From Alphaproteobacteria bacterium (GTDB lineage: Bacteria; Pseudomonadota; Alphaproteobacteria; MPNO01; UBA830): a stretch of DNA of 64,000 nt. Location of the stretch: positions 1,408,001 to 1,472,000 of the forward strand of contig OZ251539.1 in the NCBI GenBank assembly GCA_965243135.1, in the 5' to 3' direction. Below, piece by piece: positions 1 to 64,000 of this stretch. The notes under the pieces were generated by a model that was given only the letters and a program-made list of their open reading frames with translations, was not told where the DNA came from and ran no database searches. Numbering within the stretch: the stretch's first letter is position 1; every line of letters begins with the position of its first letter. Both the position numbers and the translations under genes were made by a program.

Positions 1-357
1 GCCCTCGAAATCGAAAACGACTACATAACGGACATCGCGGGCGACGGGCTCGACGCGGACCTCTTCCGCAACTACATCGCCGCTTGGGGAGATCGAGAGG
101 CGTACGCGGCGTCGCACGTAGGTTGGGGCATGAACCCCGCGGCTCGCTGGGAGGCGCTCGCCATGTACGACAGGCGGGACGTCAACGGCACCGAACTTCG
201 GGCCTTCGCCGGCAACTTTCTCTATTCGACGGGCGCCAACGAAACCGCGGGCCGCTACACCTTGGGGCATTTCGACATTCCCGTGCGCAACTGCACGATC
301 CGCCTCGACGGCGAGGCGGTGGTGGACAAGGGCGTCCTGCAGGGAGAACTGGCGTGA
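1..357 (+). CDS. 3' part of a peptidase M29/thermophilic metalloprotease-fold protein (NicX 2,5-dihydroxypyridine dioxygenase-like); truncated by the window edge
   Basis: Frame 1 is open from base 1: ...YAASHVGWGMNPAARW...RAFAGNFLYSTGANE...GHFDIPVRNCTIRLDGEAVVDKG, matching the C-terminal metal-binding region of this family. The stop overlaps the next start (GTGA). Confidence 0.7.
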   Translation, partial: ALEIENDYITDIAGDGLDADLFRNYIAAWGDREAYAASHVGWGMNPAARWEALAMYDRRDVNGTELRAFAGNFLYSTGANETAGRYTLGHFDIPVRNCTIRLDGEAVVDKGVLQGELA

Positions 358-1184
358 CGGGCGTTCCCGACTGCGCGGTCGCCGGCGACGGCGAGGTTCT
401 GCTGTTCCTTCACGGCGTGGGCGGCGGCGCGCGATGCTGGGAGCCGCAGCTGGCCCATTATTCGGACCGTTATCTCGCCGCCGCCTGGGACATGCCCGGC
501 TACGGGAACAGCGTCCTGAACGGGCGCATGACGTTTCCGCTGTTGTCGGAGGCCCTTCTCGCGCTGTTCGACGCGCGCGGCTGGGAACGGGCGCATCTGG
601 TGGGACATTCCATGGGCGGAATGGTGGCGCAGGAGTTCGCCGCGGACCATCAGGACCGTCTGCATTCCCTTGCGCTCTCGGGCACCAGTCCCGCCTTCGG
701 GCGGCCCGACGGCGAATTCCAGAAGAAGTTCGTGGCCGACAGGCTGGCTCCGCTCGCGGCGGGCGCGTCGATGGAGGACCTCGCCCGGGAGCTGGTCGAG
801 GACATGATGTCGCCGGACGCGGACCCGGACGGCCGGGCGATCGCCTACGCCTGCATGGCCGAGGTCTCTCCCGACGCCTACCGCGCCGCGATCGAGTGCA
901 TCGTCGGTTTCGACCGCCGCGCCGATCTCGCCCGCATCCGCGTCCCCGCTCTGGCGCTCGCGGGCGGGGAAGACGTCAACGCGCCGGCGGCGATGATGGA
1001 GAAGATGGCGGCCCGCATCCCGTCCTGCCGCTACATATGCCTGGAAGGACTCGGGCATCTCGCCAATCTGGAGGATCCGGCGGCGTTCAACCGCGAGCTG
1101 GACTCCTTTCTCGAAACCGCGGCGGCATGGGTGGAAGAACTGTCTTCGGACGAGGAGGTCTATCATGGCAAGCCGCACCCGTAG
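354..1184 (+). CDS. alpha/beta-fold hydrolase (enol-lactonase/deformylase-like)
   Basis: GTG at 354 overlaps the upstream TGA. Motifs: LFLHGVGG, DMPGYG, nucleophile GHSMGG, acid GGED and GHLANLE. Confidence 0.85.
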   Translation: MTGVPDCAVAGDGEVLLFLHGVGGGARCWEPQLAHYSDRYLAAAWDMPGYGNSVLNGRMTFPLLSEALLALFDARGWERAHLVGHSMGGMVAQEFAADHQDRLHSLALSGTSPAFGRPDGEFQKKFVADRLAPLAAGASMEDLARELVEDMMSPDADPDGRAIAYACMAEVSPDAYRAAIECIVGFDRRADLARIRVPALALAGGEDVNAPAAMMEKMAARIPSCRYICLEGLGHLANLEDPAAFNRELDSFLETAAAWVEELSSDEEVYHGKPHP

Positions 1185-1439
1185 AACGGTTCCCGAGGCG
1201 CCGCGAGGCCCGAGGTCGAAAAAACGATGATAGGCGTCGACTATCTGGCGAAGAAGCTCGGTCGCGAGCCGAAGAGCGTTCGTCGGAGCCTGCGCGCCCT
1301 CTACCCCGACCACCGGAAGCACTCCCGGTGGCAGTGGGAATCGGAGGAGAAAGCCGATGAAGTGATCGAACTGATCAGGGGGGGCGCGGCGGAAAACGCG
1401 GAGAAGATCCGAAAGGCTGACGAAGGGGAAGGCGAAGCG

Positions 1440-2654
1440 ATGGAATGGCGCGAGTTGGCGGGCGACGCGGAAGGAATCCGGCGTGTCGTCGAGAAGCTGG
1501 GCCGCGAGAAATTCGCGCCGCGCGCCTCGAGATACGACGAGGAGGCGTCGTTTCCGGTCGAAAACTACGACGACATGCGCGAGGCGGGGATCCTCGCGAT
1601 GACCGTGCCGGAGCGGTACGGCGGCCTCGGCGTCGAGTACGCCGGCTACGCGATGATCGCCGCCGAGATGGGACGCTGGTGCGGGGCGACCGCGTTGACC
1701 TACAACATGCACGCCTGCACGCCGCTGTGGACCGGGCATATCACGGACGATCTCGACATGCCGGATGTCGATCGCCGGCGGCACGAGAAAAACCGCGAGC
1801 TGCATTTCGGGCGCATCGTCGAGGACGGCGCGATCTTCGCGCAGCCGTTCTCCGAAGGATCGGCCGCCGCCGCGGGCAAGGCTCCCTTCGGCACGCTGGC
1901 CAGCAAGGTGGACGGCGGCTGGCTCCTGAACGGCAAGAAAATCTTCGCGTCGCTGTCCGGGGCGGCGACCTATTACGGCGTTCTCTGCACCGAGGACAAG
2001 CCGGACCGCTCGGTTCGCGACACGCTTTTCGTCGCGGTTCCGGCGGCGGCCGAGGGCGTTTCGATCGTCGGGCCGTGGGATCCGGTCGGAATGCGGGCGA
2101 CCGTCTCGCGCACGCTGCTGATGAACGACGTTTTCGTGCCGGACGAGCAGATGCTGATGCCGCGCGGCGTCTATCACCAGGCGGCGCGGCGCTGGCCGCA
2201 CATGTTCCTGACCCTGTGCCCCACCTACATGGGCATCGCCCAGGCGGCCTACGACTTCACGGTCTCCTACCTTCGGGGCGAAGTCGAGGGAATCCCGGTC
2301 AAGAGGCGCATGTATCCGACCAAGCAGATCACCGTCGCCGAAATGTGGGTCAAGCTGCAGCAGACATGGGCGATCTTCAGGCAGGCGCTGGCCGAGGCGC
2401 GGATCGATCCGTCCAAGGAGGACCGCCTTCGCGCCTATGCGGCGCAGTACACGGTGATGGAAAACGCCAACGAGATGTGCCGGCTCGCGATCCGGACCTG
2501 CGGCGGCCAGTCGATGCTGAAATCCCTGCCGCTCGAGCGCCTCTACCGCGATTCGCGCCTCGGATCGCTGATGCTCCCGTGGACGGCCGAGCTGTGCCTC
2601 GACCGGCTGGGGCGCGAGACGCTCTACGAGCACGGCGAGTCGGACGACGATTGA
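1440..2654 (+). CDS. acyl-CoA dehydrogenase family protein (the ORF stays open upstream to 1227; see findings)
   Basis: FPVENY...PERYGGLG, LNGKKIFASLS, WDPVGMRATVS, CGGQSMLKSLPLERLYRDSR. A purine-rich RBS (GAAGGGGAAGG) precedes ATG 1440. Confidence 0.88.
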   Translation: MEWRELAGDAEGIRRVVEKLGREKFAPRASRYDEEASFPVENYDDMREAGILAMTVPERYGGLGVEYAGYAMIAAEMGRWCGATALTYNMHACTPLWTGHITDDLDMPDVDRRRHEKNRELHFGRIVEDGAIFAQPFSEGSAAAAGKAPFGTLASKVDGGWLLNGKKIFASLSGAATYYGVLCTEDKPDRSVRDTLFVAVPAAAEGVSIVGPWDPVGMRATVSRTLLMNDVFVPDEQMLMPRGVYHQAARRWPHMFLTLCPTYMGIAQAAYDFTVSYLRGEVEGIPVKRRMYPTKQITVAEMWVKLQQTWAIFRQALAEARIDPSKEDRLRAYAAQYTVMENANEMCRLAIRTCGGQSMLKSLPLERLYRDSRLGSLMLPWTAELCLDRLGRETLYEHGESDDD

Positions 2655-4201
2655 TGGACGTCTCGCACTGGATCGAACGTTGGGCGGATTTCCACCCGGA
2701 CAAGACGGCGATCCGGTTCGAGGGGCGGGAAATTTCCTACGCGGCGCTAAATGCGCGGATACGCCGGACGGCCGCGTCGATGCGCGAATCGCTCGGCGTC
2801 GGTTACGGCGACCGCGTGGCGTTTCTCGGTTTCAACTCGCCGGACATGCTGACGCTGCTGTTCGCCTGCGCGCGGCTGGGCGCGATGCTGGTGCCGCTCA
2901 ACTGGCGGCTGGCGCCGCCCGAACACCTGTACATCCTGCAGCATTCGGGAGCGAAGGCGCTGTTCTGCGAACCGGAATTCGTCGAGGGCGCGGAAGCCAA
3001 CCGCGACGCGCTGCCGGATTGCCGCCGCGTGAGGATGGCGGGGGAGGGCGAAGGCTGGGAAGATTTCGAGGCGCTCCACGCCGCTGCTTCCGGCGAGGCG
3101 TCGGACGCGAGGGCCGGGCCGGACGCGCCGCTGTTGATCGTGTACACGTCCGGCACGACCGGCCGTCCCAAGGGTGCCGTTCTCGACCAGAACGCGCTCA
3201 CGTTCAACGCGGTCAACTCGATCGCCATGCACGACATGACGAGCCGCGACCTCGTCCTCACCAACCTTCCGATGTTCCATGTCGGCGGCCTCAACATCCA
3301 GACCACGCCGGCGCTTCACGCCGGGGCGGAAGTCATCGTGCACCGGCGTTTCGACGCGGACGCGACCGTTCGGACGATCCGGGAGGAACGGCCGAGCCTG
3401 ACGATCCTCGTGCCGGCGCTGATGGCGGCGGTGATGGCCCATCCGGCCTGGGGAGACCTGGATTTCGGATCGCTGAGGGCCGTCAACACCGGGTCCACCA
3501 CCGTTCCGCCGTCGCTGCTCGACGCCTGGCTGGGCCGGGGCGTTCCCGTGATTCAGGTTTACGGATCGACCGAAACCGCGCCCATCGCCATTCACCAGCG
3601 CATTCCCGGGGCGTGGACGACCCGAGGCTCCACCGGCCGCGCGGCCCTCCACTGCGACGCGAAGATCGTCGACGCCGACGGCCGGGAACTCGGCCCCGGA
3701 GAAAAGGGCGAGATCCTGGTGCGCGGCCCCAGCGTCATGAAGGAATACTGGAACGATCCCGAGGCGACGGCCGATGCGCTCAGGAACGGCTGGTTCCATA
3801 CCGGCGACATCGGGCACGCGGACGCCGACGGCCTCTTCTACGTGGACGACCGCGTCAAGGACGTCATCATCTCGGGGTCGGAAAACATCTACCCGGCCGA
3901 ACTCGAAATGGTGCTCGACGAATGCGCCGACATCGCCGAGGCGGCCGTGGTCGGACGGCCGGACGTAAAATGGGGAGAAGTGCCGGTCGCGGTCGTCGTC
4001 GCGGCGGCGGGTTCCGAACCGACCCGCGCAAGCGTGATCGACCTGTTCCAGGGACGTATCGCCCGCTACAAGCATCCTCGCGACGTCGTGTTCGTCGAGT
4101 CGCTGCCGCGCAACGTGATGGGCAAGGTTCTTAAGTTCGAACTCAGGAAGACGCTGTCCGGCGAGGCGGGCCGGCCGGCAGCGGACGGCGCGCCGTGTTG
4201 A
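2654..4201 (+). CDS. long-chain-fatty-acid/acyl-CoA ligase (AMP-binding)
   Basis: YTSGTTGRPKG, YGSTE, GWFHTGDIG, ISGSENIYPAE, LPRNVMGKV. TGATG overlap with the upstream gene. Confidence 0.92.
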   Translation: MDVSHWIERWADFHPDKTAIRFEGREISYAALNARIRRTAASMRESLGVGYGDRVAFLGFNSPDMLTLLFACARLGAMLVPLNWRLAPPEHLYILQHSGAKALFCEPEFVEGAEANRDALPDCRRVRMAGEGEGWEDFEALHAAASGEASDARAGPDAPLLIVYTSGTTGRPKGAVLDQNALTFNAVNSIAMHDMTSRDLVLTNLPMFHVGGLNIQTTPALHAGAEVIVHRRFDADATVRTIREERPSLTILVPALMAAVMAHPAWGDLDFGSLRAVNTGSTTVPPSLLDAWLGRGVPVIQVYGSTETAPIAIHQRIPGAWTTRGSTGRAALHCDAKIVDADGRELGPGEKGEILVRGPSVMKEYWNDPEATADALRNGWFHTGDIGHADADGLFYVDDRVKDVIISGSENIYPAELEMVLDECADIAEAAVVGRPDVKWGEVPVAVVVAAAGSEPTRASVIDLFQGRIARYKHPRDVVFVESLPRNVMGKVLKFELRKTLSGEAGRPAADGAPC

Positions 4202-4632
4202 GCGAACTTCCCGAGAACGCGGCCGAGGAGTCGCTCGGCGAAAGCGCCGTCCGCCGGAAATCGAGGGAGGCGGCCGGAGAAAAAATGCGGCGCGGACTCG
4301 TCCTTCGCCCGGGCCGGCTCGACGTCGCGAGGCGGCGAGGGCGGTTTCTGACGTTCGAAGCGGAAGGAGTTATCGCTGCCGCTTCGAATTCCCCAGGCGC
4401 CTGCGGAAGCGTTCGCGGCTGCGTTACCGATGATCGCTGAAGAACGATCTTCAGGAGCGCCCGTCGCCGGTTGCGCTTCTGGCCGGTTCCCGCCCGGAAG
4501 CGCCATTCCGGCAACGAGACGCGGCCCTCCCTGCGAACCGCCCAGACGCGTTCGGGAGGCGATCTCCGTCGCCCGCCGGAGCGGCGAAAAACGACGAAAC
4601 GGCGCCGGGACGTTCCGTCGGGGGGTAGCGGC

Positions 4633-5469
4633 ATGAACGGAGGCCGGGCCAGGCGCATCGTGGACGAACGGCAGCGGGAATGGGCGGCAGGGCTCGGACT
4701 CGAAGTCGACGCCCGGGGTTATCTCCCGACCGTGAACGAGAATTTGTTCGAGCCTCTTTCCGGGGAGGCGTTGTCCGCTTTCGGAACGGCCGCCGGACAG
4801 GAATTGTACGACAGCGGCCGCAGGCCGGCGAAGATGAGGGCGTTGCATTCCTCCGCCGTACTCGTGTGCAACCTCTTCGATTGCTGGATCGAGAACGATC
4901 GAGGAGCCATAGGCCGAGCCTTCGGGATATCGAAGCGGATTAGCCGCGTCGAACTGGAAGCGAAGCTGCCGACCGGTCTTCCCGGCACGCCGCCTACGCT
5001 GGACTTGTTGCTGACCGGGTGGTGGGGCAAAGCGTGGGCCGTCGAATCCAAGTTTACCGAACCGCTCGCCGGCCGTCCCGAGGGCGAGCGCTTCAAGGTG
5101 GCGTATTTCGAGGGAAGGCTGTGGACCGGGCAGGGCCTTCCTCGCTGCCAGCAGCTTGCCGAAAGGCTTCAACGGGGCGAAACGGGCTTTTCCTATCTGG
5201 ACGCGTTCCAGCTGCTGAAGCACGCTCTCGGCGTCAAACGAAACCACCCGCGAGGACGGCTCATCCTGTTGTGGTTCGACACCGGCGAACGGGAGTCGCG
5301 GGATCTGGCGCGGGAGATAGACGAGTTCGCCGCGTCCGTGGACGATGCGTTGGGTTTCAGAGGCATTTCCCATCAGGAAGTCTTCGGGCGACTCGCGGCC
5401 GAAAAGGGCGCAAGGCGCGACTACGTCGATTACATGAAGGCGAGATATTTCCCGAAGCGCGGTCCATGA
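4633..5469 (+). CDS. PD-(D/E)xK restriction-endonuclease-like protein (PGN_0703 family-like)
   Basis: KMRALHSSAVLVCNLF, ELEAKLPTG, PPTLDLLL...AVESKFTE (D...ExK catalytic pattern), LDAFQLLKH. Confidence 0.7.
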   Translation: MNGGRARRIVDERQREWAAGLGLEVDARGYLPTVNENLFEPLSGEALSAFGTAAGQELYDSGRRPAKMRALHSSAVLVCNLFDCWIENDRGAIGRAFGISKRISRVELEAKLPTGLPGTPPTLDLLLTGWWGKAWAVESKFTEPLAGRPEGERFKVAYFEGRLWTGQGLPRCQQLAERLQRGETGFSYLDAFQLLKHALGVKRNHPRGRLILLWFDTGERESRDLAREIDEFAASVDDALGFRGISHQEVFGRLAAEKGARRDYVDYMKARYFPKRGP

Positions 5470-6656
5470 CGAACGAAATTTCCGTGCGGAGGGCGATGAG
5501 CGTTCTTCTGCTGATCGCCTTTTTCGACATGCTGGCGCTAGGGATCATCATTCCCTTCATGCCGTTCTGGGCGGAACGCTTCGGCGCGTCCCCGGCGCTG
5601 GTCGCGATTCTTTTCGCGACCTTTTCCCTGTTCGCGTTGCTGTCGTCGTTTCCCTGGGGCGTGTTGAGCGACAGGTGGGCGCGCAAGCCGATCATTTGTC
5701 TCGGGGTCGCGGGTTCGGCGATTTCCTTCGCGTGGATCAGCCAGGCGGACACGCTTTGGGAGCTGTTCGCCGCCCGCGCGCTCGGCGGGTTGATGGGGGG
5801 CACCTTGCCGGTGGCGCACGCCTATATCGCCGACATCACCCCGGTTCGGGATCGCGCGGCGCGCATGGGGCAGATGGGAGCCGCGGTCGGAGCCGGCTTC
5901 GTCCTGGGCCCGGCGGTCGGTTGGTGGTTGACGGGCTTCGGCACGGGAGACGCGGATTTCCGGACGGCGTTCATGGTGGCGGCGGGCGTGGGCATCGCTG
6001 GCTGCATCGCCGGACTCTCGTTGTTGCGGGAGCCGCCGCGCCGCGAACCGACGAATATGCCGCGCAGCATGCCCGACCGATTCAGGGCGATCTCCGCGGC
6101 GGCGAAAATGCCCGGCATTCTGTATCCCCTTGCGGTCCTGACGATGTTCGCCTTCTGCATGGGCGGCCTCGAGAGCACCTTCGCGATGTGGACCGAACGG
6201 CAGCTTCAGTGGAACGTGCGCGAAAACGCCATCTTCTTCTTCTACATCGGCATCATTCTCATCGTGGTCCAGGGCGGGCTGGTCCGCCCGCTCGTCAGGC
6301 GGGTGGGCGAGGCTCCGCTTGCCGCCGCCGGGGCGTTTCTCATGTGCGCCGGGTTCGCCATGGTGGTCGTGGTCTATGCGGCGCCCATGGCCTTTGTCGG
6401 AGGAGCCTTGATCGCGACCGGCCTGGGTCTGGGGCAACCGGCGCTGACGGCGATGATTTCCCGTGCGGCGCCTGCCGAACAACAGGGCGCGGCAATGGGC
6501 GCGTCGCAGTCCGCCCAATCGCTGTGCCGCATTCTCGGTCCGACGTCTGCCGGGCTTGCTTTTTCCGGTTTCGGGCGCGACGCTCCGTATCTGGGGGGAG
6601 CCGTCATCCTGTTTTTCGCGTTTGTCGTTGCGCTCCGCGCGGCAAGAAGGCGATGA
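5466..6656 (+). CDS. MFS transporter, DHA1/TetA-like drug:H+ antiporter
   Basis: About 12 hydrophobic segments; DMLALGIIIP, motif A GVLSDRWARKP, AYIADIT, GFVLGPAVG. ATGA overlap with the nuclease gene. Confidence 0.88.
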   Translation: MTNEISVRRAMSVLLLIAFFDMLALGIIIPFMPFWAERFGASPALVAILFATFSLFALLSSFPWGVLSDRWARKPIICLGVAGSAISFAWISQADTLWELFAARALGGLMGGTLPVAHAYIADITPVRDRAARMGQMGAAVGAGFVLGPAVGWWLTGFGTGDADFRTAFMVAAGVGIAGCIAGLSLLREPPRREPTNMPRSMPDRFRAISAAAKMPGILYPLAVLTMFAFCMGGLESTFAMWTERQLQWNVRENAIFFFYIGIILIVVQGGLVRPLVRRVGEAPLAAAGAFLMCAGFAMVVVVYAAPMAFVGGALIATGLGLGQPALTAMISRAAPAEQQGAAMGASQSAQSLCRILGPTSAGLAFSGFGRDAPYLGGAVILFFAFVVALRAARRR

Positions 6657-6772
6657 CGCGCCGGAGAGTGGGCCAACGCGGCGTTGAAGCAGGAGTCGGA
6701 GAAGTTACGTGCAACGGAAAGGTTCGGGAGTGGATCATGCGATGCGACTTCGGTTGGCGACAACGGGGGGGA

Positions 6773-6801
6773 TTGACAACTCTGGGTTCGGAAATTACTA
6801 T
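6773..6801 (+). promoter_or_regulatory. sigma70-type promoter upstream of the AAA ATPase
   Basis: TTGACA (6773-6778), 17-nt spacer, TACTAT (6796-6801); about 70 nt upstream of ATG 6871. Confidence 0.7.
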
Positions 6802-6870
6802 AAGGCTTTCTTGCTGCCAACATGGCTGTTGCGTGCTCTCGGATGAACATCGGCAGGATATGGCGAGGAC

Positions 6871-8295
6871 ATGAAAGACGCACAAAAGACTTTTGAACTC
6901 GAAGTCGCTGATTTCGGCCCGATCGTGAAGGCAAAGATCGATCTGCGGCCTCTCACGGTTTTCGTAGGACCGAGCAACACCGGCAAATCATACTTGGCGA
7001 TGTTAATTTACATCCTTCACCGTTATTTTAACGATAAAACAGGTGTTATTCGACAATTGATGCAAATTGCAGAAAATCTGATCTCTGAACAAGACTCCAA
7101 TGAGGGTAGGTTGCAATCTGCTATACCTATCATTGACACTACTTCGTCCTCCATCGATAGCGAGTATTTTACCAGTGAAATTGAAAGGTGTTTCGGGTCA
7201 AATGACATATCAACGTTGATTCGAAAACAAAAAAAAGGTAGAGCATCTATAGTTTGGCGGTTTTCTGGAATAGCTGAAAGCGAAACGAAGATGATCGAAA
7301 ACCATTTGCGGATAGGATTGAGAAAGACCGAATTTGTTACAAATCTACATGACGAAATATCATCATCTATAGATTTAGAGAAGATGAGTGAGGAAATTGA
7401 AAGAAGTCGAAATTTTTTGCGTTCTATCTCGTCCGGTCAGATCGACGAAAGAGATTTAGACTTTGGGAGAACTGGTATAATAGCTGATATCCTTTGGTCT
7501 CTTCTTGAATACGCCTTGGTTTCTTCTGCCTACTATCTTCCGGCTGGTAGAACCGGGATAATGCACGCCCACGGCGTTATCGCCGCCGCTCTAATTGCAA
7601 GCGCGTCTCGACCGGAAGATTTGATCGGTTCTACGCCGACGCTCTCTGGAGTGTCGGCTGATTTTCTCGGACAGTTGCTCCAACTGGATCCGCGGCGTAA
7701 ATCGACAGCGGATTTCGGAAAGTGGATTGAGAAAGCCGTTCTTCAGGGCTCGATAAATGTCGAGAGGTCGCAGATCGGATATCCGCGCTTTACATATCGG
7801 CCGGAAGGATGGAGGGAAAGCCTTACCTTCCTGAAGACGTCGTCAATGATATCGGAACTAGCCCCAATAGTATTATATCTGCGGCACATAGTCAGTCCAA
7901 ATGACATGTTGATCATCGAAGAGCCGGAATCGCATTTGCATCCTGCCATGCAAATTGAATTTATGCGTCAAATCGTGCCCGTCGTTCGTGCAGGAATAAG
8001 GATCGTGATCATAACTCATAGCGAATGGATACTTGAGGAACTAGCCAATATAGTGCAACGGTCGGAAGTACCCGCATCCTGTTCCGATGAAAACGAACGC
8101 GCTTTTTCGCTGCCTTCGAAGGATGTAGGCGCATGGCTGTTCGAACCAAGAAAACGGCCGGCTGGTTCCGTAATTTCGGAGATCGGGTTGAGTGAATCCG
8201 GACTTTTTGCTGCAGGATTTGACGAGGTAGCGATGTTGCTCCACAATGACTGGGCTGAAATAAGAAGCAAAATTGGAATAAAAAATGATGATTGA
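6871..8295 (+). CDS. ABC-type AAA ATPase (AAA_15/AAA_21-like)
   Basis: N-terminal DFGPI...LTVFVGPSNTGKS (Walker A), YYLPAGRTG, signature-like TSSMISEL, Walker B/D-loop LIIEEPESHLHP, H-loop ITHS. Visibly AT-richer than the flanks. Confidence 0.88.
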   Translation: MKDAQKTFELEVADFGPIVKAKIDLRPLTVFVGPSNTGKSYLAMLIYILHRYFNDKTGVIRQLMQIAENLISEQDSNEGRLQSAIPIIDTTSSSIDSEYFTSEIERCFGSNDISTLIRKQKKGRASIVWRFSGIAESETKMIENHLRIGLRKTEFVTNLHDEISSSIDLEKMSEEIERSRNFLRSISSGQIDERDLDFGRTGIIADILWSLLEYALVSSAYYLPAGRTGIMHAHGVIAAALIASASRPEDLIGSTPTLSGVSADFLGQLLQLDPRRKSTADFGKWIEKAVLQGSINVERSQIGYPRFTYRPEGWRESLTFLKTSSMISELAPIVLYLRHIVSPNDMLIIEEPESHLHPAMQIEFMRQIVPVVRAGIRIVIITHSEWILEELANIVQRSEVPASCSDENERAFSLPSKDVGAWLFEPRKRPAGSVISEIGLSESGLFAAGFDEVAMLLHNDWAEIRSKIGIKNDD

Positions 8296-8752
8296 TGCCG
8301 TTTTAGAAAAGGTGGATCAAGAATGCATTAGAAAGACAAGATTAGGCAAGGAAGGCTGCAAGATATCACTCGATAATGCTCCGCAACCGAGATTGGTTGT
8401 TGATCTCGATAAGCTAAGTTGCGCTTACATCGAGAATCAAACGAGATGCGATTATCTGTTTATTTCGGAACCCCCGGAACAACCAGGTTGGATCGTTCCA
8501 ATCGAGCTGAAGAAGGGCGAACCGAAGGTCGGAGAGGTCGAACGTCAGCTTCAAGGAGGTGCAGATGTTGCGGCGTCGCTCGTCCCGAGGGACGTTGATA
8601 TAAAATTTTGTCCTGTTGTCGCTTCCGGTGAAGGAGTTTCCAAAGGTCAGAGACGAAACCTGAAAGATATTTTCATTCGTTTTCGCGGTAAAGCGGAACC
8701 TGTTCGCCGAATTCGCTGCGGCGGTTCGCTTCATGCAGCGCTTAAGCAATGA
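8285..8752 (+). CDS. small putative PD-(D/E)xK-fold nuclease, partner of the ATPase
   Basis: Overlaps the ATPase stop. RCDYLF...IVPIELKKG...VERQLQGG resembles D-x(n)-ExK plus a downstream Q helix. Same AT-rich composition as the ATPase. Confidence 0.55.
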   Translation: MMIDAVLEKVDQECIRKTRLGKEGCKISLDNAPQPRLVVDLDKLSCAYIENQTRCDYLFISEPPEQPGWIVPIELKKGEPKVGEVERQLQGGADVAASLVPRDVDIKFCPVVASGEGVSKGQRRNLKDIFIRFRGKAEPVRRIRCGGSLHAALKQ

Positions 8753-8871
8753 ATAGGTAAATCCAATCTTGAGTAGCTTTAATTCGCTCCTCGTCCCCGA
8801 CGGATATGGGGGATTCTGCTCTTTTTTGTAAAAACTTGTCTTGAAATCAGGATTCCCGCTGGCAGGCCGTG

Positions 8872-9145
8872 TCAGCACTTGGTTTTCGTTTGGGCGCACG
8901 ACCCAATCATCGCCTGCAGCGCGGCACAGCCCGACATCACCCTGAAGGTGAGGACGTTCTGTCCTCCGCTCCAGCGCGCGCGTCGGCCCGTGAGTTGGTG
9001 CACCTTGTCGGTGGCCTCGACGACGCCGGCATGCAGCTTTTGAGGTTCGCGTAGCGCATGCGGGCCTGTATTTACGGAAAAGCTCGCGTTTGAGAACCTT
9101 GACCGCCGTTTTCGTCGCCGCCTTGTCGCGGAGATGGCGGGCCGC
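8872..9145 (-). pseudogene. decayed transposase 3' fragment (ISKra4/ISLre2-like)
   Basis: Across shifting frames: RHLRDKA...VLKREL-FRK, RMRYANLK, GVVEATDKV, RWSGGQNVLTFR. This resembles the family C-terminus (RMRY...GSGVVEAA...RW...GGQxxLTxR) with many short deletions. Confidence 0.55.
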
Positions 9146-9217
9146 CGGCCGTGTCGACGCGGGTGCAGATCCGAAATTGTAAAGCCGAAAGATCTGCAAT
9201 GCTTGCGGCTCCCGGCT

Positions 9218-10765
9218 TCAGGCGGTCTCGAATTCGAATCCAACAATGTTGCGCTCATTCCGGCCGAACTCGATGCCGATCAGCCGGATCGGCACGCCCA
9301 GATGCCGGTACTTGTCCGCGTAGCCGCGCTCCCGCATCTGCGCGAGCGTCCGCCCTTTCGGCTTCCCGTCCACGACCTTGAATTCGTACAGATGCACGCA
9401 TCCCGGAGTTAGCACTGCCATGTCCAGACGCCCTCGGGCGGTCGCTTCCTCGACCCGAACGTCCAGAGCCGCCGCCGCAAAGTGCGAGTAGACGAGGGCC
9501 GCCCAGTAGCCTTCGTAATTCGCAATATCGTTCTTCCGATACCAATCGTGAGGAATGCTCGCGAAGAACGCCTCGAACAACTCCTTCACCCCCTCCGGAT
9601 CGTCCCCCGCCGTCAGCTTGGCCAGATCTGCCTGCCTCGTCGCCTCCCGTCCCGTTACCGGCGCCATCATGCGCAGCAGCCGCCTGTTCAGGCTGAACTT
9701 CACCTCGTGGTTCGGGTAATCCAGCCGGTACAGGCATCCGCCGGCGGCTGCTTCCTCGCTGGCGATGGTCAAGTAGCCGGTCTGGAACAAAAGCGCTTCA
9801 ATCCCGATGTCGTCGACGTCGAAGGCTGAAAGCAGATCGTCGTCCGCGACCAAGCCTTCCAAGGTCGGCGTCGCGACCCGGCACCGTGACAGAAGGTCGA
9901 CGAGGAAGGTCGGCGTACCGCTCTGGAACCAGTAGTTGCCGAACCTGCGGTCGGCAAGCAGCAGCAGGACATCGAACGGATTGTAAACCTTTTCCGGCCC
10001 GAGCCAGTTGTAGCCGTTGTACCAGCGCCGGATCTCGTTCCGATCCAAGCCCTCGAGTTCCGGGGCGAAGACCACGTCCAGCTCTGCGTCCGTGTAGCCG
10101 CAAATGGCCGAAAACTCCGGCGCCAACGTGATGTCGCGCAGGTTGTTCAGGCCCGAGAAAATGCCCGCCTTCGAGAACTTGGTTACGCCGGTAAGAAAAA
10201 CGAAATGAAGCTGCTCGTCGCAGTCCTTGATCATCGCGTAGAAGCCGCGCAGGAAGTCGCGGTTCGCCAGCGCCAGCTCACGGTCGCCGAGCGCGTCCAG
10301 GATCGGCTTGTCGTATTCGTCCACCAGAACGACCACTTTCTGCCCGGTGCGCTCGTGCAGCGTCCTTATCAGGCGGCGGAAACGGATCGACGCCTCGACA
10401 GGGCCCGGATCGACGCCGGCCAGCCGCTCCGTCTCCTCCAGCTGGTCTTCCACATTACTCCGAACGAAGTCCGGGACGCTGAAATCGCCCCCGCCAAAGC
10501 TGATCCGCACGACCGGATGGCGCACCGACCAGTCCCATGCGCCGTGGACGGCGAGGCCCCGGAACAACTCCTCGTTCCCCTCGAACAGCTTCTGCAGCGT
10601 ATCCACCAAGAGGGTCTTGCCGAACCGGCGCGGACGCGACAGGAAGTAGTACTTGCCCCTCTCGACGAGACGGCGCACATGGTCCGTCTTGTCGACGTAG
10701 TAGCAATTCATCCTTCGGATCTCCCGGAGGGAGGTAACGCCGGTCGGAAGCATGCGTTTCATCAT
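9218..10765 (-). CDS. AAA-ATPase_like + PD-(D/E)xK (PDDEXK_9) nuclease domain protein
   Basis: LPTG...YYVDKT, LSRPRRFGKTL, LVDEYDKP, FLTGVTKFSK, YWFQSGTPTFL, LDYPNHEV, GRLDM...YEFK, QMRERGYADKY. Confidence 0.9.
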   Translation of the reverse strand: MMKRMLPTGVTSLREIRRMNCYYVDKTDHVRRLVERGKYYFLSRPRRFGKTLLVDTLQKLFEGNEELFRGLAVHGAWDWSVRHPVVRISFGGGDFSVPDFVRSNVEDQLEETERLAGVDPGPVEASIRFRRLIRTLHERTGQKVVVLVDEYDKPILDALGDRELALANRDFLRGFYAMIKDCDEQLHFVFLTGVTKFSKAGIFSGLNNLRDITLAPEFSAICGYTDAELDVVFAPELEGLDRNEIRRWYNGYNWLGPEKVYNPFDVLLLLADRRFGNYWFQSGTPTFLVDLLSRCRVATPTLEGLVADDDLLSAFDVDDIGIEALLFQTGYLTIASEEAAAGGCLYRLDYPNHEVKFSLNRRLLRMMAPVTGREATRQADLAKLTAGDDPEGVKELFEAFFASIPHDWYRKNDIANYEGYWAALVYSHFAAAALDVRVEEATARGRLDMAVLTPGCVHLYEFKVVDGKPKGRTLAQMRERGYADKYRHLGVPIRLIGIEFGRNERNIVGFEFETA

Positions 10766-11421
10766 CCGAAGAGAGTAGGCCACCGCGCCGGAGCCGTCAA
10801 CGAGGAAGCTCTTCGAGGCGTTTGCGCTGTGCCATTTTTTGTCGGCTGCCGTCCGTTCTACGCCCGCCGCGGGTCGCTCAGGCCGCCCGCGGGCAAGCCC
10901 GCAAGGGTCGCTCAGACGGACGACCGCGGAACGAAAATGGACTACCCGGTTGCTCCGGCACCGCTCGGCGAACTCGGGACGAGCTAGGCCGTGGTCCGAA
11001 CGCGGACGATCGGTTGCGGCCATAGCGGCGGTCAAGATGTCGGAGCCGAGGCCGGAATCGTGCGAGGATCACGCGGCCTATGCCGACGGTGGACGACAAG
11101 AAAATCTTCATCACGGTAGCCGCCGCGAGGGCGGTCGAGAGCGGACTGACCGAGGGTTACCGTCAGCCGGGTCGTAATAGACATGGCGTTCCATGCCTTC
11201 CACGTCGCCCGCCGACTTGCGAGACATGTGCTCGACGGCGACGAGCTCCAAGTTTCGTCCGCCGATTCACGGGATTGAAGGGTCGGGCGGAACCGGCCTA
11301 TTATTTGCCGCCGGAAAACTTTGGGAGAGCTCTTGCATGCCGTTGCGGAACTCTCGTCGCCCTGACGCCGCCTTCGAGGCCGCATTTCGACTGGCGACCT
11401 CGCAAAGTGCTGCGGAGGAGA

Positions 11422-11895
11422 ATGCGTCCTGCGACAGGAGAGGAGAATGATGCACGCGCGGTCGCGAACGGCCTGATCGACCGGGCCGCGCGGGAAGGAA
11501 AGCGGTACACCCCGCTGCAGATCATCAAGCTGGTTTACTTCTGCCACGGTTGGATGCTCGGTCTCTACGAACGACCGCTCATCCGGCAACGCGTTCAGGC
11601 ATGGCTTTACGGCCCAGTCGTGGTCGAGGTCTATCGTGGCTTGAAACGGTACGGCGGAGAACCCGTTGCGAGGAGGATGAATGTCGCGGACGAGGATTTC
11701 GACGAACTTGAGGAAGATCTCGTCGATCAGGTTCATGAGAAATACGGGTCGCTGAGCGGCCGGGAGCTTTCCCGGCTCACGCATGCGGTGGGAACGCCGT
11801 GGCATCAGGTCTGGTACGGCAAGGGAAGAAACTCGATCATTCCGAATTCCCTGATCCAGGAACACTACGCGGAAAAAGCGAGGATAGCTTTGTGA
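11422..11895 (+). CDS. Panacea-domain (DUF4065/SocA/GepA-like) antitoxin
   Basis: RBS GGAGGAG before ATG 11422. AVAN...TPLQIIKLVYFCHGW...QAWLYGPVV...LSRLTH..GTPW. Confidence 0.88.
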   Translation: MRPATGEENDARAVANGLIDRAAREGKRYTPLQIIKLVYFCHGWMLGLYERPLIRQRVQAWLYGPVVVEVYRGLKRYGGEPVARRMNVADEDFDELEEDLVDQVHEKYGSLSGRELSRLTHAVGTPWHQVWYGKGRNSIIPNSLIQEHYAEKARIAL

Positions 11896-12213
11896 ACGAT
11901 CGCCGTACCTTTCCGGAGCTGGATTCGCTCGGCTACGACGACCAGGTCAGCCGGGAGGAGGAGCAGGCGCACGCCACGACCTGGAAAGGCAAAACAAGGC
12001 ATATCTGCGCCAGGAAAAAGGCCGGGAACTGGAGAGGATACGGTGGCTGATGACCGTCCTGATTGCGCTGGCAATATTCACGATACTCGTGGTCGCCTGG
12101 CACCATCTGTTACCGGCTAACCTCTCCACTGGTTGGCGGAGGAGCAACTCGCCGACCTTCGGACATTCATCTTTAGCGGCGCGCTCGTCGGCGTGGTTTC
12201 TACGCAGCGGTAG
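11892..12213 (+). pseudogene. frameshifted small membrane protein coupled to the Panacea gene (putative toxin)
   Basis: GTG overlaps the antitoxin stop. Three frames join into VNDRRTFPELD...EEQAHA / DLERQNKAYLRQEK...LIALAIFTILVVAWHHLLPAN / LHWLAEEQLADLRTFIFSGALVGVVSTQR*, with shifts near 11975 and 12123. Confidence 0.55.
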
Positions 12214-12605
12214 CTCCTGCCGTCGGCGCGTCCTTGGCGATGTTGCCGAACCGCGCCCCGCTGTATACCTCGGTTCGCCGCAGAATGGGCACGGGTCTGT
12301 CGGGAGGCGCAACCCATGCTTCGTTCCGTCGCCGTCGAAAAGATGGTCCCCCGATCTCCGCGACGGCGAAAAACAGGTTCCGTAGTTCGAATCAATCGCC
12401 AGCAGGGTTGTCGGACAGTTCCGCTACGGCGCTCGCTTTCCTGCGTGAGGCTTCGCTGCGGCGACGGGCCGAAATAGGTGACAGTCGCGGACCTGCCTCG
12501 GCGAGCGCGTTGCGGCCGCAGACGGTTATCCCGTGCGCTTTGCGTCGACGCGTCTGCGGAGTTGGACGCAGAAGTCGACAAATCGTCCTTGCTTCCGCTG
12601 CCTCG

Positions 12606-13454
12606 TCAGCGCTCGTCCGAAGGATAGATCGCCTTCGATTCAAGCTGCGTCCATGCAACCGGCGCGCCGGCCCGGGAAATGCGCTCTTCGATTTCCAGAT
12701 CCTCGTTCCACAGCGCGGCGATGAACCGCATGCCGTTTATGCCGTCGGCGGCGTCCGAGGCCAGCCAGACGATCGGCTTCCGCATCGTTTCCGGCTGTAT
12801 CAGCGCCCCCCGCGGGAAACCCGACGCCTCGGGAATCATTCGCGTGTTCACCGGACCGCCCGGTATGAGCACGTTGGCCGTCACGCCGGTTCCTTCCAGA
12901 TCCTGCGACATGATGCGAGTATGCGCTTCGAGGGCCGCCTTCGACGGACCGTAGCAACCGGCTCCGGCCCGGTACATCGTGTTGAAACTGGTCGTGACGT
13001 TCACGATGCGGCCCCAGCCGCGTTGCAGCATGAGAGGCGCGCAAAGCCGCGACATGAGCTGGGGGCCGAATACGTTAACCCGCAGCATCGCATTCCATAG
13101 ATCGTCGTCGAGGTTCCAGAACTCCGTATGTTCGACCATGAAGCCGGCGATCCGTTCGGGACCGACCACCGCGTCGTTCACGAGCACGTCGAGCGAACCG
13201 AAGGAGGAAACGATCTCGTCTATCGCGCTCTGCGCCCGGTCGGCGTCCGTAACGTCGCAGACCAGAGCCTTGGCCGAACCCTGGCCGCCGGCTTCTTCGG
13301 CGTCCCGGGCGGCGGCGCGAAGCACGTCTTCGTCGATGTCGATCATCGCGACTTTGGCTCCGGCCGCCGCAAGCGCAATGGACATCGTGCGCCCCATGCC
13401 GCGCCCGGCCCCCGTCATCAGAACGGTTTTTCCTTCGAGATCGCGGCCGGTCAT
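12606..13454 (-). CDS. SDR family oxidoreductase (paralogue 3)
   Basis: TGAGRGMG, LVNDA, NVTTS, YGPSKAALE. Confidence 0.92.
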   Translation of the reverse strand: MTGRDLEGKTVLMTGAGRGMGRTMSIALAAAGAKVAMIDIDEDVLRAAARDAEEAGGQGSAKALVCDVTDADRAQSAIDEIVSSFGSLDVLVNDAVVGPERIAGFMVEHTEFWNLDDDLWNAMLRVNVFGPQLMSRLCAPLMLQRGWGRIVNVTTSFNTMYRAGAGCYGPSKAALEAHTRIMSQDLEGTGVTANVLIPGGPVNTRMIPEASGFPRGALIQPETMRKPIVWLASDAADGINGMRFIAALWNEDLEIEERISRAGAPVAWTQLESKAIYPSDER

Positions 13455-14335
13455 CGTTGCCTCCGTTCGTTCTGCAGTTCTTCGTGCTCCCAGCCGCCGG
13501 GCCGCACCGAAAGCGAGCCGATCTGCGGCCAGGCGGCCGGCGCTCCGGCCGCGGCGATCCGTTCGTCGCGCGGCAGATTGGCGTCCCAGCGGGCGGCAAT
13601 GAACCGCATGCCGTTAATGTCGTCGGCGTCCTCGGAGCACAACCAGCAAACGGGCGCCTGCATCGCCGCCGGCTGGACCAATTCGTCGCGGTCGAAGCCG
13701 GTTTCCTCGGGAATCATGCGCGTATTGGCCGGACCGCCCGGTATGAGGACGTTGGCGGTAACGCCGGTGTCGGCGAGATCGTGCGCCATGATCCGGGTGT
13801 TGGCCTCGAGCGCCGCCTTGGACGGGCCGTAGGAGCCGCAACCTCTGAGATACATCGTGTCGAGGCTGGTGGTGACGTTGATGATGCGGCCCCAGCCGCG
13901 TTCGGTCAGATGCGGCGCCGCGATCGCGCTCATCAGCTGCGGGCCGTAAGCGTTGACCGTAAGCGCCCTGAGCCAGAGGTCGGGATCGACCTGCCAGAAC
14001 TTCGGCGCGTCGTTGACGAAATCCCGGGTGAAGAACTGCGGCCCCATCGCGGCGTCGTTGATCAGGATATCCAGCCCTCCGAACGTTTCGAGGGCGCCGT
14101 CGACCGCAGCCCGCGCGCGGTCGCTGTCCGTGACGTCCGCGGCAACGGCCAGGGCGCATCCCTGGCCGCCCGCCTCCTCGATGGCCGCGACGGCCGCGGA
14201 CAATACGTCCTCCTCCAGATCGACAACAACGATACGCGCGCCCTGCGCCGCCAGTCCTTCGGCCATCGCCTTCCCGAGGCCGCGGCCCGCGCCGGTGATC
14301 ATCGCGGTTCTTCCCTCGAGCGGCCGATCCGTCAC
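13451..14335 (-). CDS. SDR family oxidoreductase (paralogue 2)
   Basis: GTG start overlapping the upstream stop. TGAGRGLG, LINDA, NVTTS, YGPSKAALE. Confidence 0.92.
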   Translation of the reverse strand: MTDRPLEGRTAMITGAGRGLGKAMAEGLAAQGARIVVVDLEEDVLSAAVAAIEEAGGQGCALAVAADVTDSDRARAAVDGALETFGGLDILINDAAMGPQFFTRDFVNDAPKFWQVDPDLWLRALTVNAYGPQLMSAIAAPHLTERGWGRIINVTTSLDTMYLRGCGSYGPSKAALEANTRIMAHDLADTGVTANVLIPGGPANTRMIPEETGFDRDELVQPAAMQAPVCWLCSEDADDINGMRFIAARWDANLPRDERIAAAGAPAAWPQIGSLSVRPGGWEHEELQNERRQR

Positions 14336-15198
14336 GACTCCGACTCCCTTCTCGCGGCGGGGTTGCCGCGCGGATCTCCTTGCGGATGAATGGCTTGCCC
14401 GCCCAACTGAGGCCAGGCGATCGGCGCCCCCGCTCTTTCCAGATTCTCCCCGGAGCTGCGGTTCGGATCCCAGAGCGCGGCGCGGATGCGCCTGCCGTTG
14501 ACTTCGCCGCCTTCCTCCGAAACGAGATGGAGCAGGGGCGGGACCATGACCTCCGGCCGTATCAGTTTCGAACGATCCGCGTAGATCCCGGTCGACGAAA
14601 TCATTCGCGTATCCGCAGGACCGCCCGGTATCAGCACGTTGCAGGTGACGCCGTTCACGTCGTCGAGTCCGCCGGCGATCATGGAAGCCAGCGCCTCCGC
14701 GGCGGCCTTGGACGGGCCGTACGCGCCGTTGGCGGGATCGATCATGGTTTCGAGGCTCGTCGTCACGTTGACGATCCGGCCCCAGTTTTGCGCCCGCATG
14801 TACCGCATCGCAGCTCTTGTCATCACGAAATGACTGCTGACGTTGACCAGGAGATACAGCAGCCAGTCCTCGGGGTCGATTTCCCATACTTTCTTGACGT
14901 TGGAGCGGTCGGTGTCGCGGAAACGCTGCGGGCCGAGCCCTGCGTTGTTGACCAGTATGTGGATCGCGCCGAACGCGACGCGAGTCTCGTCGAACATCAA
15001 TCCCGCATCGAGATACTTCGTAACGTCGCCGACAAGCGCAAGCGCGTCGAGGCCGGAGACGGCGTCGTCGAGAGCGTCGCGGTCGCGTTCCACCATCGCG
15101 ACCTTCGCGCCGCGCTCCAGAAGTCCCTTGGCCATGGCGCGCCCGAGGCCGCGGCCCGCGCCGGTGACCATCGCAACCTTCCCCTCAAGAGAGGTCAT
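14332..15198 (-). CDS. SDR family oxidoreductase (paralogue 1)
   Basis: TGAGRGLG, LVNNAG, NVTTS, YGPSKAAAE. Confidence 0.92.
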   Translation of the reverse strand: MTSLEGKVAMVTGAGRGLGRAMAKGLLERGAKVAMVERDRDALDDAVSGLDALALVGDVTKYLDAGLMFDETRVAFGAIHILVNNAGLGPQRFRDTDRSNVKKVWEIDPEDWLLYLLVNVSSHFVMTRAAMRYMRAQNWGRIVNVTTSLETMIDPANGAYGPSKAAAEALASMIAGGLDDVNGVTCNVLIPGGPADTRMISSTGIYADRSKLIRPEVMVPPLLHLVSEEGGEVNGRRIRAALWDPNRSSGENLERAGAPIAWPQLGGQAIHPQGDPRGNPAARRESES

Positions 15199-15634
15199 GA
15201 AGGGGCTCGTTATGGTAGCCGGTCACCAGCGGGTCGAGTTTCTCGCGATAGAAGTCCGGCATCGCCTCGGATTTGCGGGTTTCGGGGTTGAAGAACACCT
15301 CGACCGTGTTCTGCGTCGCGCGAATTCCGCCGGTATCCGCGTCGTACATGCGAAGGTGATGGCGGATCGACTTTCCGCCGACGTGGGTGAAGGCGCCGCG
15401 CACCATCAGCAGGTCGCCGGCGTTCATTTCGGCGACGTAGTCGATCTCGATCTTGGCGACGACGAGGCCGACGCCGCTGGCGTGCACCTTTTTCTGGCTT
15501 GCGCCGGCGACCGTCCACAGGTGGAAGCCCGCGTCGTCGAAGTGATGCGCGTACCAGCGGACGTTCATGTGTCCGATGTGGTCGCAGTGCCAGGGAAAGA
15601 CAACCGAGCGGTAAAGCTCGAACACGTTCTCCAA
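15185..15634 (-). CDS. acyl-CoA thioesterase (hotdog, 4HBT/YbgC-like)
   Basis: CDHIGHMNVRWY motif and IDYVAEMNAGD. Confidence 0.85.
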   Translation of the reverse strand: MENVFELYRSVVFPWHCDHIGHMNVRWYAHHFDDAGFHLWTVAGASQKKVHASGVGLVVAKIEIDYVAEMNAGDLLMVRGAFTHVGGKSIRHHLRMYDADTGGIRATQNTVEVFFNPETRKSEAMPDFYREKLDPLVTGYHNEPLHDLS

Positions 15635-15724
15635 GCGCGAAGCCTCCTCGTTCTGCGGGGCTTCGCGACCTCGGAGCGGCGGAAGCCGTTTCGCCGGATT
15701 ATAGCAGGGCAGGCGGTCGGCGCA

Positions 15725-16456
15725 TCAACCCTGCCAGCCCAGCCTCGCGCGGGCGAATTCCGGATAGGTCTCGGCGACCTCGCCCGCGACGCGGTTTCGC
15801 AACAGGGAAAGGCGCTCGGAATCGGGCGGCCGCAGCTCTCCGATCGCCTCGGGGCAGTCGAACTCGAACCCCGTATTGTCGCGCACTTCCTCAACGGACG
15901 TTCCGGGCAGCAGGCCGTCGAGCCGGAAGCGGCGGCGCGCGCGGTCGTACAGGAACAGGCACAGGCTGGTGATCAGCGCGTAAGGGCCGCCGGGACGGTG
16001 GATTTCGGGCGGACTCCAGCCCGGCGCGCTTATGAAATCGACGCGTTCGACGAGCGCGCGCCGGGAGTGTTCCTCCCTGAACAGGATTACGCGAGGCACC
16101 ATGAAGTACAGATAGGCGGATCCGAAGCTTCCGGGAAAACGCGTGCCGGCGGCAGGGTAGGGACCGGCGCCGACGAGGTTGATATTGGCTTCTCCGTCGA
16201 TCTGGCCGCCGCCGAGGAAGAAGGCGTCGACGCGGCCCTGGCCCGCGCGGTCGAACAACTCCGGGCCGCCGTCGTTGAACGGATTGTGGGCGTTGCTGCC
16301 GAGAATGCTGGCGCGCGCCGTTCCGTCGCTGGCCGCCTGGGTCAGCAACGCCGCGGCCGCCGGAATCGGGGACGCGGCGCCCACGGCTATGTTCCGGCAG
16401 CCTTCGAGCAGGCCTGCGATGACGGAGATCAGAAGCTCTTCGCGCGTGCAGTCCAT
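15725..16456 (-). CDS. CoA-transferase beta subunit (glutaconate CoA-transferase B-like)
   Basis: AVGAASPIP, DAFFLGGGQIDGEANINL, FPGSFGS, VDFISAPG, VRDNTGF. Confidence 0.85.
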   Translation of the reverse strand: MDCTREELLISVIAGLLEGCRNIAVGAASPIPAAAALLTQAASDGTARASILGSNAHNPFNDGGPELFDRAGQGRVDAFFLGGGQIDGEANINLVGAGPYPAAGTRFPGSFGSAYLYFMVPRVILFREEHSRRALVERVDFISAPGWSPPEIHRPGGPYALITSLCLFLYDRARRRFRLDGLLPGTSVEEVRDNTGFEFDCPEAIGELRPPDSERLSLLRNRVAGEVAETYPEFARARLGWQG

Positions 16457-17274
16457 CAGGCCGCGGCGGCGACCGGATCGTCGCGAAGCCAGGCGTCGAA
16501 ACCGTCCGCGGTTCGCGCCGCCGTCGCGTAGGCGCGCAGGCGTTCGGCGTCGCGACCGTAGCATCCCGCGAGCGGCAACGGGCGGGCGCCGCCCGGCGCA
16601 AGGGCCACCTCGTCGACGTAGACCGCCGTGATCGTTCCCGGCCGCAACGCCTCGTCGTCCATCAGGTTGCCGTCGAGAAATTGTTCGACGGTGACGAAGG
16701 TTCTTTTCGCGGCGTGCGCGAGAATCGCGCATTCGCGTCCGGCCCAGACGTTGCCGCGGGCGTCGCCGTAGCGCGCATGAAACAGGGCGATGTCCGGCCG
16801 AATGGGCGGCAGCGCAGCCACGGGATCGCCTTCGCCGAACGGATTGTCGATGACCTTCCAGTCGGGGCGATTGGCGAAAACGTCGGAGCCAAGCAATCCG
16901 CGGAGAGGCATGAAGGGAATGCCTTTCTCGGCGGCCTGGAGTCCTGCGTAGATCGCCGGGCACGTGGCGTCGCGAATCGCGATCCTGCCGTTCTCGACGG
17001 CCTCGCGGAAGCGCGGAGCGAACCCGAATTCGCCCATCGAGACGCCGCTGGTCTCGATCTCCGTCACGCAGCCGGCTCCGATCAGGAGATCCGCCTGCAG
17101 CGAGCCGACAGGCACCGTAAGCAGACGAAGATTTCTTGCGCCTCGGCGAATCAGCGCCAGCGTGACGGCAATCGCCGCCCCGCTATCCTCCTTGGGAACG
17201 CCCAGAAACGAACCGTCCGGGATGCGGTCGGCAATGGCGTTCGGGGACAGGCGTTGCTCGGTCATCGGCTCCAT
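16456..17274 (-). CDS. CoA-transferase alpha subunit
   Basis: ADLLIGAGCV, GFAPRF, GLQAAEKGIPFMPLRGLLGSD, IDNPF, PDIALFH. Confidence 0.85.
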   Translation of the reverse strand: MEPMTEQRLSPNAIADRIPDGSFLGVPKEDSGAAIAVTLALIRRGARNLRLLTVPVGSLQADLLIGAGCVTEIETSGVSMGEFGFAPRFREAVENGRIAIRDATCPAIYAGLQAAEKGIPFMPLRGLLGSDVFANRPDWKVIDNPFGEGDPVAALPPIRPDIALFHARYGDARGNVWAGRECAILAHAAKRTFVTVEQFLDGNLMDDEALRPGTITAVYVDEVALAPGGARPLPLAGCYGRDAERLRAYATAARTADGFDAWLRDDPVAAAA

Positions 17275-17409
17275 TCTGCCTCCGGTTTTCCATGGCGGCA
17301 ACCGGAACGCGCCCGTCCGGGCGGAGCGGCGCGCGGCCGCCGCCTCGTTCCGGCGCGAGAGCTTCCCGCGTCCCGTTCTCATCCGCGCAGTGCGCGAACC
17401 CCGTCAGGC

Positions 17410-17655
17410 CTATGGCGACCCTGCGGGCGCGGCGTCCGCGGCTCGCCGCGTCATGGCGAGAATCTCGCCTTCATCGGGGAAGCGCCCGGTTTCGAGCTTG
17501 GAGAATACGAGCGCGCCGTCGCGCGTAATTTCGAACGACCCGGTACGCCCCGGTTCGATCGTCGCCTCGGCTCCCGCGCCGGCCAACAGGTCCCTCGCAC
17601 GGAGGGCTCGCGGCTCGTAGTTTCAGCGGCGGCAGTATTCGATTCGAAACGTCAT
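17410..17655 (-). CDS. Rdx (SelT/SelW/SelH) family selenoprotein, CxxU
   Basis: MTFRIEYCRR-TGA(17625-17623)-NYEPRA...GRTGSFEITRDGALVFSKLETGRFPDEGEI...*. The family motifs continue in frame past the TGA. Missed by the ORF track. Confidence 0.88.
17592..17606 (-). promoter_or_regulatory. SECIS-like hairpin of the Rdx selenoprotein
   Basis: mRNA CCCUC-CGUGC-GAGGG, with the loop starting 22 nt after the UGA. Confidence 0.65.
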
Positions 17656-17734
17656 CGGTTTCTCCCAAGGTTTCGGCGAAGATAGGACGAAAGGCCGGCA
17701 TCGTCGAGACGCGCGGCCAACGGACGCGGCGGCG

Positions 17735-17843
17735 GAACGATCGCCGCGCCCGGCCGGCGGCCGGGCGTTCGAGAGCGCGTCCAGGGACGTCGCTTCCGGT
17801 TTCTCGCTCCGCGAGCCCGAACGATCGCCGCGCCCGGCCGGCG
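17735..17843. repeat. 25-bp direct repeat between the two selenoprotein genes
   Basis: GAACGATCGCCGCGCCCGGCCGGCG at 17735-17759 and 17819-17843. Confidence 0.8.
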
Positions 17844-17978
17844 CGTCTCCCCCCGTCCCGCCTGCGCTCGATCGGACGAGCGGGTTCCGGCCGCGTCCGT
17901 CCGCTTCCGCCGCCGCGTCGGGATTCTCGCAGAGGAGCGGGTCGGCCCGCGGAGCCGGCGTTCGCGGAATGCCGCCGG

Positions 17979-18599
17979 TCAGCCGCGCTTTCGGACGCCC
18001 GCCTGCTGCACCAGTCTCTCCAACGCCTCGTAAGGTTGGGCGCCGACCATGCCGTATCCGCCGGCGACGTAGGTGGGAACGCCGGTCACTCCGTATTGCC
18101 GGGATCTTTCCCAATCCCTGTCCACCGCGTCCCGGAACGTTCGTTCTTCGATGACGGCGCGGGCCCCCGCGGTCGGCAATCCGGATTTCTCCGCGACGTC
18201 GAGCAGGACCTCCGCGTCGCCGATATTGCGCGCGTCGACGAAGTACGCCCGATACAGGCCGTCATGCAGGGCTTCGCCGTCCTCGACCGTGTCAGCCCAC
18301 TTGCCGAGTTCCTGGGCGAGGCGGCTGTTGTAGGTATGCGTCCGCCGGCCGTAGGGCAGGCCTTCGGCGTCCATCCGCGCCTTCATGTCGCTGTACATTT
18401 TTTCGGGATCGAGCCCGCGCTGGGCGTAAAATCCGGCCATCTCGCGGCCTTCGGGAGGGGTGTCCGGATGCAGCGGGAAATGGACCAGCTCGAACCGGAT
18501 TTCGTAGTTGCGGCGCAGTTTTTCGGTACGCACGGTACCGAGATAGCACCAGGGTCAAACGTAGTCGCTGAAAATTTCCAGCGTTACGGGATCGGTCAT
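17979..18599 (-). CDS. DsbA/FrnE-family thiol-disulfide oxidoreductase selenoprotein, UxxC
   Basis: MTDPVTLEIFSDYV-TGA(18557-18555)-PWCY...HFPLHPDTP...YNSRLAQEL...GVTGVPT...GAQPYE. The TGA sits at the first Cys position of the CPWC motif. Confidence 0.9.
18523..18541 (-). promoter_or_regulatory. SECIS-like hairpin of the DsbA selenoprotein
   Basis: mRNA UCGGUAC-CGUGC-GUACCGA (perfect 7-bp stem), with the loop starting 21 nt after the UGA. Confidence 0.75.
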
Positions 18600-18838
18600 G
18601 CGATTCTCCATCGGCGTTGCGGCCCCCGGCGCGGAGGATGCAGGGGCGCGGTCAACATGCCACCGACGGCGGCGCGGCGCCAGCCGCCCGTTGCGGCGGA
18701 GGCCGCGAATCGCTTCCGGTCGCGCAGCCGCCGCGTCCGCGTCGCGGGCTTCGTTCCTTCTCCGTTGTATTTCGCGGGCGCGACCGGTACAGGGTGCTTG
18801 CGGGACGTTTCCGCCCGCGGGATTTTCAGGGCCGGCAG

Positions 18839-20635
18839 ATGAAACCGTCGATAACGACAGTATTGGTGGCGGGTTTCGGACTGCTGATCCTCGTCGGCAT
18901 GACGCTCGTTCTGGGGATTTCCATGTGGAGCGCCCGGGAGAACACGCGCACGCTGATCCGGGACAACGCCAGAACGGGCATATTGTCTCTCGCCCACGCG
19001 ATCCGCAGCCACCTCGATCCCGCCGAGGAGGCGAGCGCCTACGTCGCCGAGATGATCGGCGCCGGCCGCCTGGATCCGGCGAACGACGACCGGCTGGGCG
19101 AGATGCTGCTCGTCACCTCGGCGGCCGCGCCGCAGTTGTTCGGACTGGGATTCGTCCATGCGGACGGCCGCTTCCTGCGCGTGCCCCGCGGAAAGGCGCC
19201 CCTGAAGGGGGCGCGGGCGAGCGATTTCGAAGGCCTCTCCGATTTGCTCGCCGGAGCTTCCCGGCTTCCGCGCCGGCCGTTCTGGAGCGACCTCGCGGGG
19301 GTGGAGGAAATCGACGCGACGCTGATCGAGTCCTGGGTGCCGGTCTGGAAAGGAGATTCGTTCGTGGGCCTGCTGGTGTCCACGGTGTCCGCCAGCGACC
19401 TTTCGCGCTTCATCGCCGTTTCCTCGGGCTCCCCATTGAGGCGGAACCGTTTCATTCTTTACGGAAGGGACCACGTGCTCGCCCACCGCAACATGGCGGA
19501 CGGCGGATTTCGGCGGAACGCGGACGTTCCGCTGCCGCGGCTGGGCGAGGTCGAAGACCGCGTGCTGGAGCGGATATGGAGTCCCGACGCCCGGGAACTG
19601 CGCATCGACGACCTCGGCGAAAACGTGCACGGACATTCGGTCGACGTCGACGGCGAACAGCACGTTTACGTCTTCACTTATCTGAGGGATTACGGAACGA
19701 CGCCGCTGATCGCGGGCGTCTACGTCGGTCCGGCCGACGGTCTCGGCGCCGAATTCCGGCGTCTGACGCAGGCCGGCGTCGCGGGGCTCGCCGTGATCTT
19801 GCTCAGCGTGGCCGTCGCGGTCTTTTTCGGCCGCCGGGTCAGCGCCCCCGTCAGACGCCTCGCGGCGGGGTCGTCGGCGGTGGCGGAGTTCGAATTCGAC
19901 CGCGTGGAGCGGCTGAGGCCCAGCCGCCTGCGCGAACTCGACGAGGCGGCGCGCGCCTTCAACCGGATGATGGCCGGCCTGCGATGGTTCGAGACCTACG
20001 TTCCGCGGCGCCTCGTCCGGCGCCTCGTCGAGCGCGACGCGCCGGTGGTGTCCGAGGAAAAGCTGGTGACCGTGATTTTCACGGACATCGTCGGCTTCTC
20101 GACCCTGGCGGAGCGAATGCCGGCCGCCGAAGTCGCGCGGCTTCTCGACGAGCACTTCGCGATTCTGGTCGATTGCATCGAGGCCGAAGACGGTACGGTC
20201 GACAAATATATCGGCGATTCGATAATGGCGTTCTGGGAAGCGGACGACACGGCCGACCGCGCCTTGCGCGCGGTCGCGGCCATCCGCGCCGGCATCGGGA
20301 AAGAGAACCAACGTCGGAGCGCGGGAGGAAGTCCGAAGATTTTCTTGCGAATCGGCGTTCACACCGGTCCGGCGATCGTCGGCAACGTCGGAGCCGCCGG
20401 GCGGGTCAATTACACTTTGATCGGCGACACGGTGAACGTCGCCGCGCGGCTCGAGCAGCTCTGCAAGGAAGCGGCGACCGGCGGCGGCGACGTCGCTGCG
20501 CTCGTGAGCGGCGATACGGCGAAGCATGCGTCGGAAGGACGCGGCCTTGCGCATCGCGGGCGATATTCGGTTCGGGGCCGCGACGGCGACATCGACGTTT
20601 ACGAACTGAAGGAGCGGGATCAAGCGGCTCGTTGA
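18839..20635 (+). CDS. membrane-bound class III adenylate/guanylate cyclase with periplasmic sensor and HAMP domain
   Basis: Two TM segments, HAMP (PVRRLA...ELDEAARAFNRM), FTDIVGFS, VDKYIGDSIMAFW, NYTLIGDTVNVAARLE. Confidence 0.9.
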   Translation: MKPSITTVLVAGFGLLILVGMTLVLGISMWSARENTRTLIRDNARTGILSLAHAIRSHLDPAEEASAYVAEMIGAGRLDPANDDRLGEMLLVTSAAAPQLFGLGFVHADGRFLRVPRGKAPLKGARASDFEGLSDLLAGASRLPRRPFWSDLAGVEEIDATLIESWVPVWKGDSFVGLLVSTVSASDLSRFIAVSSGSPLRRNRFILYGRDHVLAHRNMADGGFRRNADVPLPRLGEVEDRVLERIWSPDARELRIDDLGENVHGHSVDVDGEQHVYVFTYLRDYGTTPLIAGVYVGPADGLGAEFRRLTQAGVAGLAVILLSVAVAVFFGRRVSAPVRRLAAGSSAVAEFEFDRVERLRPSRLRELDEAARAFNRMMAGLRWFETYVPRRLVRRLVERDAPVVSEEKLVTVIFTDIVGFSTLAERMPAAEVARLLDEHFAILVDCIEAEDGTVDKYIGDSIMAFWEADDTADRALRAVAAIRAGIGKENQRRSAGGSPKIFLRIGVHTGPAIVGNVGAAGRVNYTLIGDTVNVAARLEQLCKEAATGGGDVAALVSGDTAKHASEGRGLAHRGRYSVRGRDGDIDVYELKERDQAAR

Positions 20636-20680
20636 TGCGCGGCGCGGCCAGGGGCCGCGCCGAGCGCCGCCGACCGGCGT

Positions 20681-21811
20681 TCACGCGCTCGCCGCGGCGA
20701 CCAGATGGTTGTCCCAACGGGAGTTTTTGACGAAGTCGCCGTCGAGAGGCCTTGCGGCGCCCGACCCCGGATCGATGGCGAACGCGCCGCCGCGGCCGCT
20801 GCTGGCGACGATTCGGCCTTCCATGTCGCTCGGCGCGACGCCGCTTCCGTCGGCGACGCGCGCGGCGGCGGCGTAACGGCCGGTATCGGCGTTCCAGAAG
20901 GTGACGAGGTTGCCGCGCGGAGCGGACGCGGCGATCGTCCGTCCGCTTTTGTCGAATGCGACGCTGCCGCAATATTGCTTCATCGCCCGCAGCGCTTTCG
21001 CGGGGCCTCCGAGCGGCCGCAGGCTTTCGGCGCCGGGCTCGAGCAGGGCCACGAGCGGCACCACGTCGTTTGCGGGACCTTCGTACTGCATGGCGACCGC
21101 GACGGTATCGTTTCCGCTGACGGCGAGATGCCGGATGCTGAGCTGGCGCAGCGCGTTTCCGAGCCGGAATTTCCGCAACAGCGCGCCGTCGCGGCGGTCG
21201 ATGCAGCACAGCGACGGCGCCATGGTGGGCAGGTTGAGCTTGACGCGCGGCAGATCCGGCCGCGTCAGGATTCCGCCGTTGGCGACGACCAGCGTGTCGC
21301 CGTCGGAAAGAAGGCGAATGTCGTGAGGACCGGCGCCGTGCGAGGCCAGTTCTCCGACTCGCCTGTAGCCGTCCGCGGCGTCGTAGACCCCGATGACGCC
21401 GCGCTCGCCCTCGAAGTCGTTTTCCGTGGCGTAGAGCAGGCGCCCGTCGCGGCTGAACGCGCCGTGGCCGTAAAAGTGCCGGTTCTCGGGCGCGAAGAAT
21501 TCGGTCGAGACGATTCCTCGAGCGAGGTCGATCTCGAGGGCGAAGGCGCCGGGCCTGCGGGCGAAGTGCACCGCGACCCGCCTAGCGGGGGCGACCGCGA
21601 AGGAATGCCCGCGCGCCGGCGTCGGCAGGTCGAACGCCCGCGCGCCGGACGGGGAGAAGCCGGCGACCCGGAAGCTGCCCGCCGTTTCGCCGGCCCGCGC
21701 GGAGAGATAGATCGCGCCGGCGGCGCGCAGCGGAGCCGGCGCGAGCGGCAGGAGGGCGCCGCCGACGAAGAGCCGAAGCAGGCTTCTGCGCTCAATCCCC
21801 GTCGAGCGCAT
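20681..21811 (-). CDS. DUF1513 domain-containing Tat-exported beta-propeller protein
   Basis: ERRSLL twin-arginine signal; RGHS, FARRPG, HFYGHG, LYATEND, GPHD, ANGGI, LSIRHL, WDNH. Confidence 0.88.
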   Translation of the reverse strand: MRSTGIERRSLLRLFVGGALLPLAPAPLRAAGAIYLSARAGETAGSFRVAGFSPSGARAFDLPTPARGHSFAVAPARRVAVHFARRPGAFALEIDLARGIVSTEFFAPENRHFYGHGAFSRDGRLLYATENDFEGERGVIGVYDAADGYRRVGELASHGAGPHDIRLLSDGDTLVVANGGILTRPDLPRVKLNLPTMAPSLCCIDRRDGALLRKFRLGNALRQLSIRHLAVSGNDTVAVAMQYEGPANDVVPLVALLEPGAESLRPLGGPAKALRAMKQYCGSVAFDKSGRTIAASAPRGNLVTFWNADTGRYAAAARVADGSGVAPSDMEGRIVASSGRGGAFAIDPGSGAARPLDGDFVKNSRWDNHLVAAASA

Positions 21812-22853
21812 TGAATCCGATGGAAAACCCGAGCGCCGGCGCGAGGCGGTCCCGGACGATTTGCCTGAGCGCCTGCGCCTGGACCGCCAGTTTCCCGGCC
21901 TTGGGCTTCAGGGAGGGGCTTGCGGCGGCTTCTTCCAGCGGACGCCCGATGGAGCGCGCCGTCCCGATGGTGATGCGGAACGCCTTGCGCATCAGGCTGT
22001 CGAGCTTCGGGTCGCCGGCGCGGGCGAGTTCGCCGAGACCCGGCCCGTTTTCTCCGAGATACATCGCCTGCAGCGACTCCAGGTTCCGGATTACGTTGCG
22101 CAGCGAACGTCCGCTGAGACGCGATTCGGCGAGGCGCGGCCGCCCGGCCGCGCCGACCACGGGCTTGAGCTTGGCGTCGGCGACGAATTGCAGGCCGTCG
22201 TGAAGGCTCTTGAAGAAGGCGAGGGTGGCTTCGCGATGATCCGCGAAGTTCGCGTTCCCGGGCGCCGTCACGGTCCGGGAGAACGGCGCGTCGCCGTCCT
22301 CCCATTCCGCGAGGATGTCCGCGGCCATGACGCGCATGTTGCCCGTCGCGGCTTCGAGGAGGTCGCAGCCGGGACCGTTCCGGACTGCGCGCGGCTCGCC
22401 GTAGAGGAGCGTCTCCGCGGCCAGCAGGCCCTGGAGGGCGGCGTTGGTCCGCCCTATGCGCTCGGGGAGGGTCGCGGCGCGGTCCTCGTCTTCGATCGCC
22501 TCGCGGATCGCGCCGGCGACCTTGCCGCGCGCCTGCGGCCAGAAGTGGAAACGAAAGACGCGCATTGACAACTCGACGGGACCGAAGCGCAGGTGGCGAA
22601 CGCCCATCCAGGCGTCCATGGCCTCGTGAAAGCCCGCCCTTGCGGCGCCGAGGGTCGCCTCTCCGCCGCAGAAGGCCTTGGCGGCGTCGGCGAGGTTTCC
22701 GGTCGCGGCCGACAGGAGCCGGTAGCGCGGCAGAACGTGATTCTCCACGAGGGCGGCGTTGACGCGCCTCGACGCGTCGCCGGGCCCTTCGGCGCGGACG
22801 GTCGCCGGGCTCGCCCAGACCAGGACGGCCAGAATCAGCGGCAGGAACTTCAT
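21792..22853 (-). CDS. imelysin family protein
   Basis: Signal peptide MKFLPLILAV...; HVLPRY, AW...FGP, FWP, QGLLAAE, AESRLSGRSL, C-terminal GFNALDGD. Confidence 0.85.
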   Translation of the reverse strand: MKFLPLILAVLVWASPATVRAEGPGDASRRVNAALVENHVLPRYRLLSAATGNLADAAKAFCGGEATLGAARAGFHEAMDAWMGVRHLRFGPVELSMRVFRFHFWPQARGKVAGAIREAIEDEDRAATLPERIGRTNAALQGLLAAETLLYGEPRAVRNGPGCDLLEAATGNMRVMAADILAEWEDGDAPFSRTVTAPGNANFADHREATLAFFKSLHDGLQFVADAKLKPVVGAAGRPRLAESRLSGRSLRNVIRNLESLQAMYLGENGPGLGELARAGDPKLDSLMRKAFRITIGTARSIGRPLEEAAASPSLKPKAGKLAVQAQALRQIVRDRLAPALGFSIGFNALDGD

Positions 22854-22870
22854 CGCGTCTCTCCCGTCGT

Positions 22871-24370
22871 TCAGAGTGAATTCAGGAACGCGAGCAGCGC
22901 GGCGCGCTCGTCCTTCGTCATCTCGACGACGCGCTGCTTCGCCGCCCGCGCTTCGCCGTCGTGCCAAAGGATGGCTTCGAGAAGGTTGCGCGCGCGGCCG
23001 TCGTGCAGGAAAAACGTATGGCCGTTCACGGCCTTCGTCAGACCGATGCCCCACAGCGGCGGCGTCCGCCACTCGCGTCCGGACGCTTCCCACTCGGACC
23101 GTCCGTCCGCCAGTCCTTCGCCCATGTCGTGCAACAGCAGATCCGTATAGGGCCAGATTAGCTGAAACGACTGTTCCTCGCCGATCGAATCGCGGCGGGT
23201 CACGTATTTGGGCCGATGGCAGCCGATGCAGTTCGATTCGTAGAACAGGCGCTTGCCTTCGAGCACCTGCGGGTCGTCCAGGTCCCGCCGCGCCGGGACG
23301 CCGAGGTTGCGCGTGTAGAAAACGACCAGGCCAAACATCCTTTCGTTCGCCTCCGCGCCGTTCGGCGGGCTGCCGTGAGGCGCGGCGCGGCAGACCGGTT
23401 GCCGGGACGTGCAGTCGCCCGCCGGATTCGGATAGAGCGGCGTCGAGATGCCGATGTCGCCCAGGAAAGCGCTCGCCGTCTGTTGCGCGACCGTCGGTTG
23501 CGACGCCTTCCACCCGAATCGTCCGAGCGTCGTCCTTCGGCGTTCGTCGCTCCACACCCGGTTGGGCCGCCCCGAGATGCCGTCCCCGTCGGCGTCGTCC
23601 GGATCGGCGCGGGAAACGATGTCGGCTTCCGGGATGGCTTCCAGCAACCCGATGCCGATCATGGGAGGCGCGACGCGGGGCGACAGCATCGTTCGCGGGT
23701 CCAGGGGACCGTAGGAAAGGTTCGCGAACCCGTAGGTCGGGGCGCGCAGATGCGCCGTCTCGCCGCCCGACAGCTCGACCGGGATCTCCCGGTACGAGAT
23801 CGTCATGTCGCCCTCGGCGGGAACGCCTCGAACCGAGAAATTCTGCAGCTGCGTTCCGTAGGTCGGTTCCGGGACGACGGCCGTTCGACGGGTTTGCCGC
23901 GCCTCTCGCGCGTCCTGCGGCGGGATCGAGAGCCGCAGGAACATGGATTCGGCGCGCTCGCCGGGAGCCGGCGGGCGGCCGCGCCCGTCCTTGAGGTGGC
24001 AACGCTGGCAGGACCGCGCGTTGAAGAGGGGACCGAGGCCGTCCGAAGAGGCGGTCGAACTCGGCGCCGACACCCAGAGCTTCTTGAAGATCCCGTTGCC
24101 CACTCTGAAATTCAGCTGGCGTTCGAAGCTCATGTTTCCCGAGGGATGCGAAAAGGAGTTTCGGTTCGGCGGCCTGAGGACCGTCGCCGCGCCGCCGGGA
24201 CGGCGTTCGAATCGTTCCGGTTTGGAAAAGTCGGTCGCCGGTCGGGTCGCCGCCGCCGCCCGCTCGCGGTCCGACTGGGCCGGAGCCTCCGCGGCGGCCG
24301 CGACGCCCATCGCGGCCAGAGCCGCGAGGCTTGCGCGCCGGGCGGCGCGGAAGGGAAGCGGGCGAGTCAT
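22871..24370 (-). CDS. di-heme oxidoreductase family protein (DUF1111-like)
   Basis: DGLGPLFNARSCQRCH and CIGCH heme-binding motifs; GRFGWKA, YTDLLLHDMG, WRTPPLWGIG, LHDGRAR. Confidence 0.9.
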   Translation of the reverse strand: MTRPLPFRAARRASLAALAAMGVAAAAEAPAQSDRERAAAATRPATDFSKPERFERRPGGAATVLRPPNRNSFSHPSGNMSFERQLNFRVGNGIFKKLWVSAPSSTASSDGLGPLFNARSCQRCHLKDGRGRPPAPGERAESMFLRLSIPPQDAREARQTRRTAVVPEPTYGTQLQNFSVRGVPAEGDMTISYREIPVELSGGETAHLRAPTYGFANLSYGPLDPRTMLSPRVAPPMIGIGLLEAIPEADIVSRADPDDADGDGISGRPNRVWSDERRRTTLGRFGWKASQPTVAQQTASAFLGDIGISTPLYPNPAGDCTSRQPVCRAAPHGSPPNGAEANERMFGLVVFYTRNLGVPARRDLDDPQVLEGKRLFYESNCIGCHRPKYVTRRDSIGEEQSFQLIWPYTDLLLHDMGEGLADGRSEWEASGREWRTPPLWGIGLTKAVNGHTFFLHDGRARNLLEAILWHDGEARAAKQRVVEMTKDERAALLAFLNSL

Positions 24371-24875
24371 CGCCGCGGCGCCTTCCCGGGAGCGGCGGCG
24401 TTTTCCGTCGACCGGGACGGCGAGCCCGCTCGGGAGAGAGGGTTCGTTCCCGGCTTTCCGGAGGCGGCCGGCCGGCCGATTCGCGCGCCGCGGCGGGACG
24501 ACGGGAAGCGGGCCCCCGGGAGCGACCGGACGATTCGGGCTCGGAAGGACGAATCGTCCGTCCGCCCGATGCGCGGGGCGGAGGCGGTCGCCGGAGTTTC
24601 GGCTCTCCCGGCGCGCGCTTCCTCGGCGGGGCGGGGGACGCGCCGCGCCGACTTGTTCTCGCAAACCATGTTCCGGAGCTGTTCTGCAATGGAAACGGGC
24701 GATAATGAGACGGTTAGGCAGGCGATTCCAGCATTTCCCGCCCTCCCATCAAGCGCCCGGGCCAACCGAACGGGCGCGCCGTCCGCCCCCGGCTCGCCGG
24801 ACAGGTTGGCGGGACCGCGCCGCGCCTCGCGGACTTCCGTTTCCGCGCCTCGTCTTTCGCGTCGTCGGGGAGGGG

Positions 24876-24950
24876 TTGACATGACCGTAATGATAATGAG
24901 AATGAGTTGCATTGCAAATGATAATCGTTATCATTGCGAATGATTGTCAA
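24876..24950. promoter_or_regulatory. tandem Fur-type boxes with divergent -35 hexamers
   Basis: AATGATAATCGTTATCATT (24917-24935) is close to the Fur consensus. It is flanked by ATGATAATGAGAATGAGTTGCA and TGCGAATGATTGTCA. TTGACA occurs on + at 24876 and on - at 24950-24945. The site lies between divergent iron-uptake genes. Confidence 0.85.
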
Positions 24951-24969
24951 TATCACGGAAGGACTACCG

Positions 24970-26094
24970 ATGAAACTGGGAACCTTGGCGGCCGTCGTTG
25001 CCGTAATGCTCCATCTGCCCGCCATGGCGCAGGACTCCTTCGAGGAGCGCCTCGCCAAGATGGAGCAGCGCATACGCTATCTGGAAGAGCGGGTCGCGGT
25101 GCAGGACAGGGTGATCGTCGAGAAGGATCGCCGGATTTCGAGTTTGACCTCCCAGGAAGACGCCTGGTTCGGCCGCATGGAGGTGGGCGGCGTCGTGGAA
25201 GTCGAGGCGGTTTACGAAAGTCCCGGCGAAGGAAAGAGCACCACCGACGCCGACGTGGCGACCGTGGAGCTCGGCGCCGCGGTCCAGGTCCACGACTGGG
25301 CCGGCGCGGAGGTCGTTCTCCTCTACGACGACGAGGAGGACCTGAACGTCGACGCCGCGACCCTGACGGTCGGCCCGCCGGACGGCCCGTGGTCGTTCAC
25401 CGCTGGTCAGTACACGTTGCCGTTCGGAACGTACGAAACCAGCCTCGTTTCCGATCCCGTGACGCTCGAGATCGGCGAGACCGGCGAGACCGCCCTCGAG
25501 TTGGGCTTCGAATTCGACGGGTTCGGGGCGTCCGCCTTCGCTTTCAACGGCGGATTCGACCGGGGCGGCGACGACCGCATTTCCGGTTTCGGCGCCGCGG
25601 CCGGATGGGCGATGGAATCCGAAGATTCGGCTTTCGGCGTCAACGTGTCCTGGATCAACGATCTGGGCGAATCGGATGCCGTCGAGGAAGCGGTCGGAGA
25701 GGAGGCCGGCGACCGGCGCGTCGCCGGCTGGACGGCGAGCGGCTTCGCCAGTTTCGGAGCCGTAACGGTCTCCGGCGAATACCTGGCCGCCGCGAGCGAA
25801 TTCCGCGACGAGAATATCGCCGGCGCCGAACCGGCGAGCTGGTCGCTGGAGGCCGCCTACGATTTCGAGATCGGAGGCAAGGAGGCGACCGTCGCCGCGA
25901 GCTGGCAGCGGACGGAAGACGCGGTCCTCCTTGAGCTGCCCGAGACCAGATGGCTCGTCGGACTCTCCGTCGGCCTTGTGGACGGTGTCGCCCTCGGGTT
26001 CGAATATAAGCGCGACGCCGGTTACGGCGAGGCGGAAGGCGGCGACGGAAAGAACTCCGACGCCTTCGCCACCCTGCTTTCCGCCGAATTCTGA
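24970..26094 (+). CDS. LbtU-like outer-membrane porin (iron uptake)
   Basis: Signal peptide, coiled coil, GGVVEVEA, ATVELG, GQYTLPFG, DPVTLEIGETGE, C-terminal SAEF. Confidence 0.8.
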   Translation: MKLGTLAAVVAVMLHLPAMAQDSFEERLAKMEQRIRYLEERVAVQDRVIVEKDRRISSLTSQEDAWFGRMEVGGVVEVEAVYESPGEGKSTTDADVATVELGAAVQVHDWAGAEVVLLYDDEEDLNVDAATLTVGPPDGPWSFTAGQYTLPFGTYETSLVSDPVTLEIGETGETALELGFEFDGFGASAFAFNGGFDRGGDDRISGFGAAAGWAMESEDSAFGVNVSWINDLGESDAVEEAVGEEAGDRRVAGWTASGFASFGAVTVSGEYLAAASEFRDENIAGAEPASWSLEAAYDFEIGGKEATVAASWQRTEDAVLLELPETRWLVGLSVGLVDGVALGFEYKRDAGYGEAEGGDGKNSDAFATLLSAEF

Positions 26095-26120
26095 AACGAT
26101 CCGAAGAGGAGAACGAGACG

Positions 26121-27374
26121 ATGAGAACGTTTCTTGCGACGTTGCTGCTCCTGTCGACGTCCGCTTTCGCGGCGGCCCAGGAGCGCGCGGTGCTGTCGCA
26201 CTACGCGACGGTGGCCCACGCCATGTACGAGGACTCGCTGATTGCCGCCCGCGGCCTGCAGAAGGCCGTGCGCCGGTTGGTCGAAAACCCCGGCGAAAAG
26301 AACCTTGCCGCCGCGCGGGCGGCGTGGAAGGCAGCCCGGGTTCCCTATCAGCAAACCGAAGTCTACCGCTTCGGCAACGCCATCGTCGACGATTGGGAGG
26401 GCAAGGTGAACGCTTGGCCGCTCGACGAAGGGCTGATCGACTATGTCGCGGCGAGTTACGGCGCGGAGTCCGAGGAGAACCCCGGATTCCGGGCGAACGT
26501 CATCGCGAATCCGTCGTTCGCGTTCGCCGGAAAGGCCGTCGACGCGCGCCGCATCACCAAGAGTCTGCTTGCCGACACGCTGCACGAGATCGGCGGGGTC
26601 GAGGCGAACGTCGCGACGGGCTACCACGCGGTCGAGTTCCTTCTCTGGGGACAGGACTTGAACGGCACGGGACCCGGAGCGGGCAGGCGGCCGGCGAGCG
26701 ACTTCGATCCCGCCGCGTGCTCCTGGGGGAATTGCGAACGGCGCGCGGCTTACCTCGAGGCCGCCGCCGGTCTCCTGATCGACGATCTGGCGTGGATGGC
26801 GGCTCAATGGGCGCCCGGCGGCAAGGCGCGCGCGGGGCTGCTCGAAGGGGAGGTCAAAGCGGGTCTGGCGACCATCCTCACCGGCATGGGCAGCCTGTCC
26901 TACGGCGAACTTGCGGGCGAGCGCATGAAGCTCGGCCTGCTGCTCCACGACCCGGAGGAAGAGCACGACTGCTTCAGCGACAACACCCATTACTCGCACT
27001 ATTACGACGCGCTCGGAATCCGGAACGTCTACCTCGGCGAATACCGGCGAATCGACGGGACGACGGTGAACGGGCCGGGTCTCACGACGCTCGTCGAGGC
27101 CGCTTCGCCGGGCGTCGACAGGAGCCTGCGGGACCGCCTCGACGCGACGATGGCGGCCATGGACGTGCTCGTGAAGACCGCCGAGGGCGGCGAGGCGTAC
27201 GATCAGATGATCGGCGAGGGCAACGAAGCGGGCAACGCCAAGGTGCAAGCCGCCATCGACGCCCTGACGGCGCAGACCCGCGAGATCGAGAAAGCCGTCG
27301 CTGCGCTTCGACTCGCCGCGATCGAGTTCGAGGGGTCGGACAGCCTCGACAATCCCGAGGCCGTGTTCAAGTAG
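26121..27374 (+). CDS. imelysin family iron-regulated protein (IcmP/IrpA-like)
   Basis: VNAWPLDEGLIDYV, ATGYHAVEFLLWGQD, GELAGERM, EEEHDCFSDNTH. Confidence 0.9.
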   Translation: MRTFLATLLLLSTSAFAAAQERAVLSHYATVAHAMYEDSLIAARGLQKAVRRLVENPGEKNLAAARAAWKAARVPYQQTEVYRFGNAIVDDWEGKVNAWPLDEGLIDYVAASYGAESEENPGFRANVIANPSFAFAGKAVDARRITKSLLADTLHEIGGVEANVATGYHAVEFLLWGQDLNGTGPGAGRRPASDFDPAACSWGNCERRAAYLEAAAGLLIDDLAWMAAQWAPGGKARAGLLEGEVKAGLATILTGMGSLSYGELAGERMKLGLLLHDPEEEHDCFSDNTHYSHYYDALGIRNVYLGEYRRIDGTTVNGPGLTTLVEAASPGVDRSLRDRLDATMAAMDVLVKTAEGGEAYDQMIGEGNEAGNAKVQAAIDALTAQTREIEKAVAALRLAAIEFEGSDSLDNPEAVFK

Positions 27375-27417
27375 ACCGCTCGTCTCCGGGCCCGCCCCCA
27401 CCCTCCCGCGGGCCCGG

Positions 27418-27465
27418 CCTCCGCCGAAAGGTCGGGCAGAGTGCGCCCGGCCTTTCCGGCGGAGG
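27418..27465 (+). terminator. long GC-rich stem-loop after the imelysin gene (terminator or mRNA-stabilising hairpin)
   Basis: CCTCCGCCG-AAAGG-TCGGGC / 7-nt loop / GCCCGG-CCTTT-C-CGGCGGAGG, followed by TCCTTT. Confidence 0.55.
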
Positions 27466-27590
27466 TCCTTTCGCGCGCCGGGCGCTTCCTCCGCCCGCCG
27501 GCCCGCGCTGTTCGGTCGGCGCCGGTTCGTCTATGATCGAAGCGTTGGCCGGCGCGGTTCCCGCTGTCGGCGAAGCAGAAGGAGGAAACG

Positions 27591-28676
27591 ATGCCATTCC
27601 GTTCACGCAACCGCGCCGGAGCGCTGATCGCCGCCGCCGCGCTTTTTCTCGTCCTTCCCGGCGGCGCCGCGATGGCCCAGAAGACCATCGCCCTGACCGC
27701 CGTCGACGGCTACCCGCCGCGCGCGCTGCAGGTCAGGACGTTCATCGACTACCTCATTCCCGAGGTCGACAAGCGGCTGGCGAAGGACAACGAGTACAAG
27801 ATCCGCTGGAACAAGGCGTTCGCCGGCCAGATCGTCAAGGTCCGGCACGTCATGACGGGCATGCAGAAGGGATTGGGCGACATCGGCGTCGTCACCAGCG
27901 TCTTCCACCAGGACAAGGTGCCGATGCAGGCGGTCGCTTACGTCACCCCGTTCGTCACCTCCGATCCGGTGCTTCTGTCCCGCACCGTCGACGAGCTCGC
28001 CGAGCGATTCCCGGAGATGAGGAACGCCTGGCTCAAATACAATCAGGTGCTGCTGTCGAGTTTCTCGGTGATCGACACCTACCAGATGTTTTTCCGCGAC
28101 CGAATCGAGAAGGTCGAGGACTTCAAGGGCCTCAAGATCGCCGGCGCGGGCATAAACATGCGGTATCTCACCGGCACCGGGGCCACGCCGGTGATCGGCT
28201 CGATGGTCCATTACTACAACAAGTTCAAGACGGGCGCGATCGACGGCTCCATGCTCTGGACCGACGCCGCGGTCGCCTTCAAGCTCGTCGAGGGCGCCAA
28301 GTTCATGTTGAAGGCGGACATCGGCACAGCCAACTCCAAGGCGCTCACGATGAACCGCGAAGCCTACAAGCGGCTGCCGCAGGCGGTGCGCGACGTCATA
28401 CACGAGGTTGCGGGCGACTACCGCGACCACACCGCGCGACAGGCCGTCGCGGACGCGGACAAGGCGTACGAGAACTTCCGGAACAAGGGCGGTACGATCG
28501 TCCAGATGTCGCAGGCGGCGCGGGAAAGCTGGGCCCGGACCATGCCGAACATCGCGAAGGACTGGGCTTCCAAGCTCGATGCGGACGGACTTCCGGGCGC
28601 CGGGATGCTGGTCGCCTATATGGACAGGATGCGGGCGGCCGGACAGCCGATCATTCGCCACTGGGACAAGGAGTAG
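27591..28676 (+). CDS. dctP: TRAP transporter substrate-binding protein (DctP family)
   Basis: Signal peptide; GLGDIG, DFKGLKI, YKRLPQAVRDVI; adjacent to dctQM. Confidence 0.88.
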   Translation: MPFRSRNRAGALIAAAALFLVLPGGAAMAQKTIALTAVDGYPPRALQVRTFIDYLIPEVDKRLAKDNEYKIRWNKAFAGQIVKVRHVMTGMQKGLGDIGVVTSVFHQDKVPMQAVAYVTPFVTSDPVLLSRTVDELAERFPEMRNAWLKYNQVLLSSFSVIDTYQMFFRDRIEKVEDFKGLKIAGAGINMRYLTGTGATPVIGSMVHYYNKFKTGAIDGSMLWTDAAVAFKLVEGAKFMLKADIGTANSKALTMNREAYKRLPQAVRDVIHEVAGDYRDHTARQAVADADKAYENFRNKGGTIVQMSQAARESWARTMPNIAKDWASKLDADGLPGAGMLVAYMDRMRAAGQPIIRHWDKE

Positions 28677-28682
28677 CCGTCC

Positions 28683-29216
28683 TTGCGGGCGCCGGCGAGC
28701 GGGGCGGGGCGGAACGCCCCGCTCCGGGCCTTCGGGGCGGTCGTCGGCAGCATGAACGCCGCCGGATCCTGCTGGATCGTCGTGCTGATGCTGCTGATCA
28801 ACGCCGAAGCGATCAGCCGCTCGGCTTTCAACGAGCCGATCATCGGCGTCATCGAAATGATCGAGATTTCGATCGTCGGGATCGTCTTCATGCAACTCGC
28901 GGATTCGTTGCGCCGGGGCGTGCTGACGCGCTCCGACGGCCTGTTCAACCAGGTGATGCGCCGCAAGCCGGCCGCCGGGCACGGAATGGCGGTCGCCACC
29001 TACCTGCTCGGCGCCTGCTTCATGGGCCTCGTCCTGTGGGGCAGCGTGCCTTACTTCCTCGAGTCGTGGGCGAACGACTACTACGTCGGAGTCGAAGGCA
29101 TGTTCACCGCCCCGGTGTGGCCGGTGGCCCTGATCATCGTCGTCGCGGTCGTCGTCACGATGGCGCAGTTCCTGATCATGCTGGCCGGGCACTGCGCCCG
29201 CCTCGCCGGCCGATAG
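28683..29216 (+). CDS. dctQ: TRAP small permease (DctQ)
   Basis: Four TM segments; SRSAFNEPIIGVIE, APVWP. Start position uncertain. Confidence 0.82.
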   Translation: MRAPASGAGRNAPLRAFGAVVGSMNAAGSCWIVVLMLLINAEAISRSAFNEPIIGVIEMIEISIVGIVFMQLADSLRRGVLTRSDGLFNQVMRRKPAAGHGMAVATYLLGACFMGLVLWGSVPYFLESWANDYYVGVEGMFTAPVWPVALIIVVAVVVTMAQFLIMLAGHCARLAGR

Positions 29217-29226
29217 GGCGGGAGCC

Positions 29227-30543
29227 ATGGTCGGGGTCGAAGTCGGAATCGCGTCGGTCGCCGTCATCCTCGTCCTGATCTACGCGGGCATCCACGTCGC
29301 CGTCGCGCTCGGGCTGGTCTCGTTCGTGGGCGTTTGGATCTACCGGGATTCGATCGACGTCGCGATCAACCTGCTGGCCGCCGCGACCCACGACACCATC
29401 GCGCACGCCGTCTTCGCCAACATCCCGCTGTTCGCGCTGATGGGCATCGTCTCCAGCGAAATCGGACTCGGAGGAGACGTCTATCGCGTCGCGGACCAGA
29501 TTTTCCGCCGCGTGCGGGGCGGCCTCGGAATGGCGACGGTCGCCGCCAACGCGCTGTTCGCGTCGATCACCGGATCCTCCATCGCCTCGGCCTCGGTCTT
29601 CACCCGCATCGCCGTTCCCGAGATGAGGCGGTTCGGATACACCCGCCAGTTCTCGGTCGGAGTGGTCGCCGGCAGTTCGGTTCTCGGCATGCTGATCCCG
29701 CCGTCGTCGATGCTGATCATTTACGCCATCGTCGCCGAGGTTTCGGTCGGCCACATGTTCATCGCCGGCTTCGTGCCCGGCGTCCTGCTCGCGACCGCCT
29801 TCGTGCTGGGCATCTTCGTCATGGCGCGGCTGACGCCCGCCTTCGTCGGCGGAGAGCGCCTCCCGGCCGCCGACGACGCGGAGCCGGCGCTGTCCCTGTG
29901 GCAAATCGCGAAGCTGCTGTTCCCGGTCGCGTTTCTCGTCGTGCTGGTGCTGGGAGGCATCTACACCGGGTGGTTCTCGCCCGAGGAGGCGGGCGCCGCG
30001 GGGTCGGCCGGCGCGCTCGCGATCGGCGTTCTCAAGCGGCGGCTGACATGGCGCGGATTCTGGCGGGTTCTCGTGGAGACCGGCCAGATCACGGCCGCCA
30101 TCCTTTTCCTGATCATCGCCGCCTCGATGTACAGCCGCATGCTCGGGGTCGCGGCGCTGCCGACCCTCTTCAGCGACTGGCTGACCGGCATGGACTTCGG
30201 GATGGCCGGCCTGATGGCGATCTACGTCGTCCTGATGGTCCTTCTCGGCACCATCATCGAGACGGCCTCGATCATTCTCATCGTGGTGCCGCTGTTCCTG
30301 AGCTCGGTCGAGGCCCTCGGCGGCGACATCATCTGGTTCGGCATCGTCACCGTCATCGGCGCGGAAATCGGGCTGCTGACGCCGCCGCTGGGAATCTCGT
30401 GCTTCACGATCAAGAGCACGATCAAGGACCCCTCGATCACGCTTTCCCACATCTTCAAGGGCGCCTTCCCGTTCGCGTTCGTGATGCTGCTGATCCTGAT
30501 CCTGATCATCGCCTACCCGTCCCTCAGCCTCATGCTTCTGTAG
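29227..30543 (+). CDS. dctM: TRAP large permease (DctM)
   Basis: IPLFALMG, GGLGMATV, ITGSSIAS, LGMLIPPS, EIGLLTPPLG. Confidence 0.92.
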   Translation: MVGVEVGIASVAVILVLIYAGIHVAVALGLVSFVGVWIYRDSIDVAINLLAAATHDTIAHAVFANIPLFALMGIVSSEIGLGGDVYRVADQIFRRVRGGLGMATVAANALFASITGSSIASASVFTRIAVPEMRRFGYTRQFSVGVVAGSSVLGMLIPPSSMLIIYAIVAEVSVGHMFIAGFVPGVLLATAFVLGIFVMARLTPAFVGGERLPAADDAEPALSLWQIAKLLFPVAFLVVLVLGGIYTGWFSPEEAGAAGSAGALAIGVLKRRLTWRGFWRVLVETGQITAAILFLIIAASMYSRMLGVAALPTLFSDWLTGMDFGMAGLMAIYVVLMVLLGTIIETASIILIVVPLFLSSVEALGGDIIWFGIVTVIGAEIGLLTPPLGISCFTIKSTIKDPSITLSHIFKGAFPFAFVMLLILILIIAYPSLSLMLL

Positions 30544-30623
30544 CCGGCGGTTGTCCCGGCGGCGAATTCGGCTATCATCCGTTTCGCGGCCTTCTCGGCG
30601 CGAAAAAAAGGGAGAGCAAGATC

Positions 30624-31577
30624 ATGCGATTCGGAAAACTGGCGCTTGCGGTTCTCGCCGCTTCGTTCGCGGCGGGCGCGGCGGAAGCGCAGACCATCGG
30701 CATCGGCAGCACCAAGGGGTCGGTGGTGGCGGCCATGACCACGGCCATCTCGAAGATGGTCAACCAGAAGACCGACCTGAAGATGCGCCGCCAGGTCATG
30801 GGCGGCACCCAGAAATACATCCCGGTGGTCGATGCGGGCGAGCTCGAGTTCGGGCTGTCCAACATCGTGCAGTACACGATGGCCAAGGAAGGCCGGGATC
30901 TGTCCAAAAAACCGTACGGCAACCTGCAACTGGCGGCGACGCTGGTGCGCTTCCGCACCGGGCTGCTGGTGCGCAACGACTCCGACATCCGCAAGATCGA
31001 AGATCTGAAAGGGAAGCGGATGGCGAGCGGATTCAAGGGCGCACCGTTGTTTCAGACCTATTTCAGCGCGTTCCTGTCCAATGCCGGCCTCACGTGGGAC
31101 GACGTCAAGCAGGTGCCCGCGGTCGGCCTGCGGCAGCACTGGAACCTGTTCAAGCAAGGCAAGGTCGACGTCGCGATGGCCGGCGTCGGCGGCGGCCCCA
31201 ACAAGGACATGAACGCCAAGATTCCGAGCGGCGTCCGCTACATCAGCCTCAACACCGGAACGCCCAACGCCCTCAAGGCGACCGAACGGCTGCGGGGCGG
31301 CGAATATTCGCTGGTGCAGAAAAAGAAGGCGTTCGTCGCGATCAAGGAACCGGCCGTCCTGTTCGGCTACGACTTCATGCTGTTCACGCACAAGGGCGTG
31401 GCGGGCGACCTCGTGTACAAGGTGACGAAGGCGCTGGCCGAGAGCGAAAAGGAGTTGCGGGCGGTCAGCCCGATCTGGGCCAGCTTCAGCCCGGCCCGCA
31501 TGCCGAGGGACCAGCGTCTCGCCTATCACGCCGGCGCGATGAAGTATTACGAGGAAGCGGGCCTCTGGAAACGCTGA
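30624..31577 (+). CDS. TAXI-family TRAP solute receptor
   Basis: Signal peptide MRFGKLALAV...AEAQ; SDIRKIEDLKGKR, LVYKVTKAL, YHAGAMKYYEEAG. Confidence 0.88.
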   Translation: MRFGKLALAVLAASFAAGAAEAQTIGIGSTKGSVVAAMTTAISKMVNQKTDLKMRRQVMGGTQKYIPVVDAGELEFGLSNIVQYTMAKEGRDLSKKPYGNLQLAATLVRFRTGLLVRNDSDIRKIEDLKGKRMASGFKGAPLFQTYFSAFLSNAGLTWDDVKQVPAVGLRQHWNLFKQGKVDVAMAGVGGGPNKDMNAKIPSGVRYISLNTGTPNALKATERLRGGEYSLVQKKKAFVAIKEPAVLFGYDFMLFTHKGVAGDLVYKVTKALAESEKELRAVSPIWASFSPARMPRDQRLAYHAGAMKYYEEAGLWKR

Positions 31578-31666
31578 ACCCCATTGCTTCCTGACCGGCC
31601 CGCGCCGCGCGTCGGCGCGGGCCGCCGCCGCGTCGGCAAGGCGCGCGTCGGCAGGCGCTCCCCGAA

Positions 31667-33622
31667 ATGACGGACGAACGGCCGCCCGTCGTCTCCGCGG
31701 TCCGCAGCGAAGGCGACGCCGATCTTTCGCTGAACCGGCGATGGAGCGGCGTGGTCGCCTGCCTCGGCAGCTTCCTGGCGCTGATCCCGGTGTTTTTCGC
31801 CTCGCAGATCCACCTCGAGCTGGGTTGGCAGGTCTTCACGGAACAGGGCATGGCGCTGGCGCTCGGACTGGCGCTCGCCATCGTCTTCCTCAAGTCGCCC
31901 TTCCGGACGGGGACCGTCAAGACCTCCGTTCCCGTCTGGGACGTCGGGCTCGCCGTTCTGGGGCTGGGCGCGGGGATCTATCTGGCCGTCCGCTTTCCGG
32001 CCCTCCAGGACGAGCTGTTCGTCCTGCGGTCCGAGGCGGCGCTGATCGGCTACGTCGTCGTGCCGCTGACGGTCGAAGCGATCCGGCGCACCGCCGGATG
32101 GAGCCTGACCTCCATCGTGCTGGTCTTCCTCGTCTACGCGGTGCTCGGGCACCACGTGCCCGGCCTCCTCCAGGCGAGCGAGAACTCCGTCGAGTACCTT
32201 TCCTCCACCCTGATCGGCGACAGCGTGGCGGTGCTCGGGCTGCCGCTCACCATCGTCGTGATCGTCGTGCTGCCCTTCGTCTTCTTCGGCCAGCTGCTTC
32301 TCAAGGGAGGCGGGTCCGAGTGGCTGACGGACATCGCGACTGCGGCGATCGGGCGTTCGCGCGGCGGTTCGGCCAAGATCGCCGTGGTCGCGTCCGGGCT
32401 GTTCGGGGCGATTTCCGGGACCGCCGTGTCCAACGTCGCCTCGACCGGCCTGATCACCATCCCGCTGATGAAGCGCGGCGGATACGAGCCGAAAGTCGCC
32501 GGAGCCTTCGAGGCGGTCGCCTCGACCGGCGGGCAGATCATGCCCCCGATCATGGGCGCCGCCGCCTTTCTCATGGCCGAGATTCTGGAGATCGGCTATC
32601 CGGAAGTCGTGATCGCCGCCGTCGTGCCGGCCCTTCTGTATTACGTCGCGGTCTTCGTCTACGCGGATCTTGAAGCCGCGAAGAAAAACATCCTGCCCGT
32701 GCCCGAGCACCTGATTCCGCCGGTCGCGGCCACGCTGAAGCAAGGCTGGTTCTTCGTCGCGCCTTTCGCGATCCTCGTCTACGCGCTGTTCGCCCTCAAC
32801 CGGCCGCCGGAAACGGCGGCGCTGTGGTCGGGGATCTCGGTCATCGCCATCAACTGGATCTTCGGCTACAAGGGAAATCGCGTCCGCCCGGTCCAAATCT
32901 TTAGGGCGATACGGGACACCGGCGTTCGGGGCGGAAGCGAGATCGTCATAATTGGCGCGATGGCCGGCACGATCATCGGCATTCTCGGCGCGACGGGCCT
33001 CGGCGAGGCGCTGACGCAGGCGCTGGTCACGCTCGGCGAAGGGAACCTCGCGGTGCTGCTCGCGCTCACCGCGGTGATCTGCATCGTCCTCGGCATGGGC
33101 ATGCCGACGACCGCGATCTACCTCCTGGTGTCGATCATCGCCGCGCCGCCGCTGATCCAGCTCGGCATCAATCCGCTCGCCGCCCACATGTACGTGTTTT
33201 ATTTCGGCATCGTCTCGCTGATCACGCCGCCCGTGGCCATCGCCGCGTTCGTCGCCGCCAATCTGGCCGGCGCGAGCCCGATGTCGACGGCGATCACCGC
33301 GGTGCGCCTCGGCTGGACCGCCCTCGTCGTGCCGGTCATGTTCATCATGTCGCCGAACCTGATCATGCAGGGGAGCGCGGTCGACGTCGCGCTCGCCTTC
33401 GTCACCGCCGTCGCGGGCGTCTGGGTGACGACCTGCGGCATTCAGGGGTATTTCCGGCGTCCGCTGGGCCCGTTGCCGCGGCTCGCCTTCGTCTTCGGCG
33501 GCCTCATGCTTCTCGTGCCGGCCGAAGCGTTCGAGAACGCCGTCTACGTCGAACTGGCCGGTCTCGCGATCAGCGCGCTGTCCGTGGGCCGCGAACTGGC
33601 GGCGAGCCGGAAGCCCGCCTGA
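31667..33622 (+). CDS. TAXI-TRAP fused 4TM/12TM permease
   Basis: GGSAKIAVVAS, SGTAVSNV, EAVASTGGQIMPPIMGAAAF, LGMGMPT, ITPPVAIAAF. Confidence 0.92.
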   Translation: MTDERPPVVSAVRSEGDADLSLNRRWSGVVACLGSFLALIPVFFASQIHLELGWQVFTEQGMALALGLALAIVFLKSPFRTGTVKTSVPVWDVGLAVLGLGAGIYLAVRFPALQDELFVLRSEAALIGYVVVPLTVEAIRRTAGWSLTSIVLVFLVYAVLGHHVPGLLQASENSVEYLSSTLIGDSVAVLGLPLTIVVIVVLPFVFFGQLLLKGGGSEWLTDIATAAIGRSRGGSAKIAVVASGLFGAISGTAVSNVASTGLITIPLMKRGGYEPKVAGAFEAVASTGGQIMPPIMGAAAFLMAEILEIGYPEVVIAAVVPALLYYVAVFVYADLEAAKKNILPVPEHLIPPVAATLKQGWFFVAPFAILVYALFALNRPPETAALWSGISVIAINWIFGYKGNRVRPVQIFRAIRDTGVRGGSEIVIIGAMAGTIIGILGATGLGEALTQALVTLGEGNLAVLLALTAVICIVLGMGMPTTAIYLLVSIIAAPPLIQLGINPLAAHMYVFYFGIVSLITPPVAIAAFVAANLAGASPMSTAITAVRLGWTALVVPVMFIMSPNLIMQGSAVDVALAFVTAVAGVWVTTCGIQGYFRRPLGPLPRLAFVFGGLMLLVPAEAFENAVYVELAGLAISALSVGRELAASRKPA

Positions 33623-33639
33623 CGCCTCGCGAGGGACCG

Positions 33640-34887
33640 ATGACGGAACCGCGGCAATTCACCGTTCTCGGCGCGGGCGTCGTCGGCCTGTGCTGCGCCG
33701 TCTGGCTGCAGCGCGACGGTCACCGCGTCGTCCTCGTCGACCGCGCGGAACCCGGCGCCGGCACGTCCTTCGGCAACGCCGGCCTTATACAGATCGACGC
33801 GGTCGTTCCGATCGCCACCCCCGGGATCCTGCGCCATGTGCCGCGCATGCTGCTCGATCCGACCGGACCGCTGGTTCTCCGCTGGCGCTATCTTCCCCGC
33901 ATCCTGCCATGGCTCGCGCGGTTCGCGCTGGCGGCTCGTCCGGCGAGCGTCGAGCGGATCTCGGCTTCCCTGGCTTCGCTGCTCGATCGGGCCAACGCGG
34001 ACTGGCTGACCCTGATCGCGGAGGCGGACGCGCAGGATCTCTGGCGGCGGACCGGCGAGCTGTGGGTCTACCGGAAGAAGGAAGCGTGGGAGAGAGCGCG
34101 GGCTTCGCACGCATTGCGCCGCCGCCGCGTCCCCGGCCTTCAGGACCTGACGCTGGAGGAGATGCGCCAGCTCGAACCGGCGCTGGCGCGCGGCCTCCAT
34201 GCCGGCGTGTTCACGCCGGACGCCAATTCCGTCAGCCATCCGCTTCATTTGTCGCGGAAGCTCGCCGAGCTGTTCCGGCGCAACGGCGGCGCGTTCGTGC
34301 GCGAGAACGTCCTCCGGATCGAGACCGGGCCCGGCGGCGCGCCGGACCGGCTGATCACCGATTCGGGATCTCGCGGCGTGGACGCCCTGGTGATCGCCGC
34401 CGGCGCGTTCTCCCGGCCTTTCGCGAGGTCGGTCGGAACGAAGTTGCCGCTCGACACCGAGCGCGGCTATCATCTGTGGCTGCCGGATCCCGGTGTCGAA
34501 CTGCGCCGTCCGGTGTTGGTCGGCGACCACCAGTTCGGCATCGTGCCGATGACCGGCGGCGTCAGGCTGGCGGGCACCGCGGAACTGGCGGGGCTCGACC
34601 TGCCGCCGTACTGGCGGCGCGCCGACATTCTGGGCGAACTCGCGAAGCCCTTCGTCCCGGGACTCAATCTCGAGGGAGCGGAACGCTGGATGGGATATCG
34701 CCCGTCGATGCCCGACAGCCTGCCGGTCGTGGCGCGCGCGCCGGGGCATGAAGACGTCTACCTGGCCTTCGGCCACGGTCATCTCGGCCTCACGCTGGCC
34801 GCGGCGACCGGCAGGCTGATCGCCGACCTCGCCGCCGGCCGGACGCCGGCGGTCGACCCCGCGCCGTTCCGCGCCGGGCGGTTCTGA
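33640..34887 (+). CDS. D-amino acid dehydrogenase-like FAD-dependent oxidoreductase
   Basis: GAGVVG, TSFGNAG, ERGYH, RLAGTAE, WMGYRPSMPDSLP, AFGHGHLGLT. Confidence 0.88.
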   Translation: MTEPRQFTVLGAGVVGLCCAVWLQRDGHRVVLVDRAEPGAGTSFGNAGLIQIDAVVPIATPGILRHVPRMLLDPTGPLVLRWRYLPRILPWLARFALAARPASVERISASLASLLDRANADWLTLIAEADAQDLWRRTGELWVYRKKEAWERARASHALRRRRVPGLQDLTLEEMRQLEPALARGLHAGVFTPDANSVSHPLHLSRKLAELFRRNGGAFVRENVLRIETGPGGAPDRLITDSGSRGVDALVIAAGAFSRPFARSVGTKLPLDTERGYHLWLPDPGVELRRPVLVGDHQFGIVPMTGGVRLAGTAELAGLDLPPYWRRADILGELAKPFVPGLNLEGAERWMGYRPSMPDSLPVVARAPGHEDVYLAFGHGHLGLTLAAATGRLIADLAAGRTPAVDPAPFRAGRF

Positions 34888-35954
34888 TGCTGATCCGGCG
34901 CGACGCGCTCGCCCGGCTGGCCGCCGCCGTGTTCGAGCGCATGGGAAGTCCGCCCGGCGAGGCGTCGCTCGTCGCGGAGTCGCTCGTCGTCGCGAACCTC
35001 ATGGGCCACGACAGCCACGGCGTCGGACTCGTGCCGACCTATGCCGACCATTTCAGGCGCGGCCTGCTCAAGCCGGGAACCGCGGCGAGACTCCTCAAGG
35101 ACGACGGCGCCCTCATGGCCTTCGACGGCGAACGCGGGTTCGGCCGCCGGGTCGGAGGGGAGGCGATGGAGCGGGCGGCGGCGCGTTGCCGCGAAACCGG
35201 AATCGCGCTTCTGACGTTGCGCCGCGCCCATCATCTCGGCCGCATCGGCGCTTACGGCGAGATCGCCATGGAAGCCGGCATGGTCTCGATTCATTTCGTC
35301 AACGTGATCGACCACCCGCCGTCGGTCGCGCCCTGGGGCGGCTCGGAAGCGCGCTTCGTCACCAACCCGGTCTGCATCGCGGTTCCAGGCACCGAACGAA
35401 CGCCGCCGACCTTGCTCGACATGGCCACCAGCCGCATCGCCCTCGGCAAGGCGCGCGTCGCGATGACGCGGGGCGAAACGCTGGAGGAGGGGCTCGCGGT
35501 CGACGCAGAGGGGCGTCCGACGAGCGATCCGGGAGTGATGTTCTCGGAACCGCGCGGCGCCCTGCTGCCCTTCGGCCGGCACAAGGGGTCGGGCCTCGCG
35601 CTCGTCTGCGAACTGCTCGCGGGCGGCCTCTCCGGCGGCGGCACCGTACAGCCCGGCAACCCCCGCCGGGAGAGCATCGTCAACAACATGCTCGCCGTTC
35701 TGATCGATCCCGCGCGGCTGGTGGATCTCGACTGGCTGCGTTCGGAGATCGACGCGACGGTCTCCTACGTCAAGTCGGCGAAAGCGGCCGACCCCGCGAA
35801 CCCGGTGATCGTCGCCGGAGATTCGGAGCGGCGCAGCATGCGGGAGCGGACGGCCTCCGGCGTGGAAATCGACGACGCCGCGTGGGCTGAAATTCTGGAC
35901 GCGGGAGAAGCCCTCGGACTGGCGCGCGGGGACATGGAGGGCATGGCGGGGTGA
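34887..35954 (+). CDS. Ldh_2 family malate/lactate/ureidoglycolate dehydrogenase (YbiC/HcxB-like)
   Basis: GHDSHGV, HHLGRIG, TNP, LDMATS, LLPFGRHKGSGL. Confidence 0.88.
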   Translation: MLIRRDALARLAAAVFERMGSPPGEASLVAESLVVANLMGHDSHGVGLVPTYADHFRRGLLKPGTAARLLKDDGALMAFDGERGFGRRVGGEAMERAAARCRETGIALLTLRRAHHLGRIGAYGEIAMEAGMVSIHFVNVIDHPPSVAPWGGSEARFVTNPVCIAVPGTERTPPTLLDMATSRIALGKARVAMTRGETLEEGLAVDAEGRPTSDPGVMFSEPRGALLPFGRHKGSGLALVCELLAGGLSGGGTVQPGNPRRESIVNNMLAVLIDPARLVDLDWLRSEIDATVSYVKSAKAADPANPVIVAGDSERRSMRERTASGVEIDDAAWAEILDAGEALGLARGDMEGMAG

Positions 35955-36026
35955 ACCCCGTTCGCCGGGTCGCGTTGCGCGCTTCGTTGAGTTACCCTGC
36001 GGCCGGAACAAGACGGGATCCGTAAG

Positions 36027-37022
36027 ATGGCGCGCGACATTTCGATCACGATGGCGGCGGGCAACATGGACAGGCTGGCCGCGATCAGGGACGGCCGCGT
36101 GAAGGTGGAGGGATGCGACGTCACCTTCATTCCCATGGAGCCCGAAGAGGTCTTCTTCCGCGCCTTTCGCTACGCCGAGTTCGATTGTTGCGAGCTTTCC
36201 TTCTCGAGCTACATCCGCGTCGCGTCCCAGGGGAAGAGCGAATACGTCGGCGTGCCGGCTTTCGTCAGCCGCGTGTTCCGCCATTCCGGCTTCTATATCC
36301 GCACCGACCGGGGCATCAGGACGCCGGAGGACTTGCGGGGCAGGCTGGTGGGCGTGCCCGAATACCAGATGACGGCGCCGGTCTGGATGCGCGGCATCCT
36401 CGAGGACGAATACGGCGTGAAGCCGACCGAAATAAAGTGGCGGTCCGGCGGCCAGGAGGAGCCGGGACGCGACGAGCGCACCCCGTTCGAGCCGCCGCCG
36501 GGCCTCGACCTCCAGCCGATACCCGAAGACCGCACGCTGGTCGACATGTTCGAAGCGGGGGAGCTCGACGCACTGACCACCGCGCGCGCGCCGTCGAGCT
36601 TCACGTCGGGAAAGCCGAACGTCGGACGCCTGTTCCCGGATTTCCGGACCGTCGAGAAGGAATATTACAGAAAAACCCGGATGTTTCCGATCATGCACCT
36701 GATGGGGGTGCGAAAGGATCTCGCGGAGAAGCATCCGTGGTTGCCCGGCAGCGTCTACAAGGCGCTGCTGGCGGCTCGCGACGTCGCTTACGAGGACGTC
36801 GCGAGGACGGCGGCGCTGAGCGTCACGTTGCCCTGGGTCGACGCCGAACGGCGCGATACCGTCGAACTGATGGGCGCGGACTACTGGCGTTACGGCGTCG
36901 AGGAATGCCGCCACGAGATCGAGGCGCTCGCGCGCTATTCCTTCGGTCACGGCCTTTCGGAGCGGCGGATGACGCCGGAGGAACTGTTCGCGGAATCGAC
37001 TTTCGAACTGTCGAAGATCTGA
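36027..37022 (+). CDS. 4,5-dihydroxyphthalate decarboxylase-like / periplasmic-binding-fold protein
   Basis: PEEVFFR, ELSFSSY, SRVFRHS, GVPEYQMTA, FPIMH. No signal peptide. Confidence 0.8.
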   Translation: MARDISITMAAGNMDRLAAIRDGRVKVEGCDVTFIPMEPEEVFFRAFRYAEFDCCELSFSSYIRVASQGKSEYVGVPAFVSRVFRHSGFYIRTDRGIRTPEDLRGRLVGVPEYQMTAPVWMRGILEDEYGVKPTEIKWRSGGQEEPGRDERTPFEPPPGLDLQPIPEDRTLVDMFEAGELDALTTARAPSSFTSGKPNVGRLFPDFRTVEKEYYRKTRMFPIMHLMGVRKDLAEKHPWLPGSVYKALLAARDVAYEDVARTAALSVTLPWVDAERRDTVELMGADYWRYGVEECRHEIEALARYSFGHGLSERRMTPEELFAESTFELSKI

Positions 37023-37041
37023 ACCGGGAGAGGGCGCGACC

Positions 37042-38256
37042 GTGGAACTGCCGTCCAGCGACGACCTCTACGCTCTCAAGGTCGACGGGTTCGACACCGC
37101 CAGGCTGCTGACGAACGCGGCACGCCAACGGGACGAGCGCGGCCTCGGAGACGTCTTCGTCGTCGATGCGGATTCGCATCACTACGAGACGGAGTCCGTG
37201 GGCGAGCTGCTCGATTACATCGAAGATCCGGTGATGAAGCAGCTGTCCCGGTCGGCGCTCGGCGTGGCGCGGAAGTCGCGCGGCTTTCCCTATTCGCGGG
37301 TCGGCTATCAGGACATGGGCGGGCGGATCACGCGCGAGCCGCTGCGCGGCCTGGAAGCCACGGCTCCGGCCGACGGCCATCGGGACGTCCAACTGGCGCT
37401 CCGGAGAATGGACGCCATGGGCGTCGACGTCGCGGTCCTGTTGCCCACGCCCATGATGCTCATGGGCATGCATCCCCAGGTCGAGTTCGAAGCGCAGATC
37501 GGACTCGCCTACAACCGGTGGATGGTCGAGAAGGTGCTGCCCGGGTCGGCCCGCCTGAAGTCCTTCGCGTACCTGCCGTTCAACGATCCGGAGATGGCGT
37601 TCCGCATCGTTCGCGAGTTCGCCGGCGAACCGGACATCCTGGGTTTCCTGATCGCGTCGGTGCGGCGCAACGCGGTGCACGACAACCTCTACGCGAAGAC
37701 GTACGCGGCCATACAGGAATCGGGCAAGGTGCTCGGGTTCCACACCGGGTACGACTGGGACGATCCCACCTTCGGCAGCCCCAGCCGTTTCGTCGCCGTG
37801 CAAGCCATTGGATATCCCTTCTACAACGTCGTCCATTGCGTGAACTGGCTTTGCAACGGCATGAACGAGCGTTTTCCGGAGATCAAGGTGCTGTGGATGG
37901 AGGGCGGCCTCGCCTGGGTCACCTGGGTCATGCAGCGCATCGATTCCGAATACCGCATGCGGTCTTCGGAGGTTCCCGGACTCAGGAAGCTTCCAAGCCA
38001 TTACATGCGCGACATGTACTACACGTCCCAGCCTCTGGAGGCGGGAGACGGCTATCTGCTGGAGCAGACCCTGAAGGCCGTCGACGCCGAGGAACGGGTT
38101 CTCTACGCTTCGAATTACCCGTTGTCCGACATGGACGTGCCGTCCGTCGTCTGGGACCTCGATTGCCTGGACGAGCGCGCGAAGCGAAACGTTCTGGGCG
38201 AGAACGCCCGGCGGCTCTTCGGATTATCCCCCGCGCCACAAGGAGACAGCGCATGA
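37042..38256 (+). CDS. amidohydrolase_2 family protein
   Basis: DADSHHYE, RMDAMGVD, AYNRW, LGFH, ERFP...MEGG, VLGENARRLF. Confidence 0.85.
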   Translation: MELPSSDDLYALKVDGFDTARLLTNAARQRDERGLGDVFVVDADSHHYETESVGELLDYIEDPVMKQLSRSALGVARKSRGFPYSRVGYQDMGGRITREPLRGLEATAPADGHRDVQLALRRMDAMGVDVAVLLPTPMMLMGMHPQVEFEAQIGLAYNRWMVEKVLPGSARLKSFAYLPFNDPEMAFRIVREFAGEPDILGFLIASVRRNAVHDNLYAKTYAAIQESGKVLGFHTGYDWDDPTFGSPSRFVAVQAIGYPFYNVVHCVNWLCNGMNERFPEIKVLWMEGGLAWVTWVMQRIDSEYRMRSSEVPGLRKLPSHYMRDMYYTSQPLEAGDGYLLEQTLKAVDAEERVLYASNYPLSDMDVPSVVWDLDCLDERAKRNVLGENARRLFGLSPAPQGDSA

Positions 38257-38861
38257 TCAAGCTCGTCGGCACGTATAAGTCGCCTTTCACCCGCCGGGTG
38301 GCGGCGTCCGCCCGTATTCTCGGGATCCAGTTCGAGCACGTTTCCTTGTCGACGCTGACCGATGTCGAGGAGATCCGCAAGCACAATCCCATGGGCCTCG
38401 TGCCGGTGCTTGTCCTGGAGGACGGAACCTCGCTGATCGACAGCGGGGCCATCCTCGACTGGCTCGACCAGGAGGCGGAGATGGCGCGCCGTCTGGTGCC
38501 GCCGATGGGCATCGAAAGGCGAAACGTTCTGCAGATGACGGCATGGGCGACGGCGGCGGGGGACAAGACCGTCGCCGCCTATTACGAACTGACCCGTCGG
38601 CCCGAGGACAAGATCCACTATCCCACGGTCGACGGCAACGTGAGGCAGGTCGTCGAAGCGTTCAGCATGCTCGACCGGGTTCCCGGCGACACCTGGCTTT
38701 CTCCGGGGCGCATCACTCAGGCCGACGTATCCGCAGTGGTCTTTTTCGATTTCGCTGCGAGGGTTCTCGGCGACCGCTTCGAAAGCGGCGCTTTTTCCCG
38801 CCTGGGATCGCTGCGCAAGTTTCTCTACGGAACCTTGCCGGTTTTCGAGGAGACGGCATGA
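38253..38861 (+). CDS. glutathione S-transferase family protein
   Basis: SPFTRRV, NPMGLVPVL, LIDSGAILDWLD, TQADV. Confidence 0.88.
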   Translation: MIKLVGTYKSPFTRRVAASARILGIQFEHVSLSTLTDVEEIRKHNPMGLVPVLVLEDGTSLIDSGAILDWLDQEAEMARRLVPPMGIERRNVLQMTAWATAAGDKTVAAYYELTRRPEDKIHYPTVDGNVRQVVEAFSMLDRVPGDTWLSPGRITQADVSAVVFFDFAARVLGDRFESGAFSRLGSLRKFLYGTLPVFEETA

Positions 38862-39724
38862 TCCGGATCGGAAGCGCCGCGGTCGACGGCGTTCTCGAAT
38901 GGGCGGGATCCTATCGCGATCCTCTGGAAATGTACCCCGACGCCACGCGCGAGGCGGTCGAACGGCACCGCGCGTGGCTGGAGCCCGGCAGCCTCGATCC
39001 GGAATCGGGCGCGCTCGTCATGGCGTTCCAGAGCTATCTGCTTCGCACGGACCGGCTCACGATCCTGATCGACACCTGCGTCGGCAACGACAAGAACCGG
39101 CCTTTGCGGCCCAATTGGCATCGTCAGAACTGGCCGTGGATGGATAATTTGCGCGCCTGCGGAATTACGCCGGAAGAGATCGACGTCGTGCTGTGCACCC
39201 ATCTTCACACCGATCACGTAGGTTGGAACACGCGCCTTCAGGACGGCCGATGGACGCCGACCTTTCCCAACGCCAGATATCTGTTCCACGAAAAGGAATA
39301 CGCTTACTGGCAACAGGAATACCGCAGGCAGGAATGGTTGCGCGACGCCTTCGAGGACAGCGTCCTGCCGGTCGTCGAGGCGGGAAGGGCGGTCATGGTG
39401 GCCGGCGACCACGAAATAGATCGCGGACTCTTCCTCGAGCCCGCTCCCGGCCATACGCCGGGCGCCGTCTGCCTTCACCTGAAGGACGGCGGCGAGCACG
39501 CGGTGTTCTGCGGCGATCTGATGCATCACCCGCTTCAGGTGCCGGAAGCGCAATGGTCCAGCATCTTCTGCACTGATCCCGATCTGTCGCGACGGACCCG
39601 CATGGCGTTCGTCGACCGTTTCGCGGAGACGGACAGCATGGTGTTGCCGGCTCATTTCGTCGCCGGGGGGCGCATCGTCGCCGGCGGGCCGGACGGCAAG
39701 CCGACGTTCCGCTTCGCCGCGTAG
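38858..39724 (+). CDS. MBL-fold metallo-hydrolase
   Basis: THLHTDHVGWN, PGHTPG, GDLMH, PAHF. Confidence 0.9.
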   Translation: MIRIGSAAVDGVLEWAGSYRDPLEMYPDATREAVERHRAWLEPGSLDPESGALVMAFQSYLLRTDRLTILIDTCVGNDKNRPLRPNWHRQNWPWMDNLRACGITPEEIDVVLCTHLHTDHVGWNTRLQDGRWTPTFPNARYLFHEKEYAYWQQEYRRQEWLRDAFEDSVLPVVEAGRAVMVAGDHEIDRGLFLEPAPGHTPGAVCLHLKDGGEHAVFCGDLMHHPLQVPEAQWSSIFCTDPDLSRRTRMAFVDRFAETDSMVLPAHFVAGGRIVAGGPDGKPTFRFAA

Positions 39725-39737
39725 CGAGGGCGCGGCG

Positions 39738-40640
39738 TTGGCGGAGGTCGGCTTCATCGGACTCGGAAACATGGGCGCGGCGCTGGCCCGGCGGCTGCTT
39801 CGCGAACATCGGCTTTGCGTATGGGACCTGAATCCGGAAGCGGTCGGGCGGCTGCGGGGGGAGGGCGCCGTCGCCGCGAACGGGCCTGCCGGCGTCGCGG
39901 CGGCGGGCGCGAACATGGTCGTGACCTGCCTGCCGACATCGGCGGAGGTCGAGGAAGTGCTGTTCGGAGACGGCGGCGTCGCTGCGTCGCTGTCCCCCGG
40001 ATCCCTCGTGGTGGACATGACGACCGGCGATCCGCTGGCGACGACGAGAATGGCCGCCCGGTTGGCCGAACGTGACGTCGAATTGGTCGATGCGCCGGTC
40101 TCGGGCGGAGTCGCAGGCGCCAGGAAAGGAAGCGTCGCCATCATGGTCGGCGGGCCGCAGGCGCGTTACGAACGCGCGCGGGCGGTTCTTGAGACGATCA
40201 GCCCCAATGTCTTTCATGCCGGCGACATCGGAGCCGGGCATGCGATGAAGCTGATCAACAATATGATCTCGTCCTGCGCGCGCATTGCGACTTTCGAGGG
40301 ACTAGCGCTCGCGGTGAAGGCGGGACTCGATCCGCGACGTTTTGCCGATATCCTGTCGAAATGCACGGGGCGCGGTTACGTCGCCGACACGACGCTGCCG
40401 GATTACGTCATTCCCGGCCGCCGCGATCAGGGCTTCGGGCTGGCGCTGATGTACAAGGACCTGACGCTCGCGACCGGACTCGCGCAAGAATTGAAGGTTC
40501 CCGTTACGGCGGGGGCGCATGCTCGGGAACTGTTCCGCCGGGCGTTGAACGAACTCGGCGACGATGTCGACATCACGCAGCTGGTGCGCATCTTCGAGTG
40601 CGCGGCCAGCGTGGATGTGACGGAGCGCGGAGCGCAGTAG
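39738..40640 (+). CDS. 3-hydroxyisobutyrate dehydrogenase family NAD(P)-dependent oxidoreductase
   Basis: GFIGLGNMG, DAPVSGG, IMVGG, KLINN, KDL. Confidence 0.9.
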   Translation: MAEVGFIGLGNMGAALARRLLREHRLCVWDLNPEAVGRLRGEGAVAANGPAGVAAAGANMVVTCLPTSAEVEEVLFGDGGVAASLSPGSLVVDMTTGDPLATTRMAARLAERDVELVDAPVSGGVAGARKGSVAIMVGGPQARYERARAVLETISPNVFHAGDIGAGHAMKLINNMISSCARIATFEGLALAVKAGLDPRRFADILSKCTGRGYVADTTLPDYVIPGRRDQGFGLALMYKDLTLATGLAQELKVPVTAGAHARELFRRALNELGDDVDITQLVRIFECAASVDVTERGAQ

Positions 40641-40644
40641 TCAG

Positions 40645-40809
40645 CAGCCGTGGCCGGCGGGGGACGCCTACCGGCGCTACGGGAAGGGTCACCATCCCGC
40701 GGGCCTCAATTTGGGCGATGTCTTCGCTTACGCGCTTGCCCGGCGGAGGAAACTTCCGTTGCCGTTCAAGGGCGGGGATTTCACTCGCACCGATATCGGC
40801 GTAGCTTGA
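40645..40809 (+). pseudogene. vapC: C-terminal fragment of a VapC (PIN) toxin
   Basis: DAYRRYGKGHHPAGLNLGDVFAYALARRRKLPLPFKGGDFTRTDI*, the characteristic VapC30-type C-terminus. No start codon, N-terminus or antitoxin is present. Confidence 0.75.
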
Positions 40810-41927
40810 GCGAGACGGTTTTCGGCCCGAAGCTGAAGGTGCGCGAGCCGTCGGCGGAAAGCGGTCCCGCGGCGGCGGCAAGGCAATCTCGAGTTTCCCG
40901 GCGAGTCTCGCAGGATCCGCCGAGGCGAGGCAATGATCGCCTTTCTCGTTGCGCCAGTCCTCGCGCTCGCACAGTTCGCGGACCGGCCGACGCCACCCTC
41001 CCCGTCGACCGCCCTTCGGAGCCACTCGATGCTGTGAAGCCGGCGAAGTCCAACTTGCCTGCGCCGAAAGTAGTGTCACCGATTCGAGGAGTTAACTAAT
41101 CCCTGACGAAAGATCCTGAGCGTTCACCCATGGTGCATCTCCAAATTTTTGGCCCGAAACCCTGACGCCGATTGCTTCGTTGTTCCGTCGCACCGTCGAG
41201 CGCTTTCATTGCGGCGATAAGGCCGAAGCCTTTCCGCTTACCCCCTCCCTCTGAAACCGGCGCGCATTGCGGAGGCGTTCCTTCGTGCACTATTGTCGAC
41301 TCGCGGCAGCAGATGCGTCGTCGATGGCAAGCTTGGCTTCCGTGTCGCCGCTGGTGGCGGGCGGTGAATAACGGCTTCGTACGCACTCCCGCAAGGTCGT
41401 TGTCTTTGAGCCGGTCCAAATTTGCCCCAAGCGGCCTCCCACCGGCTTTGGCAACTCTGCTTCCGCGGCTTCGACAATCGTTCCGGTTTCTCACTCCATA
41501 AACGGACTTGGTTTATGGGCGCGACGAATTCTTCTTTTTGCCGATCAGCCGGGTGTTTCTGTCCCGAACTCGGCGTGCGGAGGCCTCCGCCGTCGTCCGC
41601 AGACGCAACGCATCAATCAGTTTCCGGTCGCGGGTCGCGTTGCCCGACATCTGTCAACGTCTTCAGCGCGGAATGGTCTTGGAAGGCGGAACGTCATTTC
41701 CGCGAGGAAATGCGGTGCAAGCGCCGCTGAGTCGGGAGACCCGAACAGGCAGAGGCGCGTCTTGCCGCCGTACCAGCTACCGGCGGGAGTTCCGTTGGTT
41801 AATGGCCGCCGTCCCCGGCGCGGAATCTCCGGTACCTCAACGGACCATTCTTCGTGCCGCGTTCTGCAGAAACCGCGCTGCCGTAACATCCACGGTACGG
41901 GTTTGGGTTTGTGGTCTCGACGTTGCT

Positions 41928-42494
41928 TCAGTCAGTTCGGCGTGAAGGGGAACGCGGGACCAGCATGCGCACGAGGGTCGATCCCTTGTCCATGAAATGG
42001 TGCTTGAGAGCCGCCCCGGCATGCATGGCGACCAGGGCGATACCGCCATAGGCCAGATAGAAGTGGATTTCGATGGCGAGGTCGCGGATTCGCTCCGATA
42101 TTTCCAACAGCGCGGGCAATTCGAACAATCCGAACATGCCGATGCCCGCGCCTTCCGAGGTCGAAATCAAGTAGCCCGTGACCGGAAGAAGGATCAGGAG
42201 CGAACTCAGGATCCAGTGCATCGCGGTGGCGCCGGCGCGCTCATAGGCCCTGACTTCCCGTTCGAATCCCGGTTTCCTGTCGGCGAACCGCCAGCCGAAT
42301 TTGGCCAAGACGAGCGCGAGAACCACGATCCCGATCGTCTTGTGAAGGGAAAGGGAGTCATGATACCAGGAGTCGTAGTATGTGAGCTCCACCATCCAGG
42401 CGCCGAGCCCCACGAGGCCGATAAAGGCGAAGGCGATGGTCCAGTGGAAGAACATGGATACAAGACCGTAATGGTCTTTGCCGTTCTTCCACAT
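41928..42494 (-). CDS. cytochrome b561 (YceJ-like)
   Basis: YG...FHW, LHKTIG, MHWIL, IHFYLA, HAGAALKHHF..K..TLVRM; adjacent to yceI. Confidence 0.9.
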   Translation of the reverse strand: MWKNGKDHYGLVSMFFHWTIAFAFIGLVGLGAWMVELTYYDSWYHDSLSLHKTIGIVVLALVLAKFGWRFADRKPGFEREVRAYERAGATAMHWILSSLLILLPVTGYLISTSEGAGIGMFGLFELPALLEISERIRDLAIEIHFYLAYGGIALVAMHAGAALKHHFMDKGSTLVRMLVPRSPSRRTD

Positions 42495-42527
42495 TGCGTT
42501 TTTCCGGACCTCGCAGCGCGCCCGGTC

Positions 42528-43103
42528 CTACTTCCGAATGCCCTCGATCGACAGGAAGAGGTCCATGGATTCGGACGCCGGACCCAAGCTTCGGCCCGCG
42601 CCGAATTCGCTGCGCTTCAGCGTCGTTTCGCCTTCGAAACCAGCGCGATACCCACCCCAAGGGTCGTTGCCTTCGCCTACCTTTTTCACGGCGATGGAGA
42701 TCGGCTTGGTAACTCCCATCAGCGTCAGGCTTCCTTTCATGGTGCCGCCTTGGGCGTCTCCCTCGTAGGCCGTGCTGACGAATGTCGCCTTGGGAAACTT
42801 CTTCACGTTGAGGAAGTCTGGCGAGCGCAGATGCTTGTCGCGTTCGGCGTGGCCGGTGTCGACGCTCGTAGTGTCGATTTCGACCGAGATTTTCTGTCCG
42901 GCCGGCCCTGCGGACGGATCGAACATGAAGTCGCCCGACAGCTTGTCGAAGGTGCCGATCATCCAGGAATACCCAAGATGGGAGATCTTGAACTGGACGA
43001 AACTGTGGGCGGGGTCGATTCGGTATTCGGCGGCGCGGACGGCCGCAGCCGAAAACGCGATGGCGGCAGCGGCGAGTACGGCTCCCAGAATGCGCAGGTT
43101 CAT
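42528..43103 (-). CDS. yceI: YceI family polyisoprenoid-binding protein
   Basis: [43 protein letters not shown]. Confidence 0.92.
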
Positions 43104-43718
43104 GCTTCGATCTCCTTTTCAAAGTCGGGGGCGACGTTCCCAAGCATACCATAAGATGGGTTTTCGCGCCCGCCAGGCAAGCCTCGTTGACGATTGGCCC
43201 CGGACGGCCCTGCCTGCGCAAGCCGGTTCTTCATCGCCGCCGAGGGTAAAACCTCTTGTCTTCGACGACGGCCGGAGAAACGCGGAGATCGGCGCGCCAT
43301 GAAAAAGGCTCTTGCGATCGGTTGTCGGGCGGATGTCGCGGTTTCCGAGTGAAGCCGCGTGGTTCGGGTCCGGTCATGCACCCCTGTCCGCCCCGAACCG
43401 GGCCGCCGGCCGCGAGTCCCTGAGACCGCTTCCGTTCACCGGCAAATTTTTGCCTGTCCAATGAGAACGCGCCCGATAGCGCGTCGCGGCGGCGGCATAG
43501 ACAGGCGTCCCGCCCAAGGAGGGGGCCAGGCAAGACGCAACCGCCGTCGAGGTCGAGCGCGCAATTACCCAATGCGAGAAAAGATGTTATTGGTCATTGC
43601 AGAGAAATCGTCGCTGCATGGCTTCGGTTCGCCGCGTAAGTCTTTCGTCGGAATGCGCGGACTGCTGGCTGGTTGGCCGAAAGGTGCCGAAGATGAGCCG
43701 AACTCGAGCAAGGAACGA

Positions 43719-45824
43719 ATGACGTATCGTCTCGGCGTCGATATTGGCGGCACGTTTACCGACTTCGCCATCGTCGACGCCGACACCGGAGAGATCCGCG
43801 TCGAAAAGATTCTCACCTCGGCCGGCGAGCCGGAAAGAACCGTTCTTTCCGGCATCGACGGCCTGGCCGAGGCGATTCCATCCCTCTTGTCCCGAACGGC
43901 CGAAGTGATCCACGCCACGACGTTGATCACCAACGTCGTCCTCGAGCGCAAGGGGGCCTTGACCGCATTGCTGACGACCGCGGGGTTTCGCGACGTCCTG
44001 GAGATGGCTCGCGAGGTCCGCTACGACATCTACGATATGTTCATCCGCCTGCCCGAGCCGCTGGTGCCCAGAAGACTGCGTCTTGGAGTGAGCGAGCGCA
44101 TTCTGGCCGACGGGACGGTGCTGCAACCGTTGGCCGAGGACGAGGTTCGCCGGGCCGCGGCCGCTTTCCGCGATGCCGGCGTCGGCGCGGTCGCCGTCAT
44201 GTTCCTCCATTCCTACCGGAACGCCGCCCACGAACTCCGCGCGGCGGAGATATTGCGCGAGGAGCTGCCGGGAATCGTCGTGTCGCTGTCGCACGAAGTT
44301 CATCCGGAGCCGAAGGAATACGAACGCGCTTCGACGACCGTGGTGGACGCCTACGTCAAAGGAGTGGCCGAAGGCTATCTCGACCGGTTGTCCGGCGGGT
44401 TGACGGAACGCGGCTACGCCAACCGCCTCTTCGTGATGCTGTCGAACGGCGGGGCCGCAACGGCGGAGACCGCCAGGAAAGTTCCCGTGCAGATCGTCGA
44501 ATCGGGGCCCGCGGCGGGAGTCGAGGCGGCATCGTATTTCGGGCGGCTGATGGGAACCGACCGCATGCTGTCGTTCGACATGGGAGGAACCACGGCGAAG
44601 CTGTGCGTCGTCGAGAAAGGGAAAGCCTCGCGAAACCGCGCGTTCGAAGTCGACCGCGTGCACCGCTTCAAGGCCGGTAGCGGCCTGCCGGTGGCCGTGC
44701 CGGTCTACGATCTGCTGGAAATCGGCGCCGGCGGCGGCAGCGTCGCCCGGATCAACGATCTCGGTTTGCTTCAGGTGGGACCGGATAGCGCGGGTTCCGA
44801 CCCCGGGCCCGCAAGCTACGGCCTCGGCGGCGCCGCTCCCACGGTCACCGACGCAGACCTCCTGCTGGGCTATCTCAATCCGGACTACTTTCTCGGCGGC
44901 CGAATGCGTTTGGACACGGCGGCGGCGTCGGAAGCGATCGGCGCTCTGGCCGGGGCCGCCGGTCTCACGCCGGTCGGCGCCGCTGCCGGCGTTCACGAAC
45001 TGGTCAACGTCAACATGGCGTCGGCCGCGCGCATGTATCTGACCGAAAAGGGCCTGGCCGCGCCGCAGCTGTCGCTCGTCGCCTTCGGCGGCGCCGGGCC
45101 GGTTCACGCCGTGGATCTTGCCCGCAAGCTCGGTTGTCCGAGAGTGGTCGTTCCTCCGTATTCAGGCGTCATGTCGTCGCTCGGGCTGCTGGCCGCTCCC
45201 GTCGCGTTCGAGCGCAGCCGCGCGATACGGCGCATTCTCCGTACGCTCGACCTTGAAACGGTCGAGGTCGCGATCCGCGAACTGGAGCGCGAGATCCGGC
45301 CGCTGATGCCCGACGGCGCGGCGGCGATCGTTCGGCGGAGCGTCGACCTTCGCTATTCCGGTCAGGATTATCCCCTGGAAATCGAAATCGAGGGCCCGGG
45401 GAAGCTCGGCGCGAACGCGCCGGATTGGGAGGCGCGATTCGAGGCGGCGTACAGCGACCTCTACGGCAAGGTGGACGACGACAATCCGGTCGAACTGGCC
45501 AGCGTGCGCGTGCATGTCAGCCAGCCGCTTCCGCATCTGGAAATTTCCCGTCCGGCCGCGGCGGCGGATGCCCCTCCCAAGGCGTTTCGCGACATGTTCG
45601 TTTCCAGCGTCGGCGGAATGGAACGCGTGCCCGTCTTCGAACGCGCCGCGCTGCGCGTCGGCCAGAAAATCGACGGTCCGGCAATCGTTGAAGAGCGCGA
45701 ATCGACCACGATCGTCGGACCCTCCGACCGGTTGGAGGTGAACGAGTTCGGGTGCCTGACCGTCGACCTTGCGGCGACGGTCGGCGGCGAAGCGCCCGCG
45801 GCCGCCGTTGCCGGGAGCGGATAG
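43719..45824 (+). CDS. hydantoinase A / 5-oxoprolinase (ATP-hydrolysing) subunit
   Basis: GVDIGGTFTD, HATT, ESGPAAG, DMGGTT, IGAGGGS, AFGGAGPVHA. Confidence 0.92.
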   Translation: MTYRLGVDIGGTFTDFAIVDADTGEIRVEKILTSAGEPERTVLSGIDGLAEAIPSLLSRTAEVIHATTLITNVVLERKGALTALLTTAGFRDVLEMAREVRYDIYDMFIRLPEPLVPRRLRLGVSERILADGTVLQPLAEDEVRRAAAAFRDAGVGAVAVMFLHSYRNAAHELRAAEILREELPGIVVSLSHEVHPEPKEYERASTTVVDAYVKGVAEGYLDRLSGGLTERGYANRLFVMLSNGGAATAETARKVPVQIVESGPAAGVEAASYFGRLMGTDRMLSFDMGGTTAKLCVVEKGKASRNRAFEVDRVHRFKAGSGLPVAVPVYDLLEIGAGGGSVARINDLGLLQVGPDSAGSDPGPASYGLGGAAPTVTDADLLLGYLNPDYFLGGRMRLDTAAASEAIGALAGAAGLTPVGAAAGVHELVNVNMASAARMYLTEKGLAAPQLSLVAFGGAGPVHAVDLARKLGCPRVVVPPYSGVMSSLGLLAAPVAFERSRAIRRILRTLDLETVEVAIRELEREIRPLMPDGAAAIVRRSVDLRYSGQDYPLEIEIEGPGKLGANAPDWEARFEAAYSDLYGKVDDDNPVELASVRVHVSQPLPHLEISRPAAAADAPPKAFRDMFVSSVGGMERVPVFERAALRVGQKIDGPAIVEERESTTIVGPSDRLEVNEFGCLTVDLAATVGGEAPAAAVAGSG

Positions 45825-45826
45825 GC

Positions 45827-47557
45827 ATGCAACTCGACCCCGTCACCATCCAGATCCTGTGGAACCGCCTCGTAACGGTCGTCGACGAAGCGGCGACCGG
45901 CCTGATGCGCACGGCCTATACGCCGTCGGTGAAGGAATATCACGACTTCTGCTGCGCGTTGTTCGACGCCAACGCGCAAATGCTCTCCCACTCGACGGTC
46001 ACGACCGCCGGTTTTCTCGGCATCGTGCCCGAAGTCATGAGGAATTTTCTCGAAAAATACCCGCCGGAAAGCCTGGGGCCCGGCGATGCGATCGTCACCA
46101 ACGACCCCTGGGTCGCCAGCGGCCATCTCATCGACATATCCATCGCTTCGCCCATCTTTCATCGCGGCCGCATCGCCGGATACGCGTTGTGCATCGTTCA
46201 TCACCTCGACATGGGCGGGCGCATGTCGACGCTCGAATCGAAGGACATGTACGAAGAGGGCCTGAAGATTCCGATCCTCAAGCTTTACGAGGGCGGCAGA
46301 CTCAACGAAACGGTCTTCGAATTCATGCGCGCGAATATCCGCGTGCCCGACAAGGTCTTGGGCGATGTGCGGGCGCAACTGGTGGCGAACAACGTCTGCG
46401 GGCGCGGCCTGCAGGCGCTGCTCGAAGAATACGGCCTGAACGGGCTCGAAGAGCTCGGCGCGGAAGTCATCCGGCGCACTGAGGGCAGCCTGCGCCGCAA
46501 GATCGCGGCGCTGCCGGACGGCGCTTATCGCAACGACGTCGTCCTGCCCCGGATTCCCGGATGCGACGACGAAATCCTGATCAGGACCCTTGTGACGGTG
46601 CGCGGGGACGAGGTGGCGATCGATTACACGGGGTCGTCGGGCGAAGTCGGCGCGGCCGTGAACTGCTCCTACAACATGACGCGTTCCTATTCCGCCTATC
46701 CGATCAAGCTCGCGCTCGATCCCGGCGTGCCCAACAACGAAGGCGGATTGCGTCCGATCAGGGTCGTCGCGCCGGAAGGCACCGTCGTCAATTCGCGACC
46801 GCCGGCGGCCACCTGGGGCCGCACCATGATTTCCCATCTTTTTCCCGAAATCGTGTTTGCGGCGATGGAGAACATCATGCCGGACGCCATTCTGGCGTCT
46901 AACGGCGGATCTCCGGCCAACGAGGTTTACCTGCACGGCCGGCATTCCGACGGCCGGTCGTTCATGGCGATCGCCCAGCACAGCGGCGGATTCGGCGCCA
47001 GCGCCCGATACGACGGGTATTCCTGCCTGTGCTTTCCGAACAATACGCGGAACATTCCGGTCGAAGTCACTGAAAACGAAGCGCGGATGTACTACGTGCG
47101 CAAGGAATTGCGGATGGATTCCGGCGGGCCCGGACGCAACCGCGGCGGTCTCGGCCAGGAAGTGGAGTTCGGCATTCTCGACGGCGGCGGCGAACTGTCG
47201 CGCGACGTGGAAAGCTCCGTGCGTCTCAGCGGCAGAACGGAGAACGGAGCCTTTCCCGTGTTCGGGCGGCGGGATGGCCGCAACGGCCGCGGCAGCGGCA
47301 TGTGGCTCAACGGCGAGCCCGTCGATCACGGCGTCTATCGCCGCCTCGTTCCGGGCGACCGCGTGCGGTTCGTGTTGAGCGGAGGCGGCGGTTACGGCGA
47401 TCCGAACGAGCGGGAACCGGACCGGGTTCTTGCCGATGTCGAGCAGGGTTACGTCTCGCTCGAACGGGCCGAAGCCGATTACGGCGTCGTCATCGATCCC
47501 GAACGAATGCTGGTGGACGCGGCGGCGACCGCGGAGCTTCGGCGCGGATCGTCATGA
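45827..47557 (+). CDS. hydantoinase B / oxoprolinase subunit
   Basis: LDPVT..ILWNRL, NDPW...HL.D, HHLDMGG, EEGL.IP, DSGGPG..RGGLG, GGGGYGDP. Confidence 0.92.
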   Translation: MQLDPVTIQILWNRLVTVVDEAATGLMRTAYTPSVKEYHDFCCALFDANAQMLSHSTVTTAGFLGIVPEVMRNFLEKYPPESLGPGDAIVTNDPWVASGHLIDISIASPIFHRGRIAGYALCIVHHLDMGGRMSTLESKDMYEEGLKIPILKLYEGGRLNETVFEFMRANIRVPDKVLGDVRAQLVANNVCGRGLQALLEEYGLNGLEELGAEVIRRTEGSLRRKIAALPDGAYRNDVVLPRIPGCDDEILIRTLVTVRGDEVAIDYTGSSGEVGAAVNCSYNMTRSYSAYPIKLALDPGVPNNEGGLRPIRVVAPEGTVVNSRPPAATWGRTMISHLFPEIVFAAMENIMPDAILASNGGSPANEVYLHGRHSDGRSFMAIAQHSGGFGASARYDGYSCLCFPNNTRNIPVEVTENEARMYYVRKELRMDSGGPGRNRGGLGQEVEFGILDGGGELSRDVESSVRLSGRTENGAFPVFGRRDGRNGRGSGMWLNGEPVDHGVYRRLVPGDRVRFVLSGGGGYGDPNEREPDRVLADVEQGYVSLERAEADYGVVIDPERMLVDAAATAELRRGSS

Positions 47558-48468
47558 GTCGACGCCGGGTTGCAGGGCAGGGCGCGCGCTTGGCCGATGC
47601 CGGACTGAAGCCCATCGGCCGTCCGTTCTGGCTGCTCGGCCCGGGCGTTCTCTGGCTGTTGGTTTTCGGCTTGGCGCCGCTCGCCTTCATGCTGATGATG
47701 TCGTTCTGGACCTCGACGATCTTCGGCACCCGTCCCGACTTCTCTTTCGACAATTACGCCCGGGTCGTTGTCACCGATCTATACCGCGACCAGTTGTTCA
47801 AGACCCTGCGTATCGCCGCGATGACGACGGCGATGACCCTGGTGATCTCCTATCCGGTGGCCTACCTGCTGTCGCGTCTCAAGGGCATGCGCAAGGCCCT
47901 GTTCGTGCTGCTGATGTTCCTGCCGTTCTGGACCAGCTACGTCATCCGCGCCTTCGTCTGGCTTCCCATCCTGGGCCGCAACGGCGCCGTCAACAATTTT
48001 CTTCAGGCGGCGGGCGTCATCGACGCTCCGTTGGACTGGCTGCTGTTCAACGAAGGCGCCGTATTTCTCGGGTTGATCTACGTCTATGTGCTCTTCATGA
48101 CGCTGCCGATCTACCTGTCGCTGGAGAAGATCGATCCCGCGTTGGTCGAGGCGGCGACCGACCTTGGAGCCAGGCCCGCTTCGGTGTTCTGGCGCGTCAT
48201 TCTGCCGCTCAGCTGGCCAGGCGTGCTGTCGGGCTGCATCATGGTGTTCCTGCTGTCGGTCAGCGCCTTCGTCACGCCGCAGCTGCTCGGCGGTCCCTCG
48301 GGCATCATGTACGGCAACGTCATCGCGAGTCAGTTCCTTGCCAACAATAACTGGGCGTTCGGGTCGGCGCTGTCGCTGACGTTGGTGGCGATCGTGCTGT
48401 TGCTGCTGCTCGTCAGCTCCCGCTGGATCGGCGTGCGGCAGGTCTTCACCGGCGGACGGGACGGGTAG
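47554..48468 (+). CDS. ABC transporter permease (PotB-like)
   Basis: LPFWTSYVIR, EAATDLGA, VTPQLLGG. Confidence 0.9.
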   Translation: MSRRRVAGQGARLADAGLKPIGRPFWLLGPGVLWLLVFGLAPLAFMLMMSFWTSTIFGTRPDFSFDNYARVVVTDLYRDQLFKTLRIAAMTTAMTLVISYPVAYLLSRLKGMRKALFVLLMFLPFWTSYVIRAFVWLPILGRNGAVNNFLQAAGVIDAPLDWLLFNEGAVFLGLIYVYVLFMTLPIYLSLEKIDPALVEAATDLGARPASVFWRVILPLSWPGVLSGCIMVFLLSVSAFVTPQLLGGPSGIMYGNVIASQFLANNNWAFGSALSLTLVAIVLLLLLVSSRWIGVRQVFTGGRDG

Positions 48469-48471
48469 GGC

Positions 48472-49317
48472 ATGGCCGCTCGGGCGCCCGGCAAATTGGG
48501 CCGCCGGCCGTACGGCGGATATCGGACGGCGCTGTGGATTTATGCCGGCGTCTTCTACGCGTTTCTATACACCCCCCTGCTGATGATCGGATTCCTGTCT
48601 TTCAACGATTCCGAAATCGTCGGTTTTCCTTTCACGGGGTTCACGATCCGATGGTACGAGGTCGTGTTCGACAGCCCGGCGCTGATCAAGGCGTTGGGCA
48701 ACAGCCTCGCCGTGGGTTTCCTGGCGGCGGCGATCTCGACCGCTTTGGCCCTGTCGCTGGCCATGGGCTTTCGTCACCGGTTTCGAGGCAAGGCGGTCAT
48801 CCTTTATCTGATCTTGGTTCCGATCATCATTCCGGGCATTATCGGCGGCATCGTGCTGTTGATCTTCTTCGGGTATTCCGGCGTGCGGTCATCGCTTTGG
48901 ACCACCGTTCTGGTAGCGCATGTCAACTGGGTGTTGCCGTTCGCCTTTCTCACGCTGTATCCGCGCCTGCACGGATTCGACCGGACGCTCGAGGAAGCGG
49001 CGATGGATCTCGGCGCGCGGCCGCGGGAAATTTTCACGCGCATCGTGTTTCCCATCATCCGGCCCGGCGTGATCGCCACGGCGCTGTTCTCGTTCAGCCT
49101 TTCTTTCGACGAGTTCATCAGGACGATATTCGTGACCGGGTTCGATCGGACGATACCCGTCCAGTTCTGGGGCCTCATCGTCGACGAATTGGCGCCGCAG
49201 TTGCCCGCGATGGCGGTTATCATTATCGTAATTTCGATCTTCAGCTCTCTTGTCGGGTTCGTCTTCATGCATCGTGCGACTGAACGCGCCAGGCTTCAGG
49301 CTCGGCCCGGGAGGTGA
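48472..49317 (+). CDS. ABC transporter permease (PotC-like)
   Basis: SFN...GFTIRWY, EEAAMDLGA, SFDEF. Confidence 0.9.
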   Translation: MAARAPGKLGRRPYGGYRTALWIYAGVFYAFLYTPLLMIGFLSFNDSEIVGFPFTGFTIRWYEVVFDSPALIKALGNSLAVGFLAAAISTALALSLAMGFRHRFRGKAVILYLILVPIIIPGIIGGIVLLIFFGYSGVRSSLWTTVLVAHVNWVLPFAFLTLYPRLHGFDRTLEEAAMDLGARPREIFTRIVFPIIRPGVIATALFSFSLSFDEFIRTIFVTGFDRTIPVQFWGLIVDELAPQLPAMAVIIIVISIFSSLVGFVFMHRATERARLQARPGR

Positions 49318-49364
49318 GGGAGCCGCGTGACCGAAGGCACGCACGCAACCAGGGAGGAACGAAA

Positions 49365-50480
49365 ATGACCAGTCATGAAACTCGCGCAGGGGAGGGCGGC
49401 ACGCACCGTCGAGCCGTTCTGAAGGGGATCGCCGGGGTCGCGGCCGTCGGCGCCTTGCCGGCGTCGCCGGGGTTCGCCCAGTCCAAAAAGGTGGTCGCCA
49501 TCATGCCCGGCGTATTCATCCCCGACGCGGCGAGGCCGATCGTCGAGCGGTTGTCGGGCGTGAAGGTGGAAAACGCGCCCTACGTGTCGCCGACGGACAC
49601 GCTGGCGAAGCTGATGGCGCCGGGCGGCACCCGCAACTACGACATGATGATCAGCCTGACGAAGTTCGTGAAGGATCCGGCCCTCGGGGAGAAGGAAGGC
49701 GACGAGCGGGTTCGCGCGCTCGACATGAGCCGCATACCCAATGCCGGCAAGCTCATGTCCCTGTTCAAGAAGGACATCGTGACCCGCTCGGGCAAGACCT
49801 ACATGATTCCGATCGTCTGGGGATACGATTCGGTCATCTACAATGCCGACAAGATCCCGACCGACGATCCGTTGACCCAGTCCTGGGGGGTGCTGTTCGA
49901 CGACAGGTACAAAGGCCGCGTCGCGTGGCGCGACGACGCCCACGGCATGATCATGGTCGCGGCGCTGCATCGCGGCCATCCCGACCCGATTTCCATGGAC
50001 GCCAGCGACCTGAAGGACATCACCGCCTGGCTGATCGACCGCAAGAAGAACGTCCGCACCATGTGGACCAAGTTCGGCGAAGCGGTGAACCTCGTGTCGT
50101 CGGGCGAAGTCTGGGCGATGTACGGTTGGATCGCGATGCGGGCGGCCCTCCAGAAGCAGGGTCTCAACGTCACCAACAATTGGCCCCGCGACGGGCTTCT
50201 GACGTGGAACCAGTCGGGCTTCGTTCCCAAGGATTCGCCCAACGCGGCGGCGGCGGAAGCCGTGATCAACGCGATGCTGTCGAAGGAGTACGGCCAAAAG
50301 CTGACGGAGGTGACCAACTATCCGTCGACATCCGCGGAGGTCGCCGCGTTGTTCGGCGATGCCGACAAGCGCAAGCTCGGCTTCGACGTCGTCGACCGGG
50401 GCGTCAAGCTCTACGGGCTCGACTTTCCGGCCAGCATCGATAAATGGGTCGAATCCTGGAACACCGTCAAGACGGCGTGA
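49365..50480 (+). CDS. Tat-exported ABC substrate-binding protein (PotD-like)
   Basis: HRRAVLKG twin-arginine signal; YMIPIVWG, YKGRV, SGEVW. Confidence 0.85.
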   Translation: MTSHETRAGEGGTHRRAVLKGIAGVAAVGALPASPGFAQSKKVVAIMPGVFIPDAARPIVERLSGVKVENAPYVSPTDTLAKLMAPGGTRNYDMMISLTKFVKDPALGEKEGDERVRALDMSRIPNAGKLMSLFKKDIVTRSGKTYMIPIVWGYDSVIYNADKIPTDDPLTQSWGVLFDDRYKGRVAWRDDAHGMIMVAALHRGHPDPISMDASDLKDITAWLIDRKKNVRTMWTKFGEAVNLVSSGEVWAMYGWIAMRAALQKQGLNVTNNWPRDGLLTWNQSGFVPKDSPNAAAAEAVINAMLSKEYGQKLTEVTNYPSTSAEVAALFGDADKRKLGFDVVDRGVKLYGLDFPASIDKWVESWNTVKTA

Positions 50481-51640
50481 TCCGCGCCGGGGCGGCTGCC
50501 GAACGAGGCGGCCGCCCTGGCGAGAAGGGGGGGACGGTCCCGTCCGCCCCTCCGGCCGGCGACGGATACGCCGTCGAGGTCAGGAACGTCTCCAAACGGT
50601 TCGGCGAAGTCGCCGCGCTTGACGACGTGTCGCTGGACATTCGACGCGGCGAATTCTTCTCGCTGCTCGGGCCGTCCGGCTGCGGCAAGACCACGTTGTT
50701 GCGGATGATCGGCGGATTCGAAGTGCCGAGCGCCGGCCGCATATTGATCGACGGAGTCGATACGGTCGGCGCGCCGCCTTACGCCCGCAGCACGAACATG
50801 ATCTTCCAGCATCTTGCGTTGTTTCCTCACATGAACGTGCTCGACAACGTCTCGTTCGGACTGAAGATGAAGCGTCTCGACGAGGACGTCGTTTCACGAA
50901 GAGTGAAAGAGGCTCTCGATCTCGTGCGCCTCGAGGGCTACGGCGAACGGAGGATCGATCAATTGAGCGGCGGCCAAAAGCAACGGGTAGCGATGGCGCG
51001 GGCGCTGGTGAACGATCCGTCGGTTCTGCTGCTCGACGAGCCGCTCGGCGCGCTCGATCTTCAATTGCGCCTGCAGATGCAGGACGAATTGCGTCGTTTG
51101 CACAAATCGCTCGGCAATACTTTCATTTTCGTCACGCACGATCAGGGGGAGGCGATGGCGATGTCCGACCGCATCGCCGTGATGAACGATGGCCGCGTTC
51201 TACAAACGGGGACGCCCGAGGAAATATACGAAGCGCCGCGCACCCGCTTCGTCGCCGATTTCGTCGGTCATGCCAACGTCTTCGACGGCCGGGTCGCGAA
51301 CGTGGACGGCGACGGCGAATGCCTCGTCGAAAGCGGCAGCCTGACGTTTCGCTGCGAGGCGCCGGACGGCCTCAAGGCCGGACAGCAGGTGTCGGTCGCG
51401 TTGCGGTTCGAAAACGTGAGGCTGAGCGGCGAACCGGCGCAGCGGCGGGGGGCCGGCTGCACTGCCGAAGTGACGGAAAAAATGTACATGGGCGGCATGT
51501 TCCGCCTGGAGACCAGCGTCGACGGCGGAGGCGCGCTCACGGCGGACATATCTGACGTTCAGGCGGCGCGTTCCGTTTCGGAGGGGGACAGGGTGCATCT
51601 CGTCTGGAATGCCGCCGACCTGTCGGTGTTGCCCGAATAG
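50477..51640 (+). CDS. ABC transporter ATP-binding protein (PotA-like)
   Basis: GPSGCGKT, LSGGQKQR, LLLDEP, VTHDQ, C-terminal TOBE-like region. Start approximate. Confidence 0.92.
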   Translation: MIRAGAAAERGGRPGEKGGTVPSAPPAGDGYAVEVRNVSKRFGEVAALDDVSLDIRRGEFFSLLGPSGCGKTTLLRMIGGFEVPSAGRILIDGVDTVGAPPYARSTNMIFQHLALFPHMNVLDNVSFGLKMKRLDEDVVSRRVKEALDLVRLEGYGERRIDQLSGGQKQRVAMARALVNDPSVLLLDEPLGALDLQLRLQMQDELRRLHKSLGNTFIFVTHDQGEAMAMSDRIAVMNDGRVLQTGTPEEIYEAPRTRFVADFVGHANVFDGRVANVDGDGECLVESGSLTFRCEAPDGLKAGQQVSVALRFENVRLSGEPAQRRGAGCTAEVTEKMYMGGMFRLETSVDGGGALTADISDVQAARSVSEGDRVHLVWNAADLSVLPE

Positions 51641-51678
51641 GAGCCTCCGCGGCGGCCGACGCGGCGCTTGCCGCCGTC

Positions 51679-52203
51679 CTATGCCGTTTCGCTCAGGTCG
51701 GCGAGCCGTTTCCTGAGATTGGCCTGCCAGCCGCCGGCTTCGACGATCGCCTGCAACCGGACGTCGAGCGGCTGGAAACGGCGCGACAGGTTGCGCGTCA
51801 CGTTCCGGAACTCTCCGGTCTTGAAATCGACTTCCAGGTCGTCGCCGGTCTCGACGTCGTTCGTCACTCCCCGGCAACCGGCGAGGAACGGCAGGCCGGC
51901 GTTGATCGCGTTGCGAAAGCTGCCGCGAGGGATCGTCTCGACGACCAGCCCCAGCCCGTGTCCGACCATCCCGAGAAAGCCCTGGATGTGCGGGTTGCCC
52001 TGGCCGAAGCGTTTGCCGGCGACGATGATGTCCCCGGACGATACCTTGTTCGCGAAACCGGGATCGATTCCCGACATCAGATGATCGCGCAGGATCATCG
52101 GGTCGAGTTCGCGTTCGAGCGCGAAGCGCAACGGCATGACGTCGCCGTCGATGCCGAGATTGTCGCCGAACTTCCAGCACTTGCCTTTGTAGTTCCAGTT
52201 CAT
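51679..52203 (-). CDS. aconitase-family hydratase small subunit (LeuD/HacB-like, atypical)
   Basis: GKCWKFGDN..ID, GDIIVAGKRFG, FRNAINAGL, IVEAGG. Confidence 0.82.
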   Translation of the reverse strand: MNWNYKGKCWKFGDNLGIDGDVMPLRFALERELDPMILRDHLMSGIDPGFANKVSSGDIIVAGKRFGQGNPHIQGFLGMVGHGLGLVVETIPRGSFRNAINAGLPFLAGCRGVTNDVETGDDLEVDFKTGEFRNVTRNLSRRFQPLDVRLQAIVEAGGWQANLRKRLADLSETA

Positions 52204-52219
52204 GGCCGCTCCGTCCCGT

Positions 52220-53479
52220 TCAGGCGAGAAATTGCCGGGGATCGGTGATTTTGCCGGTTACCGCCGACGCGGCCACCGTCGCCGGACTGGCGAGATAGAT
52301 TTCCGCCTTCGCCGATCCGAGGCGGCCGTAATCGTTGCGGGTGCCGGTGTTGATGGAAGTCTCGCCGTCCGCGACGCCGCCGATCCGCCCTCCGGCGCAG
52401 GGACCGCAGCCGGGTTGGGTGATCATGGCCCCGGCTTCGGCGAACAGCGTCAGAAGGCCCCTGCTCTCGGCTTCCGCCATCACCTCTTGCGTTCCCGGGG
52501 TAACGATGAAGCGAACGCCGGGATGAATTCTGCGGCCCGTCAAAATGTCCGCCGCGGCCTGCAGGTCGCTCAGATTGGCGGCGGCGCAGGAACCGACGAA
52601 GGCGTGATGCACCGCGCGGCCCGCGACTTCGGAAACGCCGACGACGCAATCCGGCGTCGGCGGCGCGGCAATCTGCGGTTCCATCACGTCCAGATCGTAT
52701 TCCACGACTTCGCGGAAGGCGGCGTCCGGGTCGCTTGCGACCAGTTCCACCGGCCCGTCGACGCGATCGGCCAGATAGTCGACGGTTTGGCTGTCGGGCT
52801 CGACGAGCACGGACTTGGCGCCGATGTCGATCGGCGTGTTGCAAAGCGTATGGCGTCCGGCGATGTCTATCGCGGCCAGCGCCGGGCCTCCGTATTCGAC
52901 GACCGAATAGTCCACCCGCTCGGCGCCGATGTCGCAAATCAACTTCTGCGCGACGTCCCGGATGCCGGTTCCCGGCTGCAGGCTGCCGGTCAGGTTGACG
53001 CGCACGGTTTCCGGCGTGCGCAGCCAAACCGATCCGCAGGCGAGAACTTCGGCGATTTCGATCAGCACCGGGACGGCGAGCGCCCCGACGGAACCGAAAT
53101 TGGTCACGTGGACGTCGTACGCCTCTATGAACATGCCCGGCTTTACGAAGCCCATTTCGACAGGGAAGACATGCCCGTGTCCCCCGCGGCCGGCATCGAA
53201 GAAATTTCCGATGCCGTACTTTCTGACGATTTCCCGCACTTTTTTCTGCCGTTCGACCGCCTGAGGACTGACCGCAACGGGTTCGTGGTCGGTGCAGATA
53301 ATCACCTTGTCCGGATCGTAGAGGCGGTCGACGCCGAGCTCTTCGAGCGCCCTGTCGAAATTGACCACGTACCAGTCGTGGATGGTCAGGAGTTCTGGCT
53401 CCGGATAGACGATGTCGCCTGCCGAGACGTCGCCGCCGGTGACGCGCGACAGTATCTTTTCGGTAATTGTCTTGCCCAT
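52220..53479 (-). CDS. aconitase-family hydratase large subunit (LeuC/HacA-like, atypical)
   Basis: MGKTITEKIL, DH, GSC, PGCGPC (three Fe-S cysteines), YLASPATVAASA. Confidence 0.85.
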   Translation of the reverse strand: MGKTITEKILSRVTGGDVSAGDIVYPEPELLTIHDWYVVNFDRALEELGVDRLYDPDKVIICTDHEPVAVSPQAVERQKKVREIVRKYGIGNFFDAGRGGHGHVFPVEMGFVKPGMFIEAYDVHVTNFGSVGALAVPVLIEIAEVLACGSVWLRTPETVRVNLTGSLQPGTGIRDVAQKLICDIGAERVDYSVVEYGGPALAAIDIAGRHTLCNTPIDIGAKSVLVEPDSQTVDYLADRVDGPVELVASDPDAAFREVVEYDLDVMEPQIAAPPTPDCVVGVSEVAGRAVHHAFVGSCAAANLSDLQAAADILTGRRIHPGVRFIVTPGTQEVMAEAESRGLLTLFAEAGAMITQPGCGPCAGGRIGGVADGETSINTGTRNDYGRLGSAKAEIYLASPATVAASAVTGKITDPRQFLA

Positions 53480-53485
53480 CCGGCG

Positions 53486-54106
53486 TCACTCCAGAGAGGG
53501 GAGGCCGATGACGCTCGCGAGCGGTTCGCCGCTTCGAACGCGCGCATTGCGTGCCTCCTCCGCGCGACGCTGTTCCGCGGCGCGTTCGCACGTCGCGGCG
53601 CCTTCCGACGCCGCGACGACGACAACGCCGTCGCTGTCGCCGATCACGTAGTCGCCGGGCGAAACGACGACGCCGCCCACCGAAACCGGCCTGCCGCGCC
53701 AGCCTTCGTGATTCTTCAGCGTGCCGTGCGGGGCGACGCCTGCCGCGTAGACGGGGACGCCGATCGCCTGCAGTTCGTCGACGTCCCGAACGCAGCCATT
53801 GGTAACGCAACCCGCGAGGTCGCGGACGCTGCAGACGAGAGAGGAGGTGCCGCCCCAGACGGCGGCGCGATCCGTTCCTCCTGCATCGACGACCAGAACC
53901 GATCCGGCGGGCGCGTCGTCGAGAGCCCGGATCACCGCCGTGGTGTCGCCGGGAAACGTCCTGACGGTATAAGCGACGCCGGACATCCGCGCGCCGGGCA
54001 CGATGGAACGAATGTCGGGGGCCATGTCGCCGCGCTTGCCGGCCGCTTCGTATGTCGTGGCCGTCGGGTAGCGGCCCAACGTTTCGGCGATTTCGCACGG
54101 TTTCAT
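53486..54106 (-). CDS. RraA-family / HMG-CHA aldolase
   Basis: TATTYEA, AVWGG, GCVRDV, GGVVVSPGDYVIGDSDGVVVV. Confidence 0.88.
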   Translation of the reverse strand: MKPCEIAETLGRYPTATTYEAAGKRGDMAPDIRSIVPGARMSGVAYTVRTFPGDTTAVIRALDDAPAGSVLVVDAGGTDRAAVWGGTSSLVCSVRDLAGCVTNGCVRDVDELQAIGVPVYAAGVAPHGTLKNHEGWRGRPVSVGGVVVSPGDYVIGDSDGVVVVAASEGAATCERAAEQRRAEEARNARVRSGEPLASVIGLPSLE

Positions 54107-54623
54107 GATCGAGCTGGCTCGCTTGCCAATTATGGCTTCAGGCTATCTGCGGAAAGCGGATGCGTCAATTTTTCGACTCCTGGTGAGGATGTAACGAATT
54201 ATGCGGCAGTGAGGATGCTCCATGCGGAAGATGATCAGCCAGGGAGCGCCCCGACACGCGCTCCGGTGGGGCTGCCCTGCCGGAGAGGGCCTTCGAGTGC
54301 AGGCTGTCGCGGAGCGACGTGGCGCCCTATGAGCCGTGGCGCGGGCTGCGATCAGGAAGGGCAGCATGCTCGAAGATGGTGCCGCTCACGATTGCTGCGA
54401 CGTCGCCGCCGGTCAAGCGCTCGACGCCAACGCCCGGATCCCCTTTGCTTGCCCGAACGCGTCAACCTCGTGCTTGGTCCGTCGAGGCGCGAACTCGGCG
54501 GGGTCCGGTTGCGCTCGGCATTGTCCGTCGCTGCATGCCGGATCGCAGGGCCGGATGCCGCCACCGAAACCCACTCGTCGGTCTCTCGTCAACCGCTTGA
54601 GCATTCCTCCTGCGAAAAAGCGC

Positions 54624-55471
54624 TGTCAAGAACATTTTGAACTGGCATGTACCAAATTAATTGACCGCTTCCGTTGTGGTGGTTGGGCCTGTGGGGAAGT
54701 GGTCAGGCGCGAAGCGGCTGTCCACGCCTCCGGCGCGTCGAAGCGGGTCACGCGGCCTTCCGGGTTGTGGTCGGAGACCTGTCGGCCTGGTAGAGGGCGA
54801 GGCGTCCGGGGCCGTGGAAGACGGCAAGGGCGTGGTCGGGGTACTCGTGGACCCGGACCCTGGCCTTGACGTAGTGGTGACGGTCGGCCTGCAGGGGGCG
54901 TCCCCTGTACCGCACCGTGTTGTCGTTCGAGCCGTTCCTCGTGGACGCAGAGGATGTCGTCCAAGGCGCCGGCGAAGGGCACGAAGGCTGACCCCCTCGG
55001 GCGTGTGGAAGTAGTGGCTGGCGGTGTAGAGCGAGCGGAACAGCCCGCGCCGCGGGCGCTTGAGCCGGTGGGCGCCGCGGCGCGGCTCGCACCCGGCCAT
55101 GGGCCTGAAAGGTCAGCCGGACGTAGCTGCGCTGGACGCCATGGCAGGCGACCAGTTTCTCGTGAAAGTGCCTGGCGTTGAAGTCCCGAGTGTCGAACAA
55201 TTCGAGAACATGCGCCACCTCGTCCGCGCCGGCCCGGCGCGCCGAGACCCGGCCCAGGCGACGGTCGTACAACCCTTCCGCGCCTTCCGCCTCGTCGCGG
55301 AAGGTGCGTTCCGAAACGCCCTCCGCCGCCTCGCCCTGGCTCAGCACACCCGGTGCGACACCTCTTTCCTCAGTCCCTGTCGTTGTTCCGTCCGCCGCCA
55401 CCTCCTTTGGTTTGGAAGCGTTCTAAAACCGGACAGGGTACATGGACCGGACATATCATCTGTTATTGACA
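54624..55471 (-). mobile_element. internally deleted IS relic (ISNCY/IS481-like, TGT...ACA ends)
   Basis: Terminal IRs TGTCAAGAACA (54624) and TGTTATTGACA (55461-55471). Transposase fragments: LSQGEAAE..SERTFR, EGLYDRRLGR, HFHEKL, ALYT..ASHYFHT, NDNTVRY, HYVKARVRVHEYPD..LAVFHGP, with many gaps. Confidence 0.78.
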
Positions 55472-55523
55472 CGCACCCGATGCTCTCCTTGACGGTTCCG
55501 GCATGGCGGTCTACCCTCTTGGG

Positions 55524-57058
55524 ATGACGAGACGCATGCTTCCGACAGGCATGTCCTCCCTCCGGACGATCCGCGGGCTGGACTGCTACTACGTCGATAA
55601 GACGGAGCATGTGCGCCGCCTCGTCGAGAGGGGCAGGTACTATTTCCTGTCGCGTCCGCGCCGGTTCGGCAAGACCCTGCTGGTGGACACGCTGCAAGAG
55701 CTGTTCGAGGGAAGCGAGGAACCGTTCCGGGGCCTCGCCATGCACGGCAAGTGGGATTGGTCGGTGCGCCATCCGGTTGTGCGGATCAGCTTCGGCGGGG
55801 GTAATTTCGACTCCCCGGACCTCGTTCGGATATCCGTGGAACGGCAGCTGGCGGCGACGGAGAGGCGCGCCGGCCTCGAACCGGGATCCGTCGAGGTGTC
55901 GAACCGTTTCGGGGAATTGATCGAGGCCTTGCACGAGCGCACCGGGCGGCGCGTGGTCGTGCTGGTGGACGAATACGACAAGCCGATCCTGGACGCGCTC
56001 GGCGACCGGGAACTGGCGCTGGCCAACCGCAACTTCCTGCGCGGCTTCTACGCGATGATCAAGGACAACGACAGGCATCTCCGTTTCGTTTTTCTGACGG
56101 GGGTGAGCAAGTTATCGGGCCTGTTCTCGGGGGCCTGAACAACCTGAACGACATCACGCTGGACGAGCGCTACGGCGCCATCTGCGGCTATACGGACGAC
56201 GAGCTGGACGCGGTGTTCGCCCCGGAACTTGGGGGCCTGGACCGGGGCGAGGTCCGCCGCTGGTACAACGGCTACAACTGGCTCGGACCGGAGAGGGTCT
56301 ACAACCCGCACGACATCCTGCTGCTGTTCGACAAGCGCAGATTCCGCCCATACTGGTTCCAGAGCGGCACGCCGACCTTCCTCGTCGACCTTCTGTCGCG
56401 GCGCCGGGTCTCGGCGCCGGCCCTGGAGGGCATGATCGCGGACGACGACCTGCTGTCGGCCATAGATATCGACCGCATTCCCGTCGAGGCGCTGTTGTTC
56501 CAGACCGGTTATTTGACCATCGCCGACGAGAAGCTGGACGAGGACGCGCCCCTCTACCGGCTGGACTACCCGAACCATGAGGTGAAGCGCAGCCTGAACG
56601 CGCTCCTGCTGGAGGCGATGGCGCCGGACATCGCGGTCGCGGCGGAGAGCCGGGAGCTGCGCCGCCTGATGCGCGAGAACGACTTCGCGGGCCTCGAGCG
56701 GCGGTTCCGGGCGTTCCTGGCGAGCAACGAGTGGTACGCGAACACGGGCATGGCCGGCTACGAAGCCCACTACGCGAGCGTGTTCTACTCGCACTTCGCG
56801 GCGGCGGGGATGGACGTCCGCGCGGAGGAGAGCACGGCGCGCGGCCGTTCGGACCTTGCGGTCCTGCACGGCGGCGGCGTCTACCTGTTCGAGTTCAAGG
56901 TCGCGGACGGGAAGCCGCAAGGCCGGGCGCTGGCGCAGATTCGGGAGCGCGGCTACGCGGACAAGTGCCGGCGTCCGGGCGTGCCGGTCCACCTGATCGG
57001 GGTGGAGTTCGGCCGGGAGGAGCGCAACATCGTCAGGTTCGAGTTCGAGACCGTCTGA
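55524..57058 (+). pseudogene. second AAA-ATPase_like + PDDEXK_9 paralogue, frameshifted
   Basis: Closely similar to 9218-10765 (SRPRRFGKTL, VDEYDKP, YWFQSGTPTFL). The frame breaks at a G-run near 56130 (TCGGGGGCCTGAAC), and there are short in-frame losses (SKLSGLF, FLASNEWY). Confidence 0.85.
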
Positions 57059-57315
57059 AGCCGGGAGCTGTTTCCGTTCGGGCGCAGGCGGCGCCCTCTC
57101 GAGAGGCACCGACCGCCACTGTCGCTTCCTGGAGCCGGGCGGCGACGCCGGCCATGCACCGCGCCGGGCTGATCAGCGCGAACGGCGCGGGCAAGACGCC
57201 GCGGGCGCTCGCAGGAATCTACCGGGGTCGGTCGCGAACGACGGCGCCGGCACTTGCACCCCGCGCGACCGCGACAGTCGCTCGATTTCGAGGCCTCGCC
57301 GGCCGGGGAACGGCG

Positions 57316-57569
57316 TCAGGCGCCCTTTGTTTCCGCCCCGTCGTCCGTCGGCGTCGTTCGTTCGGCGACGGTTTCCGGCGCGGCGGTCCGGCGGCCGGCT
57401 ATCAGCGCCTTGAGCGCCGTCATGTTCTCCTCGTGGCGGCGTTCTTCGGCTTCGCGCTGCTGCTGTGTGGCCGCGTTCGTCGTTGGTGCGGACGCCAAAC
57501 GCCGACGGCCGCGAGGACGGCCGCGAGCGCGTTGGCGGAAGCGATGGCGAGGTTAGCGAAGGCAGTCAT
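57316..57569 (-). pseudogene. small single-TM protein, apparently frameshifted
   Basis: RBS GAAAGGA, then MTAFANLAIASANALAAVLAAVGVW, continuing in another frame as NAATQQQREAEERRHEENMTALKALIA. Confidence 0.4.
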
Positions 57570-57843
57570 GAGCGTCCTTTCCGGAGACGGGAGACAGTAT
57601 CCGCGGTGCCGATCGTCAAGAGAGACGCTTGCGCCAGGGCGGGAACGGGGCGGTGGCGTTCATTGCCGGGCTCCGTCCTCGAGGCGGCGGCAGGGGCGGC
57701 GCGCGCCGCAAGCGGCGAAACGCCTGAACTCCAGGCTGCGGTTCCGTCGAACGGGAGCGTCGTCCGGTCGAGCGAGGCGGACTTCCGCCGTCGAATCTCC
57801 AGAGTTCGCTCGAAGCCGTGGGCGGCTCGCGAAAGCCTGAGGA

Positions 57844-57929
57844 AACCCGGAAACGCAACGCAAAATCACCGTGGGCCTGCCCTGCGCCGGGACTGGAACA
57901 AGCAGGTCACCCTGCGACCGAACGCTTGC
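57844..57929 (+). mobile_element. isolated decayed right end of the IS66/DUF4338 element
   Basis: CCCTGCGCCGGGACTGGA...TCACCCTGCGACCGAACGCTTGC matches the reverse complement of 59522-59587 (…CCCTGCGCCGGGACTGGA…TCACCCCACGACCGAACGCTTAC). Confidence 0.75.
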
Positions 57930-57930
57930 G

Positions 57931-58305
57931 TTCGATCCAAGAGACCAATATCACCAAGAAGTCATTGAAAAATAAGAATGGCTTGACAAACTTCCTATCG
58001 CACTTCCATGGCCGATTTTATATGAAACGCTGAATACTAAAGTTGTGAAAAATTCTGATTACATTCAAAAAATAGATAAGATTATTCGTAAACCGTCACC
58101 TGAAATTATTGACGATCATCGCTATCGACAGGATGCATATGATACGCTATTGGAGAATAAATATAGTCATGAAAAAAAGAGTCTTGTTGACTTGATTTTT
58201 TGTGCCTTGATCCAAGACGTAAACGTCAAAATAGACGCCCTGCTCGCTTTCAATGAACGCGATTTCCAAATCCTTTGCCAAATCGAAGGAGTTGCGTATC
58301 TTTGA
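57931..58305 (+). pseudogene. AT-rich PIN-domain protein, 5'-truncated with an internal stop
   Basis: One frame reads FDPRDQYHQEVIEK*EWLDKLPIALPWPILYETLNTK...SLVDLIF...DALLAFNERDF, keeping the PIN acidic residues E, D and (N)xxD. It begins immediately after the IS end. Confidence 0.65.
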
Positions 58306-59548
58306 GAGTTCGGTTCAAAATTCCTGGTCGTAGATTTTCCATCTCCTTGTTTGGCTTTATCGAATATTTTGCGATTTGACGACCGGGCGAAGATTTGCGA
58401 TTGAGGATGATGTCTATTCCTACTGGAGGAAATTCCGCATGACGGAGATTGGAAAATCGGTGCCGCCTGCCGGAGCGGAATTCTGCGGGCGTTGCCGCTG
58501 CGGCGGGGATGGCGTCCGTTCGTGACGTCGATGGGGTCGACGCGACTGTCTCCGTTTCGGTTGCCGGAAGATGCGCTTGTCTTTCAGGCGAAGGAGAGAC
58601 GTGGCTCGGAAGCCATGGTTTTTCCGCAGGCCGGACAACGGATGACGTACGGCGATTGGCACGAGCGTGCCCGCAGTCTCGCGCGAGGGCTGGTCGATCT
58701 GGGTTTTCGACCGGGAGACCACATCGCGATCCTTGCCGAAAGCCGCGTCGAATGGCCGGTTGCGCAGATGGCCATCGCGATGATGGGCGGCGTCATGGTT
58801 CCGCTGAACACGCATTACCGGCGCGACGATCTGCGGTACGCGCTGTCGCATTCGCGAACGAAATGCCTCTTCCTGTCGACGGAATTTCGCGGCAACCGCT
58901 ATCTTGAAACGGTCCTTGCGCTGCTTCCCGAACTTGAGCATCTGCGAACGCTGGTGCCGTTCGACGAACGCGACGCGCATTCTTATGACGACCTGATCGC
59001 CAAGGGCGCGCGAAGCGATGCCGGGCTTCCGCGGGTTTCTCCGGATTCTATCGCGTCCCTTCAATACACTTCCGGCACGACCGGCTTTCCCAAAGGGGCG
59101 CTGCTCACCCATGCCGGGATGCTCGCCAACGCCTGGGGAATTTCCGGACGCCTGAGAGTGTCCGAACGCGACAGATGGACGTCGATCATCCCGCTGTTCC
59201 ACTGCGCCGGGTGCATCATGTGCGTTCTCGGAACCTTGCAGCGCGGGGCCTGCTACGTCGGCGCGCCCGCCTTCGATCCGCGTGCGACGTTCGAGTTGGT
59301 GGAGACCGAAAAGTGCACCTTGCTTTCCGGCGTGCCGACCTCGCACATCGCCATGCTCGAACATCCCGATCGCGAAAAATACGACCTTTCGACGCTGCGC
59401 GCGGGAACCTGCGGCGGAGCGGACACGGATCCGGCGCTGCTGCGGGAATGCGCCCGCGCCTTTCCGTTGCCGGGCGTCGTTCAGGTGTACGGTCAGACGG
59501 AGGCGAGCACCCTGATCAGCCGTAAGCGTTCGGTCGTGGGGTGATGGC

Positions 59549-60421
59549 CTATTCATTGAGGAGCCGCCTCCAGTCCCGGCGCAGGGGTTTCAGCCAGATG
59601 TCCTTGACCGGGAGAGCGCGTTCTTTCCGGGTATCGAGCTTGCCGCGGCCCTGCGTTTTGCCGACCTTGGTCCAGTTGGCGGCCCGGTAGCAGGTTCCTT
59701 CGAAGCGCGTGCTCTCGCAGAAGGTCTCCATCAGGGCCGGGCGCAACGCGTAGCGGCCTTCCCAATCGTCGGGCAGGCGACATTCAACCATGGCAAGGAT
59801 GCAGGACGCGAGGTTTTTGATCCGGACCCACGGCAAGATCAGGAACCTTGCATTGTTGACCACGAGAGGCAGGTTGCGGCGGCGGGTCTCGGGATCCCAC
59901 CCGACAAGCTTGTCCCGCGGCGCGATCTTCCAGGCCGCGGCGCCGAAGCCGAGGACGGCGAGGGGTTCGCCTCCGGCGGCCCGAACGAAGTATCGCATCT
60001 GCGCGCCGGGCAGCGTCGAATAGCCGAGATAGTGGTAGCGAGCGACGAACTCGTTCCAGAGGCGGCCTTCGCCCGCGTTCCGGACGGGCTCAACGGCGAC
60101 GGGTTGGATATCGGCGAGACGCTCGGGGGTCGGGAACGGGGGCCTGTCGGTCGCGGGACCGGGCACGAGCGGACGGCGGACGACCGGCGCGCGCCTTGGC
60201 GGCGGCAAGACGATCACGCCGTCGCGATGCATGCGCAACATGGCGACGCGCGCGCTCATATCCTTTAGGCCGCCGTCGGGCTTGCGCCAGTCGAGGCGGC
60301 GGCAGACCTCCCGCGACAGCGCCCGGCGGTGGAGGCCGCCCCTCGCGATCAGGCCGCGGATCATGTCGACCTCGTCCTCGGAGAAGTCGCGCCCGCAGTA
60401 GCGGCGGGGGCTGCCGCTCAC
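59549..60421 (-). CDS. DUF4338 domain protein (DruA-like)
   Basis: RYCGR..., ALSREVC..LDWR, LWNEFVARYHYLGY, GAQMRY, RDKLVGW, VVNNARFLILPWV, ETF, GTCYRAANW..VG.TQGRG. GTG overlaps the transposase stop. Confidence 0.88.
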   Translation of the reverse strand: MSGSPRRYCGRDFSEDEVDMIRGLIARGGLHRRALSREVCRRLDWRKPDGGLKDMSARVAMLRMHRDGVIVLPPPRRAPVVRRPLVPGPATDRPPFPTPERLADIQPVAVEPVRNAGEGRLWNEFVARYHYLGYSTLPGAQMRYFVRAAGGEPLAVLGFGAAAWKIAPRDKLVGWDPETRRRNLPLVVNNARFLILPWVRIKNLASCILAMVECRLPDDWEGRYALRPALMETFCESTRFEGTCYRAANWTKVGKTQGRGKLDTRKERALPVKDIWLKPLRRDWRRLLNE

Positions 60422-62064
60422 GGTCCTTGGGGGAGAGCGGGACGCCAGGAGCGGAGACGCTCCTCGCCTGCGCCCCACGGCAGCCAGGCAGCAGGGCCTT
60501 CGGGCGGCGGACCGCGATGCCGGGCGCAGGCATCGAGATAACCGAGTAGCCAGCGGTACGGCGAGACGCCGGCCATCTCGAGCGTGCCGAAGATGGAATA
60601 GAGCATGCCCGCCAACTGCGCTCCGTCCACGCTATGCGACCCGAACGAGAGCTTCCGGCCGATCGCGAGGCCGCGCAGGCCGCGTTCGGCGGGGTTGTTG
60701 TCCATGGGAACGTCTGCGTTGTCGACGAACACTGTCAGGCCGTCGCGGTGGCGTAGCAGGGAGTCCAGAGGGCCGCGTTGCGCCGCGCTCTCCGGAAGCG
60801 CGTCCCGTGCCTTTTTCGCCGCCGCGAAGAACGCTCCGGCGAATCTCGCGAGCCGCCGCTGGGCGGCGGCGTTGCCCGGACACGCCAGACGCCTGGCGTT
60901 GAGTCGGTACAATGCCGCAATGTGACGAAGCCATTTTTGGGCGAACTTCGCGAGGTTCGGGTAGCCGGTCTCAAGGTTGATGAAGTCCCGTCTGGCATGG
61001 ACCCAACAATATGAAAGGACGATGCACCCTTCCATGACGCGCGCCAGCTTCCGGTAGGCGGAGTAGCGGTCGCAGACCAGGTGAGCCGCCTGTTCGGGCG
61101 AGCCGAGCCCCCTGAACAGTTCAAGGGCGGCTTCCGCGCTGCGCGACGGCAGAATAACGATGCGAACCGCGTCCGCCGACCGGGCGATCCATGCCCAGGC
61201 GCGAGCGTTGCCGCCGTCTTCTTCGCCCAACTCCCGTATCCACCACCCTGTTTCGTCGCCGTGAACGACCGGCGCCTCCGACAGGCGCCGGGAGATCTCA
61301 TCGTCGAGCGGCTCGAACAGTCGCAGGAATCCCCGCTGAGCGTCCGCCAACGTGCCGGGCGCAATGGCAAGCCCGTGCTGACCCAGCGCGCGGCAGACCG
61401 AGCGCAACGGACGGTGCAGGCCGTACCTCTCCGCCAGGACGTACGCCCAGACGGAAACTCCGTACCGAGTGTTCGGAAACAGCCGCGCCGGAGCCGGGCC
61501 GACGGCCTCCTTTTCCGGTCGGCAGGTACAGGTCGGGCGCAGCCGCTTCCGTCGAATCCTCCGGACATAGGTGACGGTCCTGGTCTCGATGAGATCCGTG
61601 TCCTTCCAACCGTTCGAGACCCAGGCCTTGCCGCAGTCCGGACACGTGCGCTCGTCCGGAAGCGACTCCTCCTCGCGAACGGGCAGCTCGGGGTGCGGCG
61701 TGCGGCCGTGCGACGGCGTTCCCTGACTGCGCCCCCGGCGTCGACCGGTTGCCGTAGGCTGCCGCTCGCTGCGGCGCCCGAACAACTCCCGGGCAAACCT
61801 GCGGCTGCGGGACTTCAGACTCTCGTTCTCTGCCGTCTCTCGGGGCGGCGCCTCGCGTCTCTTTTTCAGGATTCTAATCAGCGCCATCGCCCGGTGGAAA
61901 GCTCCCTGCCACCTCTCGGCGTCGCGGCGAAACTTCTCCGCTTTATCGAGTGCGCTTTCCAGCGCCTGGCAGAGAGCCGCATTCGCTCGGCATGCCGCAG
62001 CCAGAGCTTGGCCGTCGCCCGACAGCTCGGTCCCGGAAAGCGTGCGTGCAGATTCGACCGCCAT
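60418..62064 (-). CDS. tnpC: IS66 family DDE transposase (TnpC)
   Basis: Coiled coil, LFGRRSE, Zn-ribbon CPDCG...CTC, HGDETGW, VCDRYSAY, CWVHARRDF, DNNPAERGLR, IGRK. Confidence 0.92.
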   Translation of the reverse strand: MAVESARTLSGTELSGDGQALAAACRANAALCQALESALDKAEKFRRDAERWQGAFHRAMALIRILKKRREAPPRETAENESLKSRSRRFARELFGRRSERQPTATGRRRGRSQGTPSHGRTPHPELPVREEESLPDERTCPDCGKAWVSNGWKDTDLIETRTVTYVRRIRRKRLRPTCTCRPEKEAVGPAPARLFPNTRYGVSVWAYVLAERYGLHRPLRSVCRALGQHGLAIAPGTLADAQRGFLRLFEPLDDEISRRLSEAPVVHGDETGWWIRELGEEDGGNARAWAWIARSADAVRIVILPSRSAEAALELFRGLGSPEQAAHLVCDRYSAYRKLARVMEGCIVLSYCWVHARRDFINLETGYPNLAKFAQKWLRHIAALYRLNARRLACPGNAAAQRRLARFAGAFFAAAKKARDALPESAAQRGPLDSLLRHRDGLTVFVDNADVPMDNNPAERGLRGLAIGRKLSFGSHSVDGAQLAGMLYSIFGTLEMAGVSPYRWLLGYLDACARHRGPPPEGPAAWLPWGAGEERLRSWRPALPQGP

Positions 62065-62926
62065 GGCAGCCGTATACAAGAACAAAAGAAGAGTGTCCAG
62101 GCCTGGGCGATTCGCCTGGCTCGACAGCCCGCTTCGCAACCGAACGCTTACTCTCCGGGACTTCGCGAGAAACCTGTTGCCGGGTGCCAACCAGAGGGGC
62201 GGCGTAGGCCGCGGCAGTACCCGAAACGAACGCGCCCTCCCGGTCAAGGACGTCTGGTTGAAGCCCCTGCCTGGAGGCAGGCCTCAACGTCGCCACCCCA
62301 CGACCGAACGCTTACGATCAGCCTTGCGGATTGCGAGGCTCCGCAGCGGTTCGAGACTTGCGGCCCGCCGCTGCCGGGGGCCGAGGTCAGGATTGCCGAT
62401 CCGGCGACCGGGGAGGAACTTCCCGTCGGCGAAATCGGCCAGATAGAAACCCGGGGGCCGATGGTCATGCGCGGATATTTCGACAATCCGGAGGCCACTC
62501 GAGAAACCATCGGCGAGGACGGCTGGATGCGGACGGGCGATCTCGGCCGCCTGACGCCCGACGGAAATATCGTCGTCGCCGGCGGTCGCCTTCGCGACAT
62601 GATCATTCGCGGCGGCGAGAACGTCTATCCCGTCGAGATCGAAAACACGCTTCGCGCGCATCCGGCGGTTTCCGACATCGCCGCGTTCGGACTTCCCGAC
62701 AGGTATTACGGCGAAACGGTCGCCGCGGCCGTCTCGCTGGCCGCGGAAGCGTCGGCCGAGGAACTCCGGCGCTACTGCGGAAGGCGAATTGCCCGTTTCA
62801 AGCTTCCGGCGCGGTTTTACCGCGTCGACTCGTTCCCTCTGACGGCCAGCGGCAAGATCAGAAAGGCCGAGTTGCAGGAACTGGCGCGAGCGGAACGGCT
62901 CGAGGTCCTCGAATGATGCGGGCAGG

Positions 62927-63547
62927 TCAGGTTGCAGGCGGCTCCCAGTTGCCGCGCGCCAGCCAGTGTTCGAGCATCCACAGCCGGTCGACGCCCCAGA
63001 TCGGCTCGCCATCGACGATGAAGTAAGGCGAGCCGAAAACCTTCCTCTCCACGGCGCGTTCCACCGCCGCCCGAAGCAGGCCCTTCACCCGGTCGTCGCG
63101 CAGTGCGGCGCGCAACGCGGCTCCGTCGAGTCCCAGCGCTGCGGCTTCATCGACGACCGCATCCGGATGCGTGATGTCGCGCCCTTCCGCCCAAAGGCGG
63201 CGCAACAAACGGTCCGCAAGCCGTTTCGCCAACTCGGGATCCCGCTCTTGCGTCCATAGGTACGCGCGCGAGGCGGCCAGCGAATTCACGTTCTTCATGT
63301 CCGGGGTCGCCAGCGGCGCGCCGAGAAGACGCGCCATCCGCGGCAGGTCGACAGCTGCGTAGTCCGACTTGAGCGGGGTTTGCATGATCGGCTTCAGCCC
63401 CATCACCTCCATCACCGTGACGCCGAGCAGGAAGGGGCGCCATTCGACCGTTCGGCCGTATCGGCCGGCAAGCGTTTCGATCCTGGTCGCGGCGAGATAC
63501 CCGTAGGGCGAGATGAAGTCGAAATAGAATTCTATGGGTTGCGGCAT
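62927..63547 (-). CDS. 2-hydroxychromene-2-carboxylate isomerase / kappa-GST (DsbA-like)
   Basis: IEFYFDFISPYGY, WRPFLLG, VFGSPYFIVDGEPIWGVDRL. Confidence 0.88.
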   Translation of the reverse strand: MPQPIEFYFDFISPYGYLAATRIETLAGRYGRTVEWRPFLLGVTVMEVMGLKPIMQTPLKSDYAAVDLPRMARLLGAPLATPDMKNVNSLAASRAYLWTQERDPELAKRLADRLLRRLWAEGRDITHPDAVVDEAAALGLDGAALRAALRDDRVKGLLRAAVERAVERKVFGSPYFIVDGEPIWGVDRLWMLEHWLARGNWEPPAT

Positions 63548-63683
63548 GTCGCTGCTTCTCCGGCGGTCAGGCCGAGCGCCTCGAAGGGCGCAGCTTTCGG
63601 GGCGCGGGAGATCGTCTTCGACGTTTCGCGGCACGAAGAGCGAAGACTCGCGGCTTGTCGGCAGGACGCGCCGTCGCGGCCGT

Positions 63684-64000
63684 TCATTCCGGCCGGCGCT
63701 GGATCGCGCCCCGTTCGGCCAGATCTTCGATCTCGTCTTCGCCGAATCCGAGAACCGAGCGGAGGATTTCCGTCGTGTGCTCGCCGAGGAGAGGCGACGG
63801 CCGCGGAGGGCTTCGGTCGGCGTCCGAGAACAGGACCGGTTGGCGAACGAGAGGAATTTCGCCGAGGGACGGATGGCGGATTCGGGCCGACATCTTGCGA
63901 TATGCGATGTGTTCGCCGTCCGCCACGTCGCCGACCGACAGGACGGGCCCCGCAGGAATCCCTATCGCATCGAGCGTCTCGACGACCTTTTCGGAAGGCA
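63684..64000 (-). CDS. 3' end of a CaiB/BaiF family III CoA-transferase; truncated by the window edge
   Basis: GIPAGPVLSV.DV...HP..G.I....P..FS...PSPLLGEHTTEIL..LG. Confidence 0.8.
   Translation of the reverse strand, partial: PSEKVVETLDAIGIPAGPVLSVGDVADGEHIAYRKMSARIRHPSLGEIPLVRQPVLFSDADRSPPRPSPLLGEHTTEILRSVLGFGEDEIEDLAERGAIQRRPE

Follow-up and report, generated by a model that had tools for sequence, protein, structure and literature searches.

The element described here is a real, autonomous and currently active bacterial insertion sequence of the IS66 family, of the kind with a single transposase, to which an optional second gene has been added. It lies in the window, the whole 64,000-nucleotide stretch of alphaproteobacterial DNA that was analyzed. 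The second gene encodes a DUF4338 (PF14236) protein, and we put at about one half the probability that this is a Mom-like adenine-modifying enzyme, made together with the transposase, that would shield or mark the transposon DNA. The features are collected in Table 1.

Table 1. Features of the element and its insertion site (positions in the window).
Feature	Position	Strand	Remarks
Whole mobile unit	59522..62315	−	2794 bp; 8 identical copies in genome
Target-site duplication GATCAGCC, copy 1	59514..59521	+	Duplication and empty-site joint
Target-site duplication GATCAGCC, copy 2	62316..62323	+	Duplication check
Right terminal inverted repeat	59522..59543	−	22 bp, starts GTAAGCG, perfect match to left tip
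DUF4338/PF14236 gene, 290 aa	59549..60421	−	GTG start; PF14236 E = 3.7e-43
tnpC, IS66-family DDE transposase, 548 aa	60418..62064	−	Invariant D270, D332, E460; Zn-finger cysteines
Putative promoter, TGGACA-17 nt-TATACG	62071..62099	−	6 nt ahead of tnpC ATG
Inner, older left end	62139..62151	−	13-bp match to inverted repeat
Captured right end, now the working left end	62152..62315	+	Inverted, deleted copy of DUF4338 3′ end plus right inverted repeat
Interrupted host acyl-CoA synthetase, 5′ part (PF00501)	58492..59521	+	
Interrupted host acyl-CoA synthetase, 3′ part (PF00501 end, PF13193)	62324..62916	+	

The sequence-only reading had placed the left end of the unit at 62151. The 8-bp duplication GATCAGCC is found just before 59522 and just after 62315, and the unit is therefore 59522–62315; directly after 62151 the sequence is TCTCCGGG. 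The target duplication noted earlier is thus perfect over 8 bp, but it does not flank the end proposed for it. Excision of the 2794-bp unit restores an open acyl-CoA synthetase frame of 540 codons, whereas excision at 62151 does not, and that boundary is also contradicted by the empty-site joint. The empty site is seen in contigs of sequencing runs X1 and X6, which join 59513 to 62316. The skip of 2802 equals 2794 + 8, with 8 bases ambiguous, and X1 may be the source sample. The terminal inverted repeats are perfect over 22 bp. Each of the eight identical occurrences in the 6.10-Mb genome has ends of the 59522–62315 type and its own perfect 8-bp duplication, which together with the empty site bears out the earlier view that the insertion is recent. 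No target consensus is visible in the eight insertion sites. No end-to-end (circle) joint of the element was present among the joints listed for the contigs of four runs, contigs being prone to drop rare forms, and Rfam gave no match.

The tnpC product matches PF03050 (E = 1.9e-50) and NCBIfam NF033517 (266 bits, cut-off 180), and its DDE triad is intact. As had been read from the sequence, both ORFs are intact on the minus strand, no tnpA or tnpB lies inside the unit (the 251 bp between the terminus and the tnpC ATG contain no such ORF), and the DUF4338 stop codon is 27 nt from the end at 59522. The translational coupling proposed for the two genes also stands. The GTG start of DUF4338 overlaps the tnpC stop in the sequence GTGA, and an RTGA overlap occurs in 17/17 elements. 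The layout of the putative promoter is likewise common to all 17 elements examined, one of which begins with GTG, and suggests that the tnpC transcript is leaderless; a strict consensus promoter scan did not flag 62071..62099.

The left 164 bp of the unit are a decayed, inverted copy of its right end, aligning over 112 nt at 77% with 17 of 23 translated residues identical. The inner left end is the terminus in none of nine genomic matches and is more decayed in relatives, and the original left end has been replaced in all active copies in the genome. End capture recurs in several lineages, where the captured stretch is 93–201 bp of the DUF4338 3′ end. The likely history is that the 3′ end of one copy was hit by a sister copy in inverted orientation, which provided a new left end, and that pairing of the two right ends was favored from then on. 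For comparison, Mos1 gains activity when both of its ends are 3′ ends. Two further end relics that keep the DUF4338 3′ end had been counted in the window. One, at 62152–62315, does keep it and is in fact the left end of the element itself; the other, at 57880–57929, belongs to a non-autonomous derivative whose mutated right end retains only ~50 nt of similarity.

A separate feature of this genome is that its decayed repeats contain unusual 5–6-bp deletions anchored at 5′-AT. The idea that these are a footprint of the DUF4338 enzyme is unsupported, and they also affect repeats in this genome that lack DUF4338. Five unrelated DUF4338-rich genomes gave one 5–7-bp gap in ~99 kb of diverged alignments, a weak comparison because few of the copies are true relics; the controls lacking DUF4338 provided near-identical repeats only.

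Canonical IS66 elements (IS679) require tnpA, tnpB and tnpC. The present element has a TnpC-family DDE transposase, inverted repeats starting GTAA and an 8-bp duplication, all as in IS66, and lacks the tnpA and tnpB that precede tnpC in the canonical form. PF05717 was found upstream in the canonical loci used as controls (six checked) and was absent from five TnpC frames of the clade studied here, while DUF4338 was present in 0 of 29 canonical loci, several of them truncated. TnpC relatives were sought in metagenomes using an alignment as query. DUF4338 is missing from 28 of 62 assessable close relatives, and its presence changes three to six times on the TnpC tree. Of these 28, 13 are single-ORF elements of 1.85–2.07 kb with matching inverted repeats and no room for tnpA or tnpB, and complete elements of this kind persist in several sub-clades. 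No target duplication was found for the metagenomic elements lacking DUF4338, nor for 12 DUF4338-bearing controls checked, so their mobility is deduced from intact ORFs and matching repeats.

The clade therefore lacks tnpA and tnpB irrespective of DUF4338, and the description of DUF4338 as standing in their place does not hold. The nearest clade has it in all 16 assessable rows, 14 of which were picked by DUF4338. A majority of closest relatives without the gene had been named as grounds for giving up the idea that it is integral; that majority is not seen in the nearest clade and is nearly reached in the wider one. An essential accessory protein replacing TnpA and TnpB would fit the nearest clade and the missing genes, but the relatives without DUF4338 and its lack of likeness to TnpA or TnpB make this highly improbable. 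From these comparisons DUF4338 appears to be strongly conserved yet optional for the element.

The DUF4338 protein is predicted to comprise a small N-terminal helical domain (residues ~1–75) and a GNAT domain (~105–290), and both structure searches place Mom of phage Mu at the top, in keeping with the GNAT-like fold guessed earlier. The best Foldseek match is Mom (8bv8, E = 1.7e-5), although dopamine acetyltransferase ranks close behind (E = 2.2e-5). VIA-align gives Z = 14.9 and an rmsd of 3.4 Å over 165 residues for Mom, the next GNAT having Z = 12.4. In BFVD most matches were uncharacterized phage GNATs and a Mom came eleventh, and in the Atlas the GNAT domain met Mom-containing viral clusters at 0.87–0.89, which we treat as a lead only. 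The Mom-like PHROG 1384 matches 98/103 DUF4338 homologs (best E = 1.4e-6). PMC13219725 describes Mom (PDB 8bv8, PF25680) as a Gly-tRNA-dependent modifier of adenine N6, with H58, Y59, R111, S124, D149, R151 and Y159 important for activity. In a profile alignment these correspond to H130 (86/86 homologs), Y131 (70/86), R192 (86/86), S206 (84/86), E/D236 (79/86), R239 (64/86) and Y245 (84/86). Counterparts of the activity residues thus appear to be kept, though the alignment is weak by itself (hhalign probability 15%, E = 0.0017), and cross HMM searches between DUF4338 and Mom barely reach E = 0.003. The acetyl-CoA loop R/QxxGxG/A is found in only 4/86 homologs, and the essential HTH-like insertion of Mom (175–209) is largely absent, falling in a 21-residue gap of the profile alignment. 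The protein had no match to Pfam PF25680, to which three relatives score 21.5–22 bits, below the cut-off of 27.1. Single-sequence hhalign against Mom was not significant, and PDB sequence searches with the protein and the profile gave nothing significant. The modeled structure is that of a GNAT-fold enzyme with Mu Mom as its nearest solved relative. The best structural match for the N-terminal domain has Z = 4.7, its single-sequence model has pLDDT 53 and the Atlas returned unnamed clusters only, so we say no more than that it may bind DNA.

The view that DUF4338 belongs to the IS lineage is upheld by its distribution. tnpC lies directly upstream in 75/75 best DUF4338 loci, and among the matches listed 114/120 long homologs have TnpC and DUF4338 in one protein. 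Fusions to transposase domains of ISAs1, Tn5/IS50, IS4, IS630-like and ISAzo13 types are also found, and in this genome 13/17 non-IS66 frames examined are DUF4338–transposase fusions. The family forms 12,146 clusters at 50% identity (E ≤ 0.001), distant relatives included. DUF4338 is under purifying selection and is conserved more strongly than the transposase. Its dN/dS is 0.15–0.32 against six copies in this genome, and over 28 pairs from eight related elements it is 0.15–0.30 compared with 0.33–0.63 for tnpC. At deep distances the value rises to 0.36–0.76, where dS is unreliable.

These properties suggest how the element might work. The 2794-bp unit moves between two right-end-type 22-bp repeats, duplicating 8 bp of target. 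Translational coupling, with a weak promoter giving a leaderless transcript, would ensure that DUF4338 is made only together with the transposase, and fusion would achieve the same in other lineages. Like Mom, it may transfer an aminoacyl group, probably from a charged tRNA, to adenine N6 in double-stranded DNA, and either its helical domain or a tether to the transposase would keep it close to the element. Least certain is the purpose of the mark, which might protect the DNA of the transposon, or the vehicle that carries it, against restriction enzymes and other host nucleases. It would thereby aid spread and be unneeded for the chemistry of transposition, so that lineages could lose the gene repeatedly. 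A protector of incoming DNA might, however, be expected on vectors, whereas DUF4338 occurs in 0/50,697 phages and 2/72,556 plasmids, in collections that favor cultured hosts. More tentatively, and at somewhat less than even odds, several unrelated IS families may independently have recruited one Mom-like tRNA-dependent DNA hypermodifier and supply it in cis alongside the transposase; transposons would in this way mark their own DNA chemically while jumping or afterwards, and recurrent end capture would rebuild the left end from the right.

The same chemistry could serve regulation, the mark tagging ends or new copies and so tuning how often the element transposes, which ends it uses or whether targets are immune. 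Dam methylation tunes IS10 and IS50 in a comparable way. Tight coupling, repeated fusion to unrelated transposases, a separate helical domain, conservation above that of the transposase and rarity on phages and plasmids would all suit such a role. We nevertheless consider it unlikely, given the persistence of complete elements without DUF4338; moreover, relatives have evidently jumped into sister copies, and strong target immunity would not be expected to allow this. A decidedly unlikely alternative is that the GNAT acts on protein or RNA: as a regulator or mild addiction toxin it would acylate tRNA, a host factor or the transposase itself. Conservation of the Mom-specific residues speaks against this, as do the lack of an antitoxin gene in the unit and the tolerance of eight intact copies. 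On the other side, the GNATs that rank below Mom mostly have proteins or small molecules as substrates, and a DUF4338 GNAT fused to DndF is interpreted as possibly protein-targeting in PMC10853773.

The mobilized defense cargo offered by the sequence-only reading, a DruA-like anti-phage passenger kept for host benefit, proves the weaker of its suggestions, and we give it a slim chance. DUF4338 shares PF14236 with Druantia DruA, is dispensable for mobility and is under purifying selection. Druantia is an operon with the DruE helicase and other Dru genes; here the unit has two genes, with no such partners, and its eight copies are at unrelated sites. The PADLOC DruA profiles (PDLC00001/2) score 17.8 and 12.9 bits over ~50 residues, against 369–967 bits for four long DruA-type proteins, and the latter align with DUF4338 over ~60 residues only, where they lack the HY motif. 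In a sample of 250 genomes the short form accompanies transposases in seven, and the long form occurs without a transposase domain in four. In-frame fusion to several transposase families would also be unusual for a passenger. By sequence, the DUF4338 of this element is distinct from defense-type DruA.

IS elements are generally regarded as coding for transposition proteins and, at most, for passengers. Among the articles searched, only five contain either Pfam term and none connects DUF4338/PF14236 or a Mom-like gene with transposases. Our results point to a mechanism, not described before, by which transposons may mark DNA chemically. Several unrelated transposases are accompanied by, or fused to, a Mom-like family of >12,000 clusters, distant relatives included, which is more strongly conserved than the transposases themselves. 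If DUF4338 modifies DNA, transposons possess an epigenetic or anti-restriction arm; this would amount to a first class of DNA base modification encoded by IS elements, and would provide a biochemical activity for the PF14236 fold that Druantia DruA shares. The element also offers a starting point for tests on the still unexplained DruA protein. PF14236 'DruA' annotations should be viewed with caution, as they often mark transposons and not defense systems. A DNA-modification assay is available because the chemistry of Mom has recently been solved (PMC13219725). Pairs with and without DUF4338 in one TnpC clade, and the architecture of two right ends, provide ready comparisons for the poorly characterized mechanism of IS66.

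Among known systems, DUF4338 resembles Mu Mom in its GNAT fold, in the seven residue counterparts and in lacking a canonical acetyl-CoA loop. It is 14–16% identical to Mom, has an additional N-terminal domain and lives in ISs. With Druantia DruA it shares PF14236 above cut-off and ~60 residues of the GNAT core, yet it has 290 aa compared with 400–700+ and is linked to transposases. Canonical IS66 has the same TnpC family, 8-bp duplication and terminal GTAA, but the TnpC here is 24–33% identical to those of three-gene elements, which form a separate branch. A further comparison is with the ISBst12 group of single-ORF IS66 elements, exemplified by ISDge4 (PMC12898284). Relatives without DUF4338 have that single-ORF form, and our two-ORF element shares its IS66-type DDE transposase, GTAA-type ends, 8-bp duplication and lack of tnpA and tnpB. 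Compared by description, it differs from ISDge4 in its coupled GNAT gene, its perfect 20–30-bp repeats (imperfect in ISDge4), a left end that is a copy of the right, and a TnpC of 548 aa compared with 449. As in composite and inside-out transposon derivatives, the end of a neighboring copy supplies a new terminus; what sets the present arrangement apart is its natural recurrence in several lineages, its stretch of the DUF4338 3′ end and the replacement of the original left end.

The element carries two minus-strand open reading frames, tnpC and an overlapping DUF4338 gene, as the sequence-only reading had proposed from the start; both are borne out by matches to PF03050, NF033517 and PF14236. 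The DUF4338 gene overlaps the tnpC stop codon at GTGA, and residues D270, D332 and E460 of TnpC are unchanged across 18 aligned relatives. There are three GTAAGCG ends in this region, at 59522, 62151 and 62315. The 8-mer GATCAGCC lies directly before 59522 and directly after 62315, not after 62151, and perfect 22-bp terminal inverted repeats (IRs) bound 59522-62315 (2794 bp). This unit is present in eight copies of 100% identity in the 6.10-Mb host genome, each with its own perfect 8-bp target-site duplication (TSD), and all nine genomic matches to the inner end at 62151 have the outer segment in front. In-silico removal of 59522-62315 restores a 540-codon acyl-CoA synthetase frame. The empty site, with 59513 joined to 62316, was found in contigs of two sequencing runs: X1 at depth 2.6, which may be the source sample, and X6 at depth 5.7, from a sponge metagenome of another study. 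Run X4 has different flanks at 59522 and at 62315. Duplication, copies and empty-site joints fit an end at 62315, and the boundary formerly set at 62151 must be moved; the target duplication is indeed perfect, but flanks 59522 and 62315. The 2794-bp element is active, and its insertion in the acyl-CoA synthetase gene is not fixed in the population.

Positions of genes, derived elements and decayed repeats (window positions unless prefixed; G000:C1, contig of the host genome)
Feature	Position	Strand	Remarks
tnpC	60418-62064	minus	548 aa; PF03050 E 1.9e-50; NF033517 266 bits (cut-off 180)
DUF4338 gene	59549-60421	minus	290 aa; PF14236 'DruA' E 3.7e-43
Partial cassette	57255-57929	minus	terminus mutated to GCAAGCG
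AAA-ATPase (PF09820) + PD-(D/E)XK (PF08011) gene	55503-57058	plus	split into two frames
Same gene family	9217-10792		
Complete TSD-bounded cassettes	G000:C1:247803-249281, 4556273-4557015, 956485-959057		
Ends-only element	G000:C1:2294699-2294757		59 bp
Copy with mixed ends	G000:C1:3599666-3602524		TSD-bounded
Example decayed repeats	G000:C1:1389348-1391908, 236167-238061, 531532-533583		
Left ends with -10 box damage	G000:C1:1337174, 1391908, 2241259, 4187895, 5957131, 3940776, 4531468, 5953848, 2841639		

The left end of the 2794-bp unit is a captured right end. Segment 62152-62315 repeats the DUF4338 3' end plus right IR in inverted orientation and with deletions (112 nt at 77%). The older left end behind it matches the IR over 13 bp only and is more decayed or gone in relatives within the host genome, where a third lineage retains a distinct true left end; all eight active copies use the captured end exclusively. 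By the simplest route, one copy would have inserted in inverted orientation about 190 bp from the right end of a sister copy, and the two right ends would then have been used as a terminus pair. Three lineages in other genomes have a left tip identical to their own right tip over 93, 132 and 148 bp, in one case extending to 201 bp at 99.5%, and these captured tips immediately precede the promoter. In the remaining TSD-bounded lineages the IRs are perfect over 20-30 bp, and another genome (G444) has the same inverted DUF4338 tail at five copies. Because each captured copy matches the right end of its own lineage, end capture recurs; copies may form composites, or the template may be switched while two ends are paired. 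The mixed-end copy has the left IR of one sub-lineage and the right IR of another, which shows that the IR variants are cross-compatible.

A TGG(A/T)(A/C)A-17-TANNNN motif stands 6-7 nt before the tnpC start, an ATG in 16 of 17 elements and GTG in the other, and suggests a weak leaderless promoter; a strict consensus promoter scan did not flag it. Short deletions break the putative -10 box in many dead copies belonging to different sub-lineages. As the box contains an AT step, the damage may be no more than the deletion signature described below.

Decayed copies differ from the active element by 205 deletions and 14 insertions (12 alignments), and 164 of the deletions are 5 or 6 bp long. On one of the strands, the deletion begins at 5'-AT in 130 of 189 distinct events, against 19 expected, often as ATC and rarely as ATG; no excess microhomology was found at deletions in host-genome repeats. 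Lengths of 5-6 bp also prevail in other host-genome repeat families, with or without DUF4338. The same-genus genome G002 (loci L267-L286) has 5-7-bp deletions with a looser anchor, and a few occur in genome G004. The signature was not seen in five unrelated DUF4338-rich genomes. It looks like a trait of the host lineage and points to a lesion or repair pathway peculiar to that lineage. We have discounted it as evidence for a DUF4338 enzyme, since repeats lacking the gene are affected and the five DUF4338-rich genomes are not.

The transposase-less cassettes comprise the ends of this IS family around a small ORF, and copies of the PF09820/PF08011 gene family number well over 100 in the host genome. 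In another genome (G441:C1:4077825-4097618) a related element is repeated at least five times in succession at intervals of about 3.57 kb, which suggests tandem amplification or insertion beside itself.

The DUF4338 gene belongs to the transposon. Among the best 80 of 440 DUF4338 loci confirmed in a genome scan, 75 were kept, many being copies within one genome; tnpC lies directly upstream in all 75, and 28 lie between IRs flanked by an 8-bp duplication with no more than one mismatch. The RTGA overlap is retained in 17/17 elements. Long homologues numbered 1009; of the best 120, 114 have PF03050 and PF14236 in a single protein, and a coherent family of ~809 aa is among them. DUF4338 is also the N-terminal fusion partner of ISAs1-, Tn5/IS50- and IS4-type, IS630-like and ISAzo13 transposase domains, and 13 of 17 non-IS66 frames examined in the host genome have a transposase domain in the same frame. 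Compared with six copies in the host genome, the DUF4338 gene has a dN/dS of 0.15-0.32; across 28 pairings of 8 related elements its range is 0.15-0.30, versus 0.33-0.63 for tnpC. More distant pairs have values of 0.36-0.76, where dS is unreliable. PF14236 matches occur in 6 of 40 relatives of the host and in 15 of 250 other genomes of the phylum (seven transposase-linked, four of long DruA type, four unresolved), three of the seven having IS66 with DUF4338 upstream of tnpC.

This reversed order, seen in the distant-branch IS66 elements L119, L121 and L136, suggests independent recruitment. At L097 (NZ_CP020372.1:282572-287344) an integrase and an IS91-family transposase, possibly a further partner, come after a stand-alone DUF4338 gene. 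At four loci (L006, L024, L029, L051) a long coiled coil extends TnpC at the N terminus to ~800-860 codons, compared with 548 aa here. DUF4338 is joined to adenylate/guanylate cyclase, MORN repeats or DUF6788 in proteins P0377, P0379 and P0298, which may be chimeras created by gene calling.

The gene is nevertheless optional. A metagenome scan with the TnpC alignment alone gave 79 loci at ~30-43% identity. DUF4338 lies downstream in 34 (33 by script plus L178, misfiled owing to a second tnpC) and is absent within at least 300 nt in 28; the remaining 17 are too short. Thirteen of the 28 have matching IRs around 1.85-2.07 kb with a single ORF and no room for tnpA/tnpB. No target duplication was found at the DUF4338-free loci, nor at 12 DUF4338-bearing loci checked. 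On a quick IQ-TREE tree (78 rows, five canonical outgroups, short loci excluded) DUF4338 presence changes six times, compared with a shuffled mean of 22, at least three changes being forced by branches at 95 or more; these counts do not separate loss from gain. Canonical IS66 TnpC is 24-33% identical to the one here, and canonical elements have tnpB (6 loci checked), whereas this branch lacks tnpA/tnpB; DUF4338 was found at 0/29 canonical loci. Given the DUF4338-free relatives, the tnpA/tnpB-free branch and canonical IS66 lacking DUF4338, the gene is a dispensable add-on. The proposal that it is integral to the family holds for its linkage and fusions, but not for the 28 relatives without it. 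These relatives, 13 of them single-ORF elements, also contradict its standing in place of tnpA/tnpB, and a role as essential TnpA/B substitute is very improbable.

The guess of a GNAT-like fold is supported by modelling, and passages of PMC10853773 had already described DUF4338 as a GNAT, in a DndF fusion. In the AlphaFold2 model (pLDDT 89.9) a proline-rich linker connects a small helical domain at the N terminus to a GNAT domain. Phage Mu Mom (8bv8), a DNA-modifying protein, is the top match in Foldseek (E 1.7e-5, narrow lead) and VIA-align (Z 14.9, rmsd 3.4 Å, 165 residues; next 12.4), and 98 of 103 homologues are hit by the Mom-like PHROG 1384. When a profile of 86 diverse DUF4338 domains is aligned to one of 111 Mom proteins, the match is weak (E 0.0017, probability 15%). 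The alignment places H130, Y131, R192, S206, E/D236, R239 and Y245 (conserved in 86, 70, 86, 84, 79, 64 and 84 of the 86) opposite Mom H58, Y59, R111, S124, D149, R151 and Y159, which passages of PMC13219725 describe as important. According to the same passages, Mom takes glycine from Gly-tRNA and attaches it to N6 of adenine in dsDNA. A canonical acetyl-CoA loop is present in 4/86 domains.

TnpC moves the unit via its two right-type IRs, as copies and duplications show. We propose that the GNAT would be produced together with the transposase, as gene overlap and fusions suggest, and that it probably aminoacylates adenines in nearby DNA, given its fold and residues. The favoured benefit is shielding from host nucleases, because this is Mom's role, would be useful to any transposase family and is compatible with repeated loss of DUF4338. 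We give this model as a whole a probability of about 0.5. DUF4338 occurs in 0/50,697 entries of a phage collection and 2/72,556 of a plasmid collection; subject to culture bias, this near absence counts against shielding on vectors. That DUF4338 instead makes a regulatory mark is unlikely, if still a serious contender. Mom's essential insertion 175-209 is largely absent from DUF4338, counting against identity with Mom. Action on a protein or RNA substrate is doubtful beside the residues aligned with Mom.

A role as defence cargo would accord with the 'DruA' name of PF14236. Yet the PADLOC DruA model scores long DruA-type proteins at 369-967 bits versus 17.8 for the protein here, and the two align over only ~60 residues, which leaves this role improbable. 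Four long DruA-type proteins (L128, L129, L130, L137; 702 to ~1300 aa) have the PF14236 match split by a large insertion and lack the HY motif; two have a C-terminal NTPase resembling SspF/DndF.

The literature searched, with ISfinder and supplements outside its scope, gave no report of a DUF4338-transposase pairing. The pairing is absent from the passages seen of PMC10853773, PMC13219725 (where neither 'transpos' nor DUF4338 was found), PMC7824862, PMC13639185, PMC3971601, PMC12898284 and bioRxiv 10.1101/2025.08.05.668817. The family itself, IS66, is known, and the DUF4338-bearing element is a new variant of it.
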